Source: a virus (taxonomy: Duplodnaviria > Caudoviricetes). Taken from it: 64,000 bases of DNA. This document shows, piece after piece, positions 1 through 64,000 of this stretch. The stretch is taken from positions 1-64,000 of the IMG/VR virus record IMGVR_UViG_3300037780_000050; one strand, written 5' to 3'. Numbering within the stretch: the first letter of the stretch is position 1; each line of letters begins with the position of its first letter. Below the pieces are notes generated by a model, which was not told the DNA's origin, did not search any database, and saw only the letters and a list, made by a program, of their open reading frames with translations. The position numbers and the translations under genes were made by a program.

Positions 1-5
1 TCAGC

Positions 6-24
6 TAGCGGGGGCCGCTTCGCG
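6..24 (+). repeat. 19-bp direct repeat TAGCGGGGGCCGCTTCGCG, copy 1 (copy 2 at 1357-1375)
   Basis: exact match seen; in copy 2 it forms the 3' arm of a hairpin. Confidence 0.85.
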
Positions 25-50
25 CCCGGGCCGATAATTCCAGGCCGTAG

Positions 51-81
51 GTTGCGAGCGGGCAACTACTGCCGATAGTGT
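51..81 (+). promoter_or_regulatory. sigma-A-type promoter (TTGCGA-18-TAGTGT) overlapped by GTTG-N8-CAAC palindrome
   Basis: GTTGcgagcgggCAAC at 51-66; TAGTGT at 76-81; upstream of ORF at 129. Confidence 0.55.
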
Positions 82-128
82 CACTCCCAGCGGCCCCCAC
101 CGGGGGCCCCGACAGATAGGAGCCACCC

Positions 129-518
129 ATGACGAAGACTACGAAATACGGGGCCACTTTCCACAGTGTCCGCGGCGGTGCGGTGCGGTGTCGCGTTGAA
201 TCGGTCGCGCTCGCCCCCGATGGGTTCAGCGGCCCCGGGGGCATCATCGTGCGGGCCATCAGTACGGCTCGCAATTCCGCGGCCTACCCGGTGGGAACAC
301 CGATCGAAGCGCGGGCGCATCACTTCACAATGGACCGCGGGTCGCTCGGTCGGGCCGTGATTCGTGCCCTACAGACCGGGGGCCACCGGGGCCGTGGGAC
401 GTTCATCGTGGAAGACGCCGCGGGCCGCTTCGATGAGTACGGCGGCGCTGGCATCCCACAATGGTGGACCACCCATGTCGGCGCTGGGGTGCGTTACTAC
501 CCGATCGGGGGCCACTGA
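129..518 (+). CDS. hypothetical protein, cassette gene 1
   Basis: GGAG RBS before ATG; ends PIGGH in the junction repeat. Confidence 0.75.
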   Translation: MTKTTKYGATFHSVRGGAVRCRVESVALAPDGFSGPGGIIVRAISTARNSAAYPVGTPIEARAHHFTMDRGSLGRAVIRALQTGGHRGRGTFIVEDAAGRFDEYGGAGIPQWWTTHVGAGVRYYPIGGH

Positions 519-520
519 TG
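501..520 (+). repeat. gene-junction repeat CCGATCGGGGGCCAYYGATG, copy 1
   Basis: CCGATCGGGGGCCACTGATG, containing the stop of gene 1 and ATG of gene 2. Confidence 0.9.
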
Positions 521-814
521 AGCGCCGATGTCACCCGCGCAGAGATGGACGAAGCGCACCGCACCGGGAACCGATTCACGGTCTACGGCCCGCGAGAGTT
601 GCGCCGCGGCGCCACCGTGACCGATTGGCCCGGTGCTGAATTGGGCCGCATCACTACGGTAGGCACTCGCCCCCACGCTTGGACTACTCGCCACCGATCG
701 ACATGGGGCGAGCGGTACTACTGCACCATGGTCGACACTGCGGGCAATCGGTGGGCCGGTTGGGTCGCGGCTGGCATGGCGAGCAACGTTCGACCGATCG
801 GGGGCCACCGATGA
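518..814 (+). CDS. hypothetical protein, cassette gene 2
   Basis: ATG inside the junction repeat (MSADVT...), ends PIGGHR. Confidence 0.75.
   Translation: MSADVTRAEMDEAHRTGNRFTVYGPRELRRGATVTDWPGAELGRITTVGTRPHAWTTRHRSTWGERYYCTMVDTAGNRWAGWVAAGMASNVRPIGGHR
794..813 (+). repeat. gene-junction repeat copy 2
   Basis: CCGATCGGGGGCCACCGATG. Confidence 0.9.
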
Positions 815-1065
815 GCGCACATGCCGAGAGATTCCACCGGGGCACGTTCACTCTGTCGATCGACATGGGGCAGGAGCGGCCCGCGAGCGCAGCGGCCCCG
901 ACATCGGCCCATGCCATCGCTGAGCTACTGCGCAGTGTTGCCGACCGTATCGACCATGGCGATTGGCACCCGGGCCACACGCGATCGATTATCGGCGCCG
1001 GGGGCGAGCGCATTGGGTCGTATCGTTTCCCACCGCACAGCGAACCGATCGGGGGCCATCGATGA
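811..1065 (+). CDS. hypothetical protein, cassette gene 3
   Basis: ATGA overlap in the repeat (MSAHAE...), ends PIGGHR. Confidence 0.7.
   Translation: MSAHAERFHRGTFTLSIDMGQERPASAAAPTSAHAIAELLRSVADRIDHGDWHPGHTRSIIGAGGERIGSYRFPPHSEPIGGHR
1045..1064 (+). repeat. gene-junction repeat copy 3
   Basis: CCGATCGGGGGCCATCGATG. Confidence 0.9.
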
Positions 1066-1304
1066 AACTCTACGTAGAGGCTATCGACGAAGCGGGCCGC
1101 GTCCGGCTGGGATCGATGGACGGTCAGACGGTGTTTCGCTGTGCGAACTATCGTCGGACGCATCATTACCGATTGTTGGTCAGCGGGGCCATGCCTCGGC
1201 GGCCCGGGATCAACCGGTGGCGAGTAGTGACCGATCGGGGCGATGTGGTGGAGGAGATCACAGCGCGCCGAACCTATGCCGAGTACCGATCGGACCATAG
1301 TTAG
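1062..1304 (+). CDS. hypothetical protein, cassette gene 4
   Basis: ATGA overlap (MKLYVE...), followed by a hairpin. Confidence 0.7.
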   Translation: MKLYVEAIDEAGRVRLGSMDGQTVFRCANYRRTHHYRLLVSGAMPRRPGINRWRVVTDRGDVVEEITARRTYAEYRSDHS

Positions 1305-1345
1305 GGCACAGCAACCGGCCCCGTACCACAACCCAACCCACGCAC

Positions 1346-1375
1346 AGCGGCCCCCATAGCGGGGGCCGCTTCGCG
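1346..1375 (+). terminator. hairpin AGCGGCCCCC-atagc-GGGGGCCGCT closing the cassette
   Basis: perfect 10-bp inverted repeat after the last cassette gene; weak U-tract. Confidence 0.65.
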
Positions 1376-2391
1376 TTCACAGCGCAGCGGGCACAGCGCA
1401 CAGCGGGGTCATTCTGGACTGGTGGCAAGCCGATACGGCCCCGGCCCCGTACGAACTAGGGGCAATGCACTGCCTACAATTTCCAAACGAACTGGCACGG
1501 TGCGAGCACAGCACAAGCGCAGAACGTCCCAGCTAGGCAGCCCATAGCGGCCCGGTAGTTGTTGCGATTGGTGGAGGGGCCATAGCCGCGGGGTCGATGG
1601 GGAAACTGGCCACCATCCCCCGCAGCGCCGGGGGCGAGACTGCCAGGGCACCGCAGCACCCCGACCACCAGGGGAGACGAACGCGGCGGGCCGGGGGCAA
1701 CCGGGGCGAAGCGGGCCCCCAACCGGTGCGGGCAGCGATCGAAGCGCACCGGCCCCCGCAGCGGCCCCTACGATGGCCCTGGCGGGCCGATCTAGGTGGC
1801 TCCGGTATGGCCATACTGCCCGGGCCCTAGCGGCCCGCAGAACGCAGCGGTGGGGCCGTAGAGACGAAGCGGCCCCCGGTGGGGGCACCGCAGCGGCCCA
1901 AACCACCTACCGTGAGATTGCCGCGCAGCGTGGCACCGCACCGCGTGAGATTCTCACTCTGCGTACGGCCACGGACAGTGATAATGGGTAGGGGTGCCGA
2001 CCACGGAGCGTGACCGACCACGGAGGGTGGGCGAATGCCACCCCGGAGCCTCATGTGTGTCGAGAAGGGGTCCCTCAATTCATCTTGCCTCTACCTACCG
2101 GGGTCCCTTATCGAGGGGTAGGGGTGCCCGCTCGAACGATCTTGAGGGAGGGGTAGGGGTCCCGAGGGCACCAGACACGAACCATCTTGAGGGTTACGGG
2201 TCCCCAGACCACCGGAATCGGCCCGTTTCAGCCCCAACCATCTAGAGAGCCGCAACGCCGTGACCAGGGGAAATGGATTTCGAGAGCCGATTCGGCCCCA
2301 GTGGTGGGTCTAGGGGCAAACGATCTTAGGGAGCCCATGTGGAACGACGTGAACTCTCGATACAAGAATCCCGAATCTCGGCGTATTTCGA

Positions 2392-2736
2392 TCACCCGAA
2401 GCGCCAGGACCCTGCTTCGCAGGGAGCACAGGCGCCGTCGGGGGTCATGTAGTGGCCGCAGTCGGGGCAGGAGGATTCGTCTGCTGCGCAGAGGGCGTAC
2501 TCCTCCCAGCAGGCTTCGAGGTAGCGGCGGTGTGCGGGGAGGGTGACGCCGTGGAGCTTGCCCAGCAGGCGGGCCAGGACCCAGTGCTCACGCACGAGGT
2601 TTGGTGACCAGAGGTGGGGGCGGGTGCAGACATCGCCGATGAGGCGCTCGCTGAGGGTGTGGTAGCGAAGCTCGTTGGGGGTGAGCTTGGGTGTGGGTGG
2701 GGTGTAGCCGGATTTGCGTTGTCGCTTCATGCCCAT
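2392..2736 (-). CDS. hypothetical protein with C-terminal CxxC...CxxC
   Basis: MGMKRQRK...CPDCGHYMTPDGACAPC; divergent from the 2800 ORF; the only plausible minus-strand gene. Confidence 0.5.
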   Translation of the reverse strand: MGMKRQRKSGYTPPTPKLTPNELRYHTLSERLIGDVCTRPHLWSPNLVREHWVLARLLGKLHGVTLPAHRRYLEACWEEYALCAADESSCPDCGHYMTPDGACAPCEAGSWRFG

Positions 2737-2799
2737 ATCAAGGAGCGCTGCGCGGCGGGGTGTAAACCATCTGGTGAGATTCTTCCCGGTGGGGTAGCA

Positions 2800-3345
2800 A
2801 TGAGCATGAAAGAGATCAACGCACAGGCTGCCTTCGTCGCAGCGATAGAGGCATCCCAGGACAGCATCGATGAGGACTGCGATCCAGACGAGCTGGCCCA
2901 GTACATGGGCGAGCAGATGGTCGCAGCGCTGCGGGAGCTGTACGGGGTCGGCGACGAGGCGCACATCATCAACGATCTGGAGTTCTTCGACGTGATGAGC
3001 GCGCTGGTGGACTCGGTGCGGTGGGAGTACCAGCAGTTGGTCGACCGCGCCTACACGATCATGGAGGACCAGGCGCCTCGCTTGGATCAAGGATCAATAC
3101 CTGTGATGTGGTCCCCAACAGTCAAGGCAGCCATCAATCAGGCAGTCGAGACGGAGGAAGCAGTGATTCGGCTGGTAGCGGTCATCGGACCCAATCCGGG
3201 TCTGCACGAGGCTGCGTTTGATGAGGTGGCTCGCAGAGCAGATCTGTTCGACTCTCAACTCCATGCGGCGCAGTCAGTGTTCGATGACGTGACCACGGGC
3301 AGGCTTCGGTGGGCCGGTCTGGCAGAAAACAACCCCGAGGAGTAG
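2800..3345 (+). CDS. hypothetical protein
   Basis: acidic helical-looking ORF from MSMKEIN; phage-like codon usage. Confidence 0.7.
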   Translation: MSMKEINAQAAFVAAIEASQDSIDEDCDPDELAQYMGEQMVAALRELYGVGDEAHIINDLEFFDVMSALVDSVRWEYQQLVDRAYTIMEDQAPRLDQGSIPVMWSPTVKAAINQAVETEEAVIRLVAVIGPNPGLHEAAFDEVARRADLFDSQLHAAQSVFDDVTTGRLRWAGLAENNPEE

Positions 3346-3352
3346 TACAGGC

Positions 3353-3622
3353 ATGACCAAGAACAACAGCGATCACATGTTCCAGTTCGATGTGGTGGAC
3401 GAGATCCCCTCCCGATCGGCGGGACGGCCGCTCAGCCCGGAGATCGCCGCGCTGGTGACCGCTGCCCGAGACAACGAGGGCAAGTGGGTGAAGGTGCCGT
3501 GCGCCAACGCCGAGGAGACCCGACGCTGGCAGGCCCGAGTCAAGAGCGCCATCAAGCGCGGCGACATCGCCGAGACCGCCACCCGCAACGGTGACGTGTA
3601 CGTGCGGGCGGGCGCCCAATGA
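3353..3622 (+). CDS. small hypothetical protein, possibly DNA-binding
   Basis: GAGGAG RBS; ATGA coupling to the next gene. Confidence 0.75.
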   Translation: MTKNNSDHMFQFDVVDEIPSRSAGRPLSPEIAALVTAARDNEGKWVKVPCANAEETRRWQARVKSAIKRGDIAETATRNGDVYVRAGAQ

Positions 3623-3972
3623 GCCCGGAGCCGGAGTTGGTCGACAGCATGTTCGATGACGAGGTGAGCTACGCCCAGGCGCTGGAGGTGATGGAGGCCT
3701 TGGCGGCGCACGCCCGGTCCAAGTACGAGGTGGACGTGAGCCACCCGGCGCAGGAGAAGCTGGCCGACATGCTGGCCAGTGCGGGCGAGGACCCCATCGA
3801 GCTGGTCTGTGAGCTGTGTACGGCGGTGCTCCAGCTCACGGCGATCATCGAGGAGGCATCGATGGTGGGCGTGATCACGTCGTTCATGGGGCTGCACGCC
3901 GTGCTGGAGCGCAAGGCCCGTGCCGAGGGCACCAGCCACCTGTTTCCCCACCTTCGCCGGGAAGTGTCATGA
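3619..3972 (+). CDS. hypothetical protein
   Basis: 4-bp overlaps on both sides. Confidence 0.75.
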   Translation: MSPEPELVDSMFDDEVSYAQALEVMEALAAHARSKYEVDVSHPAQEKLADMLASAGEDPIELVCELCTAVLQLTAIIEEASMVGVITSFMGLHAVLERKARAEGTSHLFPHLRREVS

Positions 3973-4268
3973 GGATCTGGCTCAACCTGTACCGGATGCC
4001 GGACGGCGACATCGATGCCTACGCCTACGACCGCAAGGTGGTGCCGCTCGATCACGTCGGCCAGCGCATCGTTGAGGGGTTCCCGATCGAGGTCCCCGAC
4101 CCGCCGAAGGTGGTCTGGGTAGACGGAGAGAAGTGGACTCGTCACGAAGACGGGAGCTGGTGGACAGACCGCGGCGATCATGCGTACGCCTACGGCACAG
4201 CCGCTTCGCTCATGGAGCGCGTCTGGGAGCTGGAGAACCCAGACATAGACAGGAGCAGCGCGCCATGA
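3969..4268 (+). CDS. hypothetical protein
   Basis: MRIWLNLY start by ATGA overlap. Confidence 0.75.
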   Translation: MRIWLNLYRMPDGDIDAYAYDRKVVPLDHVGQRIVEGFPIEVPDPPKVVWVDGEKWTRHEDGSWWTDRGDHAYAYGTAASLMERVWELENPDIDRSSAP

Positions 4269-4618
4269 GCTGGTTGTCCAAGCTCGACGCCGCCAAGCTG
4301 CTGTGTCGCAAGCTGGGCCACACGTGGGAGATTTCCTACTGGTACAAGCCCACACCGCGGTCGCGGCGCACCGGCACAGACGACGCCTACCCCTATCTGC
4401 CGCCCGACGAGCGCACCAAGCCCGGCGACCGCATCGTGTTGTTCCGCTGTGCGCGCTGTGAGACCGAGCGGTTCGACCAGATCGCCGTCACCGGGGAGCT
4501 GATCCGCCGCAAGTACGCCTACGCCACGGACTACGCCCGCCCCCGGGAGGCTCCGAAGCCGAACAGCGCCACGCTCAACGCCGAGATGCTGCGCCGCTTG
4601 GGGCAGGACAAGTTGTGA
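4265..4618 (+). CDS. hypothetical protein (C..GH.W and CxxC motifs)
   Basis: MSWLSKL start by ATGA overlap. Confidence 0.75.
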   Translation: MSWLSKLDAAKLLCRKLGHTWEISYWYKPTPRSRRTGTDDAYPYLPPDERTKPGDRIVLFRCARCETERFDQIAVTGELIRRKYAYATDYARPREAPKPNSATLNAEMLRRLGQDKL

Positions 4619-4869
4619 GCGATGACCTGATCGTGCGAGTAAGGGACTGCGCCGCTGTCCAGCGGACCGTCGAACGTCGTGACATTTTGCTCAAAGCCGC
4701 CGCCCGCATCGCCGAGCTGGAAGCCGAACTGCGGGTCATCGCTGATGAGGTGGCCGTTACCGGGGGTGAGTTCTGGCTCGATACGGACATCGCAGACCGT
4801 CTCCCGGTGTTCTGTGCGATGGTCGACGCCATCTACTATCCAGACAACAACAGCAAGGAATCATCATGA
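4615..4869 (+). CDS. MSDDL/AARIAELEAE family protein (ead/Ea22-like), paralogue of the 42.4-43.4 kb array
   Basis: shares the MSDDL start and RIAELEAE motif. Confidence 0.7.
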   Translation: MSDDLIVRVRDCAAVQRTVERRDILLKAAARIAELEAELRVIADEVAVTGGEFWLDTDIADRLPVFCAMVDAIYYPDNNSKESS

Positions 4870-5387
4870 AGACGTGGCAGCAGTGGGCCATCGGCGTCGC
4901 GGGAGCACTCACCGCTTTGGTGGTCGTGGGGGCGCTCCTCCCAGACGACGAGGGCGCCCAGGAAGTGTCCGCACAGGTGGCGCAGGAACGGGTGGAGGCG
5001 CCCACACCGGCTCCCACACCGGCTCCCACACCGGAGCCTACGGCAACGCCGGTCCCGACACCGACTCCCGAGCCGACACCGACTCCCGAGCCGACACCGA
5101 CTCCCGTCGCTGTGGACGAAGAAGCGCTCAAGATCTTGGTCTTTCGCAACATGACCGATGATCTCGACACCGCCACGTCGGACAACCTCACCGATGACGA
5201 GATCTTGGACTTCGCCGACAGCGTGTGTTTGCTGGCGTCCCTCTCCGATACGACCGAGGAGTTCGTCATTCTCGCGATGTCGGCGAACGACGGCTCCGGG
5301 ATGTCCAACGCGGACGCTGCTCGCACTGTGGGCGCTCTCATCGGCGTGTTCTGTCCCGAGGAGGCCGACCGACTCGGGTTCGGATGA
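4866..5387 (+). CDS. membrane-anchored protein with Pro/Thr linker and DUF732-like C-terminal domain
   Basis: N-terminal TM helix, PTPE repeats, C-terminus with VC...FCP Cys pair. Confidence 0.7.
   Translation: MKTWQQWAIGVAGALTALVVVGALLPDDEGAQEVSAQVAQERVEAPTPAPTPAPTPEPTATPVPTPTPEPTPTPEPTPTPVAVDEEALKILVFRNMTDDLDTATSDNLTDDEILDFADSVCLLASLSDTTEEFVILAMSANDGSGMSNADAARTVGALIGVFCPEEADRLGFG
5001..5105 (+). repeat. coding tandem repeats (12-bp CCCACACCGGCT, 18-bp CCGACACCGACTCCCGAG)
   Basis: seen directly; encode the PTPA/PTPTPE linker. Confidence 0.85.
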
Positions 5388-5396
5388 GGAGCGGCT

Positions 5397-5705
5397 GTGC
5401 AGCCCTACTACGACGGTGACTACTGCATCACCGAGGACAACGTGCCGTGGAAGGTCCCCGAGGTGCGCCAGTGGGGGTCTCCTGCCCGGGAGTTGGGACG
5501 CAGTGACACCCGGCGCAGGGTGTTTCGGGCACCGCGTCCGGCAGAGCCCGCTCGTTGGATCACGTGGCCTGATACCGATGTGCGCGGCCGGTGGTTGTGG
5601 TGGAGAGACGTGGATTCCGGGAGACGGGTGCGCACGGAGATCGAGACGGCGGTGCAGGTGCGGGAGGTGGGTCCGTGGATGGACGTGCAGGAGAAGCTGA
5701 TCTGA
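5397..5705 (+). CDS. hypothetical protein
   Basis: GAGGAG RBS, GTG start. Confidence 0.7.
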   Translation: MQPYYDGDYCITEDNVPWKVPEVRQWGSPARELGRSDTRRRVFRAPRPAEPARWITWPDTDVRGRWLWWRDVDSGRRVRTEIETAVQVREVGPWMDVQEKLI

Positions 5706-5878
5706 CCGCACTGGCGTGGGAGTTGACTCCCCGCGTCCTGCTGGTGTTCGTGGTCTGGTACTTCGTGGATCGAGAGATCCGACGCCGCTACCCCAAGCCG
5801 CGCCACCGTCGGCGAGGGCGTCCTCCCCGACCGCCGAGGCCCGAGCGTCCTGACCCCTATCCCGACGGCAGGGGTTGA
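5702..5878 (+). CDS. small membrane protein (start uncertain)
   Basis: hydrophobic VLLVFVVWYFV followed by an Arg/Pro tail; possible CTG start overlapping the previous stop. Confidence 0.4.
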   Translation: MTALAWELTPRVLLVFVVWYFVDREIRRRYPKPRHRRRGRPPRPPRPERPDPYPDGRG

Positions 5879-5902
5879 CATGCCAGCGTCAGCGTGTACG
5901 AT
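5875..5902 (+). promoter_or_regulatory. possible sigma-A promoter TTGACA-16-TACGAT
   Basis: consensus -35 and plausible -10 in an intergenic region. Confidence 0.4.
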
Positions 5903-6017
5903 CTACTCCCAGCGAAGTTGGTGACTCCGCTGTTGTGTGTGAGAAGCGGTGTGTCGGGCTGGGTGGTTCCCCCGACACACCGCTTCTGCCGTTCCGGGCA
6001 GAAAGTTCCGTCAACTA

Positions 6018-6047
6018 CTTGACAGGACGCAACCAAAGCCCTACAGT
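6018..6047 (+). promoter_or_regulatory. sigma-A promoter TTGACA-17-TACAGT with CTTG-N8-CAAC operator
   Basis: near-consensus; ATG 8 nt downstream of the -10, so probably leaderless. Confidence 0.8.
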
Positions 6048-6054
6048 GGTCCCC

Positions 6055-6291
6055 ATGAGCACACCGAGCACCAACCCGACCACCCCCGCCCACTTCGAGT
6101 TCCTCAGCGTGGTCAACCTTCGCCCCGGCGACGTGTTCGGCCACCCCTTCAACCGCTACGAGGTCGACTACATCGCCCCTCGCGGTGACGAGTTCGAGAT
6201 CGGCGCCCGGGAGGTGTCCAGCGGCGATCCCGTCACCTTCACCGTCGACTCCGGCGCTGCGCTCGTGGTCGATGTCGTCCGGTACTTCTGA
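6055..6291 (+). CDS. hypothetical protein
   Basis: MSTPSTNP start right after the promoter. Confidence 0.75.
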   Translation: MSTPSTNPTTPAHFEFLSVVNLRPGDVFGHPFNRYEVDYIAPRGDEFEIGAREVSSGDPVTFTVDSGAALVVDVVRYF

Positions 6292-6321
6292 TCCAACCAC
6301 CCCAAGAAAGCAGGAACCACC

Positions 6322-6666
6322 ATGGGACTCAGCACCCACAAGCCCCGCCCCCGCCCGATCGGCTACAGCTTCCACGAGGATCCCCACGAGGGCTGCGACG
6401 GCTACGGCCAGAACGGCGGCGGTCCCGCAGGCTTCGAGGAGAGCGCGTGCATGATGTGCGACTGCGCCGTCGGCGGGTACCTCGGAGACGATGACGACTA
6501 CGGCCGTGGCCCCCGGGCCGAGTGGACCAGCTACCTGGCCATCGAGCTGACCGACGGCACGTACCGGTTCTACTGCGAGGACTGCGCCGAACCGGCCTAC
6601 GACATGGCCGAGGTCATCCGCCGAGAGTTGGATGATCGGGGGTGGGTCACGACCCCCAATTTCTGA
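6322..6666 (+). CDS. hypothetical protein with Cys motifs
   Basis: AGGAACCACC leader; CxxC motifs. Confidence 0.75.
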   Translation: MGLSTHKPRPRPIGYSFHEDPHEGCDGYGQNGGGPAGFEESACMMCDCAVGGYLGDDDDYGRGPRAEWTSYLAIELTDGTYRFYCEDCAEPAYDMAEVIRRELDDRGWVTTPNF

Positions 6667-6682
6667 TTCACTGTCCGGTGGT

Positions 6683-6720
6683 TGATCCCCCACGTTGGTG
6701 CCCGCCGATGTGGGGGATCA
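6683..6720 (+). terminator. hairpin TGATCCCCCAC...GTGGGGGATCA
   Basis: 11-bp perfect stem extended with G-U pairs. Confidence 0.7.
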
Positions 6721-6755
6721 GTCGCGTCTGGAAGCAGGTGTAGGCTCACGACACC

Positions 6756-8618
6756 ATGGCTCCCAAGGTCAGACTCAGTGAGATCGTCCGCGACATGTCC
6801 ACCGCGGACCGCGATCGGCAGCTTTCCACGATCTTCGCCGAGGAGCCGGTGCCGCTCACCACGTTCGTGACCGATGCCAAGTTCCTGGCCAACCCCAAGC
6901 TCTCCCCGGTGCAGTACGACGCGGTGCGGGCGATCGAGCGGGTGTTGTACCAGCAGACGTACGAGATGATGACGCTGGAGTGGGGCGAGTATTGGGAGCC
7001 TCTGCACCCCCAGAACTTCATCACCCTCCAGTGGGGCAAGGGCTCCGGCAAGGATCACATCTGCCGCATGGGCGCGCTGCGGGTGTGCTACCTGCTCAAC
7101 TGTATGCACGACCCTCTGACCTACTACGGGATGCCTCCGCAGGACACCATCCACGTCCTCAACGTGGCCAGCAGCTCCAACCAGGCCCAGCAGGCGTTCT
7201 TCATCCCCATGTCCCGCGCCGTGAAGCGGGGGTGGTTCGCCGACATGTGCGAGCCCAAGATGAACACCATCTCGTGGGAGAAGAACGTGGAGTGCATCAG
7301 CGGTCACTCCGACTCGGAGTCCCAGGAGGGTCTCAACATCTTGCTGGGCATCGCGGATGAGATCGATGCCTTCAAGACCAAGGAGGAGCTGGAGCGCTTC
7401 CGTGGGCGCGGGTTGCGGGAGCCGGTCAAGAGCGCCGAGGCGATCCTCAAGATGATGCGCACCTCAGCCAGCACCCGGTTCCCCGACGTGTTCAAGAACG
7501 TGAGGATCTCTTACCCCCGGTTCAAGGGGTCCACCATCCAGCGGCTCACCCGGCTCGCTCGTGACGACATCGAGGCCCGAGGTGAGAAGTCCCGCCACTA
7601 CGTCAGCGGTCCGCTGCCCACGTGGGAGGTCAACCCCCGGGTGTCGGGCAAGGAGGACTTCCAAGAGGACTACGACGAAGACGAGGCCATGGCGCGGGGC
7701 ATGTACGAGTGTGACCCCCAACTCGCCCAGGAGAACCTCTACTTCACGAATCTCGATGCGTGGGACGCCGCGGAGTACGTCAAGGACGACCAACCGCTGG
7801 AGATCACCTATCACTGGGAGAACAACGCATGGCAGGTCGAGTTCCACTTCGCTCCGTGGCTCGTTCCCATCGAGGGGGCGCGCTACGCGCTCCACGGCGA
7901 CATCGCCATCAGCGGCGACAAGGCAGGCATCGCCATGAGTCACGTACAGTCGTGGAAGGATGGCGAGTTGTTGACCGAGGACGAGCGTGGGCGAGAGGTG
8001 AAGATCCCGACATCTTTGCCGTTCGTCAAGAACGACTTCGTGGCCAGCTTCACCGCAGATGTCCATGCCCATCCCGCACCGCGCGAGGTGCAGGTGCGGT
8101 GGTACCGGCAGTTGCTGTGGGAGTTGCAGCGTCGTGGGTTCTACGTGTGCCGCTACACCTTCGACCAGTTCCAGAGCACCGACTCCCAGCAGATCATCGA
8201 GTTGGCGGGCGTGGAGACCGACACGGTGTCGATGGACCGCAACGACTTGCCGTGGAAGACCCTGCGGGACGTGGTGTACGACGGCCGCTTCTCGATCCAG
8301 TACCGGGAGTCGCTCCGTGAGGAGATCTTCGCACTGGGGCGCACCAATCAGGGCAAGGTGGACCATCCACCGGGCGGTAGCAAGGACGAGGCCGATGCGC
8401 TCTGTGGAAGCGTTCTCGGGGCGCTCACGGTGGGAGGTGCGGAGAGCACAGAGGGCGAGACATCGGTGGCCGGAGGGTTGATGGGGCCTGCCGTGACCGA
8501 TGACTATGTGGAGATGGGTGCCGCCGACGACTTCATGTTCGGCCCAGATGCCGGAGACGCCGCGGGCGACTTCGACTTCTTCGGGCTCGATGACAGCGAC
8601 GCCATGAGTTGGAGCTAG
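6756..8618 (+). CDS. terL: terminase large subunit
   Basis: Walker A WGKGSGKD, Walker B GIADEIDAF, RNase H-like C-terminus (HGDIA, FDQFQS, DHPPGGSKDEADA); precedes the portal. Confidence 0.9.
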   Translation: MAPKVRLSEIVRDMSTADRDRQLSTIFAEEPVPLTTFVTDAKFLANPKLSPVQYDAVRAIERVLYQQTYEMMTLEWGEYWEPLHPQNFITLQWGKGSGKDHICRMGALRVCYLLNCMHDPLTYYGMPPQDTIHVLNVASSSNQAQQAFFIPMSRAVKRGWFADMCEPKMNTISWEKNVECISGHSDSESQEGLNILLGIADEIDAFKTKEELERFRGRGLREPVKSAEAILKMMRTSASTRFPDVFKNVRISYPRFKGSTIQRLTRLARDDIEARGEKSRHYVSGPLPTWEVNPRVSGKEDFQEDYDEDEAMARGMYECDPQLAQENLYFTNLDAWDAAEYVKDDQPLEITYHWENNAWQVEFHFAPWLVPIEGARYALHGDIAISGDKAGIAMSHVQSWKDGELLTEDERGREVKIPTSLPFVKNDFVASFTADVHAHPAPREVQVRWYRQLLWELQRRGFYVCRYTFDQFQSTDSQQIIELAGVETDTVSMDRNDLPWKTLRDVVYDGRFSIQYRESLREEIFALGRTNQGKVDHPPGGSKDEADALCGSVLGALTVGGAESTEGETSVAGGLMGPAVTDDYVEMGAADDFMFGPDAGDAAGDFDFFGLDDSDAMSWS

Positions 8619-8626
8619 GAGACGAG

Positions 8627-10312
8627 ATGGACGGATACCCCGCAGACGACGTGCTGTCGCTGGCGCATGGTGACCCCTTGTCTCCATGCGACCCTGAGCC
8701 CAAGCTGTATCAGGGCATGGGCGAGGAGATGGGCGTCACGCTGGATCTCCCGTTCTCCAACCTGTTGAAGGAGGCCGACGGCAAGCGTCACTACGAGGTC
8801 TTCAACCCCGAGCCGATCACCATCGAGCGGTTGGTCAACATGCGCCGCAGTGACGCTCAGGTCCGGGCACTGATGCGCATGGTGACCCTGCCGGTCCGGG
8901 CTGCGCTGCGCGATCACCACGTCCATGCCGATCAGGGCGGCGAGGCCGAGGCCGAGTTCGTCAAGAACATGCTCAATCTCCCTGCTCCCGCGGGTGGGAT
9001 GGTCACGCCTTTCCGTCAGGTGATCAACCAGGCGCTGTTGGCGATCGTGGACGGCTTCGCCGCATTCGAGCTGGTCTACAAGATGCCGACCGACGGACCG
9101 CTGGCTGGCAAGTACACGCTGCACAAGATCGCACGACGCCCGCCCCACACGGTCACCTTCACCACCAACGAGCAGGGCGAGTTCTGCGGCATCCGCCAGC
9201 GCACCACGCTGCACGGTCGGACCATCGATGCCCACATCCCGAAGGGCAACGTGTTCTACTTCGCCGCCCAGGAGGAGGAGAACCCCATGTACGGGGTGAG
9301 CTACTTCCTCCCGGCGTATTGGCACCACGACAAGAAGATCAAGCTCTACTACCTGATGCATCTCGCTGCGCAGATGTATGCCGTTCCCGGTCGGGTCGGC
9401 AAGGAGCCACCGAACGCTTCCAAGCAGCAGAAGGATGCCTTCTTCCGGGCTCTCAAGGACTACGGACTCGGTGGAGCGATGCGGCTGCCGATGGGTTTCG
9501 AGTTCGAGGAGTTCCAGCGCAAGGTCGATCTCTCGCAGTTCATCGCCGCCATCAACCACCACAACACGATGATGTCCAAGTCCGTGCTCGCCCAGGAGGC
9601 GCTGGATCAGGGCGAGCGAGAGAGCACCCCCTTCATCAGCAACTCCAGCGACGCTGCTGACATCTTCATGCAGCAGGTCGCCACGATCATGGAGGATCTC
9701 GAATCCAAGATCAACGAGCTGCTCATTCCGAAGTTCATCGATTGGAACTTCGGGACGACCAAGTACCCCCGCTGGGAGTTCGCCGATCTCTCCAGCGAGC
9801 AGCGCGACGTCATCCACGAGATGTTCGGCGCGTTGGCCACCAGCCCGAGTGTCAACGTCACCCCCGACTTCGTGTTCGAGCTGGAGCGCTCCGTCGCCAC
9901 CGAGTTGGGGATGGGCGATTTGGACTACGAGGGCCAGCTCAAGCGGGAGTTCCAAGAGCGCAAGCAGATGGAGCTGGACAAGGACAAGGCCCAGTTGGAG
10001 CAGGCCGAGGCCATGGCCGAACAGGCCGAGAACAAGGCCAAGAACCCGATGCCGTCTCCCGGCATTGGTGGTCCTGGCGGGGGCGGTCCGGGTGCGGCCA
10101 CGCCGGGCGGTCCCGGGCGCAATCCTCTCGATGAGCCCGGCATCGAGGCTCGGCGGGGCAAGTTGCCCCCCGGGCGCGCCGGAGAGCGGGTCAAGCGCGA
10201 CGCCAAGGCGTCGCTCAGTGCTGAGCAGACACCATCTCTCGACACCATCGGCCCGCCCGTGCTGCTCAGTGACGTGGCGCGCCGGTTGATGGAGCGGTAC
10301 GGCGTCGAGTAG
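8627..10312 (+). CDS. portal protein (DUF935/Mu gp29-like)
   Basis: position after TerL, size, NPMYGVSY and LIPKFIDWNF motifs; Gly/Pro-rich tail. Confidence 0.85.
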   Translation: MDGYPADDVLSLAHGDPLSPCDPEPKLYQGMGEEMGVTLDLPFSNLLKEADGKRHYEVFNPEPITIERLVNMRRSDAQVRALMRMVTLPVRAALRDHHVHADQGGEAEAEFVKNMLNLPAPAGGMVTPFRQVINQALLAIVDGFAAFELVYKMPTDGPLAGKYTLHKIARRPPHTVTFTTNEQGEFCGIRQRTTLHGRTIDAHIPKGNVFYFAAQEEENPMYGVSYFLPAYWHHDKKIKLYYLMHLAAQMYAVPGRVGKEPPNASKQQKDAFFRALKDYGLGGAMRLPMGFEFEEFQRKVDLSQFIAAINHHNTMMSKSVLAQEALDQGERESTPFISNSSDAADIFMQQVATIMEDLESKINELLIPKFIDWNFGTTKYPRWEFADLSSEQRDVIHEMFGALATSPSVNVTPDFVFELERSVATELGMGDLDYEGQLKREFQERKQMELDKDKAQLEQAEAMAEQAENKAKNPMPSPGIGGPGGGGPGAATPGGPGRNPLDEPGIEARRGKLPPGRAGERVKRDAKASLSAEQTPSLDTIGPPVLLSDVARRLMERYGVE

Positions 10313-10316
10313 CGCC

Positions 10317-11489
10317 ATGGCGATCGCAGAGATTGACCCCGAGGACGCCGCGCTGCTGATCGGGCTCGCCAGCGGCGGGTTCGGCGATGTCATGGACATG
10401 GTGACGGCCAACCAGGCTGGTCTGCGAGCCATCGAGACCGGGGCCGCGGCCAAGGCCCGGGCTGCGTACTCCGAGGCCATCGATCAGTGGTTGGACTACG
10501 TGGCCACCATCGTGGAGAACAACCCCGGCCGGGACTTCGCCCAGATCATCGGACGCAGCGATGTGCAGACCCTGCTCAGTGGTGTGGTGAACGTCGCCAG
10601 CAATCAGGTGCGGGAGATCGTGGGCGAGGCGTGGGACGCAGGGGGAGCGCTCGGCGCCGCGCACGCCATCGCCGAGTTGAAGGCCATGGGGCTCCCGGTC
10701 CCCGACATCAGCCCCAGCGTCTTCCAGAGTGGATATCTGGACAGCGTGCTGGGGGACATGGACATGCGGGCCACCGAGGCCATCGGACGCATCCTGGCCG
10801 CTGCCGAGGAGGGCTTCGACAGCGTGGAGTTGGACGTGAGTGACGCCGCGAACACCAACGTGCGCCAGCGCTTCGCTCGCCAGCGCGCCGCCGCGCTGCG
10901 AGCCCAGTCCATGCGGGAGGCGTCCAAGCTCGGCAACAGCGCTTCTGCGGGCGCCAGCGTCGTGGCGAACCGTTCCTACTCCGAGGCCCAGATCGAGGCG
11001 TACGTGGGCTCCCAGGCGGCTCTGGAGGTCGATGGGCAGGGCAACCGCCGCATCCGCAAGGTGTGGGTCACCGCGTTCCGCCCCACGACGTGCGGGACGT
11101 GCGCCAGCCTGCACGGCACGGTGGTCGACATCGAGGTCCAGTTCGACCACGCCCAGACCTTCGCCCCCAAAGCACCGCGGGTGTACTCCGATCTCCAGGC
11201 CCCGCCGCGGCATCCGAATTGTGGGTGCCGGTTGGTGCCCTTCGTGGAGGGTGAGAGTGGTGAGATCGATCCCGAGGCGATGCGGGCCTACGGCAAGGAG
11301 TGGGCCGAGACCCATGAGGGGATGGCTCCGGCCACGTTCCCGAAGGAGACCCCGGAGTTCTCATCTGTTGCCAACGACACCGCGTTCATGACCAGCGCCG
11401 ACGTGAAGGCCATGTCCGACGGTCAGTTCGAGGCCAGCATCGACCAGTTCTTGCAGTGCGTGTTCTTCCGGTTCGGCGGTCCGTCGTGA
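10317..11489 (+). CDS. MuF/SPP1 gp7-like head morphogenesis protein
   Basis: KVWVT...TCGTCASLHG...PPRHPNCGCRL signature. Confidence 0.85.
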   Translation: MAIAEIDPEDAALLIGLASGGFGDVMDMVTANQAGLRAIETGAAAKARAAYSEAIDQWLDYVATIVENNPGRDFAQIIGRSDVQTLLSGVVNVASNQVREIVGEAWDAGGALGAAHAIAELKAMGLPVPDISPSVFQSGYLDSVLGDMDMRATEAIGRILAAAEEGFDSVELDVSDAANTNVRQRFARQRAAALRAQSMREASKLGNSASAGASVVANRSYSEAQIEAYVGSQAALEVDGQGNRRIRKVWVTAFRPTTCGTCASLHGTVVDIEVQFDHAQTFAPKAPRVYSDLQAPPRHPNCGCRLVPFVEGESGEIDPEAMRAYGKEWAETHEGMAPATFPKETPEFSSVANDTAFMTSADVKAMSDGQFEASIDQFLQCVFFRFGGPS

Positions 11490-11695
11490 TCGTCAAGGCC
11501 ACCGACGAGCGTCAGATGGCCGCGGTGATGGTCGCGGTGTTGGAGTTCGCTCGCTCCGAGCCTGAGGAGTTCGTGTTCGGCCCGTTCAACCGCAAGCAGT
11601 TGATGGAGACTGGTCTGGTCGCAGAGGGTGACATCGATCGGCTGCGAGACCACATCGAGTCGCAGTTCCCGGCGATCGAGATCTCCGATGGCTGA
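11486..11695 (+). CDS. hypothetical protein
   Basis: GTGA overlap with MuF; overlaps the next start. Confidence 0.65.
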   Translation: MIVKATDERQMAAVMVAVLEFARSEPEEFVFGPFNRKQLMETGLVAEGDIDRLRDHIESQFPAIEISDG

Positions 11696-14600
11696 CTGTT
11701 TCGCTGATCTCAAAGCCAACCTCACCGACGACGAGGGCGCGCTCGCCTATGTCGCAGATTCCACCATGTGGTTGAAGGGCAAGACCGCGGGCTTCGACAA
11801 CAGCCAGCTCTGGGAGTGGCTCGCCGACCCCGACGCCAAGTCCACGATCGCCACCTTCATCGACCAGTTCATCGAGGCCCAGAAGACCCCCGGGCTGGGC
11901 AAGAGCGCCAAGGACAATCTGGGCCGTCAGCGCAAGCGCTTCACCGTGATCCAGAACCTCCAGACGCTGCTCACCGAGGGGCCGTCGCTCGACGCCGACA
12001 CCATCGATGAGCTGTGGGACTTCGTGGTCACCAACGGGTCCAAGAAGACCTTCTTCCCGAAGGACTTCCCGTTCCAGACCGACGAGGAGTTCCTGGCCAA
12101 GGGCGCCGAGTTCGTCCAGGCGCTCAAGACACCGCAGTTGGTCACCCAGATCCCCGCTCAGACCCTCCCAGGAGGCTCTGTGACGGTCTCGGTGGCCCAG
12201 GTGCAGGAAGCCATCGACGCGGTGTCCAGCCACGGCCAGAACCACGTCAAGAAGGCGCTGGCGAGCCTTGGTGATGACCACCCTCTCAGTGAGCTGGACT
12301 ACCACGCCGTCACCGAGCTGTTCCACGGCGGGCCGAAGCCCAAGGGCGTCACCACCAAGCAGTCGGTGATCGATTGGCTGGAGTCCCAGAAGGACGCGGC
12401 CACTCCGGGCGTGCCTGAGATCCCGACAGCGCCACTCAAGCCCAACGTGGTGATCTCGTCGCCTACGCCCGACGTGGTGCCAGACATCCCCACCACACCC
12501 AAGGCCCCGATCGTCCCCGACGTGCCGGAGCCCCCGAAGCCGGACATCCCGGTCAAGATCGGTCCCGAGACACCGAAGACCCCACCGGAGCCGGTCTTCA
12601 CCACCAGCCAGGTCCAGATCGAGGTCACCGACGGAACCCACCCCAAGCTGTTCTTGCAGGATCAGGACGGCGGGCAGTGGATGTTCAAGTGGTTCAGCCG
12701 CAGCGGTGAGGAGTTCCGCAGCGATGTGGAGCACTACGCCCATGAGGCCGGTCAGTTGTTCGGCTTCGACATGGCCGACTCTCGTCTGATCGATTGGGGA
12801 GGCCACTACGGCCAGGTGCAGAAGCTGTGGGACGGCTCGGACTTGACCGGCGTCAGCCTGCGAGATCTCAGCGCTGATCAGTGGGACCAGCTCGCCCAAC
12901 ACCATCTGTTGGACTGGTTGCTCGACAACGACGACAGTCACGCAGCGAACATCTTCCAGCTCGCCCACGACGGATCGATCGTCGGTATCGACAAGGGCCG
13001 CGCCTTCGCCCACTTCGGTACGGGGCGTCACCAGCTCAAGCTCGGCAGCATGAGCCGCCAGAACCACGTGGTGTACGAGGACTTGTACCGGCTGCTGCAC
13101 AGCACCAGCGCTGGACGGGACAAGCTCGATGAGATCTACCGCTCGGTGATGGCGCGGGCCAAGGCCATGGAGGCGGTGGATGACGACGCGTACCGGGAGG
13201 TGTTGGAGAAGTTGCTGGCCGGGCGTACCAACTACTCCACGACATCCGCAGCCAACCGGGATCAGCTCATCGGTCAGATCATCGATCGCAAGAACAGCCT
13301 CGCCGACGACTTCGACCGGTTCTACGATCAGGTGTACCAGCGAGCTGGTCTGGCGAAGCCCAAGCTGCGTGAGGTGGATGTGCGAGATCCCCTCCCCGAG
13401 GTGCGGCGCGCCGGAGGTCCCCCGAAGACGGCCAAGGCCAAGGCGTGGAGCGGCTACAGCGACGACTACTTCGAGGCCGTGATCCAGTCCAGGGCTCATG
13501 GCCAGGCCACGTTCTGGGGTGGCAAGGACGCAGCCAAGATCCGCAACCAGCAGGAGTTCCTGTGGTGGGAGCGTGACCGCAGCGTGTCCAGCGGTGTCCG
13601 TTTGCGGGGCGAGATGAAGCTCCGCGCTGACGGCGATGCCGACATGATGCAGTTCCTGGCGCGCTACACCGACACCAGCGCTCCCACCACCGGGGCGGTG
13701 AGGACTCCTCTCGATGAGGTGTGGGACCACGACAAGCGCTTCGGCGAGATGGTGGAGGCAGCCAAGACGATCAACCACCACGTCAACGACGGCGCCTACA
13801 ACCCCAACCGCATCGCCACGCTGCCCGACATCCGCAGGGAGTTGGAAGATCTTCGCAGTCGGGCGTTCACCGACAAGAGCGACGAGTGGCGTGCCGCGCT
13901 GCACGAGCAGATCCGTGGGTACATCGGCGATCTGGATGTGCTCGAAGAAGCGATGCGCACCCAGACAGCGCTGCCGTACCACATCAACAAGCGCATCGTG
14001 GAGGTGGTGCACCCGAAGTCGAGCGCTGTGCCGCCAGCCAGGTACACCGTGCGCAGGTTGGACGAGATTCCCCACGATGCCCGCAGCGCCACGATGGGTA
14101 GCTATGACTCCGATGAGGGTCTCGCTGATGTGGTCGGCAATGGTGACAAGTCTCATGGCCGCATGTTCGAGATCGAGGTCAGCGACAACGTGACCGTCAC
14201 CTACGTTCCCTACGGAACGAATCTCGACACCTACCGCAACAACGACATCATCATGAGCGCCCAGGGAAGGCTTCGCTTCACGGTCAAGGAATACACCGGC
14301 CCCGACGACTTGAAGGTGTGGCGTAAGTTCTTGGATGACGCTGGGTTCACCCTCAGTCCCGCCCAGGACACCGACTTGGAGCTGATGTATTGGCGCATGT
14401 TCTACGAGACCGCCAACCAGTTCAAGACCAGCCCCAAGTGGCGCGCCGCACTACGTGAGCGAGATGCATGGCGCAAGCGTGATCCCGATCCGACTCCCGA
14501 GGAGGAGATCGCGTTCCTCAGAGGCAATCTGGTCGATGCCGGTGTGCTCGATTCGTCCCAGGTGCGTGCAGTGGCTGCCGACAGGAAGTGGGCTCCGCGT

Positions 14601-15272
14601 TACCACCGCCAGGACGTGTTCAATCCTGACGCAGAGAACGGCAGGGCGTGGTGGGAGCGTCCTGACTTCGATGTCGACGCTGTTGATCGTGAGTTGACGC
14701 ACTGGCCGTCCAGTTTGTGGACGGCTCGGGATGGGACGACCATCAACGAGGCTTTGCGGTCTGGTGGGATGCTCTCGACCGAGGAGCGGCTCCGCAAGCT
14801 CCACAAGGTGTCGACCCCGCCAGGCAAGACGATGAGTGCGGCTGATGATCAGCTTTCTGGTGGAGCCAACTACGTGTTTACCAGGCTCAATATTCATCCA
14901 AATGGCGGTCATGAAGTTTGGTACAACCCAAGTGTTGTTGGTCGCATGTCTTCGTATGCCTTTGGTGGTGACAGTTATGGACGGGTCAAAGGTAGAGAAA
15001 GTGAGTCGTTCAACTTCTTCGACTGGCTCAGCAACTTTGGCAGCGGCAACGAGCTGATGCCGAGAGATGTGGTCACGTTGCTCGATGAGATCGAGTTGGT
15101 GGTATTCCCCACCGCCAGTGAGCGGGACAGTTTCCTCAAATGGATCAGATCGTCTGGTGTCACTCGTATTCGTGGAGTACCAGTAGAAGACCGGTTCATC
15201 ACGCGCCGGTCCGATGTTGAAGGTGCGCTGCGCAAGGTTCAGGAGGCGTGGCGCAGAAGGAGAGGACGATGA
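11688..15272 (+). CDS. large multidomain protein: N-terminal domain, Pro-rich linker, PI3/4-kinase/HipA-like kinase domain, possible C-terminal ADP-ribosyltransferase-like domain
   Basis: GTHPK..WMFK..E..DWLLDNDDSHAANI..IDKGRAF; C-terminal ALRSGGMLS..GGANYVFTR..GNELM. Confidence 0.8.
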   Translation: MADCFADLKANLTDDEGALAYVADSTMWLKGKTAGFDNSQLWEWLADPDAKSTIATFIDQFIEAQKTPGLGKSAKDNLGRQRKRFTVIQNLQTLLTEGPSLDADTIDELWDFVVTNGSKKTFFPKDFPFQTDEEFLAKGAEFVQALKTPQLVTQIPAQTLPGGSVTVSVAQVQEAIDAVSSHGQNHVKKALASLGDDHPLSELDYHAVTELFHGGPKPKGVTTKQSVIDWLESQKDAATPGVPEIPTAPLKPNVVISSPTPDVVPDIPTTPKAPIVPDVPEPPKPDIPVKIGPETPKTPPEPVFTTSQVQIEVTDGTHPKLFLQDQDGGQWMFKWFSRSGEEFRSDVEHYAHEAGQLFGFDMADSRLIDWGGHYGQVQKLWDGSDLTGVSLRDLSADQWDQLAQHHLLDWLLDNDDSHAANIFQLAHDGSIVGIDKGRAFAHFGTGRHQLKLGSMSRQNHVVYEDLYRLLHSTSAGRDKLDEIYRSVMARAKAMEAVDDDAYREVLEKLLAGRTNYSTTSAANRDQLIGQIIDRKNSLADDFDRFYDQVYQRAGLAKPKLREVDVRDPLPEVRRAGGPPKTAKAKAWSGYSDDYFEAVIQSRAHGQATFWGGKDAAKIRNQQEFLWWERDRSVSSGVRLRGEMKLRADGDADMMQFLARYTDTSAPTTGAVRTPLDEVWDHDKRFGEMVEAAKTINHHVNDGAYNPNRIATLPDIRRELEDLRSRAFTDKSDEWRAALHEQIRGYIGDLDVLEEAMRTQTALPYHINKRIVEVVHPKSSAVPPARYTVRRLDEIPHDARSATMGSYDSDEGLADVVGNGDKSHGRMFEIEVSDNVTVTYVPYGTNLDTYRNNDIIMSAQGRLRFTVKEYTGPDDLKVWRKFLDDAGFTLSPAQDTDLELMYWRMFYETANQFKTSPKWRAALRERDAWRKRDPDPTPEEEIAFLRGNLVDAGVLDSSQVRAVAADRKWAPRYHRQDVFNPDAENGRAWWERPDFDVDAVDRELTHWPSSLWTARDGTTINEALRSGGMLSTEERLRKLHKVSTPPGKTMSAADDQLSGGANYVFTRLNIHPNGGHEVWYNPSVVGRMSSYAFGGDSYGRVKGRESESFNFFDWLSNFGSGNELMPRDVVTLLDEIELVVFPTASERDSFLKWIRSSGVTRIRGVPVEDRFITRRSDVEGALRKVQEAWRRRRGR

Positions 15273-15613
15273 ACGCCCAGGAGTTCGCAGAGCAGGCTGA
15301 GGAGCGGTTGGCCGCGCTCACCGAGTGGTTGGGTTCTCAGCCCTACCGGGCGTGGGTGGAGGACGAGCGCACGGTCGCGCTCACGGGTGGGGTCCAGGGG
15401 TTGATGTACGTCAGCGTGAGCGCCATGACCGACGACACCACCACGGTGGACATCTTCAATGACGGTGGTCCTCCCCGCAGCATCGTGTTCGATTGGCCGT
15501 GGTTGCAGCTCCCGCCGTCGCGCTACAAGCCCAACGCCGTTCGCTCCCGGGAGCGGGAGATGGAGTGGGACTTCCCGGTCACCGTGGTACTCGGGACGCA
15601 GGTCGAGCGATGA
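15269..15613 (+). CDS. hypothetical protein
   Basis: ATGA-coupled to the large gene; GAGG RBS. Confidence 0.7.
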   Translation: MNAQEFAEQAEERLAALTEWLGSQPYRAWVEDERTVALTGGVQGLMYVSVSAMTDDTTTVDIFNDGGPPRSIVFDWPWLQLPPSRYKPNAVRSREREMEWDFPVTVVLGTQVER

Positions 15614-15951
15614 CGCTGTGGGCGGTGCACCACCACCCTCAGACGCTGGTGCCGGTCGGGGTGTGGACCGATGTCGGCTCGGATGAAGGAGGCTTCGGGT
15701 ATGCCGTGGCCTACTCCGACCAGTATCAATCGATGGCCGAGGTGGCTCAGTTGGTGATGGCGCAGCGTGGTGCTGGAGTGCAATGGGGTGAGTGGGTCGC
15801 GGCCTTGACCTACATGACCCAACCTAAGGCTGTCTGGTCGTCGTGGGTAGCGCCTTCGTCAGCTTCCCCACTCGATGTCATCAACGCTGTCATCGACAGT
15901 CATGACGCGTCCATGCAACAGAAGCGCAAGCTCGCCATCGAGGGGTTGTGA
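15610..15951 (+). CDS. hypothetical protein
   Basis: ATGA-coupled (MTLWAVHHH...). Confidence 0.7.
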   Translation: MTLWAVHHHPQTLVPVGVWTDVGSDEGGFGYAVAYSDQYQSMAEVAQLVMAQRGAGVQWGEWVAALTYMTQPKAVWSSWVAPSSASPLDVINAVIDSHDASMQQKRKLAIEGL

Positions 15952-15969
15952 CGCTTCATCTGCCGATGA
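15945..15969 (+). promoter_or_regulatory. candidate late promoter GTTG-N10-TCTGCCGAT
   Basis: same motif and spacing at 19177; GCCGAT resembles the sigma28 -10. Confidence 0.45.
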
Positions 15970-15976
15970 ATCGCAC

Positions 15977-17080
15977 ATGGCAACAGGTCGCTTTCTCGCA
16001 CCGGGGGTACGTGGCGCCAGCTTCGTAGCCTTGGGCCGCTCCCGCCAGGGTCGGTTGTTCCGCAAGCAGATTCTCCACCGCGGCACGCTCCGTCACCCGA
16101 CCACGGGTGACGAGATCGTCGTGGATGACGCGTTCCTCAGCCGGGTCGTGGAGAACTTCAACAACAACGTGTGCGACATCGTGCAGGTTCCGTTGGCCAA
16201 CGATGCCAACGAGCATGTGGAGGATCCCGACCGCAACATCGGTGAGGTCATCGGTGTGGAGGCCGGAGAGGGCGGTCTCTACGCGCTCATCGATGCTCGT
16301 TCCGAGGAGCACGCCGACAAGCTCGGACGCACCCTGTTGGGTGCCAGTGCTCTGATGCATCTCAACTACACCGATTCCTCCACTGGGGAGGCCGTCGGTC
16401 CCACCCTGCTGCATGTCGCGGTCACCAACCGTCCTTACGTGACCGAGTTGGAAGGGTTCGAGGAGATCTTGGCGGCAACGGCCGATGGTTCAGGGGAAGA
16501 AGCTGCGGTGTTCGTGGCATCCGACGCAGAAGGAGACGATTCGAGCATGGATCTGGACAAGATCAAGGCTCTGTTGAAGGATGAGCACGAGATCGATCTC
16601 GATGCGCTGCTCGATTCCAACACCACCGAGCCCACCGAGGAGCAGGTCGCCGCAGCCGCCAAGAAGATCTTGGAAGACGCTGGCGTTGCCCTTTCCAACA
16701 CCAGCGCCGACGCTTCCAGCGTCAGCGATGCGCTCAAGCTGGAGCTGACCAAGCGTGACACCGCCATCGAGGCGCTCACCGGCACGGTCGAGGCGCTCCA
16801 GCTCAGCCAGACCCAGGCTCGGGTGGATGGTCTCGTCGCGACCGGTCACGTCCTTCCCGCCCAGCGGGACGCGATGATCCAGCTCGCTCGTACCGACGAG
16901 AAGCTGTTCGAGAGCCTCATCCCCGAGAAGCCTCTGGTGCAGCTCACCAGCCCGGCCCAGGGCGTCGATCTCCCCGACAAGGACACGGACACCGTGGAGT
17001 TGTCCGGCTCCGATCTCGATGCCGAGATCGCTCGTCTCATGAACGAGCAGTCCGACTACTTCAAGACCAAGGAGGGCTGA
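15977..17080 (+). CDS. prohead protease/scaffold (Mu I-like)
   Basis: HVAVTNRPYV motif, coiled-coil C-terminal half, upstream of decoration and capsid genes. Confidence 0.8.
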   Translation: MATGRFLAPGVRGASFVALGRSRQGRLFRKQILHRGTLRHPTTGDEIVVDDAFLSRVVENFNNNVCDIVQVPLANDANEHVEDPDRNIGEVIGVEAGEGGLYALIDARSEEHADKLGRTLLGASALMHLNYTDSSTGEAVGPTLLHVAVTNRPYVTELEGFEEILAATADGSGEEAAVFVASDAEGDDSSMDLDKIKALLKDEHEIDLDALLDSNTTEPTEEQVAAAAKKILEDAGVALSNTSADASSVSDALKLELTKRDTAIEALTGTVEALQLSQTQARVDGLVATGHVLPAQRDAMIQLARTDEKLFESLIPEKPLVQLTSPAQGVDLPDKDTDTVELSGSDLDAEIARLMNEQSDYFKTKEG

Positions 17081-17083
17081 TCC

Positions 17084-17482
17084 ATGTCCATCAACGAGCA
17101 GCTCGGCAACGAAGTTCCGGTTCCCGGTTTCACCGAGGGCGCCTATCTCGATGACTACGAGATCATGGCGTCGATGAAGGGTGGCTTCACCCAGATCGGT
17201 GTCACCATCGCCAGCGGGCAGGGAATCCTCCCGGCAGGCACTGTGCTCGGCGAGGTCACCGCGACCGGCAAGTTCGCCGTGTACGACAACGGCGCCAGCG
17301 ATGGCACCGAGGTCGCTCGCGGTGTTCTCCGCAAGCGAGTCGACACCACCGACGGTGACGTGCTCGGCAATCTCGTCATCAGCGGCATCGTGTACAACTC
17401 GAAGTTGAGCGGGATGGACGCCAACGCCATCACCGATCTCAACGGCCGTGCCGACACCGTGACCGATCGATTCCGGTTCTGA
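17084..17482 (+). CDS. head decoration protein (lambda gpD-like)
   Basis: GTVLGEVTATGKFAVYD..ASDG motif; position. Confidence 0.85.
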   Translation: MSINEQLGNEVPVPGFTEGAYLDDYEIMASMKGGFTQIGVTIASGQGILPAGTVLGEVTATGKFAVYDNGASDGTEVARGVLRKRVDTTDGDVLGNLVISGIVYNSKLSGMDANAITDLNGRADTVTDRFRF

Positions 17483-17496
17483 GGAGGATCTGAACC

Positions 17497-18492
17497 ATGC
17501 CCGACATCAGTCTTCTCCAGCCGACCGTCCTTCGGGGCGTTGTCGAGAAGTTCACGGCTCCCGAGAGCCTCATCATGCTCAACCGTCTGCCCCGGCAGCC
17601 GTGGCCCTACCCCACCATGTCGTGGGACATCATCCAGGGCAGCCGCATGGTGGCCAAGCCCAACGTGCCCAACAGCGAGGCCCACATCGTGCCCCGCCTC
17701 GGACGCGGGCGTGCCAGCGCTTCGTTCATCTACCTTCGTGAGAAGAAGGTGTTCGAGCCCACGACCCTCCACTGGATCAGGGAGCCCGGCCAGATCGCCC
17801 GGACCAACGCCGAGGCGGCGGTCATGCGTGAGGTCAACGATCTGAACCAGCGGTTCGACAACTACGCCGAACGCCAGATCTGGCAGGCGCTCACTGGCAC
17901 GATCACGATCTCCACGCTGGAAGTCAACGCCACGGTCAACTATCAGTTCGCCGGGTCCCACCTCCCCACCGTGGGCACTTCGTGGGCGACGGCGACTCCG
18001 CAGCAGATCGTGGCCAACATCCGCACGTGGAAGCGTCTCGTCGCTCGTGACGGTCGCGTTCCGGCGCGGGAGGCGTTCTGCACCGAGGTGTCGATGTCCC
18101 GCATCTTCGAGAGCTTCACCGCCGACGCAGACGCCGCGTCGCTGCTCTCGGACCGGATGAAGGACTCGTACTACCAGACCGGCATGATCCCCGGTTTCAT
18201 GGGGCTCAACTGGACGGTCACCGAGTCCATCTACGACGACGACAACGGCACCGACACCCTGTTCGTGCCAGACGACACCCTGTTCCTGGGGAACTTCACG
18301 GACAACCGGCCGATCTACTTGGCCGAGGGTCCGACCGCCGACGACGACGCTCCCAGTGGCTTCACCGGCAAGTTCGCCAAGACTTGGAAGGAGCCGGACC
18401 CCTCGGGTCGTCAGTACCTTCTGGAGTGGAACATGCTTCCGGTCATCGAGCGCCCGGAGCAGTTCGTCTACGTCGCTGATCTGACGCCGTAG
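17497..18492 (+). CDS. major capsid protein (lambda gpE-like)
   Basis: 331 aa after the decoration gene, EPDPSG motif, followed by a strong terminator. Confidence 0.88.
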   Translation: MPDISLLQPTVLRGVVEKFTAPESLIMLNRLPRQPWPYPTMSWDIIQGSRMVAKPNVPNSEAHIVPRLGRGRASASFIYLREKKVFEPTTLHWIREPGQIARTNAEAAVMREVNDLNQRFDNYAERQIWQALTGTITISTLEVNATVNYQFAGSHLPTVGTSWATATPQQIVANIRTWKRLVARDGRVPAREAFCTEVSMSRIFESFTADADAASLLSDRMKDSYYQTGMIPGFMGLNWTVTESIYDDDNGTDTLFVPDDTLFLGNFTDNRPIYLAEGPTADDDAPSGFTGKFAKTWKEPDPSGRQYLLEWNMLPVIERPEQFVYVADLTP

Positions 18493-18520
18493 TAGATCAC
18501 CCCTCCCCCACGGGGCGTAG

Positions 18521-18558
18521 CCAGTCAGCGGGAATCCTTCGGGGTTCCCGCTGATTGG
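18521..18558 (+). terminator. intrinsic terminator with TTCG loop
   Basis: CCAGTCAGCGGGAATCC-ttcg-GGGGTTCCCGCTGATTGG then TGTTT. Confidence 0.85.
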
Positions 18559-18614
18559 TGTTTGGGGTGTAGGGTGCTGGCTCGCAAGCTACGCCCCCTT
18601 CGAGGAGATGCCAG

Positions 18615-19181
18615 ATGCCCGCCCGAAAGTCATCTGTTGAGGATCAGAATGCTGCGTCGAGTCACATCGATGACTTGCTCAACGGCATTCCCGGCGCCGA
18701 TGAGAACACCGTGGAGTCCACTGTGCAGGTGTCTGGTGGTCAGAGCATCGTCCCGCCAGAACCTCTCGATGGCGATTTGGATGACGACTTGCTGGACGGC
18801 ATTCCACCCACGGTGGACGAGTCAGCAGACGACACCCTCGGCGAGGACGACAAGGCACCTCAGGTCCCCACCAACAGTGTGCTGATCCACTTCGTCGCTG
18901 ATGGATTCAGCGCGTTGGAGCAGATCTGGTACACCGGTCAGGAGCTGGAGATCCCCATCGGGTCACGTTGGTGGGAGGCCACGCTCGATCGTGACGGCGA
19001 GAGCTGGATGCTCATCGATGAGGAGTCCCAGATCGCCAAGTGGGGCAAGGTCTTCTTCCGTCCCGGGGAGTGGCCGGGTGAGCCCTTCGGTGATGCCCGA
19101 GCGCAGGAGCGGGAGCGTCAGCGGGCGCGCCGTCCGACCCACCCCAATCCGGGCTCGTTGTTCCCCAGCCGGGGTCGTTGA
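18615..19181 (+). CDS. hypothetical protein (acidic N-terminus)
   Basis: GAGGAG RBS; lies in the structural module. Confidence 0.75.
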   Translation: MPARKSSVEDQNAASSHIDDLLNGIPGADENTVESTVQVSGGQSIVPPEPLDGDLDDDLLDGIPPTVDESADDTLGEDDKAPQVPTNSVLIHFVADGFSALEQIWYTGQELEIPIGSRWWEATLDRDGESWMLIDEESQIAKWGKVFFRPGEWPGEPFGDARAQERERQRARRPTHPNPGSLFPSRGR

Positions 19182-19201
19182 GCAAGTTCATCTGCCGATA
19201 C
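19177..19201 (+). promoter_or_regulatory. candidate late promoter GTTG-N10-TCTGCCGAT
   Basis: second copy, intergenic. Confidence 0.45.
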
Positions 19202-19238
19202 ATCAGGGGTGAGGCCCCACCGGGAAAGGGTGCAGGAC

Positions 19239-19823
19239 ATGGCAGTGCAGGAGAAGATGGGGCTGCGTCACGGTCACCCCACAGCGTGGAAGTTCCGACA
19301 GTGGACACGCCCCGACGACCGTGACGGCCTTCGTCGTCTGGCATGGGCCAACGGTTTCGGTGAGTTCAAGAGAGGTCCCAAGGAGACCGATCTGGTCATT
19401 CCCGAGTTGTTCGGCGCGCAGCCGTTCGTGCTCAACAACCTCACCAACGAGGGCGAGCAGGACTTCGCCGATGTGTACTTCGATGACCAGGCAGTCCGGT
19501 CCAACCTCTACGTGCGGGGTTACAACGACACTCCGGTGGAGACTGACAGCCTTTCTGATCTCACTGGCGAGGTCACCGGCACGGGCTACGCCGCGCTCGA
19601 CTACGTTCGCGGCACCGATTGGACGGCTGCGGCTGGCGCGGCCACAGGCGTCACCAAGACGTGGACTGCTGGCGGTGCGTGGACGGCCATGACCCACGTC
19701 GTCGTCGCCACCGTTGCTTCGGGCACGTCTGGACTCACCATTTCCTACGTGGCGCTCAGCGCCACCCGGACTCTGGCCAACGGTGAGACGCTTGATGTCA
19801 CCCCCACTGTGACAATCACCTGA
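19239..19823 (+). CDS. virion structural protein, paralogue of 31014-31415
   Basis: EVTGTGYAAL and TLANGETLDVT motifs shared with the paralogue. Confidence 0.7.
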   Translation: MAVQEKMGLRHGHPTAWKFRQWTRPDDRDGLRRLAWANGFGEFKRGPKETDLVIPELFGAQPFVLNNLTNEGEQDFADVYFDDQAVRSNLYVRGYNDTPVETDSLSDLTGEVTGTGYAALDYVRGTDWTAAAGAATGVTKTWTAGGAWTAMTHVVVATVASGTSGLTISYVALSATRTLANGETLDVTPTVTIT

Positions 19824-19857
19824 TCTCTCACCCTGTGGTGAGGATGGAGGATGGATC

Positions 19858-20691
19858 GTGATCAACATCGAGGGAGACACGGCAACGCTGGTGTTCACGA
19901 TCAAACAACCGGTGATCACTGGTGAGGAGATTTCCAGCTACACCCTCACGGATCCCGACACCCTCAATGTTGCGCTCACCGACCCTGCGGGCGCTACCAC
20001 TACCTACGTGTTTGGCACCGATGCTGAGCTGACCAGAGTTGACACTGGTGTGTACCGTCTGGTCATCAGCGTGCCGACCGCGGGCGAGTGGGACGCCACT
20101 ATCACTGCCACCAACCCTGACGTGTACGACGAGCAGGCGTTCATGGTAGGAGAGTCTCAGACGTGGACTGTGGTCCCGCCGCTCAGCGACTACGAGCTGT
20201 TCACAGGAGCTGCGGCCACGTCCTACAGCGCCATGGCGCTCGACCAGGCTCAGTTGCTGCTCCAGCTCGCCACCGGCATCTCTGCCCGACCCACCGACCC
20301 CACAGCGCTCCGGGTCTACCGATTCGGGATCTTCGCCATGGCCGAGGCGCTGGAGAACAGCCAGACCACCCGCAGCATCGCGTTCAGCCCGTTCCGGGTG
20401 GAGGAGATCGGCAGCTACCGCTACGAGCGGGGTCGTACCGATGTTCGTGCAGGTATCCCCACTGGCATCTTGTGGTTCGACATGGCGGTGGACTACTTCA
20501 ACGGGTTGGTCGATTCGTCGCTCTACGACATGCACACGTCGATGTCGCTGTTCGAGGTCGAGGACTCTCTCGTGTTCACCAACACTCAGGGTCGTCGGGT
20601 GATCTTGGGTCCTGCTGATCGGGCCGCGCCCAACCGATTCGATCAGTACGCGCTGTTGCGGGTGTATGGGACGCAGATCGGGCCGGATTGA
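19858..20691 (+). CDS. head-tail adaptor with N-terminal Ig-like domain
   Basis: beta-rich N-terminal ~95 aa; C-terminal part with VEEIGSYRYE typical of adaptors. Confidence 0.6.
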   Translation: MINIEGDTATLVFTIKQPVITGEEISSYTLTDPDTLNVALTDPAGATTTYVFGTDAELTRVDTGVYRLVISVPTAGEWDATITATNPDVYDEQAFMVGESQTWTVVPPLSDYELFTGAAATSYSAMALDQAQLLLQLATGISARPTDPTALRVYRFGIFAMAEALENSQTTRSIAFSPFRVEEIGSYRYERGRTDVRAGIPTGILWFDMAVDYFNGLVDSSLYDMHTSMSLFEVEDSLVFTNTQGRRVILGPADRAAPNRFDQYALLRVYGTQIGPD

Positions 20692-21053
20692 TGCGTCATC
20701 TGTTCAACTCCACCGTGTCGATCCAGCGCCAGACCGAGGTCTTCACCAACGGTCTCCCGACGCGCACATGGGTGGATCGCTACACCGGAGTGAAGTGTCG
20801 ATTGGACTTGCACCACAAGACGCTGGCCAGCAGGCCCGAGCGCGCCGTACAAGAGGCAGGGACCACCCCTGATCTCATGGGTTCTCTGTTCATGGAGCCT
20901 ACGGTGGATGTGCGCGTCGGTGATCGGGTGAAGTTCACATCAGGGCTCCACAACGGCCGGATATTCAGCGTGGAGGACACCCCGGCCATGGTCGGCGGCT
21001 ACTCAGCTCCACACCATCTGGAGTGGGCAGTCAGCGAAGTGGCCCATGCTTAG
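20691..21053 (+). CDS. head-tail stopper (SPP1 gp16-like)
   Basis: VSIQR..DVRVGDRV..FSVE; position. Confidence 0.7.
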   Translation: MRHLFNSTVSIQRQTEVFTNGLPTRTWVDRYTGVKCRLDLHHKTLASRPERAVQEAGTTPDLMGSLFMEPTVDVRVGDRVKFTSGLHNGRIFSVEDTPAMVGGYSAPHHLEWAVSEVAHA

Positions 21054-21414
21054 GATCGACGCCAACATGAAGGCGATGCTGGCCGAGATCGCCCGCCTCG
21101 GCAACGCTCCCAACCTCTCGACCATCCAGAGGTTGGAGTCCGCGTTGCAGGACTCGCTCAACTTCTCCCAGGGGATCGTCCGCGTCGACACGGGCTCGCT
21201 GCGCAACTCCGGGGTCACTGAGTCTGATCTGGCTCCAACCGGTGTGTGGGTTGGGTCTCTCACCTACGGTGGTCCCAGCCCCGGGGCGGTGCACGATCCT
21301 GTGGATTACGCGCTTCAAGTCGTCGCCTACGACGCTCCGTCGGACTGGATCTCCGTCACCGCTCAGACCATGGCACCTCTGTTCTTCGGCGCGGTTGCCT
21401 TGGAGTTCCGATGA
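21046..21414 (+). CDS. neck protein (HK97 gp10-like)
   Basis: VRVDTGSLRNS and DYA motifs. Confidence 0.75.
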   Translation: MLRIDANMKAMLAEIARLGNAPNLSTIQRLESALQDSLNFSQGIVRVDTGSLRNSGVTESDLAPTGVWVGSLTYGGPSPGAVHDPVDYALQVVAYDAPSDWISVTAQTMAPLFFGAVALEFR

Positions 21415-21869
21415 GTGACGACTTGGTGACAGCCACCGTGAAGCGACTGACCGCAGACGCCACCGTCGCGTCTCTGGCCACCGCTACCCCACCGATCACC
21501 CAGGAACAGCCCTACAACATCGTGGAGGGCTCTGGAACGCTCCAGTTGGTAGTCAGTACCGCAGGACAGTGGACCGTGCCTCTGGCGCAGCGTACGCAGC
21601 GTTTCCCGGTGCTCCGGGTGGAGGCGTGGAGCGACCCCACGAGGAACGTCGATGGCAACGTCACCATCCCCGACGCCAGCCGAAAGGCCAGAGCTGCACT
21701 CGATGCCGTTATTGAGGCTCTCCGAATGGTCAACAACGGGCAGACATGGGGTGATGGATTCACGGTGCTCTCGTGTCATCTTCGCACCGAGCCCGTGGAG
21801 GTTCCCTTGCCGATCGGCGAGGACGAGATGAAGCGCTGGCGAGTGGAGTTCGCTGTCACCCACCCATAG
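21411..21869 (+). CDS. tail terminator/completion protein
   Basis: position; LRVEAWS..ARAALDAV..L pattern. Confidence 0.65.
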   Translation: MSDDLVTATVKRLTADATVASLATATPPITQEQPYNIVEGSGTLQLVVSTAGQWTVPLAQRTQRFPVLRVEAWSDPTRNVDGNVTIPDASRKARAALDAVIEALRMVNNGQTWGDGFTVLSCHLRTEPVEVPLPIGEDEMKRWRVEFAVTHP

Positions 21870-21888
21870 AGACTCCCAGGAGGAGCAC

Positions 21889-23064
21889 ATGAAGATCCTG
21901 TTCAGGTCGCCCTTGTCCTCACAGTCCGGTTACGGAAATGATGGCATAGGCATGGCGATGGGTCTCATAGACAAGGGCATCGATGTCAGGCTGATACCGA
22001 TGCATGTGTCGCCGCCGTTGCCCCGCAAGTTGATCGATCGCTTCGCCCTACCGGTGGAGGCTCCATTCGACATCTACCTCAACCACTCCGACCCAGGGAG
22101 GTTCGAGGTATCACCCGCAGCTCGCAAGACCAGCGAGGTGACCATGGGATGGACCATGTGGGAGTACACCACCCTCCAAAACATGGATGTGGAGGGTCGA
22201 TACAACCTGGCGAAGTGCCTGCGCGACTTGGACGTGTTCGTCAGCTACGACGCAGTGACCCACCAGGCGTTCGAGCACTACATGGATCGCATGGCGCTGC
22301 TCCCCGAGAGTCACCCGTTCCACATGACCGAGGATGACCGTCCTCTCCACATCATCGCTCAGGGCGGCTACATCCCAGGCGATTGGCGAGCGCCTGAGGG
22401 TGATGAAGACGAGCGAAACTGGAGCGATGACGGCCCATTCCGGTTCTGCATGGTCGGCATGTTGCACCAGCGCAAGGACCCCATGGTCGCGGTCCTGGCC
22501 TTCAAGGAGTTGAAGGAGGAGATGGGCAGCGAGTTCGAGGATGCCGAGCTGCACTTGAAGACTGCTACCGCAGGCCTGCACTCAGCCATGGAGGAGTGGG
22601 TTCCCAAGCTCCGCATCCACTACGCGTCCTGGCCCCGTGAGATCCTCCAGAAGTTCTACTGGAACATGAACGTGCTGCTGGCACCGTCGCGAGGTGAGGG
22701 CAAGAACATGCCCGCGCTGGAGATGCTCAGCTCCGGTGGGTCGGTGATCGCCACCAACTGGGGTGGTCACACCACATGGATGGATCCCACCTACGCCTAC
22801 CCGCTCGACTACACCCTCGCCCCCGAGCCCCCGTACGAGGACTGCATGTCCGCTCGGGCCAGCAAGGACCATCTCAAGGAGCTGATGTGGCACTGCTACA
22901 CGCACCGCGATGAGGTCCGGCGCAAGGGCGAGATGGGATCGGTGCTCATTCCTCAACGTCAGAATTGGGACACCGTGACAGAGAACATGCTCCGCATCGT
23001 CAGTGAGGCATTGCCGGGCGAGAAGATCCAGACGCTGCTGTCGATCGCCAGGAGAGGAACATGA
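21889..23064 (+). CDS. GT-B glycosyltransferase (GT4-like)
   Basis: N-terminal SGYG, FCMVG..RKD, PSRGEGKNMPALEMLSSGGSVIATNWGG nucleotide-sugar motif. Confidence 0.85.
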   Translation: MKILFRSPLSSQSGYGNDGIGMAMGLIDKGIDVRLIPMHVSPPLPRKLIDRFALPVEAPFDIYLNHSDPGRFEVSPAARKTSEVTMGWTMWEYTTLQNMDVEGRYNLAKCLRDLDVFVSYDAVTHQAFEHYMDRMALLPESHPFHMTEDDRPLHIIAQGGYIPGDWRAPEGDEDERNWSDDGPFRFCMVGMLHQRKDPMVAVLAFKELKEEMGSEFEDAELHLKTATAGLHSAMEEWVPKLRIHYASWPREILQKFYWNMNVLLAPSRGEGKNMPALEMLSSGGSVIATNWGGHTTWMDPTYAYPLDYTLAPEPPYEDCMSARASKDHLKELMWHCYTHRDEVRRKGEMGSVLIPQRQNWDTVTENMLRIVSEALPGEKIQTLLSIARRGT

Positions 23065-23354
23065 TCGAGGAGTACCGAGATTGGCGCTGTCCTCACGGCA
23101 CCCTGTTCGGCAGGTTCAGCGCAGGGAACCTCACCGTCACCGAGCACAACCTGGCTGAGTTCGCTTGCTCAGATTGCAAGCGCGCGGTGCGTATCGCCGA
23201 CCACACCGTGTTTCGGGTGTTGCACCGATTCAACGTCGCCGGAGAGCTGGTCGAGACCATCGTTCAGCGCTCCGGGTACGACGATCAGGTCTTCGTGGGG
23301 TCTGAGTGGATCGAGGCCGATATCAGGGGAGAACTTCGGCTCAACGAGAGGTGA
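23061..23354 (+). CDS. hypothetical protein, possible Zn-binding
   Basis: CPHG...CSDC; ATGA-coupled to the GT. Confidence 0.7.
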   Translation: MIEEYRDWRCPHGTLFGRFSAGNLTVTEHNLAEFACSDCKRAVRIADHTVFRVLHRFNVAGELVETIVQRSGYDDQVFVGSEWIEADIRGELRLNER

Positions 23355-23363
23355 GAGACGACC

Positions 23364-23930
23364 ATGAGCACACTGAATGTCGAGGGCTTCTCGGTATCGC
23401 ACGCGGCCATTCTGGATGGCACCACGGGAGCCGAGGAAGCTGCTGGCGATCTGTACGGCGTCCGTTCCGGTTCGCTGGAGGTCGACATGGACGAGTTCGA
23501 CAACACGGGCGACGACTCCGTGCTGTCGAGCTGGATCTGGTTCAACTACGCGAACGTGACGATCGAGATGGGGTACGTCCCCTTCGCCACCATCGCCCTT
23601 CTGACCGGCGCCACCATCATGTCGTCTGGTTCCGATCCCGACGACTACTACGATCTTCCGGTGTGGGAGCAGGGTTCGCTCAACCAGCCCACCCGCCCGA
23701 TGCTCATCCGTGTGCCGTCCAAGGACAGTGCGGGCGCGGTGCGGCTGCTGGACATCGTGCTCTACCGGTGCCAGTTCAAGCCCATGGGCTTCGATGGGCC
23801 GTCCTACAAGGACGGTCTGATGATCAACTACAGCGCCAAGGCGCTCATCAGCGATCAGGACGAGGCAGGCAACGCGCTCACTGGTGACCGTCGAGCCATC
23901 GGCCGACTGGTCAGCAGGCCCGCAGCCTGA
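23364..23930 (+). CDS. major tail (tube) protein
   Basis: 188 aa directly before the chaperones and tape measure. Confidence 0.8.
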   Translation: MSTLNVEGFSVSHAAILDGTTGAEEAAGDLYGVRSGSLEVDMDEFDNTGDDSVLSSWIWFNYANVTIEMGYVPFATIALLTGATIMSSGSDPDDYYDLPVWEQGSLNQPTRPMLIRVPSKDSAGAVRLLDIVLYRCQFKPMGFDGPSYKDGLMINYSAKALISDQDEAGNALTGDRRAIGRLVSRPAA

Positions 23931-23964
23931 TCCACCCCCACTCTGACCCAACTGAGGAGACGGC

Positions 23965-24462
23965 ATGACCGCATCAGAGACCCTGCTTCCCGACGAGCGT
24001 CCTTCGATCACGCTCAGCAACGGCATGGTGGTCACTACGACCCCCATGCGCACCCGTTCGCTGCTGCGTCTGCTCAAGATTCTCACTCGGGGCGTGTTCT
24101 GGGCCATCCCCCAGCTCATGAAGGCCGAGAAGGAGACGGTGGTGGAGGAAGTGCTGGGTGCACTCATCATCGCCATTCCCGAGGCCGAGGACGCGACGAT
24201 CGATTTCGTCAAGAGCGTCGTCACGCTGCCGGGCAAGGCCGAGGCCAAGGACCGTGCTGGACTCGATCTGCACTTGGATGACCCTCCTCTGGATGATCTC
24301 CTCCTGATCGTGGAGCAGGTGGTCGAGCACGAGGCCGAGGACTTGACCGCTCTGGGAAACCGACTGACCGGGATGCTGAAACTCGCCGAGAGGGCGAATC
24401 AGGTCCCGGCGACGGCAGAGCCGACGACCGAGCCCCAGACCACTGGAAGTCCCCTCTCCTAG
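23965..24462 (+). CDS. tail assembly chaperone (gpG)
   Basis: between tail tube and TMP; contains the GGGAAAC slippery site. Confidence 0.8.
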   Translation: MTASETLLPDERPSITLSNGMVVTTTPMRTRSLLRLLKILTRGVFWAIPQLMKAEKETVVEEVLGALIIAIPEAEDATIDFVKSVVTLPGKAEAKDRAGLDLHLDDPPLDDLLLIVEQVVEHEAEDLTALGNRLTGMLKLAERANQVPATAEPTTEPQTTGSPLS

Positions 24463-24881
24463 ATGGCTACCTACGGAGCTTCGATCTCATCTCGACACAC
24501 TACGGATGGACAGACGAGCAGATACTTGATCTGACAGTGCGGAGGTTCCGCACGATCGTTGACGCCATCTTGGAAAGGCTCGCAAGCGAGCGGCTCCAGC
24601 AGCGTCTCTCGCTGGAGTGGCAGACCAGGGAGTTGGCGTTGATCACAGCAGCAGCATCGGGTTCCAAGGAGTTGGTCGAGCGAGCCGCTCGCATCTCCAT
24701 GGATCCCGAGCGCAACGCTGATGGAACATCTGCCAAGGGCGACAAGTACGGGCGCCCGCCCGGCCCCAATGGGTTGCCCTTCGACCCCGAGGCCGAGATC
24801 GACTACGAGTCGATCAAGCTGCCCAACGCCGCCCAGGGTGGCATCCTGCTCCGAGGCTTGACGGGGCCGCGTCATGGCTGA
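24354..24881 (+). CDS. tail assembly chaperone gpGT, -1 frameshifted portion
   Basis: G GGA AAC at 24354-24360; -1 frame open from 24297 and encodes FDLISTHYGWTDEQILDLT. Confidence 0.8.
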   Translation, partial: GKPTDRDAETRREGESGPGDGRADDRAPDHWKSPLLDGYLRSFDLISTHYGWTDEQILDLTVRRFRTIVDAILERLASERLQQRLSLEWQTRELALITAAASGSKELVERAARISMDPERNADGTSAKGDKYGRPPGPNGLPFDPEAEIDYESIKLPNAAQGGILLRGLTGPRHG

Positions 24882-27800
24882 TCAGACCGCAGTCTTCCGG
24901 GCGATCGCCGACTTCTCTGCGATCCGCAAGGAGTCGGCCAAGGCCATCGGTGATCTCAAGGCGCTGCAAGCGGCCGCTGCTGGCGTCAACCAGCAGATGG
25001 CCACCGGCACTACTGCGATCGGCAACAGTGCAGCCGCGATCGGCGCTGCGGGGAAGTCCTCCAGAGGTGCTGCTGCTGGCTACACCGCTGTGGGAGTCGC
25101 TGCGGGGAAGGCAGGCAAGGGGGCCAGCACGGCGTCGCACGGCATGGAGGCTCTCAACCGCTCCATGACCCAGGCCACCCAGCGAACCACGGTGTTCAAC
25201 TCCGGTCTGGTCGGGATGATCCAGACCATGGGCGTGCTCCGCAGCACCGCCGCGGGCACCGCGGTCACGGTTGGCGCGCTCACCGCTGCTGGTGCTGCGG
25301 TCGGCATCAAGTTCAACGCCAGCTTGGAGCAGGCCCGCATCGGCTTCAAGAACATCTTCGATGATGCGGAGCGTGCCCGAGATGTCATCGATCAGATCGT
25401 CTCCTACGCCCGTGTGACGCCGTTCGACACCGCGGGCTTGATCACTCAGGTGCGTCAGCTCACCGCTGCTGGGTTCGAGATGGAGGAGATTCTGGTCGGC
25501 AGCGACGAGGCTGCTACCGGTCTCGCCGTCACCATCGGCAACGCCGCAGCCGCCATGGGCGGGGGCCGGGATGTGGCCGACTCCATGGTGCAGGCCATCA
25601 CCCGCATCAAGGCCACGGGCCGTGTCACGTTCGAGGAGCTGCGCATCTTCGCCGAGCGTGGTGTCCCCGCCATCGAGATCTTGCAGGAGAAGCTCGGGCT
25701 CACCACCAAGGAAGTCCAGCGCATCGGTGAGCTTGGCATCGAGGCTGATGTCGCCATCTCCGCGCTGACCGAGGGCTTGGACGAGCGCTTCGGTGGGGCC
25801 ATGAACGAGCAGGCCCGCAGCGCGCTGGGTCTCATCTCCACGTTCTTGGACAACATCCAGATCGGTATGGGTACCGCCTTCGAGGGGCTGTTCGAGGTCT
25901 TCAAGGGTTCGCTCATGGCCGTGACTGATCTCATGACCGAGATCAACGTGCTGGCCGTGGATGTGGGCTTCATCGAGGCGCTCGCCCAGAAGCTCCCGGT
26001 CATCGGTCCGTTGGTCAAGTCCGTCACCGAGTTCCTGTCTGGTCTGGCAGAGGTGGTCAAGTCGCTGGCTCCGGTGTTCGAGGTCTTCATCACCGCGGCT
26101 GCTGGTGGGTTGACACTGCTCAGTGGGGTGCTCTCCAAGGCCGCGGTCGGGTTTCAGGTCTTCGCTGATCTGATCAACTCCGTCAACCCCAACGTTCTCA
26201 AGTTCGCCGCTTCCACCCTGCTGCTCGGGAAGGCTCTCGGCGTTGCGGGTCCGGCGCTGACGACCTTCACCGCAGGGTTGGGGTACATGGTCGGCGGGAC
26301 CGGTGCGGTGGGCGCGTCCAACGCACTGCTGCGACTCAGCGGAGTGCTGGCGAAGTTGGGTCCTCACGGCATGGTCGCTGCCGGTGCCATCACTGCGATC
26401 GGTGCCGCGTTCCTGTTGGCTGGTAGGGGTGGATCCAAAGCCGAGAAGGCGTGGAAGACCGCTTCGGAGAAGGCCGACATCCTCGCAGGGGCAGCGGAGC
26501 ATCTCGAAACTGCCATGGACGGCAACTCCGGCAGTGTCGATCGCAACACCGACGCGTGGAAGAAGTGGCTGGCCGAGACCGACGAGGTGCGCGAGCAGCT
26601 CCGTGGTCTGGACGGCACCGAGGTTCGCCAGGACGAGTTGGCATCCATCGCAGCCAATCTGGTCATCAACGGCATGTCCCCCGAAGACGCCATGCTCCAT
26701 GTGCGGGCTCTGGCTGACGCCGAGTTCGGTCGAGGGTTCCAGATCCCCTTCACCGTGGAGAACCTGGGCAGTGATGGCTTCCTTCGGGACTCCCTTCTGG
26801 GCGGTCTCCAGCAGGAGCTGAACAACATCCAAGTCCCCGACATGGATGAGTTGCTCACCCCGAGAGAATCCAACCTGCGGATCGATGCGTACAACGAGGC
26901 CATGGCCCAGTTGAAGGACACTGCGACCGACATCGGTCCGCAGATCGCTGATCTGTTCCAGTTGGATCCTGCACAGGGCATCGAAGCCTTGATCCAGGCC
27001 GAGAACGCCATCCGCTCCATGGGGCTGTCCTCTGAGGACACCGCCATCATCGTGGACAAGCTCAACGACAGCTTCCGTGAGCAGGCCGGGGTGGCCAGCG
27101 ACGGAGGCAACGCCAACAGCACCTATGTCGATGCGCTGTCGTTGGTGGCGCAGGGGGCCGACAACCTCAGTGAGGAGCAAGAAGCGCTCATCTCGGTGTT
27201 CAACGAGACGCTGTGGGTCACCGGAGACGTGGAGACGGCGCTGGACGCGGTGCGCGGCGCCATGGTCGAGCAGGAAGCCGCTACGGACGGCGCCGCTGGC
27301 GCCATCGCTGACTACATCGATGCCATGGATGAGGCTGCGACGGCCGACAGGGACAGCATCGCTCAGCAGATCGAGGACACCACCAAGGCGTTCGAGGAGT
27401 TCGTTGATCCCGCCGACACCTTCATGCAGTTGCTCGATGAGGTCAGCGATGAGGGCAAGCTGGCCGCACAGCAGGCCGCACACGACGCTGGGCTGAGCGC
27501 CGAGGAGTGGAAGCGCTTCCCCACCGAGGCCGGTGTCGGGCTCAAGGATTGGCGCATCGCGCTGGAGAACAGTCTGGTTCACCAGCGTGACTGGGTGGAC
27601 AATCTGGCCGCAGCCAACGAGAAGTTCGGTCCCGAGGTCGCTGCCTACTTCCGTGACGCCGGTCCCGAGATGGCTGGCGCACTGGAGCAGATGGTGGAGG
27701 ACACCACTGGGGAGAGCGAGAAGCTCGCCGACGCCATCAAGGAAGACGCTCAGCTCGCCAGCTCCGAGTTCGTGGGTGAGTTCGTTGACGAGATGAACAC

Positions 27801-30387
27801 CGGCACCGCTGAGATCGCCGCTGCGATGGCTGCGGGTGTTCCATCTATCGCTGCTCAGTCAGCACTGTGGGGTGCTGCTGCATCGAGCGGGGTGGCTTCG
27901 GCTCGTGCTTCCATCGAAGCAGACGTTGCCCGGATGCACGCAGCGCTCAGCCGTCCACTTCCTCGTCCGACCTTCTCCGGGTCTCCTGATGCCGTCGTTG
28001 CCCGAGGCGAGAATCGCTATGGCGGCATTCGCAACTACGGCGCCATGAGCTTCCGCCGAGGTGGCTCTCTCCCACCTCGCGGCCACACCCTCCCCCAGAA
28101 CGCCACCATCAAGCGGGGAGGTCCGCTCGTGCAGTGGGCCGAGCCCGGCACCGGAGGCGAAGCATTCATCCCGCTGGGCATGAACAACCGCAAGCGGTCC
28201 TTGGCGATCTGGAGACAGACTGGTCGGCTGCTTGGGGCGCTCAACTTCGCTCGTGGAGGGTTCTTCCGTCGGCGCGTCCCTGGCGAGGACATCGCCGAGG
28301 CTCCACCCGAGGACATCGATGACCACATCGATGGGGCAGGCAGCGACAACCCCTTCCAGCGTCCTGGCGGCTCCAGCGGAGGTGGCGGATCCAGCGGCGG
28401 CGGTGGGGCTTCGGGCATCGATGACGCTGCGGACGCCGCGGAGGACTTGGCTGATGCGATAGAGGAGGCGAAGCAGAACTGGCGGGACTTCCGCTTCGAG
28501 TCCAAGGGTACGGCTGGGCAGATCAAGCAGATCAACCGGGAGCTGGCCAACACGGTCCAGTTCACGGATGAGTGGATGTCGCTCATGGCGCAGCGGCAGC
28601 AGTTGTTCGACCAGATGCGGGGTGATATCGACAGCCAGGTCAACACCCTGAACGGGTTGCTGGACCAGGCTCAGGACATCCGCCAGTCCCGCCGAGACCG
28701 ACGCCAGCAGTTCCGTGACGACAGAGCTGATCTGGTCGAGCGTCGCAACGAGGACTTGGCTCGCATCGATGAGGATCTCGCCGACCGGCTCGTGGACATC
28801 GCCGAGCGGCGAGACGATGCGTTGGCTGATCTGGCAGAACGCCGAGCTGACCAGATCGAGAACGCCAACCGTCGGTTGGCCGATGCCCAGGAGAGCGCCG
28901 CCGAGCAGCGAGCAGACGCTCTGCTCAATTTGGAGGAGAACCTCGCCGATCAGCGGGCATCTCTTGCTGAGCGCACTTCCGACCAGCTTGCCGCCATCGA
29001 GGAGAACCTCCAGAATCAGATCGAGGGCCGAGCAGACGCGCTGGCGCGCTCGCTCGATCCCCTCCAGCGCTACGAGCAGGCGTGGGCCAACACCACCCAG
29101 TCGATTCTCGACAACTTCCGTGAGCAGAACGGCCAGTTCGACGCCACCTTGGCGGGGATCAACGCGCTGCGTGCGGCAGGGCTGTCCATGGAGGCCATCT
29201 CGCTGCTGGGGCTCGAAGACGGTCCTCAGGCACTCAGCCAGATCGAGGCGCTGCGCGGGGCCAGCGAAGCGGAGATCGCCGAGCTGAATGCCTTGGCCGC
29301 AGGTCGGGAGACCACCGCTCTCCAGATGGCCACCAACCTCAGCGATGATCTGTTCGCTGAGGCCGCGTCGTCACGAGAGCGTGCACTGGCCGAGGCGGCA
29401 GACGCAGAAGCTCGTCTGATCAGGGACTACCAGCGCAGCCTCGCCGACATCCAGCAGAATTACGACCGGGCGCTGCGTGATGCCAACCAGGCACACGCCG
29501 AGGCCATCGCCAACGCCGAGTCCAGCTACGCCGAGTCGGTCGCCGATGTCCACGAGAGCTACACCGAGTCGGTCGCAGACGCCACTGAGGCCGCGGCCGA
29601 GGCCCGGGCCGAGGTTCGTGAGCAGTTCCGAGAGAGTCTCGCTGATTTGCGAGAGGACTTCCTCTCGGACATGGACGAGCTACAGCAGCAGCTCGATTCG
29701 CTGGGCGAGGATCAGGGCCGGACGTGGGCGCAGGCCATCCGTCAGGGGCTGCGCTCTGGGATTCCCGGCATTGTGGCTCTGGCTCGTGAGATTCAACGGT
29801 CCATCAACCGGTTGGAGAATCTCGAAGCCGACAGTCCCACCATGCCCGGACAGAACAACCCCAATGCTCCCGACGCCGCACAAGATGCGGGGCGCCGCCC
29901 AGGCAACGTCGGCAACCACCCGACGGGGGCACAGGGCAACCCCAACCCCGATCTGCGGTACTACCGGACTCGGGCGGGCGACCGCGGGTTGCAGATTGCC
30001 GAGCGGTTCGGCATCGGACTGGAGCGCCTTCGCAATCTGAACCCCGACGTACGGTTCGGCCCCAACGGCCGGATCGCTCTGGACGAGGGGATCAGGTTGA
30101 CGGTGCCGAGGCTGCACAGCGGTGGTCTGGTGACCGGTGGGACCGGTCCCCAGAGCGAGTTGTTGGCGTTGCTCCAGAGCGGTGAGGGCGTGATGAGCCG
30201 GGACGCCCTTCGCGCTATTCGGAGCCAGGGCGGCATGGCCACCGCGCAGGACTACCGAGACGTGACCAGAGGCCAACGTCCGTTGTACGTGCAGGTCATC
30301 ACCCCGGACGGTCGGGTCATGTGGGAGTTCGTTCGTCCGTTCAGCGATGAGGACGAGATCATTCGAGGGGTGATGTCCGGTGGCTGA
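24874..30387 (+). CDS. tape measure protein with C-terminal LysM-like domain
   Basis: 1837 aa, Ala-rich; tape-measure N-terminal motif (YARVTPFD), WAEPGTGGEAFIPL, YYRTRAGD..IAERFG..L..LNP. Confidence 0.92.
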   Translation: MADQTAVFRAIADFSAIRKESAKAIGDLKALQAAAAGVNQQMATGTTAIGNSAAAIGAAGKSSRGAAAGYTAVGVAAGKAGKGASTASHGMEALNRSMTQATQRTTVFNSGLVGMIQTMGVLRSTAAGTAVTVGALTAAGAAVGIKFNASLEQARIGFKNIFDDAERARDVIDQIVSYARVTPFDTAGLITQVRQLTAAGFEMEEILVGSDEAATGLAVTIGNAAAAMGGGRDVADSMVQAITRIKATGRVTFEELRIFAERGVPAIEILQEKLGLTTKEVQRIGELGIEADVAISALTEGLDERFGGAMNEQARSALGLISTFLDNIQIGMGTAFEGLFEVFKGSLMAVTDLMTEINVLAVDVGFIEALAQKLPVIGPLVKSVTEFLSGLAEVVKSLAPVFEVFITAAAGGLTLLSGVLSKAAVGFQVFADLINSVNPNVLKFAASTLLLGKALGVAGPALTTFTAGLGYMVGGTGAVGASNALLRLSGVLAKLGPHGMVAAGAITAIGAAFLLAGRGGSKAEKAWKTASEKADILAGAAEHLETAMDGNSGSVDRNTDAWKKWLAETDEVREQLRGLDGTEVRQDELASIAANLVINGMSPEDAMLHVRALADAEFGRGFQIPFTVENLGSDGFLRDSLLGGLQQELNNIQVPDMDELLTPRESNLRIDAYNEAMAQLKDTATDIGPQIADLFQLDPAQGIEALIQAENAIRSMGLSSEDTAIIVDKLNDSFREQAGVASDGGNANSTYVDALSLVAQGADNLSEEQEALISVFNETLWVTGDVETALDAVRGAMVEQEAATDGAAGAIADYIDAMDEAATADRDSIAQQIEDTTKAFEEFVDPADTFMQLLDEVSDEGKLAAQQAAHDAGLSAEEWKRFPTEAGVGLKDWRIALENSLVHQRDWVDNLAAANEKFGPEVAAYFRDAGPEMAGALEQMVEDTTGESEKLADAIKEDAQLASSEFVGEFVDEMNTGTAEIAAAMAAGVPSIAAQSALWGAAASSGVASARASIEADVARMHAALSRPLPRPTFSGSPDAVVARGENRYGGIRNYGAMSFRRGGSLPPRGHTLPQNATIKRGGPLVQWAEPGTGGEAFIPLGMNNRKRSLAIWRQTGRLLGALNFARGGFFRRRVPGEDIAEAPPEDIDDHIDGAGSDNPFQRPGGSSGGGGSSGGGGASGIDDAADAAEDLADAIEEAKQNWRDFRFESKGTAGQIKQINRELANTVQFTDEWMSLMAQRQQLFDQMRGDIDSQVNTLNGLLDQAQDIRQSRRDRRQQFRDDRADLVERRNEDLARIDEDLADRLVDIAERRDDALADLAERRADQIENANRRLADAQESAAEQRADALLNLEENLADQRASLAERTSDQLAAIEENLQNQIEGRADALARSLDPLQRYEQAWANTTQSILDNFREQNGQFDATLAGINALRAAGLSMEAISLLGLEDGPQALSQIEALRGASEAEIAELNALAAGRETTALQMATNLSDDLFAEAASSRERALAEAADAEARLIRDYQRSLADIQQNYDRALRDANQAHAEAIANAESSYAESVADVHESYTESVADATEAAAEARAEVREQFRESLADLREDFLSDMDELQQQLDSLGEDQGRTWAQAIRQGLRSGIPGIVALAREIQRSINRLENLEADSPTMPGQNNPNAPDAAQDAGRRPGNVGNHPTGAQGNPNPDLRYYRTRAGDRGLQIAERFGIGLERLRNLNPDVRFGPNGRIALDEGIRLTVPRLHSGGLVTGGTGPQSELLALLQSGEGVMSRDALRAIRSQGGMATAQDYRDVTRGQRPLYVQVITPDGRVMWEFVRPFSDEDEIIRGVMSGG

Positions 30388-30790
30388 GACCCCCCGCATC
30401 GAGCGGTACACCGACGCCACATCCTTCGTGGAGCTACCAGGGTTCACCGTCAGGCGCCCCCAGATGACCCAGGAGGCTGCCTTCGTCCAGTACGAGGGTG
30501 ACACCCGCCCGCGGGTCTACACGGGCCAGCACACCGACGTTCTGTGGGAGCTGAGCGGGACCTTCTGGCGCACCGATACCGCGGCACTGACCACGCTGGT
30601 GTCGATACTGGACGGCGCGCACGCCAGTGCCGACCGCAGGCTCCGGCTCACCCCAGGCGGGTCTGTGCTCGATGGGATCTATCCGGTTCCGCTGGTCGTG
30701 GCGCTCGATGGTCCGTATTCGATGGACCAGACCCCCAAAGGGTCGGGGATCTGGGAAGTGTCGATGACGTTGCGAGAGGTGGTGGGTTGA
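30380..30790 (+). CDS. minor tail protein (distal tail-like)
   Basis: directly after the TMP. Confidence 0.65.
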   Translation: MAETPRIERYTDATSFVELPGFTVRRPQMTQEAAFVQYEGDTRPRVYTGQHTDVLWELSGTFWRTDTAALTTLVSILDGAHASADRRLRLTPGGSVLDGIYPVPLVVALDGPYSMDQTPKGSGIWEVSMTLREVVG

Positions 30791-31017
30791 TGCAGGCAAA
30801 GCTGGGAGGCCCCCGCAGCACGCTGACCGAGGCTGAGGTCGATGAGGTGCTGAGTCACAGCTACGGCGCTCGCATCCGTTGGGGGTTGGTGGTGGAGGAT
30901 GCCGCAGGCAACCCTCGCGGTCCGGTGGTTCTGCACGAGAGCACGGATGAGGACTGGAACGCAGGCACGCTGGATGCTGGTCTGGTCGTGCAGAATGGAA
31001 CGGTGACAGGATCATGA
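30790..31017 (+). CDS. short protein resembling the N-terminus of a baseplate hub
   Basis: MQAKLGG...EVDEVLSHSYGARIRW; TGATG coupling. Confidence 0.6.
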   Translation: MQAKLGGPRSTLTEAEVDEVLSHSYGARIRWGLVVEDAAGNPRGPVVLHESTDEDWNAGTLDAGLVVQNGTVTGS

Positions 31018-31415
31018 GCAACAGCACAGCTCTGGCCGATGGGGTGCTCGACTACGTGGTGGGCAGAAGTGGTCTGCTGGGAGGCGACGCCAGCCGCACC
31101 ATCCGAGCGTGGACAGTCATGCCCAACGCAGCGGGGACAGGCGGAACCGAGGTCAGTGGCGGCAGCTACGCCGCGCTCACCCTCAGCCGCACCAACCACT
31201 TCAATTCAGATGCTTCGTCTGGCTCGATCTCCAACACCGGCAACATCGACTTCGCCGAGGCGACAGCTTCGTGGGGCACGGTGGTGGGAGTGACCATCCA
31301 TGTCACGTCGGGCAACGCTCTTTTGCGTATCTGTCGGTTCGCCACTCCGGTGACCGTTGCCAGTGGACAGACGCTTCGCATCCCCACAGGCAACCTCACT
31401 CTCACTCAGGCGTAG
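31014..31415 (+). CDS. minor tail/structural protein, paralogue of 19239-19823
   Basis: TEVSGGSYA..IDFAEATASWGTV..TVASGQTLRIP pattern common in actinophage tail genes. Confidence 0.75.
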   Translation: MSNSTALADGVLDYVVGRSGLLGGDASRTIRAWTVMPNAAGTGGTEVSGGSYAALTLSRTNHFNSDASSGSISNTGNIDFAEATASWGTVVGVTIHVTSGNALLRICRFATPVTVASGQTLRIPTGNLTLTQA

Positions 31416-31418
31416 CCC

Positions 31419-34400
31419 ATGGCTGACATCCTGCTCATCGGCGCTTCGGTGGTTTCGGGCGGGGCCTTCGGCACCACCGCTGAGGAGGACTCTGCCCTGG
31501 CCCTGGAGGGCCGGGGCCACACCGTCACCCGAGTCCAAGCCTCGACTCTGACGACGCAGCCTGCGGCTTCGTCCTATGACGTGGCCATCCACATGGACGG
31601 GACGCCCGGGGCCGACGAGGTGCTGCGGGCCACCGACGCCGGGGCCTGCGGGCTGATCGCCTGCAACACCTACTACTGGGCCAACGCCTATGGGCACACG
31701 GCCTTGGCCACCGGCCCCACCGGGACCGGCAACTCCGATGCCGACTGGGAGATCCTCGACACCACCGAGATCTCATGGACTGCTGGGTATGCAGTCAACG
31801 ACACGGTGGCGGTGTGGCCCTTCGACGTCTATCAGGAGGCCGTGCAGGGCGTGGTGTCGGGCTCGACCCCGGTCATCGCCACGGTCTCGCCGGGCAACAA
31901 CACCTGCGTGCTCGTCCCTGCCGGGGTCACCAACCTGGCGTCGGCCACGACGTCGGCGAACGTGGCCCTGTTCAACATTTGGGCCGACATCTGGCGGCTG
32001 AACTCGGCCGGTCTCCAGATCCTCGATGACGTCATCGACTGGGCCATCGGCGTCAACAGCTACGCCGAAACTCCAGCGTTCACTGCCAGTGCCGCCATGA
32101 CGGTGACGGACGCGCAGGGCCGCTTCGATGCACCCGCTTTCACAGCCAGCGCTGAGATGACCGTCACTTCGGTCTTTGGTCAGGTGGAGTCTGTTGACTT
32201 CACCGCCAGCGCTGCTCTCACTGTGGAGAGTGTTCACGCCCCACCAGGCGTTGATCCCAGTCTGCTTCTCGGGTGGTGGGACGCGTCGACCCTGGCTGCC
32301 GGGGCGCAGCCCTGGGACGACATCTCCGGGGCCGGGGGAGCGCTTACCGCATGGGGCACTCCAGCGGTCATCGAGAATGCCCGCGGTGCCTTGTCGGCGT
32401 TCAACTACGACATCGCCGACACCGAGTACCACTCCTACGTCTTGTCAGGGGCGGTGGGGCAGGCCATGACCTACGCGGTTGCGTTCCGGGCCGACTCGGT
32501 GGCTGAAACCGCAGTCAACCTCGGGAACGGCTCGCCGCTGGTTGACCGCTCAGCGTGGTCCGGGTTCTCGCTCCACCAGACCGGCGGCATCGTCTACGCC
32601 ACGGCGTTCGCGTACGACACCGCCTACCGGTACTCGTCGCCGGTCGAGCTGACCCTCGGCCAGTGGCATGTTGCGATCTTGACCCTGGATGCCGGGGCCA
32701 GCACGCTGACGTTCGCCGTCGATGGCGGCACTCCGGTACAGATCACGGGTCTCACTGGCGAAACCGACCGGACAGGCGTCTTCATCGGCTCCGGCTTCAC
32801 CAACTACTTCGATGGCGGCGTCGGCGAGGTAGTCATTTCTGAGGAAGAAGTAAGCGGTGCTTCCTTGGATCTTCTTACCACCTACTTGACCAGTCGGTGG
32901 TTGGAGAACTTCGAGGAGTTTCCTGGCTTCGATGTCGGCGTCGATGTCAGTGTCGAGGATCTTCAAGGGTGGGTTTCAGCCCCCGAGTTCAGCGCTGATG
33001 TAGCTCTCACCGTCGATGATTTGCTGTCGATCACCGAGGCTCCCTCTTTCACTGTTGACGTGGCCTTCACCGCCACAGTCGGGACTCTCGTCAGTCTCTC
33101 TCGTCTGACTCCCGAGATCGACATCAGCCAAGCTGATACCGGCTACTCGCTGGTGTCGTGGTCTGCTGTGACCCCACCAGAGACGTTCCTGACCGTGGAG
33201 GTCACATACGATGGGGGGTCGAATTGGTACGAGTGCTCCAACGGGGGTGCACTCCCCAACCTGCCAGGAAGCCTCAGTGGGGTCACGGCTCAGTTCCGTC
33301 AGACTCTTTCACAGCTCGACACCACATCGGAGTGGCCGACTCTCAACGACTTTCGAGTAGAGGTCGGATCCCCCATCAGGTTGGACAACGGCAGCATCAG
33401 CTACAGCTTCTCCAAGCCCCAGCCCGGGGCAACTGACCAGTCCTCGGTGAAGCGCACCGCATCGTTGATCGTCGCTGATCCGCTCCCTGACTATGCCGAC
33501 CCGGGCGTAGCCATCTTCAAGCCCTACGTGGAGATGCAGGCAGCCAGCACTGGCAACTGGGTCCGGTTCTATCTCGGGGAGTTCGAGTCGCTCGCCCCAC
33601 CCAAGACCGATGACGGGACGCGCATCACCCTCAACCTTCGGCTGGCCAGCAGAGAACAGAAGCTGGCCCGAGCAGACACCACCGACTACGTGGTGGCTCC
33701 GGTCAACCGCAACATCGTGCTGTTCGTCCGCGAGGACGTGCTCGTGGACGAGTTCGGAGAGACCGACTTCGACTTCCCGACCACCACCGACACCATCCCC
33801 GACGACATCGTGTTCCCCCCAGGTACTTCGTGGCTGGAGGTGGTCAACACGGCGTTGGAGAGCGTTGGGTGGTCCAATCTGGTCGTCAACGGCGATGGCC
33901 AGTGGACCGCAGCTCCCGCCACAGTCACCAAGACTCCTGAGTGGGTGTATCCCACCGCCACCCCCGTGGTGCGCGCATCGTCCATCGAGCCCTTCACCGG
34001 GGACATCCCCAACGTCGTGGTGGTGCGTGCCCGACGCGGCCCCAGCCTGCCGGTGGAGGGCAACGGCCAGATCACCCTCAGGAATCTGGCTACCGGGCCG
34101 TTCTCCATCGCTGGGCGAGGTGGGCTGGAGGTCACCGAGGAGTTGACGGTGGAGGCTGCCGATCAGGAGGCGCTGGAGCGCATCGGTATCGCCCGGGCAG
34201 AGGCCATGTTCCGAGGGGGAGGCGATCGGCTCCAGCTCACCGCGGGGCTCAACCCTCTCCACGACGAGCAGGACAGCGTGCTGGTGACCAAGGAGCGCTT
34301 CGGGATCACCGACGCGCGGTTCTGGGTGACAGGTTGGGCGATCAATCTTGGGCGGGTGGAGAGCATGGCCACCATGGAGTTGACTTTGGAGCGGCAGGTG

Positions 34401-34565
34401 GCCAATGCAGAGTCGTCGGCTCAAGTCTCGTCTGGTGGGGCGGCAACATCGATCGCGACGGCTGAGGCGGTTGTGGTGGTACCGACGTATGCAGAGTCTC
34501 CAGACGATACCTATGCATGTTCAGCGACATCTCATGCTCAGGGGCTGGTGTTCGATGCTTCGTGA
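31419..34565 (+). CDS. multidomain tail protein: N-terminal alpha/beta domain, LamG/ConA-like domain, baseplate hub-like C-terminus
   Basis: LLGWWDAS..QWHVAIL..GEVVI..YLTSRW; F.ASA.MTV repeats; KRTASL..YLGEF..NVVVV hub pattern. Confidence 0.7.
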   Translation: MADILLIGASVVSGGAFGTTAEEDSALALEGRGHTVTRVQASTLTTQPAASSYDVAIHMDGTPGADEVLRATDAGACGLIACNTYYWANAYGHTALATGPTGTGNSDADWEILDTTEISWTAGYAVNDTVAVWPFDVYQEAVQGVVSGSTPVIATVSPGNNTCVLVPAGVTNLASATTSANVALFNIWADIWRLNSAGLQILDDVIDWAIGVNSYAETPAFTASAAMTVTDAQGRFDAPAFTASAEMTVTSVFGQVESVDFTASAALTVESVHAPPGVDPSLLLGWWDASTLAAGAQPWDDISGAGGALTAWGTPAVIENARGALSAFNYDIADTEYHSYVLSGAVGQAMTYAVAFRADSVAETAVNLGNGSPLVDRSAWSGFSLHQTGGIVYATAFAYDTAYRYSSPVELTLGQWHVAILTLDAGASTLTFAVDGGTPVQITGLTGETDRTGVFIGSGFTNYFDGGVGEVVISEEEVSGASLDLLTTYLTSRWLENFEEFPGFDVGVDVSVEDLQGWVSAPEFSADVALTVDDLLSITEAPSFTVDVAFTATVGTLVSLSRLTPEIDISQADTGYSLVSWSAVTPPETFLTVEVTYDGGSNWYECSNGGALPNLPGSLSGVTAQFRQTLSQLDTTSEWPTLNDFRVEVGSPIRLDNGSISYSFSKPQPGATDQSSVKRTASLIVADPLPDYADPGVAIFKPYVEMQAASTGNWVRFYLGEFESLAPPKTDDGTRITLNLRLASREQKLARADTTDYVVAPVNRNIVLFVREDVLVDEFGETDFDFPTTTDTIPDDIVFPPGTSWLEVVNTALESVGWSNLVVNGDGQWTAAPATVTKTPEWVYPTATPVVRASSIEPFTGDIPNVVVVRARRGPSLPVEGNGQITLRNLATGPFSIAGRGGLEVTEELTVEAADQEALERIGIARAEAMFRGGGDRLQLTAGLNPLHDEQDSVLVTKERFGITDARFWVTGWAINLGRVESMATMELTLERQVANAESSAQVSSGGAATSIATAEAVVVVPTYAESPDDTYACSATSHAQGLVFDAS

Positions 34566-34577
34566 GAGGAGGGTGAC

Positions 34578-36554
34578 GTGCCCCCGGTAGCAGTAGGAAC
34601 GAGGCTCAGCCTCGCGCAAGTGGTCTCGTCTGATCCCGTGACGGTTCGCCCCTACGGGTCGGTGGTGGAGATGTCCGTCTACGAGAACTTCGCGGGCGCG
34701 CTCACCATCGGGCAGCAGGTGCTCACGGGCTTCGATGAGTCAGGGCGTTTGGTCGTGTTCGCTCAGACGACCAACCCCGACTACATCCCCAACACAGCCG
34801 GAGCGATCAGCACGTACAACATCGCCGACGCCGCCATCACCAGGGACCACATCCTTGAGAATGCCATCGACCGCACGCGCATCGCTCAGGGTGAGGTAAC
34901 GGCCGCGCTCATCGCCGTCGATGCCATCGATGCGACCCACATCAGTCCCGAGGCCATCACCGCCCCGGCCATCGCAGCCAACGCCATCGTGGGATACCAC
35001 ATCGTGGCGAACAGCATCAGCGCCAGCCACATCTCTGCCTACAGCATCACCGCTGAGGAGATCGCAGCCAACACCATCACCGCTGACCGCATCCTGTCGC
35101 GCACCATCACTGCCGACCGCATCGGTGTCGGCGAGATCACTGCCACGGAGATCGCAGCCAACACCATCACGGCTGCCGAGATCGAGGCTGGGAGTCTCAC
35201 CAGCGCCAGTGGCGTGTTCGGTGACATCAGCGCCGATGACATCACCACCGGCAGCCTGAGCGCCGACAGGATCAGCGGCGGCACCATCTCGGCAGAGACG
35301 ATCATTCTCGCCGGTTCGACGCTCAGCTCCCTCAACTACGACGGCAACTTTGACGGTGCTTCTGGTTGGAGCTTTCAGGGCGGGACCGCAGTGCTCAACG
35401 ACGTGATCATCCGCGGCACCCTCAGTGGTGTCGACGGTACTTTCTCCGGCAATCTCAGTGGTGGCACGATCGACATAGGCGGATCGGACACTTCATCGTT
35501 TCATGTAGATGATGCGGGCAATATGTGGTTGGGAGCTGCGACTTACGCTGCGGCAGAGTCTACATTTAGGGTATCTAGTTCTGGCGATGCCCAGTGCGCT
35601 ACTTTAAGGGTCGGTGAGTGGGGGCGGGTTTCGGTTTTCAACACGAATAGCATGAGGGTAGGCGCCACAGGAACTGGGGCTGCTCGTGGTGCCTTGGAGT
35701 TACTCGGATACGACGGGATATCGATTCTTTCCGATGTTGCTCCAGTAAGGATTACTGCTGGTGGGTCAATTCAGGTCAGTCAGTTGTTGGGGCACATAGG
35801 TCAGTCAATTCACATCGACTTTAGGGACTCACTGGGGACTCGTTTGGGGTACATCGGCTACCCAGGCAACGACGACATTTGGGTCCGCAACGAAGCGTCC
35901 TCAGGGCTGGTCTACATCGCCACGAACAGCGAGGCGCGGATCACCGTCAGCCCTTCTGGAACCGTCACCATTGGTAGCACGACCTCGCCGACGGAATCCC
36001 AGTTCCGGGTCTACGCAGATTGGCCGTCGACCAATGCGGCGATCATCTGGAACCAGGCAGGGACCTTCACCGACTCCCCCAAGGGGCTCGACATCTACCT
36101 GGGGGCCTCCGGTGCGGTGAACGACCCCCAGAACGACGACGATTTCATCCGGTTCCGCCGGGGCGACGGCTCCGTGGTGGGCCAGATCGACGGCGACGGC
36201 GCGGGCGGCGTTCGCTACCACCCCAATTCGGACCGGAAGTTGAAGACCAAGATCACCAAGGATCTGAGCGAGGCCGTGGACGCCTTCGACCAGATCCCTT
36301 GGCGGTCCTTCGTGTGGAAGGCCACTGACCAACCTGCCGCAGGCGTCATCGCGCAGGAACTCCACAAGGTCCCGCGGTGGGCCTACACAGTCTCCGTCGG
36401 CGGGAAGTTCAAGGAGCCGGATCCCGATACCGGGAAGATGCGGACCTACTACAAGAACTGGGGCGTGGATCACGTCCCGTTCATCGGCGTCATCGCCGCC
36501 AAAGTACGATCTCTCGAAGCCCGAATCGAGCAGCTCGAAGCTGCTGCTCGCTGA
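34578..36554 (+). CDS. tail fibre/spike with I-T-A repeats and C-terminal S74-type intramolecular chaperone
   Basis: IAANTITA 10-aa repeats; SDRKLKT..GVIAQEL..LEARIEQLE. Confidence 0.88.
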   Translation: MPPVAVGTRLSLAQVVSSDPVTVRPYGSVVEMSVYENFAGALTIGQQVLTGFDESGRLVVFAQTTNPDYIPNTAGAISTYNIADAAITRDHILENAIDRTRIAQGEVTAALIAVDAIDATHISPEAITAPAIAANAIVGYHIVANSISASHISAYSITAEEIAANTITADRILSRTITADRIGVGEITATEIAANTITAAEIEAGSLTSASGVFGDISADDITTGSLSADRISGGTISAETIILAGSTLSSLNYDGNFDGASGWSFQGGTAVLNDVIIRGTLSGVDGTFSGNLSGGTIDIGGSDTSSFHVDDAGNMWLGAATYAAAESTFRVSSSGDAQCATLRVGEWGRVSVFNTNSMRVGATGTGAARGALELLGYDGISILSDVAPVRITAGGSIQVSQLLGHIGQSIHIDFRDSLGTRLGYIGYPGNDDIWVRNEASSGLVYIATNSEARITVSPSGTVTIGSTTSPTESQFRVYADWPSTNAAIIWNQAGTFTDSPKGLDIYLGASGAVNDPQNDDDFIRFRRGDGSVVGQIDGDGAGGVRYHPNSDRKLKTKITKDLSEAVDAFDQIPWRSFVWKATDQPAAGVIAQELHKVPRWAYTVSVGGKFKEPDPDTGKMRTYYKNWGVDHVPFIGVIAAKVRSLEARIEQLEAAAR

Positions 36555-36571
36555 CCAGTTAGGAATCATCT

Positions 36572-36772
36572 GTGACCGATGCATCAGAAGACCAGACCGA
36601 TACTGGCCCAGTCCAGCTCAACATCGAGGATGTGCTTGCTGAGTTGCAAGATCAGGTCCAGCGGTTGACGAGTGAGCTGACCGTGGCCAACTCCAGAATT
36701 CGGGGACTGTTGCGTGAGAATGAACAACTCAAGACCAAGCCCCGACCGAAAAGGACCAGCCCCAAGAGTTGA
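36572..36772 (+). CDS. small coiled-coil protein
   Basis: AGGA RBS, heptad pattern. Confidence 0.7.
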   Translation: MTDASEDQTDTGPVQLNIEDVLAELQDQVQRLTSELTVANSRIRGLLRENEQLKTKPRPKRTSPKS

Positions 36773-37214
36773 GGATGAGGTCTTCGGCTCCGAGCGCTAC
36801 ACCCATGTGCCCCATCCCCTCACCAGGGGGATGCGGCGCCTGCTGGGTTGGATCGCCTTCTCCAGCCTGACCAACGTGGTGGTGTTCACTGTCTCCCCGC
36901 GGGACTCGGTGGCTGCCTATGAGTGGGCGCTCGACCTGCTGCCGATCTACACCTTCGAGATCCTGTGGATCACCGTGGCCATCGGGGCCATCTTGATCCT
37001 CACCGACCACATCAACCCGGCCGTGAGGTTCTTCGTGCTCGCCGCCTACGGGGTGATCCAGCTCGTCTTCGCTGTGGCCCTACTGCGCCTGGCGTGGTCC
37101 CAGGGTGGGGAGACCGCCGTGGTCGGCGCTCTCCAGTGGATCGGCTACGCCTACTTCTCCGCGATGTCGGTGGTGGATTGGCCCCCTCGGCCGATGAAGC
37201 AGGCGGTGAAGTGA
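36714..37214 (+). CDS. multi-pass membrane protein in the lysis region (true start probably ~36831)
   Basis: four hydrophobic segments. Confidence 0.7.
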   Translation: MRMNNSRPSPDRKGPAPRVEDEVFGSERYTHVPHPLTRGMRRLLGWIAFSSLTNVVVFTVSPRDSVAAYEWALDLLPIYTFEILWITVAIGAILILTDHINPAVRFFVLAAYGVIQLVFAVALLRLAWSQGGETAVVGALQWIGYAYFSAMSVVDWPPRPMKQAVK

Positions 37215-37540
37215 TGCCGGTCGATGAGTGGATCCAGGGGGCCGGGGTAGCCTTCGCCGCTGCCGTCGCTCTCATCACGGCAGTGAGACAGTACCGGGCC
37301 GAGAAGCACCGGAACCGGCTGGAGGAGTGGACGGGGCGGGAGTCCATCATCGACGCCCGTATCAACGCCCACCTCGAAAGGCTGGATGAAGAAGTGCGAG
37401 AGCTGCGTGAGCGCAATCAGGAGTTGGAGGAGAAGGTGCAGATCTTGGCCGAACAGCTCGCCGCTGCCGTGAAGTACATCCGCGAGAACGATTTGGATTG
37501 GCCACCCCCAAGGATTCCAGGGACGGGGCCAGTCTCTTAG
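37214..37540 (+). CDS. single-TM coiled-coil protein, lysis-cassette type
   Basis: MPVDEWIQGAGVAFAAAVALI followed by coiled coil. Confidence 0.75.
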   Translation: MPVDEWIQGAGVAFAAAVALITAVRQYRAEKHRNRLEEWTGRESIIDARINAHLERLDEEVRELRERNQELEEKVQILAEQLAAAVKYIRENDLDWPPPRIPGTGPVS

Positions 37541-37564
37541 GTCAGGTACGGTATGAGGCGACGG

Positions 37565-37575
37565 TCTGCCGATGT
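37565..37575 (+). promoter_or_regulatory. candidate late promoter -10 TCTGCCGAT
   Basis: third intergenic copy; lacks the upstream GTTG. Confidence 0.35.
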
Positions 37576-37601
37576 AGTAGGTGTCGCACCGAGGAGGATG
37601 A

Positions 37602-37874
37602 ATGCCCGCCAAGAAGAAGACCGACGAGCCCGAGGTCGAGAAGCCCGAGGTCGAGAAGCCCGAGGTCGAGAAGCCCGAGGCCGAGAAGCCCGAGGCCGAG
37701 AAGCCCGAGGTCGAGAAGCCCGAGGCCGAGGCTTCGACCGCTTCGAGTGGTGATCTTGCCGACCATCCCAAGGCCAAGATGGTGGTCGATGTCGAGCCTG
37801 CTGGAGATGATCCCTACGCAGGCGATCTCTCCAAGAACCCCAAGTCCAAGCCAGGATGGCAGGAGGAATCATGA
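37602..37874 (+). CDS. low-complexity EKPEV-repeat protein
   Basis: GAGGAGG RBS. Confidence 0.75.
   Translation: MPAKKKTDEPEVEKPEVEKPEVEKPEAEKPEAEKPEVEKPEAEASTASSGDLADHPKAKMVVDVEPAGDDPYAGDLSKNPKSKPGWQEES
37626..37730 (+). repeat. 15-bp tandem repeat GAGAAGCCCGAGGYC, six full units plus a partial one
   Basis: seen directly. Confidence 0.9.
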
Positions 37875-38104
37875 TCGGTGAACAGTTCCACGCACTGGCG
37901 ATCGCGGTCATCCGCACGATCGTTCCCGCCATTGTCGGCTGGTTGGTCGTCGCCTTCGGCATCGACCCCGAGTCGTCCGAGGCATTCCTCACCATGCTGA
38001 TCACGGCCGCGTACTACACGGGCGTGCGGCTGCTCGCCGAGTTCATTCCTCAGGCTGGGTGGCTGCTCTTGGTGAACAAGGCGCCCCGCTACGACAAAGG
38101 CTGA
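37871..38104 (+). CDS. holin (actinophage type)
   Basis: IRTIVPAIVGW..AAYYTGVR..P.AGWLL...PRY pattern, 2 TM. Confidence 0.8.
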   Translation: MIGEQFHALAIAVIRTIVPAIVGWLVVAFGIDPESSEAFLTMLITAAYYTGVRLLAEFIPQAGWLLLVNKAPRYDKG

Positions 38105-38108
38105 CTGA

Positions 38109-38453
38109 GTGCTCGATCAAGCACTCGCCGACTTCCGGCAAGACCCCCAGTATCTGGAGGTTGCGCTCAAGTCGGTTCGGTTGACGAAGCGCAAACGTCG
38201 TTCGCTGGTGGTCCGCACCGCGGCTGTTCGCATCACCGAAACAGCCCGGGAGCGGTGCCAGCGAACGGTGTGTGACGTGGCGGGGCCGTGTGGGGTCGGG
38301 GCGTGTCCCTACGCCCAGGGAATGCTCCAGGCCATCAGGCTGGCCCCTACAGAGGGCACAGAGCGCCGTCCCGAGGGGGTGGAGAGTCCCTACCCCACCT
38401 TCGATCTCGACCAGTTGGTCACCGTGTTGCGGGAGATGCTGCCACATACGTAG
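38109..38453 (+). CDS. hypothetical protein
   Basis: ORF with CDVAGPCGVGAC. Confidence 0.6.
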   Translation: MLDQALADFRQDPQYLEVALKSVRLTKRKRRSLVVRTAAVRITETARERCQRTVCDVAGPCGVGACPYAQGMLQAIRLAPTEGTERRPEGVESPYPTFDLDQLVTVLREMLPHT

Positions 38454-38488
38454 TCTGGTGAGAATGTGGTCGAGGCGGTATCAGTGAC

Positions 38489-40102
38489 ATGGATACTGTC
38501 TCCGATCTCCTCAGCGATACCCCCCGACGCGAGGCCGCTGCGTGGCGAGTCCACGAGGCATACGACATCGAGCTTCCCCGACTCGCTCTGTGGAACTACG
38601 AGCCGTGTGGCCGTCACGCTCATGAGGAGCATCCCCGCCCCGACTGCATGATGTGTGGGGTCGAGTTCCGCCGCCACCAGAGGGTGGGGATCTCGTGGCT
38701 GTACCTCAAGCAGCGAGCGCTGCTCGCCGACTCGGTGGGTACGGGCAAGACCATCCACGCAGCAGGTCTGATGGCGTTGCTCATGGAGAAGGGCAAGCTC
38801 CACCGACGCCAGCGTGCGCTGGTGGTCACCCGCCCGGCCGCGCTGGGTCAATGGGAGCGCCAGCTCAAACGCATGGTGCCATCCATGAAGGTCATCGTGT
38901 CCACTGGTGATGCCCGAGACCGCCAGATCCGCTACTCGCTGGATTGGGAGGTCTGTCTCATCGGCTACCAGATGCTCCAGCGAGACATCGACACGGTGAT
39001 GACCTACCCTCTCGACACGCTCATCGTGGACGACGTGGACGCGCTGAGGAACCGGACCAACAAGACCGCCCGCAACCTCAAGCGGGTGGCCTCGGTGTGC
39101 GACTACCGAGTCATCATGACCGGCACCCCGCTCCAGAAGAAGCTCCACGAGATGCACAGCGTCACCGAGCCCATCGGTGGGCGGGAGATCTTCGGCAGCG
39201 AGAAGGCGTTCATGGATCGCTACACGCGCCGGGAACGGCAGATCTACTGGCGAGGGCGGCGCAAGATCGTTACCCAGAAGGTCGTGGGCTACAAGCACGT
39301 GGACGAGTTCAAGGAGAAGATCGCTCCCCTCGCACTGCGCCGCACGGCTGTGGACATCGATGACGTGGACCTTCCCGCCATATCACCCCAGACGGTGTGG
39401 CTGGAGCTGACAGCGCCGCAGCGAGAGGCGTACGACGAGCTTCGGGAGGGAGTGCTGCGCATCCGTCGGGAGACCGGCGACGACGTGAAGCACGCCGCGG
39501 CGCTCGCGCAGATGCTCTACGGCGCCAGGATCTGTTCCGGTATCGGTGCGCTCGATCCCACGCTGGACTCCCCCACCAACAGCTCCAAGATGGAGTGGGT
39601 GATGGACGTGCTCCAGGGTGATCTCTCCGACGAGAAGGTGGTGCTGTTCGCCAACTTCACCGACACCATCAAGTGCCTGCACCGACGCTTCGCCGAGGCG
39701 GGTATCGAGCAAGTCACCATCTGGGGACCAGAGAACAACCGACGAATCCGCGACGAGCGCATCGCCAGATTCTGGGACGACCCTGAGTGCAAGGTGTTGA
39801 TCGGTACGTCGAGCATCGAGCAGTCCCTCAACTTGCAGGTGTCCAGGCATATGATCTGCATGGATACTCTGCTCAACCCCGCGCGCATGGAGCAGTTGGC
39901 GGGGAGGCTCCGGCGTGACGGGAGTCGGTACGGTACGGTGTACGTGCACAACCTTCGGTGCTTGGACACGCAGGAGGAGGGCTACGACAGCCTTCTGGAG
40001 CGCGAGCAGGCATTGATCGATCACGTGTGGGATGAGGAATCGGAGCTGTTCGAGGCACTCACCCCGCTCCAGTTGCTACAGCTCATCGGAGGGCGTCAAT
40101 GA
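38489..40102 (+). CDS. SNF2/SF2-like helicase
   Basis: LADSVGTGKT, IVDDVD, MTGTPLQ, QLAGRLRRDG motifs. Confidence 0.88.
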   Translation: MDTVSDLLSDTPRREAAAWRVHEAYDIELPRLALWNYEPCGRHAHEEHPRPDCMMCGVEFRRHQRVGISWLYLKQRALLADSVGTGKTIHAAGLMALLMEKGKLHRRQRALVVTRPAALGQWERQLKRMVPSMKVIVSTGDARDRQIRYSLDWEVCLIGYQMLQRDIDTVMTYPLDTLIVDDVDALRNRTNKTARNLKRVASVCDYRVIMTGTPLQKKLHEMHSVTEPIGGREIFGSEKAFMDRYTRRERQIYWRGRRKIVTQKVVGYKHVDEFKEKIAPLALRRTAVDIDDVDLPAISPQTVWLELTAPQREAYDELREGVLRIRRETGDDVKHAAALAQMLYGARICSGIGALDPTLDSPTNSSKMEWVMDVLQGDLSDEKVVLFANFTDTIKCLHRRFAEAGIEQVTIWGPENNRRIRDERIARFWDDPECKVLIGTSSIEQSLNLQVSRHMICMDTLLNPARMEQLAGRLRRDGSRYGTVYVHNLRCLDTQEEGYDSLLEREQALIDHVWDEESELFEALTPLQLLQLIGGRQ

Positions 40103-40440
40103 CCGATCTACTGCCAGACGACCAGTGGGATGAGGGCGCGTTCCCTCAGTACCCCGACGGCGCGGTGCGGGTGTCACGAACAGCGCTCAGCGACCCCGAC
40201 ACCTACACACGTCTGGCACTGCTGATCAAGGAGAAGGGTCCGCAGGAGGTGGAGATCAAGTTCACGCCCAGCGGGCGTCCGGTGTGGCTGCCCGAGGGCG
40301 CGGTGTTCACATCGACGCTCGTGCAAGTCAACCGTCAGACGTTCCGTCTCTCTCAGGAGGGGCGCAACCATCCAGTCGACTATTGGTGGGAGGAGGTCGA
40401 ATGGATGAAGGTCGGCTCAGCGCTTCCCAGCGTGATCTGA
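40099..40440 (+). CDS. hypothetical protein
   Basis: ATGA-coupled to the helicase. Confidence 0.65.
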   Translation: MTDLLPDDQWDEGAFPQYPDGAVRVSRTALSDPDTYTRLALLIKEKGPQEVEIKFTPSGRPVWLPEGAVFTSTLVQVNRQTFRLSQEGRNHPVDYWWEEVEWMKVGSALPSVI

Positions 40441-41198
40441 TCACAGAGCACTACAGCTACGCCACCGCGCTGGCTATGCGCCAGCTCTCCCGAGCGCCAT
40501 CTCACGCAGATCGTGAGGAGATCATTTCCTGCGCGTATCTTGGGCTTGTGCAGGCGGTGCAGCGCTGGCCCCACTACTGCGCTGAGAGAGGGTTCTGCGA
40601 GCGTCAGGGCATCGAGCAGGGCTACTTCCGCACCTACATCACCCGACGCATCAACGGCGCGGTGCTCGACCACATGCGGGATCAAGACTGGGTGCGTCGG
40701 TCGAGCAGGAGTCTGCTCAAGCGTCACGGCGGTCCTGGGGTCTCTGACGAGGAGATCGCCGAGCGCAGTGGATCCTCAGTTGCGCAGGTGCGAGCTGCTC
40801 GCGCCGAGGTGGCGCTCAGTCCGATCAGTTTGGATCTGCGCACCGGCTCCGAGGAGGATGCCGGGTGGAGCCCGAGTACTCCCGAGCGTGCCGACATTCT
40901 GACCATGGATGAGGACGACGTGGAGTCGCTGGTCGAGCTGCGCACCGTGTTGGAGGTCTTCTCCAACTGTGTGGACCAGCTCGACCCCATCGAGCAGGCC
41001 GTGTTCATCATGCGGGTGTGGATGCAGATGGACGTGCGAGAGGTCGGTGCCGAGCTGGGCATCCGCCCCGCCCAAGTCAGTGTGATCTACTCGCAGGTGT
41101 GCGAGCAGATCAGTACCGAGGTACTCGCCGAGATGATGGTCACCGGGTTCGAGAAGTCCGGCCGCATCGCCGATCATCTACAAGCCGCAGTCGCATGA
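40401..41198 (+). CDS. RNA polymerase sigma factor, FliA/WhiG (sigma28)-like
   Basis: GLVQAVQRW, FRTYITRRINGAVLDHMRDQDWVRRS (region 2), region 4 HTH; GGAGGAGG RBS. Confidence 0.85.
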   Translation: MDEGRLSASQRDLITEHYSYATALAMRQLSRAPSHADREEIISCAYLGLVQAVQRWPHYCAERGFCERQGIEQGYFRTYITRRINGAVLDHMRDQDWVRRSSRSLLKRHGGPGVSDEEIAERSGSSVAQVRAARAEVALSPISLDLRTGSEEDAGWSPSTPERADILTMDEDDVESLVELRTVLEVFSNCVDQLDPIEQAVFIMRVWMQMDVREVGAELGIRPAQVSVIYSQVCEQISTEVLAEMMVTGFEKSGRIADHLQAAVA

Positions 41199-41347
41199 AC
41201 GGTCCAAGGGCATGTTCCCGTCCCGATTGTCCTGCTACTCCCTATGTTCTAGGTCGGGAGGGGGAGTGGTGTGAGGAGTGTCCCGTGTGTGGTGGCGTCG
41301 TTCTGCGCTTGCAGAGAACAAGCATCAAGCCCCGGGAGGGTTCGTGA
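41195..41347 (+). CDS. small Cys-rich protein
   Basis: CSRPDC..CEECPVC; ATGA overlap. Confidence 0.5.
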   Translation: MNGPRACSRPDCPATPYVLGREGEWCEECPVCGGVVLRLQRTSIKPREGS

Positions 41348-41667
41348 TTCCAGCCAACCAGATGCTCGATGAGCACCGCCGAGAACGACTGATCAAGGAC
41401 TTCACCCTGATCCGTGCGGCCACCGCTGAGCTACAGCGCGACGAGTGGACGAGGACCAAGACCGAGTGGATCAACCGGGTCAGGCTCAAGCTCGATGCCG
41501 TGAACGAGGCCGACGACTCTGATCTGGAGGCAGGGTATCGGGCGTGGATGATGCTCGCTGCCGAGGCAGCAGGTGCCGCAGAGGCGCTGATGGCCGAGTC
41601 CGATGGCGTCGTGAACTTCATCTTCGACGTGCCCGACGCTCAGCGTTTGACCCTACGACAGCTCTGA
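41344..41667 (+). CDS. hypothetical protein
   Basis: GGAGGG RBS, GTG start. Confidence 0.7.
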   Translation: MIPANQMLDEHRRERLIKDFTLIRAATAELQRDEWTRTKTEWINRVRLKLDAVNEADDSDLEAGYRAWMMLAAEAAGAAEALMAESDGVVNFIFDVPDAQRLTLRQL

Positions 41668-41838
41668 TCGCGACCTATCTGGCAAGATTCGGGTCGGGCC
41701 GGTAGCTAACACGAAGTCTTCCGCCATCTGCACCCCCCAGAGAAGACAGGGGAGAGGGCACCAGTAACGATCTGGTGAGAAAACGGCGCAGCCGGTAGGA
41801 AGCCCGAGAAGAAGCTGGTCTGATCAGGAGCGAGTCCG

Positions 41839-42015
41839 ATGGCACGAACGTACCGATCCCGCCCCCACTGGGAGTGGGCCGCGCAGCGGCTGGAGCCGTG
41901 GCAGCGGTGTCGAGATGTGCGGGCGTGCGGGTGCTGCTCGCCGAAGCAGGTGCGCCGCAGGGCGCCACTCCCTGAGCGCATGAAGCCGAGCGACCGCCGC
42001 AGGGCGGCATCATGA
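41839..42015 (+). CDS. small basic protein (MARTYRSRPHW...CGCC)
   Basis: AGGAG RBS; below the ORF-track cutoff; ATGA-coupled. Confidence 0.55.
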   Translation: MARTYRSRPHWEWAAQRLEPWQRCRDVRACGCCSPKQVRRRAPLPERMKPSDRRRAAS

Positions 42016-42176
42016 GCGAGACACCACATCTCAGGCATATCCACGAACTGCCGCCACACCGCATCATCGAGATCGAGCCGTCCCCGGCACGGGGCATCGT
42101 GGTCGGGATGGCGCTGGCTGCGGTCGCCTGGGGCGGGCTCTACGCCCTGGTCCGCCGCCTCGGTGGTGGGTCATGA
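42012..42176 (+). CDS. small membrane protein
   Basis: GIVVGMALAAVAWGGLYALV; ATGA overlaps on both sides. Confidence 0.6.
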   Translation: MSETPHLRHIHELPPHRIIEIEPSPARGIVVGMALAAVAWGGLYALVRRLGGGS

Positions 42177-42436
42177 GCGACCGCACGGTTCACGCATACA
42201 CCGACGAGTGGGAGATCGTCCGCTACGACCGTGCCGGTAAGTGGTACGCCGAATGGGTCGGCATCGAGGCTCATCCGGTGTTCGTTGTCGGAACTGACCA
42301 CCGCACGTTCGTTAACTCTCAAGGCCGAGCGCCGTTGACCGTTTCAACGGCGGCCATGTGCGCCAAACGACTCGAAGCCACAATCAACTATGAGCGTCCC
42401 GGTGGGCGCACGTTCGATCGGCTGGTGGCGTCATGA
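42173..42436 (+). CDS. hypothetical protein
   Basis: ATGA overlaps. Confidence 0.75.
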   Translation: MSDRTVHAYTDEWEIVRYDRAGKWYAEWVGIEAHPVFVVGTDHRTFVNSQGRAPLTVSTAAMCAKRLEATINYERPGGRTFDRLVAS

Positions 42437-42690
42437 CCGACACGCCGCACACCGTCGAAGAACTTTCTGACCGGCTGCGCGACATCGCTCACGCCATGAA
42501 CGACGAGCTGCTGCCGCACAAAGCGTTCACCCTGTTCAAAGCCGCCGACCGCATCGAGGCGCAGGCCAAAGAGATCGCACGCCTCCACTACTTCTTGCGC
42601 GTCATCGACGAAGCCGCCAACGGCATCCGATCGGAGACCGCAATCGCGCTCCGACCCCAACACCTCACCGCCGAGGACGGCACATCATGA
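42433..42690 (+). CDS. AADRIE-family protein, array member 1
   Basis: LSDRLR..AADRIEAQ..EDGTS. Confidence 0.8.
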   Translation: MTDTPHTVEELSDRLRDIAHAMNDELLPHKAFTLFKAADRIEAQAKEIARLHYFLRVIDEAANGIRSETAIALRPQHLTAEDGTS

Positions 42691-42920
42691 GCGACGACTT
42701 GACCGAACGGCTGCGGAACCCGGCTATCGCCACCAACCTCACCCGCCGAGCAGCCGACCGCATCGAGACACAAGACGCCCGCATCGAGGAGTTGGAAGCC
42801 GAGGCCTACCGGCTGAAGGGATGGCTGCGGCTGATCCGTAAGGCCATTTCCTCGCTCGGAGTGTTGCCGACATCGGCACTCGACGGGATCTCAGCCCCGC
42901 CCGAGGACGGTGGGTCATGA
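42687..42920 (+). CDS. MSDDL/AADRIE protein, array member 2
   Basis: MSDDLTERLR..AADRIE..LEAE..EDGGS. Confidence 0.8.
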   Translation: MSDDLTERLRNPAIATNLTRRAADRIETQDARIEELEAEAYRLKGWLRLIRKAISSLGVLPTSALDGISAPPEDGGS

Positions 42921-43165
42921 GCGACGACTTGACCGCACGGTTGCGGGAAGCCTCCCGACTGGCTGGGTTGCGAGGCGATGACAGCAGTGAGCTATGCGAC
43001 GCCGCCGACCGCATCGAGGAGTTGGAAGCCGAGGTGGAGCGCCTACGTACTGGGTTTCTGGGTGTTCTGCATCACGGCACTGGAAAGCCGCCCCGCCAGT
43101 TCACCTGCATGTCAAGCCCGAAAGCGATAGCCGAGTTCATGCTCATGGAGGACGGTGCGTCATGA
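42917..43165 (+). CDS. MSDDL/AADRIE protein, array member 3
   Basis: MSDDLTARLR..AADRIEELEAE..EDGAS. Confidence 0.8.
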   Translation: MSDDLTARLREASRLAGLRGDDSSELCDAADRIEELEAEVERLRTGFLGVLHHGTGKPPRQFTCMSSPKAIAEFMLMEDGAS

Positions 43166-43431
43166 GCGACGACCTGAGATGGCTGCATGAGTGGTGGAGC
43201 AGTTTCACCGATGCCGACAAGTTGGCCTTCGTGCGGACCATCGGGCGCTGGCCGAGTCCTTCCTCGGTCGCTGTGAAGTGGGCAGCCGACCGCATCGAGG
43301 CGCAAGACGCCCGCATCGCCGAGCTGGAGGCCGAGCGGGCTGATTACCGAGGGATGGTCGACCCCGAGGACGGCACGCAGTGCGATGACGACTTGCACCA
43401 CATCAGCGGGCGAGAGGGCGACCCGTCATGA
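43162..43431 (+). CDS. MSDDL/AADRIE protein, array member 4
   Basis: MSDDLRW..AADRIEAQDARIAELEAE..EDG. Confidence 0.8.
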   Translation: MSDDLRWLHEWWSSFTDADKLAFVRTIGRWPSPSSVAVKWAADRIEAQDARIAELEAERADYRGMVDPEDGTQCDDDLHHISGREGDPS

Positions 43432-43543
43432 GTCAGGTGGTTGGCCCGCAGGGCCGATACCTGACGGGTGGAACCAATCCCCGACATGGTGGCGTTCTTG
43501 AGTAGGGTTGCTGCATCGCTACGAGCCGAGATGGAGGCCACAG

Positions 43544-43759
43544 ATGGCGAAGCCGGAGGGCGAGATCACGATCAGCGTGAACATCGAGGGAGTCGAGTCG
43601 GCCATCGCGTCGCTCAACGAAGTCAGGGACATGGTGGGCCAGTTGCGGTCGGAGATCCGAGCGGTGAGCGCCGAGGCGAACACCGCAATCGCCGAAGTGG
43701 CCAAGATGCGGGCTGCGGTGGCCGCGGCCCGAGACGTGCCGGGAGGGGCCAGTGAGTGA
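43544..43759 (+). CDS. coiled-coil hypothetical protein
   Basis: GGAGG RBS; MAKPEGEITISV. Confidence 0.65.
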   Translation: MAKPEGEITISVNIEGVESAIASLNEVRDMVGQLRSEIRAVSAEANTAIAEVAKMRAAVAAARDVPGGASE

Positions 43760-44036
43760 CACCCCGATCACCGAGGATGAGTGGATCCAGTTGCTGGGCG
43801 AAGCCCAGATGGTGGACACCTATGGGTTGTCGAGCCTGTTCGAGGATGATGAGGAGCGGTTCGCTCCCGAGGATGCATCTGATGACGCCGAGCTGAATTG
43901 GCAGCACCTTCCCGACGACACCAGCGACGACGATCCCCCCGTCAAATCGGGGAGCCTGTCGGGTTCGGTGATGGGGCAGTCGGTGATGGGTGATGCCGCT
44001 GACGAGTATCTGGGTGGAGAGGCCGGGCGGCGATGA
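43752..44036 (+). CDS. acidic hypothetical protein
   Basis: overlaps both neighbours. Confidence 0.6.
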   Translation: MSDTPITEDEWIQLLGEAQMVDTYGLSSLFEDDEERFAPEDASDDAELNWQHLPDDTSDDDPPVKSGSLSGSVMGQSVMGDAADEYLGGEAGRR

Positions 44037-44920
44037 GCAGATGGCCGACCAACCCACGTGACGTGTTCAGGGCGCCGAAGTTCAACTGGCGTCGCTACCT
44101 CCAGCTTCATCTGGTCCACAGTGGGGTCAACGTCACCGACCTGCACCCCATCCTGGGGCTTCGGCTCGCCGCGCTGTTCGTGGACTTGACCAACGCCGGG
44201 TTGGCCAGTCTCCAGCCGGGCTACGGCAACTTCCAGATCCTCTCCGGTGTCCGCACTCGCAGCGAGCAGATCTACCTCTACAACCGGATCTGCTTGCAGC
44301 AGGGCCGGTGCGCGTATGTGGCCAACCCCTACATCGCCCGCTCCAGCGGTCCCGACGCCGAGGGCGTGCTGCGCTACGGCTCCAACCACATGGCCCAGCG
44401 CCAGGACGCACGCTGGAGCGAGGCGTGGGGCCGGGACCACTCCCGCAATCCGGTGGAGGTCGGCTACGCCGTGGACTTCCGCAACACCGGGGCGAGTTGG
44501 TCCTCGCTGCACAGCCGACTGGCGCGCTTCGGGTTGGATTGGCCACTCAAGTACGGGGCGGTGGAGGTGTGGCACGTGGAGGCGTTCCCGGACCGTTCCC
44601 CCAGCGACTTGGGGTGGCTGCCCGGACCCTGGCCCCGCCGACCCGGGGTGCACCGCCCGCTCTACGCCGGGCTCCGAGGTGGCGATGTGCGCCGACTCCA
44701 GCGCCAGTTGGGTGTGGACCGCGATGCGGTCTTCGGGCCGGGCACTGCCGAGGCGGTGCGCCGCTGGCAGCGTCAGCTCAACGCCGAGATCATCAAGCGC
44801 CAGCGTCGTAAGCTCGATGTGAATGGGATCTGGGACGCCCGCACGCAGCGGGTGTTCGAGCGTGCCCAGAAGGCTCGGGTGGCTGACGACATCCGCCGTC
44901 GGGTGGTCAAGCGGCTGTGA
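44033..44920 (+). CDS. endolysin: M15-type Zn peptidase plus peptidoglycan-binding domain
   Basis: SGVRTRSEQ, GSNH, AVDF, EVWHV; GGDVRRLQRQL..DAVFGPGTAEAVRRWQ. Confidence 0.88.
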   Translation: MSRWPTNPRDVFRAPKFNWRRYLQLHLVHSGVNVTDLHPILGLRLAALFVDLTNAGLASLQPGYGNFQILSGVRTRSEQIYLYNRICLQQGRCAYVANPYIARSSGPDAEGVLRYGSNHMAQRQDARWSEAWGRDHSRNPVEVGYAVDFRNTGASWSSLHSRLARFGLDWPLKYGAVEVWHVEAFPDRSPSDLGWLPGPWPRRPGVHRPLYAGLRGGDVRRLQRQLGVDRDAVFGPGTAEAVRRWQRQLNAEIIKRQRRKLDVNGIWDARTQRVFERAQKARVADDIRRRVVKRL

Positions 44921-44978
44921 GTTGTGGGCAGGGCGATGTGGTCTGGCCGGGCGATGTGGTGGGGCGAGGAGGAGAACG

Positions 44979-45260
44979 ATGAGCAGGACCAACGGCCGCA
45001 GGCCAGATGCGGCGAAGCGCCAGCGGCGCCAGATCCCCGATGCGGAGCAGAAGCTGGTGGGGGTGTTCCGGTGCGGGAGCTGCCAGCAGATCTTCAATAC
45101 CGATCCGAACCAGACGGTGGGTGATGTGGAGACCGAGCTGGAGGAGGACTTCGGGATCACCATGGCCGAGATGGTCGACCGCGACATCGACACGTGGATT
45201 CTGTGCACGCCGTGCTACAACGCGCTGGCGCCGGAGATCCGAGACGCCAAGCTGATCTAG
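44979..45260 (+). CDS. hypothetical protein with CxxC...CxxC
   Basis: GAGGAGGAG RBS. Confidence 0.75.
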   Translation: MSRTNGRRPDAAKRQRRQIPDAEQKLVGVFRCGSCQQIFNTDPNQTVGDVETELEEDFGITMAEMVDRDIDTWILCTPCYNALAPEIRDAKLI

Positions 45261-45262
45261 CG

Positions 45263-45300
45263 GGGGTGGGAGGTGTTGCCCGCCCAACACCTCCCACCCC
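45263..45300. terminator. 16-bp perfect hairpin
   Basis: GGGGTGGGAGGTGTTG-cccgcc-CAACACCTCCCACCCC. Confidence 0.8.
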
Positions 45301-45337
45301 CGCTATCTCTCACATCACCGAGCCCCAGGAGGGTCTG

Positions 45338-45523
45338 ATGAGCAAGAATCAGAAGCTGTGGCTGGCGGTGCTCGCCGCTGCCACCCTCAGCAGCATCACC
45401 GTGCTCTGGTTGCGGCTGTACGACGTGGTGAGTCCGAACTTCGTCGCTGGGTGGATGCTCTCAGGAGTGGGTCTGGCCGTGGCTGGTTTGCTCGCCGCAA
45501 GCATCATCATGGATGGGTCATGA
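45338..45523 (+). CDS. small 2-TM membrane protein
   Basis: AGGAGGG RBS; hydrophobic. Confidence 0.7.
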   Translation: MSKNQKLWLAVLAAATLSSITVLWLRLYDVVSPNFVAGWMLSGVGLAVAGLLAASIIMDGS

Positions 45524-45882
45524 CGCAGCTCTCACCACGGGACCGGCTCGATTTCGAGCTGGATGACGCCACCAAGGCCCAGGGCCGTCGCCTCAGAGAC
45601 GCTCTCCAAGCCGCTCTGGACGCCGAGATCGCCGCCACCGCACCCAGATACCAGCCCCCGGCCTACTTGGCCATCATGCGCCATTCCTGTCCCGCTCACG
45701 GAGATCGCAGCACCGCGCTCCAGCTCATCGAGCGCTACGAGGTGGTGACCGACCCCGAAGCAGGCGACGAGCCCACCGAGTTCGTGTGGATCACCAAGCG
45801 GGGCCGCTGCCGGTCCTGCGGAGCTGAGGCCATCACCCCCGAGGGTGTGTTCGAGTTGGGGTGGAGACGCCCGCCGCGGTGA
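45520..45882 (+). CDS. hypothetical protein (Cys/His motifs)
   Basis: ATGA overlap. Confidence 0.7.
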   Translation: MTQLSPRDRLDFELDDATKAQGRRLRDALQAALDAEIAATAPRYQPPAYLAIMRHSCPAHGDRSTALQLIERYEVVTDPEAGDEPTEFVWITKRGRCRSCGAEAITPEGVFELGWRRPPR

Positions 45883-46043
45883 TCTTGTGGTCGGCCACAG
45901 GATGAACGAGTCTGGTGAAACCGGGCGGGACCGTGTAGAACAGTGCACCGGGGTGGTGGGGCTCCCATGACAACCTTCGCCCGAGGTGCCTTGGCCCCAC
46001 CACCCCGCGACCCTTCCCCCGTCGCCCAGACCCAGCGAGCCCC

Positions 46044-47582
46044 ATGACTCAGATCAGTCCGCGCACCGATGCCGAGGTGGGCATGGTGGTGCTGGCCCGG
46101 GTGATCCAGACCAGGGACCCCGCCGCGCTGGACATGGCGCTGCGTCGGGTGTCACCCGAGCACTTCTCCGACAGCGCCCAGGCCACGATGCTGGAGCTGC
46201 TGGACCGCTACAGCACCCAGACCGGTGAGGTCATCGGTGGCGACGAGCTGCGAGATCTTGCGAGCCGGGGCAACGACGTGGGCCGCAGCGCCCGGTTGGT
46301 GCAGTGCTACGACGAGGCCGCGGCTCTCGGCGGGGGCCAGGTTCGCCACGACCAGTTCGTGTTCGGACTCGATGAGCTGCGCAGGCGGCGGGCTAGGGAA
46401 CGCACTCGCCAGGCGGTGGCCACCGCGGCCGAGATCATGCGTGCCGACGGCGCCCGCATCGGACGAGACCATCTGGTCGGTGATGAGGACGCCCGGGAGT
46501 GGCTGCTGAGCCAGCTCGCTCACATCGATGCCGAGCAGAACCGCCACGACGCCCCCGAGGGTGACGTGTTGCGGGAGGGCGCCGATGTGATGGCCGAGTA
46601 CGCCGATGCCAAGGGGCTGCGTGAGCAGGGCCGAGCGCCGGGAGTCCTCACGGGACTGGCTGGATTGGACAGAGTGCTGGGCAGCATCGACGCCGGAGAA
46701 TTGGGTCTGGTGATCGGCTGGACGAGCGACGGCAAGACCACCTTCTGCGTGAACCTCGCGTGGCACGCCGCGGTGATGCAGCGCAAGAACGTGTTCTTCG
46801 CCACCACCGAGACGCTGCGCCCGACGGTGCGTCGTCGCCTCTACTGCCGCCACAGCGCCCAGCCTGAGTTCGGCATGGCCGAGCCGTTGGATTCTGCCGA
46901 GGTGAAGCGGGCCACGCTGTCGATCGAGCACGAGCAGGTGCTCCGCGCCGTCAGCGAGGATCTGACCGAAGGGGTTCGCGACGGCCGCTACGGGGCGCTG
47001 CACGTGGCTCAGGTCCCCAAGGGCGCGAACATCACCCAGCTCGAAGGCCAGATCCGTCGCTACCACGGCCGCACCCCCATCGACTTGCTCATCATCGACT
47101 ACTTGGGTCTGCTGGCCCCCGAGCGCAGGCGCCGTGAGGCCCGCGACGAGCTGACCGAGACCCTCAAGTCGGCCAAGAACATGGCGGCGACCTTCGGCGA
47201 CGGGGAGGGCATCGCGACGATCTCGCCGTGGCAGGTGAGCCGCAACGCCCGTGCCGAGGCCGAGCGCAGCGGCCGCTACTCGCTGGCCAGTCTCTCCGAC
47301 ACCGCCGAGGCCGAGAAGTCATCGGACGTGATCTTGGGGCTGTTCCGACGCTCTCCTGAGGGCGGGCACTACCCCCGCCACGACGATGTGACGTTGCAGG
47401 TACTCAAGAACCGTGACGGCACCAGAGCTGATGACATCTCAGCGAGGGTGGACTACGCCAGTTGCACCTTCACCGATGCAGGCTCTCGCCGGGTCGCCGA
47501 GCAGATCACTGCTGCGGAAATGAGCTGGTCTAGTAGTGACGACGCCGAGCTGGCGGCGTTGGATTCGCTGCTCGATCTCTGA
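46044..47582 (+). CDS. dnaB: DnaB-like replicative helicase
   Basis: GWTSDGKTT, IIDYLGLL, WQVSR, EKSSDVIL, VLKNRDG. Confidence 0.9.
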   Translation: MTQISPRTDAEVGMVVLARVIQTRDPAALDMALRRVSPEHFSDSAQATMLELLDRYSTQTGEVIGGDELRDLASRGNDVGRSARLVQCYDEAAALGGGQVRHDQFVFGLDELRRRRARERTRQAVATAAEIMRADGARIGRDHLVGDEDAREWLLSQLAHIDAEQNRHDAPEGDVLREGADVMAEYADAKGLREQGRAPGVLTGLAGLDRVLGSIDAGELGLVIGWTSDGKTTFCVNLAWHAAVMQRKNVFFATTETLRPTVRRRLYCRHSAQPEFGMAEPLDSAEVKRATLSIEHEQVLRAVSEDLTEGVRDGRYGALHVAQVPKGANITQLEGQIRRYHGRTPIDLLIIDYLGLLAPERRRREARDELTETLKSAKNMAATFGDGEGIATISPWQVSRNARAEAERSGRYSLASLSDTAEAEKSSDVILGLFRRSPEGGHYPRHDDVTLQVLKNRDGTRADDISARVDYASCTFTDAGSRRVAEQITAAEMSWSSSDDAELAALDSLLDL

Positions 47583-47606
47583 CACTGGATTGCAACACAG
47601 CCACCA

Positions 47607-47636
47607 CTTGACAGCACGCAACCTATGATCTAGAGT
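47607..47636 (+). promoter_or_regulatory. sigma-A promoter TTGACA-17-TAGAGT with CTTG-N8-CAAC operator
   Basis: seen directly. Confidence 0.82.
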
Positions 47637-47685
47637 GGTCCTTTCTCGGCGAGAGTTTTCGCCTACACACCAGGGAGGAGCCACC

Positions 47686-47892
47686 GTGGTTGTCGAGCAC
47701 AGCGTGGATGTTGATCTCATTGTCCGGTTTGGACGAGAGGTCATCGAGATCAGCTTCATTCGTCGGACATCTCCAGACGCCAGCTCTACTCACACCCAGC
47801 ACATGACCATCGAGCAGGCCGAGGCACTGGTCTCCATCCTCAGTGACGTGCTCTACGCCCGGGCCATCGCGGCCGCGGGCGAGGAGGAGTGA
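47686..47892 (+). CDS. hypothetical protein
   Basis: GGGAGGAG RBS, GTG start. Confidence 0.65.
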   Translation: MVVEHSVDVDLIVRFGREVIEISFIRRTSPDASSTHTQHMTIEQAEALVSILSDVLYARAIAAAGEEE

Positions 47893-48869
47893 TGAGCGCA
47901 GAGCGGAGGCTGCGAGACGACGTACAGACGGTCCTGGCCTTTCAGGAGCGTGCTATGGCCATCACCTCCCGACACGACTTGCGGGAGGAGATGTGGTCGA
48001 TTTGGACCGAGTACGACCCCTACCGGAATTGGACGAGATCGGTGTTCGATCACTTGGTGGAGGCTCAGCACACATCGGTGGCCGACGATCCGCAGCTTTG
48101 GACCGTTGCCGACGACATCGCGACCGAGATCACCAAGCTGGCCGCGAGCGTGCCGTTGCCCTACAACGAGACCATCAGCATCGAGTCCATCCCGGCTCCG
48201 ACGGGGATCGTCAGCGTCCCGTCGTGCATCCCCAGTCGCTTTCGCGTGCAGGTGGTCGATTCCCGAGACTCTGACTACGAGCCGGATGAGATCCCGATGA
48301 TGTTCCACGCACTGTCGTGGGTCTTGCTCGACACCGAGGTGGCCGAGGAGAAGCTGCTGTTCGTGTACCCGTGGTGTTACACGTCGCTGGTGACGGGGTT
48401 GGGTGCCAACAGGGACGTGTTTCCGCTGTCCCCGCAGGGTTCGATGGTGGGGGCCAGGTTCCAGATCGATGGTGTTGATGACCCAGCAGCGCTGTGGCAT
48501 GACGACTACTACGAGCTGGTCCGGTGGCTGTTGGCGCTGTTCGCGTGGAGCGCCGAGGAGGCCACCACCGGGACGACTGCCATCGGGCGCCAGCAGCGCC
48601 GTCAGCGGGCTCGCAAGGGTCTCCACGAGCAGATGGTGCGCACCATCAAGCTGCGCCGTCACAGCCGCTCTGGTGAGGGCTCAGAGGGCACCGGGACAGA
48701 GGTCAGCCCGCACTGGCGTCGGGGACACTGGCGCAATCAGCGGGTGGGGCCGGGCCGTAGCCAGTCACGGTTGGTGTGGGTGCGCTCGCACATCGTGCAC
48801 CGGGATCGGGTGGCTGACCCCGAGAGCCTGCGCCCTACCACGACGGTTCGCCAGGTGGATCGCGTGTGA
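47889..48869 (+). CDS. hypothetical protein with C-terminal SPHWRRGHWR motif (AcrVA2/FinQ-like motif)
   Basis: EVSPHWRRGHWRNQRVGPG..LVWVRSHIV. Confidence 0.7.
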   Translation: MMSAERRLRDDVQTVLAFQERAMAITSRHDLREEMWSIWTEYDPYRNWTRSVFDHLVEAQHTSVADDPQLWTVADDIATEITKLAASVPLPYNETISIESIPAPTGIVSVPSCIPSRFRVQVVDSRDSDYEPDEIPMMFHALSWVLLDTEVAEEKLLFVYPWCYTSLVTGLGANRDVFPLSPQGSMVGARFQIDGVDDPAALWHDDYYELVRWLLALFAWSAEEATTGTTAIGRQQRRQRARKGLHEQMVRTIKLRRHSRSGEGSEGTGTEVSPHWRRGHWRNQRVGPGRSQSRLVWVRSHIVHRDRVADPESLRPTTTVRQVDRV

Positions 48870-48886
48870 GAAATCTCCAGAAGATG

Positions 48887-48916
48887 GTTGACAGGTCGCA
48901 ACTCATACCCTACAAT
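48887..48916 (+). promoter_or_regulatory. sigma-A promoter TTGACA-17-TACAAT with GTTG-N8-CAAC operator
   Basis: near-perfect consensus. Confidence 0.88.
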
Positions 48917-48964
48917 CATCTCATAGCAACCGAGGCCCCACCAGGGCAGAGAGAGGAACCACCG

Positions 48965-49231
48965 ATGCGAACCCAGATGCATGTCGAGATCGCCCCCGAC
49001 GCTTTCGAGCAGATCATGGCCATGCCCATGCGTGAAGCTCTCGTCGCCGACCGGCTCATGGAGAAGATGTGGCACGGCAGCTTCGAGCGCTTCGCCGAGC
49101 GGGCCACCCACACCGACAAGCTCGATGGGGCGTGGAAGATCCGCCGCCAGAGCGTGGAGTTCCGGGTGATCATCGACCCGGTTTCCGAGGACGCAGTGCT
49201 CGCCACGGTGATCGGGGCGAAGGTCCGATGA
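48965..49231 (+). CDS. RelE/ParE-fold-like small protein
   Basis: VEIAPDA..LDGAWKIRRQSVEFRVII..V pattern, 88 aa. Confidence 0.55.
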   Translation: MRTQMHVEIAPDAFEQIMAMPMREALVADRLMEKMWHGSFERFAERATHTDKLDGAWKIRRQSVEFRVIIDPVSEDAVLATVIGAKVR

Positions 49232-49326
49232 TCCCGCTCCACATCGTTCTCAACATCGCCATGGCCATCGCTGTGATCACAGTGGTGGCCATGGTGGTCA
49301 CCCAGGGGAGGGACTTCTTCCGATGA
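49228..49326 (+). CDS. tiny TM peptide
   Basis: MIPLHIVLNIAMAIAVITVVAMVV; ATGA overlaps. Confidence 0.55.
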   Translation: MIPLHIVLNIAMAIAVITVVAMVVTQGRDFFR

Positions 49327-49565
49327 GATTCCCGACCGACAACCGACACATCTACGAGCTATTCATGCTCCCAAGAGAGGAAGAAGAAATGCCGACCACT
49401 GCCGATTCGCTGGCCACGACGTTGAGAGGCATCGCCGAGTTCTACAGCCGCCAGGACCCCAGCTTCGGGGTGGTTCACGTCCACGGCATGGATGCGGAGT
49501 ACCGCTTGGAGGTTCGTGACCTGCTCACGATCGCCCGTCTTCTCGATTCCATGAGCGATGAGTGA
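49323..49565 (+). CDS. hypothetical protein
   Basis: ATGA overlap. Confidence 0.65.
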   Translation: MRFPTDNRHIYELFMLPREEEEMPTTADSLATTLRGIAEFYSRQDPSFGVVHVHGMDAEYRLEVRDLLTIARLLDSMSDE

Positions 49566-49698
49566 CCACCGCCGAGGTCGCAGCCCCCAGATGGTGAGCT
49601 GTACCAACCCGAAGTGCCGCGGAGTCCACGGAACGAACGTGATCTCCGACCAGGCGCTGTGTAAGTTCTGCCAGCAGCCGCTGCCAGTCAGCAAGTAG
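49558..49698 (+). CDS. small Zn-ribbon protein
   Basis: CTNPKC..CKFC; below the track cutoff. Confidence 0.5.
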   Translation: MSDHRRGRSPQMVSCTNPKCRGVHGTNVISDQALCKFCQQPLPVSK

Positions 49699-49729
49699 GA
49701 AGCCCCAAGAGGGCGAAAGGAGCAAGACA

Positions 49730-50311
49730 ATGCCCGCATCCAAGAGTGCGATCCGTACCAACATCAACCGCATCCGCGGCGCCGAGGAGGGCTACACCGA
49801 AGTCCCCGAGATCAAAGCGCTGCTCGATGAGGTGCTCACCGAGATCCCCGAGGCCGACGACAACCTCCCTGAGATCTGGGGAGAGCTGATCGATCGTGCC
49901 GACGCCAAGCACATCGCCGACAAGATCCCCGGCACCGTGGGTCGGATGTACAAGGTGGCCTACGGCAAGACCAAGCCCCGCCCACCCAAGGTGAAGCTGC
50001 GCATCAAGGTGACCGACTCCGCTCGCCGGTACATGCTGGAGTTCACCGAGGTCGTTCAGAACAACGGTTCCGACGAGATCTGGGACGGGATCAACAAGCT
50101 GATCCACCCCACCGCCGTCATGCGTGGCACCAGCGTGGCGGTGCTCAGCCCCTACGCCTTCAAGAAGGCGCTGCGCCGCTCGCTGGGTCAGTTCGACACC
50201 GACAAGGACCGGGCGTGGGCTCGCCAGATCATCGACGGCATCATCCGCCGCGTGGAGCACGCCGAGGATGTCGACGCCGCCGAGTCCGAAGATGTCTACC
50301 GCGTCGGGTGA
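49730..50311 (+). CDS. hypothetical protein
   Basis: AAAGGAG RBS; strong codon bias. Confidence 0.8.
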   Translation: MPASKSAIRTNINRIRGAEEGYTEVPEIKALLDEVLTEIPEADDNLPEIWGELIDRADAKHIADKIPGTVGRMYKVAYGKTKPRPPKVKLRIKVTDSARRYMLEFTEVVQNNGSDEIWDGINKLIHPTAVMRGTSVAVLSPYAFKKALRRSLGQFDTDKDRAWARQIIDGIIRRVEHAEDVDAAESEDVYRVG

Positions 50312-50882
50312 TGCTGGGTGGGATGTCCGCATCATCGAAGCCGTCAATGCCGAGGTCGGTCTCGTCAAGTTCCTCAGCGATGAGGGCTTCGACGTAGCCG
50401 ACCCCGGCAGCGGCCGCAGCATCAAGACCCACTGCCCGTGGCGGTGGTTGCACGCCGATGGCGGCGCCGAGAAGGCGTTCCGCGTGTACGCCACCAACAC
50501 CGCGTTCTGCTTCGCCGGGTGCGGGTTCTTCACTCCTACTAGGGCCGCAGCGATGCTGTGGGACGTGTCCGAGCAGCGAGCCGCCAAAGAGATGGCAGCC
50601 CGCTACGGTGTGTCGGTCGGAGATGTCGATGCGGCTGTGGAGTTGATGCTGCGAGATGTGGATGTGAATCGAGCTGATCTGTTGGACGCCATGCGCCGAT
50701 GGGTCGACGTGAGCTTCACCGGAGACGACAGAGACCGAGCCAGGACCGCGCTCATCCGCTGTGCGAGCGTGGCCGACGTGATAGAGACCGCAGACGACGC
50801 AGCGACATGGTGGGACAAGTCCCAGGAGTTGATCCGCACCGCTGCCCAAGGGAAGGAACGCCCATGCCCAAGATCGATGTGA
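50292..50882 (+). CDS. primase-type CHC2 zinc-finger protein without TOPRIM
   Basis: CPW..H.D..AFRVY..FCFAGCG..AAKEMAARYG. Confidence 0.75.
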   Translation: MSTASGDAGWDVRIIEAVNAEVGLVKFLSDEGFDVADPGSGRSIKTHCPWRWLHADGGAEKAFRVYATNTAFCFAGCGFFTPTRAAAMLWDVSEQRAAKEMAARYGVSVGDVDAAVELMLRDVDVNRADLLDAMRRWVDVSFTGDDRDRARTALIRCASVADVIETADDAATWWDKSQELIRTAAQGKERPCPRSM

Positions 50883-51187
50883 CAGACGTGCCCGAGCTGG
50901 GAGGGTGGGTGACCATCCAACGTGCAGCCGACGCCCTGTCGCTGACTCGCCAGGCCGTGTCCAAGAAGGTGCGAGAGGGCCGCGTTCCCATGACCGAGCT
51001 GCGGCGACTCTCGTACGGACCGGGCAGCCAGAATGATCTGCTGCTGCTCAGTGTGAAGTGGGTGCGCGAGGAGATCGAGCGGCGCTCAGGGATGGCCGCG
51101 GAGCGTCGCGCCAAGCTCGATGAGGAAGCCAACGCCATGCCGGTGATCGATCACGTGGATGATGAGAAACTCAATCTTCTAGGTTGA
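50864..51187 (+). CDS. HTH DNA-binding protein (excisionase/HTH_17-like)
   Basis: WVTIQRAADALSLTRQAVSKKVREG. Confidence 0.75.
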   Translation: MPKIDVTDVPELGGWVTIQRAADALSLTRQAVSKKVREGRVPMTELRRLSYGPGSQNDLLLLSVKWVREEIERRSGMAAERRAKLDEEANAMPVIDHVDDEKLNLLG

Positions 51188-51212
51188 CAGCACGCAACGC
51201 ATAGCGTATGCT
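51183..51212 (+). promoter_or_regulatory. sigma-A promoter TTGACA-17-TATGCT with GTTG-N8-CAAC operator
   Basis: seen directly. Confidence 0.85.
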
Positions 51213-51242
51213 GATCTCATACCAATCAGGAAGGAACCACCG

Positions 51243-51818
51243 ATGAGCACTCCCATCCCCGCAACCGACAAGCAGGTCGCTTTCATCGACACTCTGCTCG
51301 ACCAGCTCGCCACTCTGGGCTGGGTCCCCACCGAGTCCATGGACTTCGCCCCCTACAGCCGTCGCCACGCCAGCCAGCTCATCGACTGGCTCAAGGGCAA
51401 GCTCCACGAGGTGCGCACCGAGGTCGCAGCCCGACCCAAGATCGCTGACACCAGCAACGATCCCGAGATCGGCTACTACATGGTCGACGGTGAGGTGTAC
51501 CGGGTTCAGGCCAACCGCGCCGGGAACAACACCTACGCCAAGGTGCTCCGAGGCACCGGGTGGGAGTACGTGGGCAAGAGCCCGTTCCGCTCGCTGGTCT
51601 CCGAGGCCCGGCTCACGTACGAGCAGGCCCGGGTCCACGGCATCGAGACCGGCCACTGTCTGATCTGTGGCACCCAGCTCGACAACATCGAGAGCGCCCA
51701 GTACGGCATCGGTCCGACGTGCCACAAGAACCTCACCGGCAAGACCTTCGCCCAAGCCCGCAAGGCTGGCGAGCTTCCCCCGGTGGTCAAGCCCGAGATC
51801 GAGGAGGAGGCAGCGTGA
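51243..51818 (+). CDS. DUF6011-like Zn-finger protein
   Basis: ATDKQVAFI; GHCLICGTQL..S..GIGPTC. Confidence 0.75.
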   Translation: MSTPIPATDKQVAFIDTLLDQLATLGWVPTESMDFAPYSRRHASQLIDWLKGKLHEVRTEVAARPKIADTSNDPEIGYYMVDGEVYRVQANRAGNNTYAKVLRGTGWEYVGKSPFRSLVSEARLTYEQARVHGIETGHCLICGTQLDNIESAQYGIGPTCHKNLTGKTFAQARKAGELPPVVKPEIEEEAA

Positions 51819-52012
51819 AGCTGTACGCAGACGAGTTCGCAGTCGACTACGAGTGCGATGCCGATATCGCCACCAGTGACTCCGACGTGTGGCTGGAGTG
51901 TGGATACCAGGGCGTGGTGGAGCCCAGCCACATCAGCCGCACGCTGCTGGGGGACTTCATCGCCACCTACGAGTGTCCGCGGTGCGGAGGCACGTGGGAC
52001 GAGAGGTTCTAG
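51815..52012 (+). CDS. small Zn-ribbon protein
   Basis: GTGA overlap; ECPRCG. Confidence 0.6.
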   Translation: MKLYADEFAVDYECDADIATSDSDVWLECGYQGVVEPSHISRTLLGDFIATYECPRCGGTWDERF

Positions 52013-52297
52013 GTGGCAGCAGGGCGGTGCGCCGGGTGCGGACGGCGCGACGCCAGCATCCGCAAGATCCAGGCCCACGTGGTCCAGTGTCCCGCCTACG
52101 CCGCGCTCTACCGAGCCGAGCCGGAGCGGGCGCTGGACCCAGTGGCCGAAGAAGCGCGTTGGCTCGCTGCCGAGGGCAGTGACTCGGCTCGCATCGACGC
52201 TCGTGACGAGAGGCTGGAGAAGCTCCGGGTGCGTCTCGCCGAGCAGCGGCTGGCCCAGGCCGACCGGTGGCGCACTCCGAAGGGTCTGTTGGACTAG
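52013..52297 (+). CDS. hypothetical protein
   Basis: CAGC..H...C motif. Confidence 0.65.
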   Translation: MAAGRCAGCGRRDASIRKIQAHVVQCPAYAALYRAEPERALDPVAEEARWLAAEGSDSARIDARDERLEKLRVRLAEQRLAQADRWRTPKGLLD

Positions 52298-52350
52298 CGG
52301 CACGATCTGTACCACAGTGTGCGGGCCAACAGTCACATCAGGAGGGCGTC

Positions 52351-52686
52351 GTGTCAGAGGTTGATCAGGTTCAGCGCGTCGAGAAGTTGCTCGCAACGCA
52401 GACGGCGAAGCTCGATGGGTTGTTCAAGGATCGCAAGTTCCAGATCCTGCGGGACGTGACCCCCGCCTTCTTGGAGTCCAAGGGGCGCGACAAGATGCAG
52501 ACACCTCTCGGCAACCGAGGCCGCAACGGCTATCTCGTGATGCTGATCGATGGTCCAGAGATCGACCCCGGTCCCTACGCCGACGACACCATCCACCGCG
52601 ACAAGAGCGGGCGTCAGTGGTTCTTCGTCGGGGCCACCGTGTTGAAGACCATGGCTGATGACTACCAGGCCGTCACGCTTCCGTGA
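52351..52686 (+). CDS. hypothetical protein
   Basis: AGGAGGG RBS. Confidence 0.7.
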   Translation: MSEVDQVQRVEKLLATQTAKLDGLFKDRKFQILRDVTPAFLESKGRDKMQTPLGNRGRNGYLVMLIDGPEIDPGPYADDTIHRDKSGRQWFFVGATVLKTMADDYQAVTLP

Positions 52687-53186
52687 GGCTTGGCACCGCT
52701 GTCGAGATTGGCTCCACGATCTATCGCTCCGTCGCCGAGGCGTTGTGGGGAGAGTTCTTGGTCGAGACCGGAGCCGATCCGGTTCACGAGCCCTTCTACG
52801 TCGGTGGCGCCGCCCAGTATCTTCCCGACTTCTGGCTTCCGCATCACCGCGCCGTCATCGAGATCAAGAACGGACGTGTGACCACAATGGATCTCGCCAA
52901 GTGGCGAGCCGCGCAGGCGGCATTCGAGGGGTCTGTGCACTTCGCTGTCATCGACGGACATCCTCCTGGGCGGTGGCATCTCATTGTGAATGGCCCAGGT
53001 TCGATTGAGCTTCCCCAGACCATCCCCGCTTTGACTCCGAAGTGGGTGTACGGTCCCTGGCCCGGCATCGAGTGGGACGCAGAGATCTACCAGCGAGTGC
53101 GTGTGCGAGTGGACAATGCTCCCAACCCGATCCGGGTGCCGAACGAGGCCCGACCGGAGTACCGGGAGTGGTCTTTCGCCCAGTAA
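52683..53186 (+). CDS. PD-(D/E)XK nuclease-like protein
   Basis: YRSVAEALW..HEP..YLPDFWL..IEIK. Confidence 0.7.
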   Translation: MRLGTAVEIGSTIYRSVAEALWGEFLVETGADPVHEPFYVGGAAQYLPDFWLPHHRAVIEIKNGRVTTMDLAKWRAAQAAFEGSVHFAVIDGHPPGRWHLIVNGPGSIELPQTIPALTPKWVYGPWPGIEWDAEIYQRVRVRVDNAPNPIRVPNEARPEYREWSFAQ

Positions 53187-53190
53187 AGGT

Positions 53191-53221
53191 GTTGTCGGCA
53201 CGCAATAAGTTGTGCTAGAGT
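53191..53221 (+). promoter_or_regulatory. promoter TTGTCG-18-TAGAGT with GTTG-N8-CAAT operator variant
   Basis: GTTGtcggcacgCAAT. Confidence 0.6.
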
Positions 53222-53262
53222 GTGGTTGCAGAACCACCTAATAGAAATGGACTGACCAGACC

Positions 53263-53865
53263 GTGACAACCAAGACCGAAGCTGACTGGGTTTCCCGCCC
53301 AGCGACTCTGGACTCTATGTATCGGCTTTACCGGCCACGTATCGAGGCCATTTGCGCCAACATGGGAATCATCAACGTGGAGGACGCCGCCAGTGAGATC
53401 CTGTGTCGCTTCATCGAGCGTGGGTTCATGGAGAAGTTCGACCCCGACTACGTGACCGTGGCCGACGGGCGCTACTACCCGGCGCGCTTCTCCACTTTCA
53501 TCTGTGCGTTCGCCGAGCGCTACGCCCGAGGTATCCGTGACCGGGAGCGTCGCTCCAGCAAACGGGAGCATCTCAAGGACGAGCTGATCGATACCGAATC
53601 CTTCGAGACTCCCGACCAGTGCTGGAGCGACGAGCTGATCGCCACCGTGAAGGACATGCAGGCACGAGTCGCCGAGCTGCCCAAGGTCGGGCGCCGCGAC
53701 TTGGAGCCCTTCTTTGCTGCGCTGCTGGCGCAGGTGCTGGAGGGGCGCAGTGAGATCGACCGCAACATCGTGGCCCGGGAGCTGTCCATCAGCGTGTCGA
53801 CAGTCGGGAACTGGATCTACATGGTGCGCGAGGAGATCGAGCCGTGGGCCGACCGGCTGCGGTGA
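53263..53865 (+). CDS. sigma70/ECF-like or HTH transcription factor
   Basis: VEDAASEI..FDP..FSTF (region 2-like); VARELSISVSTVGNW HTH. Confidence 0.65.
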   Translation: MTTKTEADWVSRPATLDSMYRLYRPRIEAICANMGIINVEDAASEILCRFIERGFMEKFDPDYVTVADGRYYPARFSTFICAFAERYARGIRDRERRSSKREHLKDELIDTESFETPDQCWSDELIATVKDMQARVAELPKVGRRDLEPFFAALLAQVLEGRSEIDRNIVARELSISVSTVGNWIYMVREEIEPWADRLR

Positions 53866-54647
53866 TCGGCGCCGAGGCGCAGTGGGACGCGGTGCTCGCC
53901 GCCGATCCCCATGCGCTGGCGCTGCTGTCCAATCCCGACGCCAGGATCGGTGCCCGGGGCTTCGCTCAGGCGTGGGCGCGACATCTTCGGGTGCCCCCAG
54001 CATTCGTGTGTAGCTACGAGGGTGTGACCATGGACGACGCCCGCGCCGCGGTGCTCGACATCATCCGCAGACCGCCCCGTTTGGTCGTGCTGGAGTTCGG
54101 CGAGGACAGCGCTCGCCAGCAGAACGCCGTGCTCAAGGCCATCGAGGACCCTGGGCGCGCCCGTGTGGTGGTGATCGGTTCGAGGGCGACGCTGCTGCCC
54201 ACCGTGTTGAGCCGATGCATGGTGGTGACGTTGGGGTTGCTGGGACCGCAAGATCTCGAGCGAGCGCTGCGCGCCCAGGGCATGGACCCTGATCGAGCGA
54301 AGGACGTGGCCATCAAGGTGGGAGTGGGAAGCGTGGAGGACGCGCATCGGGTGCTGGGAGGGTCTCCAGCGGTGTCTGCGGTCGCCAACGTGGCCCGAGC
54401 GCTGGCCCAGAAGGACCGTCGGTTGCTGGAGTCCAGCATCGATCACTGGGACGAGGACAAGCACCGGCTGTTCATGCGCTGGCTCGTGGCCAGCGCCGCA
54501 GGTCGTCCGCTGCGAGAGGTGGGGTCGTGGCAGATTCCCAGAGCCCAGGCACTGCCGATGTGGCGGGAGCTGTGCGACTACAGCGGTGCTCGCCCAGAGC
54601 TGGCCATGGCTGTCGCAGTGGCGTCGATCTCAGAGAATCTGGTATGA
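53862..54647 (+). CDS. clamp-loader delta-prime (HolB)-like protein
   Basis: QQNAVLKAIEDPG..LLPTVLSRC. Confidence 0.75.
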   Translation: MIGAEAQWDAVLAADPHALALLSNPDARIGARGFAQAWARHLRVPPAFVCSYEGVTMDDARAAVLDIIRRPPRLVVLEFGEDSARQQNAVLKAIEDPGRARVVVIGSRATLLPTVLSRCMVVTLGLLGPQDLERALRAQGMDPDRAKDVAIKVGVGSVEDAHRVLGGSPAVSAVANVARALAQKDRRLLESSIDHWDEDKHRLFMRWLVASAAGRPLREVGSWQIPRAQALPMWRELCDYSGARPELAMAVAVASISENLV

Positions 54648-54865
54648 CCGTCGGCTGGGCGGTAGCTCTTGTGTGGGCGATCGGCGCCGCGGTCTCGTTC
54701 CGGCCGGTGTGTCGAGCGGTGTGGAAGGAGATGGGTCCGTTGGTCGAGGTCGACAGCAAGGTCGACATGACCCTGATGGGTCTGCTCATCGCCACGTTCG
54801 CGTTGATGTGGCCGCTCATGCTCTTGCTGTGGGCGGTGGGGTCGTTGTCGAGAGAGGACCAGTGA
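54644..54865 (+). CDS. 2-TM membrane protein
   Basis: hydrophobic; ATGA overlap. Confidence 0.7.
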   Translation: MTVGWAVALVWAIGAAVSFRPVCRAVWKEMGPLVEVDSKVDMTLMGLLIATFALMWPLMLLLWAVGSLSREDQ

Positions 54866-55029
54866 TGGATGAAGACGAGTTCGCCACCCAGTTGTTCTGT
54901 CCGGTGTGCTGCTCCACGGTGGATGTGGACAGGCCCGGCCGACACGAGCTGGTCTGTGTGAGTTGCGGCACGCACTTCGAGGTCGATGTCGACCCCGAGA
55001 TCGTGGCCGAACACAGTCTGGTGGGGTGA
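54865..55029 (+). CDS. small Zn-ribbon protein
   Basis: CPVC..CVSC. Confidence 0.65.
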   Translation: MDEDEFATQLFCPVCCSTVDVDRPGRHELVCVSCGTHFEVDVDPEIVAEHSLVG

Positions 55030-55030
55030 G

Positions 55031-55933
55031 GTGGCGACGTTCATCCAGCACATCCGCCGTCGCTATGAGCGGGCGCCGCGGCGGTTGACGTGGGTGTGCG
55101 GTTCCGATGAGTGGTTGCGTTTGGAGGTCGTGAAGGATCTGGTTGAGCGTTACGCCCAGAACCGGGCGTGGTACGACATCAGTTCGGCGAATGGGATCAG
55201 AGACTTCTGGGCGAGCGCCTTCCAGTACGGGATCGATGACGAGCCCCGCGTCATCGTTGGTACCCGTGCTCACAAGGTGAGTGATTGGGACAAGCTGGAG
55301 CTGTGGGCGTCAGAGATGCGCACCATGCCCAAGCTGTATCTGATCTTCGACAGCGACGATCACAAGATCGAGTCCGACAAGGACCACGTGGCCATGATCC
55401 GCGACAAGGGTGACGTGATCCGTTGCGCTCCACCCAAGGAGGCCGACACCTTCGAGTGGCTCTCGACAGAGTTCGACACCATGAGCGCGACGGTGATCAA
55501 CGCTGTGATCGATCGCACCATGAACGATCCACGCCGCAGCTATCAGCTCTGCGACAAGTTGGCCATGTTCGGCAACGCCCGTCCCGAGCACGTGGCGTTG
55601 CTGGGGGAGGAGTTCGTCGCCGGAGACTTCGTGGACTACGTGGTGCTGGGGGACAAGAAGCGGGCGATGGCTCTGGTCGAGACCATCGAGCCCCGCCAGG
55701 TGCTGGGGTTGTTCGTAGCGAGGTTGCGCCAGATGCAGGAGATGCACCGAGCGTTCCGCACGAACACCCACGCCAACGTCCCGGTGTTCGTGGAGCGCCG
55801 CTTCGAGAAGGTGGCAGGTCGGTACAACCAGGCCAAGGTGGCTCACGCCCGCAGGCTGTTGGCCGCTGCGGACGAGGCCACGAAACGAGGCCCCGCCGTG
55901 GGTGCCTTGGAGATGTTGGTGAGGAGTTGGTGA
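55031..55933 (+). CDS. clamp-loader delta (HolA)-like protein
   Basis: TWVCGSDEWL; LCDKLAMF; DFVDYVVLGDKKRAM. Confidence 0.6.
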   Translation: MATFIQHIRRRYERAPRRLTWVCGSDEWLRLEVVKDLVERYAQNRAWYDISSANGIRDFWASAFQYGIDDEPRVIVGTRAHKVSDWDKLELWASEMRTMPKLYLIFDSDDHKIESDKDHVAMIRDKGDVIRCAPPKEADTFEWLSTEFDTMSATVINAVIDRTMNDPRRSYQLCDKLAMFGNARPEHVALLGEEFVAGDFVDYVVLGDKKRAMALVETIEPRQVLGLFVARLRQMQEMHRAFRTNTHANVPVFVERRFEKVAGRYNQAKVAHARRLLAAADEATKRGPAVGALEMLVRSW

Positions 55934-56313
55934 TGGAAGCGAACACGTGGCGTGTCTACGCGCAGGAGTGGGTGGTCGGCACCACCACCAAGAGCGCTGA
56001 GGTGTGTCGGGAGTATCTGGAGAACAAGTACGTGCTGGCCGACGGCCGCGCTCGGCTGCCTTCGACGTGCATCCGGGTGGTGGCGCATCCGCTGGTGCCC
56101 GACCTTTGGCAGGGAGAGATCTGCGTGTGGGTGCTTCGTGGGGAGTTCAAGCGCTACGACGCCGCCAAGCAGTACGTGAGCGAGTTGGTGGTCGAGTCGC
56201 TGGCCAAGGACGGGGGCGTGGATGACATCCACTTGGTCGAGCGCGGCAGCAGAGCCGAGGCCCGTCTGCGAGACTTCGGTGTGAAGGTGCTGCATCAGGA
56301 GGAGTCGGTGTGA
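55933..56313 (+). CDS. hypothetical protein
   Basis: TGATG coupling. Confidence 0.7.
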   Translation: MEANTWRVYAQEWVVGTTTKSAEVCREYLENKYVLADGRARLPSTCIRVVAHPLVPDLWQGEICVWVLRGEFKRYDAAKQYVSELVVESLAKDGGVDDIHLVERGSRAEARLRDFGVKVLHQEESV

Positions 56314-56543
56314 CCAAGCCCACCCCACGCCACTGGAGTGCGGTGGCGCGCTGTCCCCGCTGCGGTCAGCTCGTGCGCAAGGAGACCGCCACCAAGATCG
56401 GCAAGCGGTTCTACGGACCGGAGTGCGCGCAGCTCGTGCTCGCCAACATCACCAACCTGCGGGTGGTCGACGGTGAGGTCACCGAGGCTGAGTCCAAGAC
56501 GCATCGCTACATGCGACGCCGGGTGAAGGAGCGAGAGACATGA
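56310..56543 (+). CDS. small Zn-finger-like protein
   Basis: CPRCG..YGPEC. Confidence 0.7.
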   Translation: MTKPTPRHWSAVARCPRCGQLVRKETATKIGKRFYGPECAQLVLANITNLRVVDGEVTEAESKTHRYMRRRVKERET

Positions 56544-58918
56544 AGCTGACCCAGCGAGTGACCGACATCGATCAGCTCCGGGAGCACATGGACAAGATCT
56601 GTTCCGAGGGCATCGTGTTCGGGTTCGACATCGAGACCGGCTACGACGGCGATGATCGGGACAAGGCCGCTACCACTCCCGAGTTGATGAAGGTCGTGGG
56701 GATCTCCTACGCCATGAACACCGACGAGGGCTTCTACGTGCCTCTGGCGCACGACTTGGAGCGCAACGAGGACTTGGCCACCGTGGCCGAGGTCATGAAG
56801 CCCGCACTGCAATCTGGTCTGGGTGTGGCTCACAACGCCAAGTTCGAGATCCGGTGCTTGGCCCAACCCCAGCCCCGAGGGTTCGGCTACCACTGCCGCG
56901 TGTTCAGCGACACCCAGATCGAGGCGTACGTGTTGCAGGAGTGGCAGAGCTTCGCGTTGAAGTCGCTGGTGTACGACGTGTTCGCCTACGAGCAGGCCAC
57001 CTACGCCAGCCTGTTCCCGGGGGCCAAGCCCGCCGAGCTTCGCAGGAGCAGGTTCAACCATCTTCCTGTCTCCCCGGCCGTGATTTCCTATGCGGTGGAC
57101 GACAGCATCTGGTGCCTCGCACTACACCTTCGCCACCACCCTCTGGTCGCCGACACCGCGGTGTACAAGCTGGAGATGCAGGTACTCGATGTGGTCGTGG
57201 CGATGGAGGAGGTCGGTCTCTACTACGACTGGGACTACTTGCGCGCCGGGGCCGAGGGGTGTTTGGAGTTCATCGACCAGCTCGAAATCGAACTGGTGGA
57301 CGAGTTGAGCGAGATGGTCTTCGGTGTGGGCATGGAGGGTGGTGTGGATGGCGTCCCCAGCCGTATTGAGGTCAACCTGGCCAGCCCCGCCCAACTCTCC
57401 GACGTGCTGTACAACAAGCTGGGCCTGCCCGTGACGATGCGGTCCAAGAAGACCGACAAGCCGAGCACCAGTGCCGACGCGCTGACCCCGTTGGCCAAGG
57501 ACTACCCAGCGGTGCAGAAGATTCTGTGGTGGAAGGAGTTGAAGAAGCTCCACGGCACGTACCTCAACAAGTACGAGCGGGCGTACTCCGGCGCAGCAGA
57601 CGGTCGCACCCATCCCAACACCATGCAGGCGGTGGTGGTGAGTGGCCGCTTCGCGGTGAGTGATCCTCCCTACCAGCAGACCCCGAAGAAGTACCGCTAC
57701 GAGTTGGACTCAGGCGCGCATTGGGAGTTCGAGTTCCGCCCATCGATCCGCCCCCAGGAGGGCAACTACTTCCTGTACTTCGACTACAGCCAGGTCGAGC
57801 TACGGGTGGTGGCCGGGCTGGCCAAGGAGCAGGCGTTGATCGATGCGTTCGCCAGCGGCACCGACGTGCACCGGGTGACCGCGAGCCTGATGCTCAATGT
57901 CCCCTTCGATGAGGTCACCGGGGATCAGCGCGACATCGGCAAGACCATGAACTTCGCTCTGGTCTACGGCATGAGCACCAAGATGCTGGCTCAGCGGCTG
58001 GCGGTCACCCAGGAGCGTGCCGAGGAGCTGTACCAGGCGTACTTCGACACCTACGGGTCGATCAAGGTGTGGCGCCAGCGGGTGATCGAGGAGGCCAGCG
58101 CCAAGGGCTACACCGTGAGCTGGCTGGGGCGCAAGCACAAGATCTGGGAGTTCGAGTCCAACGACCGGTGGGTGTTCGAGAAGGGTGAGCGCTTGGCAGG
58201 CAATGCCCCGGTGCAGGGCGGTGCTGCCGACTACATGAAGGTGGCCATGGTCCGTCAGCACAAGAAGCTGGCAGAAGCTGGTCTGCTGGCAGACGTGCGG
58301 CTGGTCGCCAACGTGCACGACTCCCTCACGTGGGAGGTCACCGACGCCATCGACCCCTTCGACATGATGCGGCTGCTCAATCCTGCGGTCAGCTTCCCGC
58401 TGCCGGGGTTCCCACCGATCACCGCGGACTGGGCCGTCGGGTTGGATTGGGGCAACCTCCACGAGATCAGTCTGGTGGAGGCCGAGGAGCACGTGGCCGA
58501 GCGGTGGTCGGTGTACGACATCATCAACGACATCCCCCAAACACTCTCTCCAGAGCCTCTCCCTGCTCCTGAGAGCCCCGCTGTGGTCTCCGAGCCCCTG
58601 CCATTCCAGCCCGACCCCGCCGCCCAGTACGACGAGCCCAGCGAGGGCTCTGAGTCCTTGGGAACAAAGCGCATGGTGGTGACGCTCCAGGCGATGCCGA
58701 CCAAGGCCCAGTGGTCGTCGTTCACCGAGTGGCTGGCCACCAACGCAGGCGAGTGCGAGGTGCACGTGGTCACCCCGAAAGGCAGTGTCGATTTGCCCCA
58801 ACGTGTGAGCGAGCGGGCCAACACCGCGTCGGTGATCCACTTCGGCAACACGGGTCGTGTGGAGTGGGAGGTCTTCGAGGACACGAAAGATCTGTTGGTG
58901 TCGGGGCTGGGGCTGTAG
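56540..58918 (+). CDS. polA: DNA polymerase family A with 3'-5' exonuclease and extra C-terminal domain
   Basis: FDIET, HNAKFE, YAVDD; DYSQVELR, KTMNFALVYG, NVHDSL. Confidence 0.93.
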   Translation: MKLTQRVTDIDQLREHMDKICSEGIVFGFDIETGYDGDDRDKAATTPELMKVVGISYAMNTDEGFYVPLAHDLERNEDLATVAEVMKPALQSGLGVAHNAKFEIRCLAQPQPRGFGYHCRVFSDTQIEAYVLQEWQSFALKSLVYDVFAYEQATYASLFPGAKPAELRRSRFNHLPVSPAVISYAVDDSIWCLALHLRHHPLVADTAVYKLEMQVLDVVVAMEEVGLYYDWDYLRAGAEGCLEFIDQLEIELVDELSEMVFGVGMEGGVDGVPSRIEVNLASPAQLSDVLYNKLGLPVTMRSKKTDKPSTSADALTPLAKDYPAVQKILWWKELKKLHGTYLNKYERAYSGAADGRTHPNTMQAVVVSGRFAVSDPPYQQTPKKYRYELDSGAHWEFEFRPSIRPQEGNYFLYFDYSQVELRVVAGLAKEQALIDAFASGTDVHRVTASLMLNVPFDEVTGDQRDIGKTMNFALVYGMSTKMLAQRLAVTQERAEELYQAYFDTYGSIKVWRQRVIEEASAKGYTVSWLGRKHKIWEFESNDRWVFEKGERLAGNAPVQGGAADYMKVAMVRQHKKLAEAGLLADVRLVANVHDSLTWEVTDAIDPFDMMRLLNPAVSFPLPGFPPITADWAVGLDWGNLHEISLVEAEEHVAERWSVYDIINDIPQTLSPEPLPAPESPAVVSEPLPFQPDPAAQYDEPSEGSESLGTKRMVVTLQAMPTKAQWSSFTEWLATNAGECEVHVVTPKGSVDLPQRVSERANTASVIHFGNTGRVEWEVFEDTKDLLVSGLGL

Positions 58919-58925
58919 CAGAGTC

Positions 58926-59237
58926 ATGAAGTTCAGACAGGCGATCACAGAGGAGAGGGCCAACGGGGTCTGGTTGAAGTACCACGTCGAGTTGGAGGAG
59001 CCCGACATCGAGTCGAGCGCCGCCGAGATGGGTCTGCCCTACGCAGAGCTGTCGACGTTGGAGCGGTTCAACTTCGCCCGGTTGCTGTGCGCCACGCTGC
59101 TCTACAGCGCCATGGTGGCCGATCATCCGTTGGCCGAGCCCGAGCTGATCGAGGCGCGCAGCCGGTTCACCGAGTACCGGGACCATCTCCGCACCAAGCA
59201 CCCGCTGGAGACCGAGGACGTGTGGGGTGACACATGA
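58926..59237 (+). CDS. hypothetical protein
   Basis: ORF MKFRQAI. Confidence 0.65.
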   Translation: MKFRQAITEERANGVWLKYHVELEEPDIESSAAEMGLPYAELSTLERFNFARLLCATLLYSAMVADHPLAEPELIEARSRFTEYRDHLRTKHPLETEDVWGDT

Positions 59238-59470
59238 GCGACGAGCTGTGCATCCACGACATGGATCCGCTCACGTGCTCGTTGTGCAAGCCGAAGGGCA
59301 AGACGCGTCAGATGCGGGACTACCGGGCAGCGCGCCGAGCGGTGCACGCCAAGGAGTTCCAGGCCCAGTACGACGGGACGTGTGGCGAGTGTGGCGATGC
59401 GATCTCGACGGGTGAGCGCATCGTGCACACCGATGAGGGCGGCTACAGCCACGCCCGGTGCATGTTGTGA
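59234..59470 (+). CDS. Cys/His-rich hypothetical protein
   Basis: CIH..CSLC..CGEC..H..C. Confidence 0.75.
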   Translation: MSDELCIHDMDPLTCSLCKPKGKTRQMRDYRAARRAVHAKEFQAQYDGTCGECGDAISTGERIVHTDEGGYSHARCML

Positions 59471-59943
59471 GTACGTCTGATCGATTGGGTGAGATCATCA
59501 CCCAGGCGCAGGTGTGTCGAGCAGAGATCACCAAGCTGTACCCGGCCAAGGGCGCGACCCCGGGTGAGGTGGTCGAGAGCTTGCAGGCGATCCGCCCGTG
59601 GCTCGATGAGTTGGAGACGTTGGTGGTGGCGCTACGCCGCTATCGCAGCGTGAGCGAGCGTGCTCTGGCCACCGCCAAGTCCGCAGCCGAGGACCGTTGG
59701 GACCAGGCTGCACGAGGTAAGGGCGGCAGCGTGCGTGATGCTGGTCCGCGAGAGCGCTACGCACACTTCAATTTGGAGAGCTTTGAGGAGCGTCGCACCC
59801 AGCGTGAGGCCGAGGCGCTGCACTCCGAGACCACCGCAGCGTTCGATGCTGTGCAGGCCATGTTCCGAGGGGCCGAGAGCATTCGACATGATCTGCACGT
59901 GCTGATCCGGGCCGCGCAGTTCGAGAGCAGTCTGGAAAGATGA
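59467..59943 (+). CDS. helical hypothetical protein
   Basis: GTGA overlap. Confidence 0.7.
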   Translation: MSTSDRLGEIITQAQVCRAEITKLYPAKGATPGEVVESLQAIRPWLDELETLVVALRRYRSVSERALATAKSAAEDRWDQAARGKGGSVRDAGPRERYAHFNLESFEERRTQREAEALHSETTAAFDAVQAMFRGAESIRHDLHVLIRAAQFESSLER

Positions 59944-60458
59944 GAGAGATGACGAGGAACGCGATCAGCTTCGACTTGGATTCCACCCTGGCCGACACCC
60001 GCCAGCGCCAGTGGATGGTCCCGATGATCCGTGGCGAGGCCCCCAACCCCGAGGGCTACACGTGGACCGACTACTCCATGCTCTGTGAGCACGACGAGAC
60101 CATCGACGGTGTGTGCACGCTGCTGCGGGGGCTGTACTTCGGTGGGTACTACATCTTGATCAACACCGGTCGCTCTGCCGCGGCCGAGGATTTGACCAGG
60201 GGTTGGCTCAACCGCCACTTCGTGCCGTACAACCATCTGGCCATGCGGCCGGTCGGTGACCACCGCCCCAACGCCGAGCACAAGATCGAGTCCATCATCC
60301 ACTTCGAGGTCAACCACTCAGCCAAGGTGATTCTGCACGTGGATGATTGGGCCGAGGCCGCAGAGGAGGTGGGTCGGCAGTTGAAGATTCCCACGGTGGT
60401 CATCCCTGGCCCCTTCGTCAAGCCCGAGCCCGCTGCGTGGGATCAGGAGAAGGGCTGA
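59940..60458 (+). CDS. HAD phosphatase (T4 PseT C-terminal-like)
   Basis: FDLDSTLAD, TGR, RP..DHRPNAEHK, VDD. Confidence 0.85.
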   Translation: MREMTRNAISFDLDSTLADTRQRQWMVPMIRGEAPNPEGYTWTDYSMLCEHDETIDGVCTLLRGLYFGGYYILINTGRSAAAEDLTRGWLNRHFVPYNHLAMRPVGDHRPNAEHKIESIIHFEVNHSAKVILHVDDWAEAAEEVGRQLKIPTVVIPGPFVKPEPAAWDQEKG

Positions 60459-60862
60459 TGCGGTGTTACCGCTGCAAGGTGAAGATCTCGATCACTGAGT
60501 CCAAGCGCATGGTGACCCAGCACGCCGATGGCTCCGTGTACGACCGGACCAAGGCCAGCCAGGTCGAGCCCGACTCAGTGGCGGTCAAGGCGTGGCACAA
60601 GAAGTGCCACCACATCGGCGAGAAGCGCAGCGCCATCGGTGGCGACCCCGTGGACGGCCGCGCCGGGCCATCGCTCAACGCCAACGAGATCGATGAGGCC
60701 ATCAGGAGTGGCTCCACCGCGGCGCTCAGCGAGGGGTGGCGTCGGCGCCAGCAGGAGATCCTCAGGGACCGAGCAGCAGACCCCGGCCACGTCGAGTACC
60801 CCGACCGTGATTGGCGTGACCAGCAAGTAGCCGATCTGGTGAAGATCGACCCCGACGAGTAG
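60458..60862 (+). CDS. hypothetical protein
   Basis: TGATG coupling; CYRC..WHKKC. Confidence 0.7.
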   Translation: MRCYRCKVKISITESKRMVTQHADGSVYDRTKASQVEPDSVAVKAWHKKCHHIGEKRSAIGGDPVDGRAGPSLNANEIDEAIRSGSTAALSEGWRRRQQEILRDRAADPGHVEYPDRDWRDQQVADLVKIDPDE

Positions 60863-60923
60863 TAGAATCGACAAGCTCCCCGCAACCAGCCGGTTGGGGA
60901 CCACAGAGAAAGCGACCAAGCCC

Positions 60924-61925
60924 ATGCCATTGGCGAAGTTCACCCGCGAGAACACCCAGTCAGGACCGGAGATCCCCCGGCTCAAGCTGGAGAAGGACGA
61001 GAAGGCCCGGGTGGTCATTCTCGATGAGGGTCCCCAGTACCGGTGGTATCACCGGCTGGAGAAGATCGCTCTGCTGGGCCAGCGCCCGAAGATGGTGACG
61101 CGAGAGCGCCGCAACGGTGAGACCTACGAGGTCTACGACACCGACTTCGTGGGCACTCCGGCATGTACCGGTGACCCCGAGGTGCTGGAGCAGCGCGGCG
61201 TCGACCCCGACAACTGCGTGATCTGCGCAGCGAGCCGCAAGTACCCCGACGCGATCGAGGAACCCAAGCGCCGCTTCGCCATGAACGTGTTCAAGTACCA
61301 GACCAAGCCGGGCAGCTCCGAGTTGCAGGTTCCCTTCGGTGGGACACTGCTGGTGTGGTCGTTCACCGAGAAGCGGTTCAGCGTGCTGGTCGACATCGCC
61401 GAGGAGTTCGGCGATCTCCGAACCACCGACTTGGTGCTGGGTCCGTGCTCCAACGCCCAGTTCCAGAACTTCGAGATCCACGGCAGCCCGAAGGCCGCGT
61501 GGATGTCCAACGACGAGACCAAGGCGTACACCGCCAGCGTGTACAAGGAGAACAAGTTCTCCGACGCCGAGCTGATGGACTTGTGCGCCAAGGTCCGCGA
61601 GGAGCGCTACGTCAAGGAAGATCTGGAGATGATCATCGAGCGCTGGGAGCACGTGGCCCGCTGGGAGGCGGGCGACGCTCAGGTCAGCGCCTCGGCCGCA
61701 GCTCCGGCCGAGAAGATCGATGTCGCCGATGCGCTCAGCGATCTGTTCAACTCCAGCGACTCGCCGACCGAGGCAGATACCGAGGTCAAGACCGAGCCGA
61801 TCTCTCGCCCCACGACGTCGGTCACCGACGACTTGGACGCTCTGCTGGAGGCTCCCACCGAGGCACCGGCCGAGCCCAAGGAGGAGATCAGCGGCATTAC
61901 CGACTTGGATGATCTGCTCAAGTGA
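60924..61925 (+). CDS. single-stranded DNA-binding protein (T4 gp32-like)
   Basis: RLKL..ARV, Cys cluster C..CVIC, acidic tail ending DLDDLLK. Confidence 0.75.
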   Translation: MPLAKFTRENTQSGPEIPRLKLEKDEKARVVILDEGPQYRWYHRLEKIALLGQRPKMVTRERRNGETYEVYDTDFVGTPACTGDPEVLEQRGVDPDNCVICAASRKYPDAIEEPKRRFAMNVFKYQTKPGSSELQVPFGGTLLVWSFTEKRFSVLVDIAEEFGDLRTTDLVLGPCSNAQFQNFEIHGSPKAAWMSNDETKAYTASVYKENKFSDAELMDLCAKVREERYVKEDLEMIIERWEHVARWEAGDAQVSASAAAPAEKIDVADALSDLFNSSDSPTEADTEVKTEPISRPTTSVTDDLDALLEAPTEAPAEPKEEISGITDLDDLLK

Positions 61926-62296
61926 CCGCCGCCAAGGACAAGGGAACAGCCGGAGAGAACCAGGCAGTGGACATTCTGGTCGCTGCTGGGTTCCCCCGAG
62001 CTGACCCCACCGACCCCACCAGCGTGGGCGTGAAGCGGTTCCAGGGTGGGTGGGAGTCCCACGACATTCAGGGTGCCGGGGATTGGGTGATCGAGGCCAA
62101 GTGGCGGAAGCGCTGGTCAGTGTTCGAGTGGGTCCGCAAGATCCGCAGGCGAGCTGCTGGCAGGCCGTGGGCCATCATCGGTATCCACGGCGATCGCCGC
62201 ACAGTGGAGGGGCGTGAGGTGGGCGAGCTGTGCATCATGGATGCGCACCTGGCTGCCAAGCTGATCCACCACTGGGAGATGACTGGTGGGAAGTGA
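61922..62296 (+). CDS. Holliday junction resolvase (Hjc-like PD-(D/E)XK)
   Basis: KDKGTAGE..GF..DI..IEAK. Confidence 0.8.
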   Translation: MTAAKDKGTAGENQAVDILVAAGFPRADPTDPTSVGVKRFQGGWESHDIQGAGDWVIEAKWRKRWSVFEWVRKIRRRAAGRPWAIIGIHGDRRTVEGREVGELCIMDAHLAAKLIHHWEMTGGK

Positions 62297-62404
62297 AGCG
62301 GGGCAGTATCATCATCAGTGAGAGGGATGGTCAGTCCAATTCTCAACGCATGGCCCGTCTGGTGACCCCAGGCGGGCCGTGTACGTTCTTGAAGGAGTGT
62401 GTGC

Positions 62405-63631
62405 GTGAGTCTCGATGAGATTCTGGCGAGCGTGTCCAAGGAGTTCGATGTCCGCATCGCTCCGCTGAGTGCTTCGGGGGTGGACGTACCTGCGATCAGC
62501 ACGGGCAACATCGGCATCGACTACATCACCGGAGTGGGTGGGTTGCCACTGGGCCGGTGCGTGGAGTTGTACGGCCAGCCCGCCAGCGGCAAGACCACGT
62601 GCGCGCTGATGACCGCGGCCCGAGCCCAGCGGGAGGGCAAGCGGGTGCTGTACTTCGACTTCGAGCAGAAGCTCGACCCCCGTTACGCCAAGGCGTTGGG
62701 CGTGGATGTGGACTCCGAGACGTTCCTGTTCGTGCAGCCTGACAATTTGGAGCAGGGCGCCAACGTGGCCCGCAAGCTGGTGGCCACCGGGGAGATCGAG
62801 GTGGTGATCTTCGACAGCGTGGCCGCGATGACCCCGAGCGCGCTGATCGACAAGGACACCGGCCAGAAGACCGTGGCCGAGCAAGCTCGTCTGATGAGCG
62901 AGTTCCTCAAAGCGTTCGTGCCGCTGCTGCGCCAGACGCACACGCTGGGCATCTTCCTCAACCACGAGATGGAGCTGCTCGACATGGGCGGTGGTGGTCG
63001 TCCGGGGATGCCCCCGCGCAAGTCCACACCGGGAGGCCGTGCGCTCAAGTACTACGCCACGCTGCGGATGCAGTTCGTGACCATCAAGCGCAACAAGGGC
63101 AAGTTCTGGGATCCTCTCACCAACACCGAAGCCGAGTCGATCACGAGCGTGCACACGCTGGTGAAGACCGACAAGAATCAGGTGGGCGTACCGCACCGCC
63201 AGGCGCTGGTCCGGGTGAGCTTCGGCAAGGGGTACAGCCAGGCGTTCAGCGTGCTCAACGTGCTGCTGGCCTACAAGGTCGTGAAGAAGGGCACCGGGGG
63301 GATCTACCGCTTCCCCGGCTTGGAGGGCGAGGAGGGCGCGTTCGAGGGGCTGGAGACCGAGGTCGACGCCAAGGGCCAGCGCTGGGTGCGGGGAGAGGAC
63401 AAGCTGGTGCAGATGCTCGACGCCGCGCCGAAGGCGCTGCGTGTCTGGGCTGAGATCGCCGAGGAGAAGCTGGCCGAGGGTGAGCCCGAGGGGGACCCCG
63501 AGACGGTGACGCTCATCCCCACGCCCGAGCTGACCGAGGGCAAGGTCAGCGCTGCCGCCGAGTTGAAGCTAGGGTCTCCCAACGAGCTGCTCGATGAAGC
63601 TGATCTGGTGGAAATCGAAGCGAAGCGGTAG
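62405..63631 (+). CDS. recA: RecA/UvsX recombinase
   Basis: ELYGQPASGKTT, IFDSVAA, ARLMS, PGGRALKYYA. Confidence 0.95.
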   Translation: MSLDEILASVSKEFDVRIAPLSASGVDVPAISTGNIGIDYITGVGGLPLGRCVELYGQPASGKTTCALMTAARAQREGKRVLYFDFEQKLDPRYAKALGVDVDSETFLFVQPDNLEQGANVARKLVATGEIEVVIFDSVAAMTPSALIDKDTGQKTVAEQARLMSEFLKAFVPLLRQTHTLGIFLNHEMELLDMGGGGRPGMPPRKSTPGGRALKYYATLRMQFVTIKRNKGKFWDPLTNTEAESITSVHTLVKTDKNQVGVPHRQALVRVSFGKGYSQAFSVLNVLLAYKVVKKGTGGIYRFPGLEGEEGAFEGLETEVDAKGQRWVRGEDKLVQMLDAAPKALRVWAEIAEEKLAEGEPEGDPETVTLIPTPELTEGKVSAAAELKLGSPNELLDEADLVEIEAKR

Positions 63632-63685
63632 TAGTACATGAGCGGGACGACAACGAGTCCCACCTAGTAGGAGAACAGACTGACC

Positions 63686-64000
63686 ATGACCGACATCACG
63701 ATCGATCAGATGCGAGACCGGTTGCTCACCATCGAGCAGCTCCACACCGAGTTGGCAGCCACCGAGCCGCTCAGCGAGATGGAGTTCGAGACGGGCGAGC
63801 AGATCCGCTTCGAGCTGGGCGAGGGTGCGCTCACCCAGGCCCAGAACATCGCCGACACCGAGCCCGTCAACGCGGTGGCCCACATCAACGGCACCGTGTT
63901 CCCGCTGTCCAAGGAGGCGCTGCTGGAGGCCACCAGCAAGTGCGGCATCCCCAAGGGATACGCACAGCGGACCCCCGAGGGACTCATCGAGACCCACCTC
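63686..64000 (+). CDS. partial ORF truncated at the window end, possibly DUF932-like
   Basis: AGGAG RBS; GIPKGYA..P; no stop before 64000. Confidence 0.6.
   Translation, partial: MTDITIDQMRDRLLTIEQLHTELAATEPLSEMEFETGEQIRFELGEGALTQAQNIADTEPVNAVAHINGTVFPLSKEALLEATSKCGIPKGYAQRTPEGLIETHL

Follow-up and report, generated by a model that had tools for sequence, protein, structure and literature searches.

What does a protein of 1,194 residues do in the middle of a phage head operon? Proteins that a phage sends into the cell along with its DNA are at work ahead of any phage gene expression, and this timing makes them prime candidates for shutting off the host and disarming its defense systems. Could the product of the large gene at 11688 to 15272 (plus strand), here called P0001, be a protein of this kind? 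The gene lies in a window of 64,000 nucleotides, by which we mean the whole stretch of DNA that was analyzed (positions 1 to 64,000 of IMG/VR record IMGVR_UViG_3300037780_000050, Caudoviricetes); the source record is 84 kb long and has terminal repeats. A sequence-only reading of the window had proposed an injected effector that combines an atypical kinase domain with a possible ADP-ribosyltransferase (ART)-like C-terminal domain. We see about an even chance that P0001 is a head-packaged, injected dual-enzyme effector with the two predicted activities, which would place it among the polyvalent, MuF-linked phage effectors, a class already known.

A large gene coupled into the head-assembly run

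The gene at 11688 to 15272 is real: frame 1 is open over 1,194 codons, in keeping with the protein of about 1,190 residues that had been called there, and every motif quoted in that reading was found at its place in the translation. The start methionine is common to the homologs P0002 (72% identity) and P0003 (55% identity). An antisense open reading frame at 11586 to 14156 (856 codons) was also considered as a gene; nothing supports it, and we read it as a by-product of high G+C content. A nucleotide search against a phage collection returned no match.

Upstream lie a Mu-type portal (8609 to 10312) and, as a separate gene, a MuF-type minor head protein (10317 to 11489, plus strand), which has a weak match to Pfam Phage_Mu_F and matches to the PHROG minor head and head morphogenesis families. 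Downstream are a Mu-like prohead protease (15875 to 17080), a decoration protein (17084 to 17482), and the major capsid protein (17497 to 18492). P0001 had been placed between MuF and the protease; both do flank it, but three small coupled genes also intervene, all on the plus strand. One is a conserved gene of 69 residues between MuF and P0001 (11486 to 11695), whose GTG overlaps the MuF stop codon and whose own stop codon overlaps the ATG at 11688 (ATGGCTGA). The other two, of 114 residues (15269 to 15613) and 113 residues (15610 to 15951), follow P0001, and the ATGA coupling of the former was read in the sequence. Overlaps of start and stop codons thus chain MuF, the 69-residue gene, P0001, and the downstream small genes. 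The order is conserved in related loci: terminase, Mu-type portal, and MuF come first, then a small gene, the large gene, and a further two small genes, and last the protease, the decoration protein, and the capsid protein. Searches of the record found no integrase and no match to Macro or NADAR. The absence of an integrase from the 84 kb fits a role in infection better than one in competition between lysogens.

The central domain is predicted to fold as an atypical kinase

Database searches with the whole of P0001 said little about its function: Pfam gave only sub-threshold kinase matches, PHROGs and PADLOC gave nothing, and no meaningful match to PDB chains came from either sequence or profile searches. 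Structure prediction was more informative. After an N-terminal domain (residues 1 to 240; 11688 to 12407, plus strand, as for all parts of the protein), which is found only in P0001, P0002, P0003, and P0007 and has no Pfam or PHROG family match, and a proline-rich linker read from the sequence (about residues 241 to 295; 12408 to 12572), the AlphaFold2 model has a central domain at residues 296 to 552 (12573 to 13343) with pLDDT values mostly of 80 to 98.

In VIA, this domain matched PI4KII-alpha (Z 14.6; rmsd 4.0 over 229 aligned residues), CtkA (Z 14.5), MavQ (Z 12.6), actin-fragmin kinase (Z 12.2), and HipA (Z 12.1), and all 50 of the 50 matches listed for it were kinases. The best Foldseek matches were CtkA, actin-fragmin kinase, and HipA. 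The quoted motifs lie as follows: GTHPK at residues 316 to 320, WMFK ending in K334, DWLLDNDDSHAANI beginning at nucleotide 12912 (D409 to I422), and IDKGRAF beginning at nucleotide 12987 (I434). In an alignment of 48 sequences, K334, D409, D416, and D435 are invariant, and H406 and N414 are at least 90% conserved; within the close family, conservation extends to E348, H418, and N421. The ATP-binding lysine, the helix-C glutamate, the D-x-H-x-x-N loop, and the metal-binding aspartate are all present, with roles assigned by position and not by superposition. HipA_C (PF07804) matched P0001 at 19.1 bits (E 0.0011), below its gathering cut-off of 30.5 bits, and matched 19 of 23 family members with a best E value of 3.5e-7, none of them reaching a Pfam cut-off. 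With high confidence, we assign residues 296 to 552 to a predicted atypical kinase fold of the PI3/4K-HipA-CtkA group, the outcome of the structure prediction that had been set earlier as the test of the kinase claim. Kinase folds may catalyze other transfers, and relatives of this one include lipid kinases, so that the fold by itself is no proof of protein phosphorylation.

The C terminus resembles ADP-ribosyltransferase folds

Between the kinase and the C terminus lies a conserved middle region (residues 592 to 866; 13461 to 14285) that is confidently folded in the model and carries the conserved motif AAKTIxxHxxDxxYN at residues 691 to 705. Pfam on pieces of this region, PDB sequence and profile searches, and Atlas returned nothing; fold searches with the 899-residue model returned kinase matches throughout, and the fold class of the middle region is not thereby called new. 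It is followed by a subdomain of five helices (residues 872 to 964; 14301 to 14579; model pLDDT 93.5) with a DLELxYWR motif in which the close family shows no variation at E898, L899, Y901, W902, and R903.

The last domain (residues 971 to 1194; 14598 to 15269) holds the candidate catalytic residue E1122 and was recognized by VIA and Foldseek as an ART fold. Its VIA matches were DarT1 (Z 9.6; rmsd 3.9 over 155 aligned residues), DarTG (Z 8.3 to 8.4), Thermus DarT (Z 6.8 to 8.0), Mycobacterium tuberculosis DarT (Z 7.4), SopF (Z 6.3 to 6.5), Tpt1 (Z 5.6), and OspC3 (Z 5.0). The eight best structural matches were all DarT or SopF, with Tpt1, OspC3, CopC, and cholera toxin A1 lower. The Z score for DarT1 is somewhat over the 7 to 8 often reached by chance and amounts to moderate fold similarity; the best Foldseek matches, SopF and DarT1, had weak E values of 0.05 to 0.5. 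The DarT Pfam model (PF14487) had no match in the 84-kb record even at E ≤ 10.

Which residues could be catalytic? The motifs picked out earlier map to residues 1022 to 1030 (ALRSGGMLS), 1058 to 1066 (GGANYVFTR), and 1120 to 1124 (GNELM). Conservation in the 48-sequence alignment reaches at least 90% at S1050, D1054, R1066, R1086, D1095, N1121, and E1122. This level of conservation, or invariance, shows that neither the kinase motifs nor the C-terminal ones are chance patterns. Across deep divergence, D1054, R1086, D1095, and E1122 are kept and R1066 varies; in the model, E1122 opens a strand after a long loop. R991, R1034, R1066, and R1086 are the candidate arginines and residues 1030 and 1031 a candidate S-T pair, and the candidate registers of the active site are a DarT-like one with R1066 and an R-S-E-like one with R991, S1030, and E1122. 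No canonical H-Y-E or R-S-E triad was assignable in this domain, in agreement with the remark in the sequence-only reading that the first catalytic His or Arg was not evident; the ART-like C terminus that it had described in loose terms is borne out by the predicted fold. With moderate confidence, residues 872 to 1194 are modeled as a helical subdomain plus an ART fold nearest to DarT1. The likeness to DarT and SopF holds at the level of the fold only, and the choice of catalytic residues is not certain.

The kinase and the ART domain are kept together

Is the C terminus an exchangeable tip or a lasting partner of the kinase? In a representative library clustered at 50% identity, P0001 has 925 homologs at E ≤ 0.001, of which 252 remain at E ≤ 1e-30. 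Many are giant (2,000 to 3,900 residues), some carry MuF, NUDIX, or WGR domains, and the phages that bear the cassette differ widely in G+C content. Of the 158 proteins in the homolog set, query included, 157 have both a kinase and an ART domain; the set was ranked by a whole-protein query and so favors proteins with both. Among 19 IMG/VR proteins that at first appeared to have the kinase only, 15 proved to carry a divergent copy of the ART domain at the extreme C terminus, although their middle regions have no detectable relationship. Both domains persist in divergent giant phage proteins, even with a different middle. Pfam searches of five kinase-only relatives found nothing past a weak PI3_PI4_kinase match. 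The kinase domain by itself occurs in gp195 of Mycobacterium phage Phrappuccino, next to a virion structural protein.

The ART domain stands at the C-terminal end of most homologs, followed by a median of 12 residues, and the most conserved stretch of the divergent members is the extreme C-terminal NGVPxEDFVV. The conserved module comprises 880 residues; N termini vary, and the C-terminal module is kept. Identity between P0001 and P0002 is unbroken at the C-terminal tip. Among about 186,000 species genomes, the cassette was found at one locus. Judged from these comparisons, the C terminus is a conserved partner of the kinase and not the exchangeable tip of a polymorphic toxin.

The near-obligate pairing suggests a shared target or coupled chemistry. 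The cassette is abundant, with its 925 clusters, and common among uncultured phages, yet it lies mostly outside Pfam. In the literature, we found no published description of this kinase-ART cassette, no experimental study of it, and no specific study of a packaged phage kinase of the HipA-like or PI3/4K-like type.

Links to MuF and to the neighboring small genes

The association with MuF that had been suggested by gene order is seen within single proteins, since some homologs have MuF and the module in one polypeptide; fusions to MuF or Phage_min_cap2 both occur. The separate MuF of this locus (10317 to 11489) has counterparts both in the N-terminal parts of six large-protein homologs and among the separate MuF genes of related loci, to all of which it is homologous. 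Homologs of the 69-residue gene occupy the same slot at two of these (L004 and L018), and another gene of 69 residues fills the slot beside P0007.

Joint folding of MuF, the 69-residue protein, and residues 1 to 295 of P0001 scored 0.42, against 0.00 for the best control. Of 80 solved complexes, 58 scored at least this high, as did 2 of 110 mismatched pairs, and scores of 0.60 or less are more often wrong than right unless the complex was likely beforehand. At least 29% of contacts were shared between runs, and partner pLDDT was no lower than 68. These models hint weakly at an association of the three, and because MuF is unfused here, packaging would depend on this weakly supported interaction. 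The unfused form, with its conserved 69-residue gene between MuF and cargo, offers a system in which the recruitment of cargo to the head can be studied.

The two downstream genes differ in conservation. For the first (15269 to 15613), neither phmmer nor the profiles of two slot families found relatives, and at least three unrelated families fill its slot in related loci. The second (15610 to 15951) belongs to a conserved family, as recognized by a profile from nine related loci (E 4.5e-12). Over roughly the final 300 codons of P0001, GC3 is far below that of the rest of the gene, and in the first downstream gene it is normal (0.88). In Microbacterium phage Magritte, a close structural relative whose capsid protein is 62% identical, an unrelated protein of 1,991 residues sits in the slot. 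Magritte gp17 was tried as a homolog of P0001 and rejected, as no similarity was found.

Proposed mechanism and alternative explanations

How might such a protein act? We infer a route in which P0001 would be made late, from the coupled run of MuF, the 69-residue gene, the large gene, and the two small genes; would probably be brought into the prohead via MuF and the portal; and would be released into the host cytoplasm along with the DNA. There, the HipA/CtkA/PI4K-like kinase, with its full catalytic set, is predicted to phosphorylate a host protein on Ser/Thr, and the DarT/SopF-like ART-fold domain is predicted to modify a host macromolecule using NAD+. Since the two domains are kept together over deep divergence, they would most likely converge on a single target or pathway, in the earliest phase of infection, for host takeover or counter-defense. 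A bolder version, which we consider very improbable, is an obligate two-step machine in which the kinase phosphorylates its target, at the side chain of a protein or the end of a nucleic acid, and the DarT/Tpt1-like domain links ADP-ribose either to the new phosphate or to the target so primed. It would explain why the pair is kept where the regions between are replaced and why the same kinase occurs with an unrelated ART in mycobacterial prophages; if true, it would be a composite modification delivered from a capsid.

It is unlikely, in our judgment, that the kinase alone is the effector and that the ART-fold domain is instead an NAD+ hydrolase, a ligand-binding domain, or a handle for recruitment to the prohead. 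The varying R1066 and unassignable triad would suit such a role, as would the lack of a sequence match to DarT, the terminal position of the domain in most homologs, and the conservation peak at NGVPxEDFVV, as expected of a docking element. However, the four residues kept over deep divergence (D1054, R1086, D1095, and E1122) are acidic and basic residues of the active-site type, and M. abscessus prophages pair the same kinase with a canonical ART, which indicates that ART chemistry travels with the kinase. Quite unlikely, too, is a P0001 that is not injected and acts late in the producing cell or in head assembly, modifying capsid or host proteins. Its gene is encoded and coupled inside the head-assembly run, and two small genes always follow, one of them conserved, as assembly partners might be; against this, the MuF fusions of the module match the architecture of head-packaged cargo as PMC5512222 and PMC5576092 describe it, and the unrelated protein in the Magritte slot, despite the related capsid protein, marks the module as replaceable cargo and not a core assembly part.

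Finally, might P0001 be a polymorphic toxin with immunity genes downstream, for use by a lysogen against competitors? Two coupled small genes do follow it, the first slot varies between loci, the GC3 of its last codons is low, and Bxa, an ART of the MuF family, has two immunity proteins (PMC11699363). Yet a conserved C terminus with a variable N terminus is the reverse of a polymorphic toxin, identity to P0002 runs unbroken through the tip, the cassette was found at only a single locus among the species genomes, the first downstream gene has normal GC3, and the record is without an integrase and without a Macro or NADAR gene. We regard this explanation as very unlikely and prefer the injected dual-enzyme effector.

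Comparison with known systems

The idea that phages package ARTs and polyvalent effectors in the head is already established (PMC5512222, PMC9503650, PMC5576092). In the first two of these sources, polyvalent effectors are described as large proteins of several domains whose genes neighbor portal and MuF and which are proposed to be injected with the DNA; ART is the modifying domain that they carry most often, and others include kinases, Nudix, and 2H. P0001 resembles the effectors of Iyer et al. (2017, 2022) in its size, multiple domains, effector-type enzymes, and place beside portal and MuF, although MuF is a separate gene in its locus. The kinase of those effectors is of a protein-kinase group from which the C-terminal subdomain has been lost and which comes mainly from phages of Verrucomicrobia and Bacteroidetes, whereas that of P0001 is HipA/CtkA/PI4K-like with a full C-lobe; the accessible parts of PMC5512222 and PMC9503650 hold no description of a fixed cassette of kinase and DarT-like ART.

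MuF polymorphic toxins (Jamet et al. 2017, PMC5576092) and Bxa-Bsi-BAH (PMC11699363) share with P0001 a MuF-linked C-terminal enzyme, often an ART, and small genes downstream. In them MuF is conserved and the tip variable, and they occur almost only in temperate phages, whereas P0001 has a conserved tip, an unfused MuF, and no integrase; PMC5576092 mentions no kinase for them. DarT of DarTG (8BAQ, 7OMV; PMC11543638, PMC9967889) is the best structural match to residues about 992 to 1179, but identity is 8%, the Pfam DarT model does not match, no DarG or NADAR partner is present, and the ART-fold domain, unlike DarT, is embedded in a protein of 1,194 residues. HipA, CtkA, actin-fragmin kinase, and type II PI4-kinase share with P0001 the fold (Z 12 to 14.6) and the D-x-H-x-x-N ... 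D arrangement; unlike HipA, P0001 is without the HipA N-terminal domain and a HipB partner and is encoded in a phage head operon.

Another relative is the "minor capsid and ADP-ribosyltransferase fusion" of M. abscessus and M. chelonae prophages (McProf gp54 type), likewise a head protein that ends in an ART. Its kinase-like domain is homologous to that of P0001 (24% identity, E 5e-22; profile E 2.5e-40), but it has a VG15/MuF-type N terminus and a canonical C3-like ADPrib_exo_Tox domain, unlike P0001. The kinase-like domain is unannotated in these prophage records. Each activity also has a classical counterpart, as cited in PMC5512222 and PMC9503650: T4 Alt is a head-packaged, injected ART, and T7 Gp0.7 is a kinase by which host proteins are phosphorylated early in infection. 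These are separate proteins of different families and phages, whereas P0001 is predicted to unite both activities in one.

Results

The large gene (11688-15272, + strand) comprises 1194 codons open in frame, and the start methionine of its product, P0001, is common to two homologues, P0002 and P0003 (72% and 55% identity, respectively, along the whole protein). The window, with a G+C content of ∼63%, is part of a viral record of 83.9 kb that carries direct terminal repeats. The large gene is preceded by a Mu-type portal gene (8609-10312) and the gene for a minor head protein of the MuF type (10317-11489). On its downstream side are genes for a Mu-like prohead protease (15875-17080), a decoration protein of the lambda-D type, and a major capsid protein of the E type. 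As read in the sequence, the run of genes from MuF onward is translationally coupled by start/stop overlaps. A GTG at 11486, overlapped by the MuF stop, starts a 69-residue gene (11486-11695), and the stop of this gene in turn overlaps the large gene's ATG (ATGGCTGA). Two more genes follow, one of 114 residues (ATGA overlap at 15269) and one of 113 residues (ATGA overlap at 15610). Judged by the capsid protein, Microbacterium phage Magritte is the nearest phage in culture (62% identity), and the host is therefore probably an actinobacterium. An antisense frame of 856 codons (11586-14156, - strand) is open opposite the large gene; nothing supports it as a gene, and it is most likely a by-product of the high G+C.

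The sequence-only reading had described a kinase domain and a possible ADP-ribosyltransferase (ART)-like C-terminus in P0001. Direct reading of the sequence located all of its quoted motifs where it had placed them, and an alignment of 48 homologues (21 to 69% identity) confirmed the observation, with motif positions conserved far beyond chance. Residues K334, D409, D416, and D435 are invariant in this alignment, and conservation is 90% or higher at H406, N414, S1050, D1054, R1066, R1086, D1095, N1121, and E1122. A direct family search with P0001 returned sub-threshold matches only (HipA_C, 19.1 bits; Fam20C, 18.3 bits); among 23 members of the family, HipA_C matched 19 (best E 3.5e-7), and Fam20C and PI3_PI4_kinase matched 4 each. 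The proposed kinase fold for the central domain was supported when residues 296-1194 were modeled with AlphaFold2 from the 48-sequence alignment (mean pLDDT 86.6): the first rows of a Foldseek search of the PDB with this model were CtkA, actin-fragmin kinase, and HipA. A second structural search independent of Foldseek (VIA) aligned residues 296-552 with PI4KII-alpha (Z 14.6, rmsd 4.0, 229 residues aligned), CtkA (Z 14.5), ATM (Z 12.8), MavQ (Z 12.6), actin-fragmin kinase (Z 12.2), HipA (Z 12.1), and Fam20 (Z 11.9).

Residue roles in this domain were assigned by position and conservation rather than by superposition. In the model, K334 lies at the end of an N-lobe strand and E348 in the next helix. 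D416-x-H418-x-x-N421 fits the catalytic loop D-R-H-x-x-N / D-x-H-x-K-N, and D435 within IDKG corresponds to the DFG aspartate. Since conserved residues stand where a kinase needs them, we take the domain to be a predicted active phosphotransferase. HipA and CtkA, its bacterial structural relatives, phosphorylate proteins on Ser/Thr, so the first guess for its substrate is a protein; lipid kinases are just as near in fold as protein kinases.

Can the C-terminal region be assigned to a fold? A separate model of residues 872-1194 (pLDDT 93.5, pTM 0.90) consists of five helices followed by an alpha/beta core. Foldseek gave no strong match for this region; its top rows belonged to SopF, an ART from Salmonella (E 0.05 and 0.12), and to DarT1 (E 0.49). 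Thermus DarT, Thermosipho DarTG, and cholera toxin A1 appeared lower down. A wide structural search was led by DarT1 (Z 9.6, rmsd 3.9, 155 of 208 residues aligned), a value that by itself is modestly above those often reached by unmatched models. It was followed by Thermosipho DarTG (Z 8.3 to 8.4), Thermus DarT (Z 6.8 to 8.0), Mycobacterium tuberculosis DarT (Z 7.4), SopF (Z 6.3 to 6.5), Tpt1 (Z 5.6), OspC3 (Z 5.0), and CopC (Z 4.7), and unrelated rows covered the helical part only (Z ∼5). Because the list of matches is coherent, an ART fold is the best reading of the model. The suspected ART-like C-terminus is thus supported at the level of fold, and with it the structural part of the earlier interpretation. 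Membership in the DarT family is not supported: the Pfam DarT model had zero matches in the whole record even at E 10, and identity to DarT1 is 8%.

The ART glutamate begins a strand after a long loop. E1122 opens such a strand and is kept in most of the divergent members; R1086, D1095, G1098, and D1054 are also kept in divergent members, and R1066 is not. Two registers are possible for the candidate active site, one resembling R-S-E (R991, S1030/T1031, E1122) and the other resembling DarT (R1066, E1122). We consider the chances about even that the modeled domain would be an active transferase.

The 3′ end of the large gene also differs in composition. GC3 is mostly 0.85 to 0.95 and falls to 0.42 to 0.75 from about codon 900 to the stop (14390-15272); flanking genes have values of 0.75 to 0.88, relatives of the large gene show small drops only, and identity to the homologue P0002 is unbroken across the low-GC3 end. 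These data fit a replacement of the helical-plus-ART end, which may have come as a homologous segment from a lower-G+C phage.

Searching 1.84 billion cluster representatives returned 925 homologues at E ≤ 0.001, of which 252 reach E ≤ 1e-30. These proteins are mostly 1,000 to 3,900 residues long, and query residues 300-1190 align to their C-terminal end. Both the kinase and the ART parts were matched in 157 of 158 proteins (the query and retrieved homologues), with a median of 12 residues from the ART end to the C-terminus; this set was ranked by a whole-protein query, which favors proteins with both domains. In a less biased test, about half of 40 IMG/VR loci matched the kinase only. Close-family profiles revealed a divergent copy of this ART domain at the extreme C-terminus in 15 of the 19 kinase-only proteins (E 1e-14 to 1e-4) and marginal ART matches in 2 more, and the regions between kinase and ART were left entirely unmatched. 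The pair thus persists where the remaining protein has been replaced.

Several other arrangements were observed. A 124-kb IMG/VR contig encodes a 2806-residue protein with the full kinase-ART module (L023:475-8895) and a stand-alone 271-residue kinase copy (L024:5965-6780). In Mycobacterium phage Phrappuccino, gp195 (L048:6358-12450), a 2030-residue hypothetical protein adjoining a virion structural protein, has the same kinase domain at its N-terminus (profile E 2.6e-30) and no match to the ART profile. Viral predicted structures matching the kinase include proteins labeled ADP-ribosyltransferase, Nudix, 2H, portal, and head morphogenesis.

In related loci the genes likewise run from terminase through Mu-type portal, MuF, a small gene, the large gene, and two small genes to protease, decoration protein, and capsid protein. 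The module is fused to MuF or Phage_min_cap2 in some homologues, and six homologues have N-terminal parts that are homologous to the window's MuF protein. In the window's lineage MuF is a separate gene, followed first by the conserved 69-residue gene and then by the large gene. The product of the 69-residue gene, kept in the same slot in two related loci (L004 and L018), matches no family and could be an adaptor joining MuF and cargo. The N-terminal 240 residues of P0001 are common only to P0002, P0003, and P0007. A complex prediction for MuF, the 69-residue protein, and residues 1-295 scored 0.42 (runs 0.51, 0.02, and 0.42; best control, 0.00), with runs agreeing in at least 29% of contacts and partner pLDDT of at least 68. 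The mark it reached was reached by 58 of 80 solved complexes versus 2 of 110 mismatched pairs, and passes at or below 0.60 are wrong more often than right unless the pairing is likely beforehand; the predicted association would be a weak and small addition to the evidence from fusions.

In Magritte, MuF is followed instead by gp17 (L006:5926-11901), an unrelated hypothetical protein of 1991 residues, the sole match of which is a weak GNAT and which may be an alternative cargo within this head module. Because of this unrelated occupant, the slot after MuF appears to hold exchangeable cargo rather than a core head part. In the related 65-kb metagenomic phage contig L004 (1-4587), the terminase and Mu-type portal genes both carry an intein plus HNH domains, and the MuF-like gene encodes 1011 residues with the MuF C-terminal segment repeated.

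Could the large protein instead be a classical polymorphic toxin? Several points argue against this. In its family the C-terminus is conserved and the N-terminus is variable; the record lacks integrases of the tyrosine and serine types as well as Macro and NADAR genes; and a pattern scan covering prokaryotes at one genome per species gave one locus only, in a Cellvibrionaceae MAG. The second gene downstream (15610-15951) is a member (E 4.5e-12) of a conserved family found across related loci, that MAG among them. For the first (15269-15613), a search detected no relatives, and its slot is occupied by at least three families among related loci.

Discussion

The ideas of head-packaged ARTs, of effectors fused to MuF, and of polyvalent proteins are already established (PMC5512222, PMC9503650, PMC5576092); PMC5576092 makes no mention of a kinase. 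The kinase described for polyvalent proteins is of a different group from that of P0001 and lacks a C-lobe. Our literature searches found no published study of the kinase-ART cassette, a family that is unstudied, yet abundant. P0001 falls within an already known class, and its main draw is the near-obligate pairing of two enzyme folds, together with that abundance. Prophage proteins of Mycobacterium abscessus and M. chelonae annotated as "minor capsid and ADP-ribosyltransferase fusion" contain the same kinase domain, preceded by a VG15/MuF-type N-terminus and followed by a canonical C3-like ART. Particular to the window are the unfused MuF with its 69-residue gene, an N-terminal domain restricted to the lineage, and the shift in composition.
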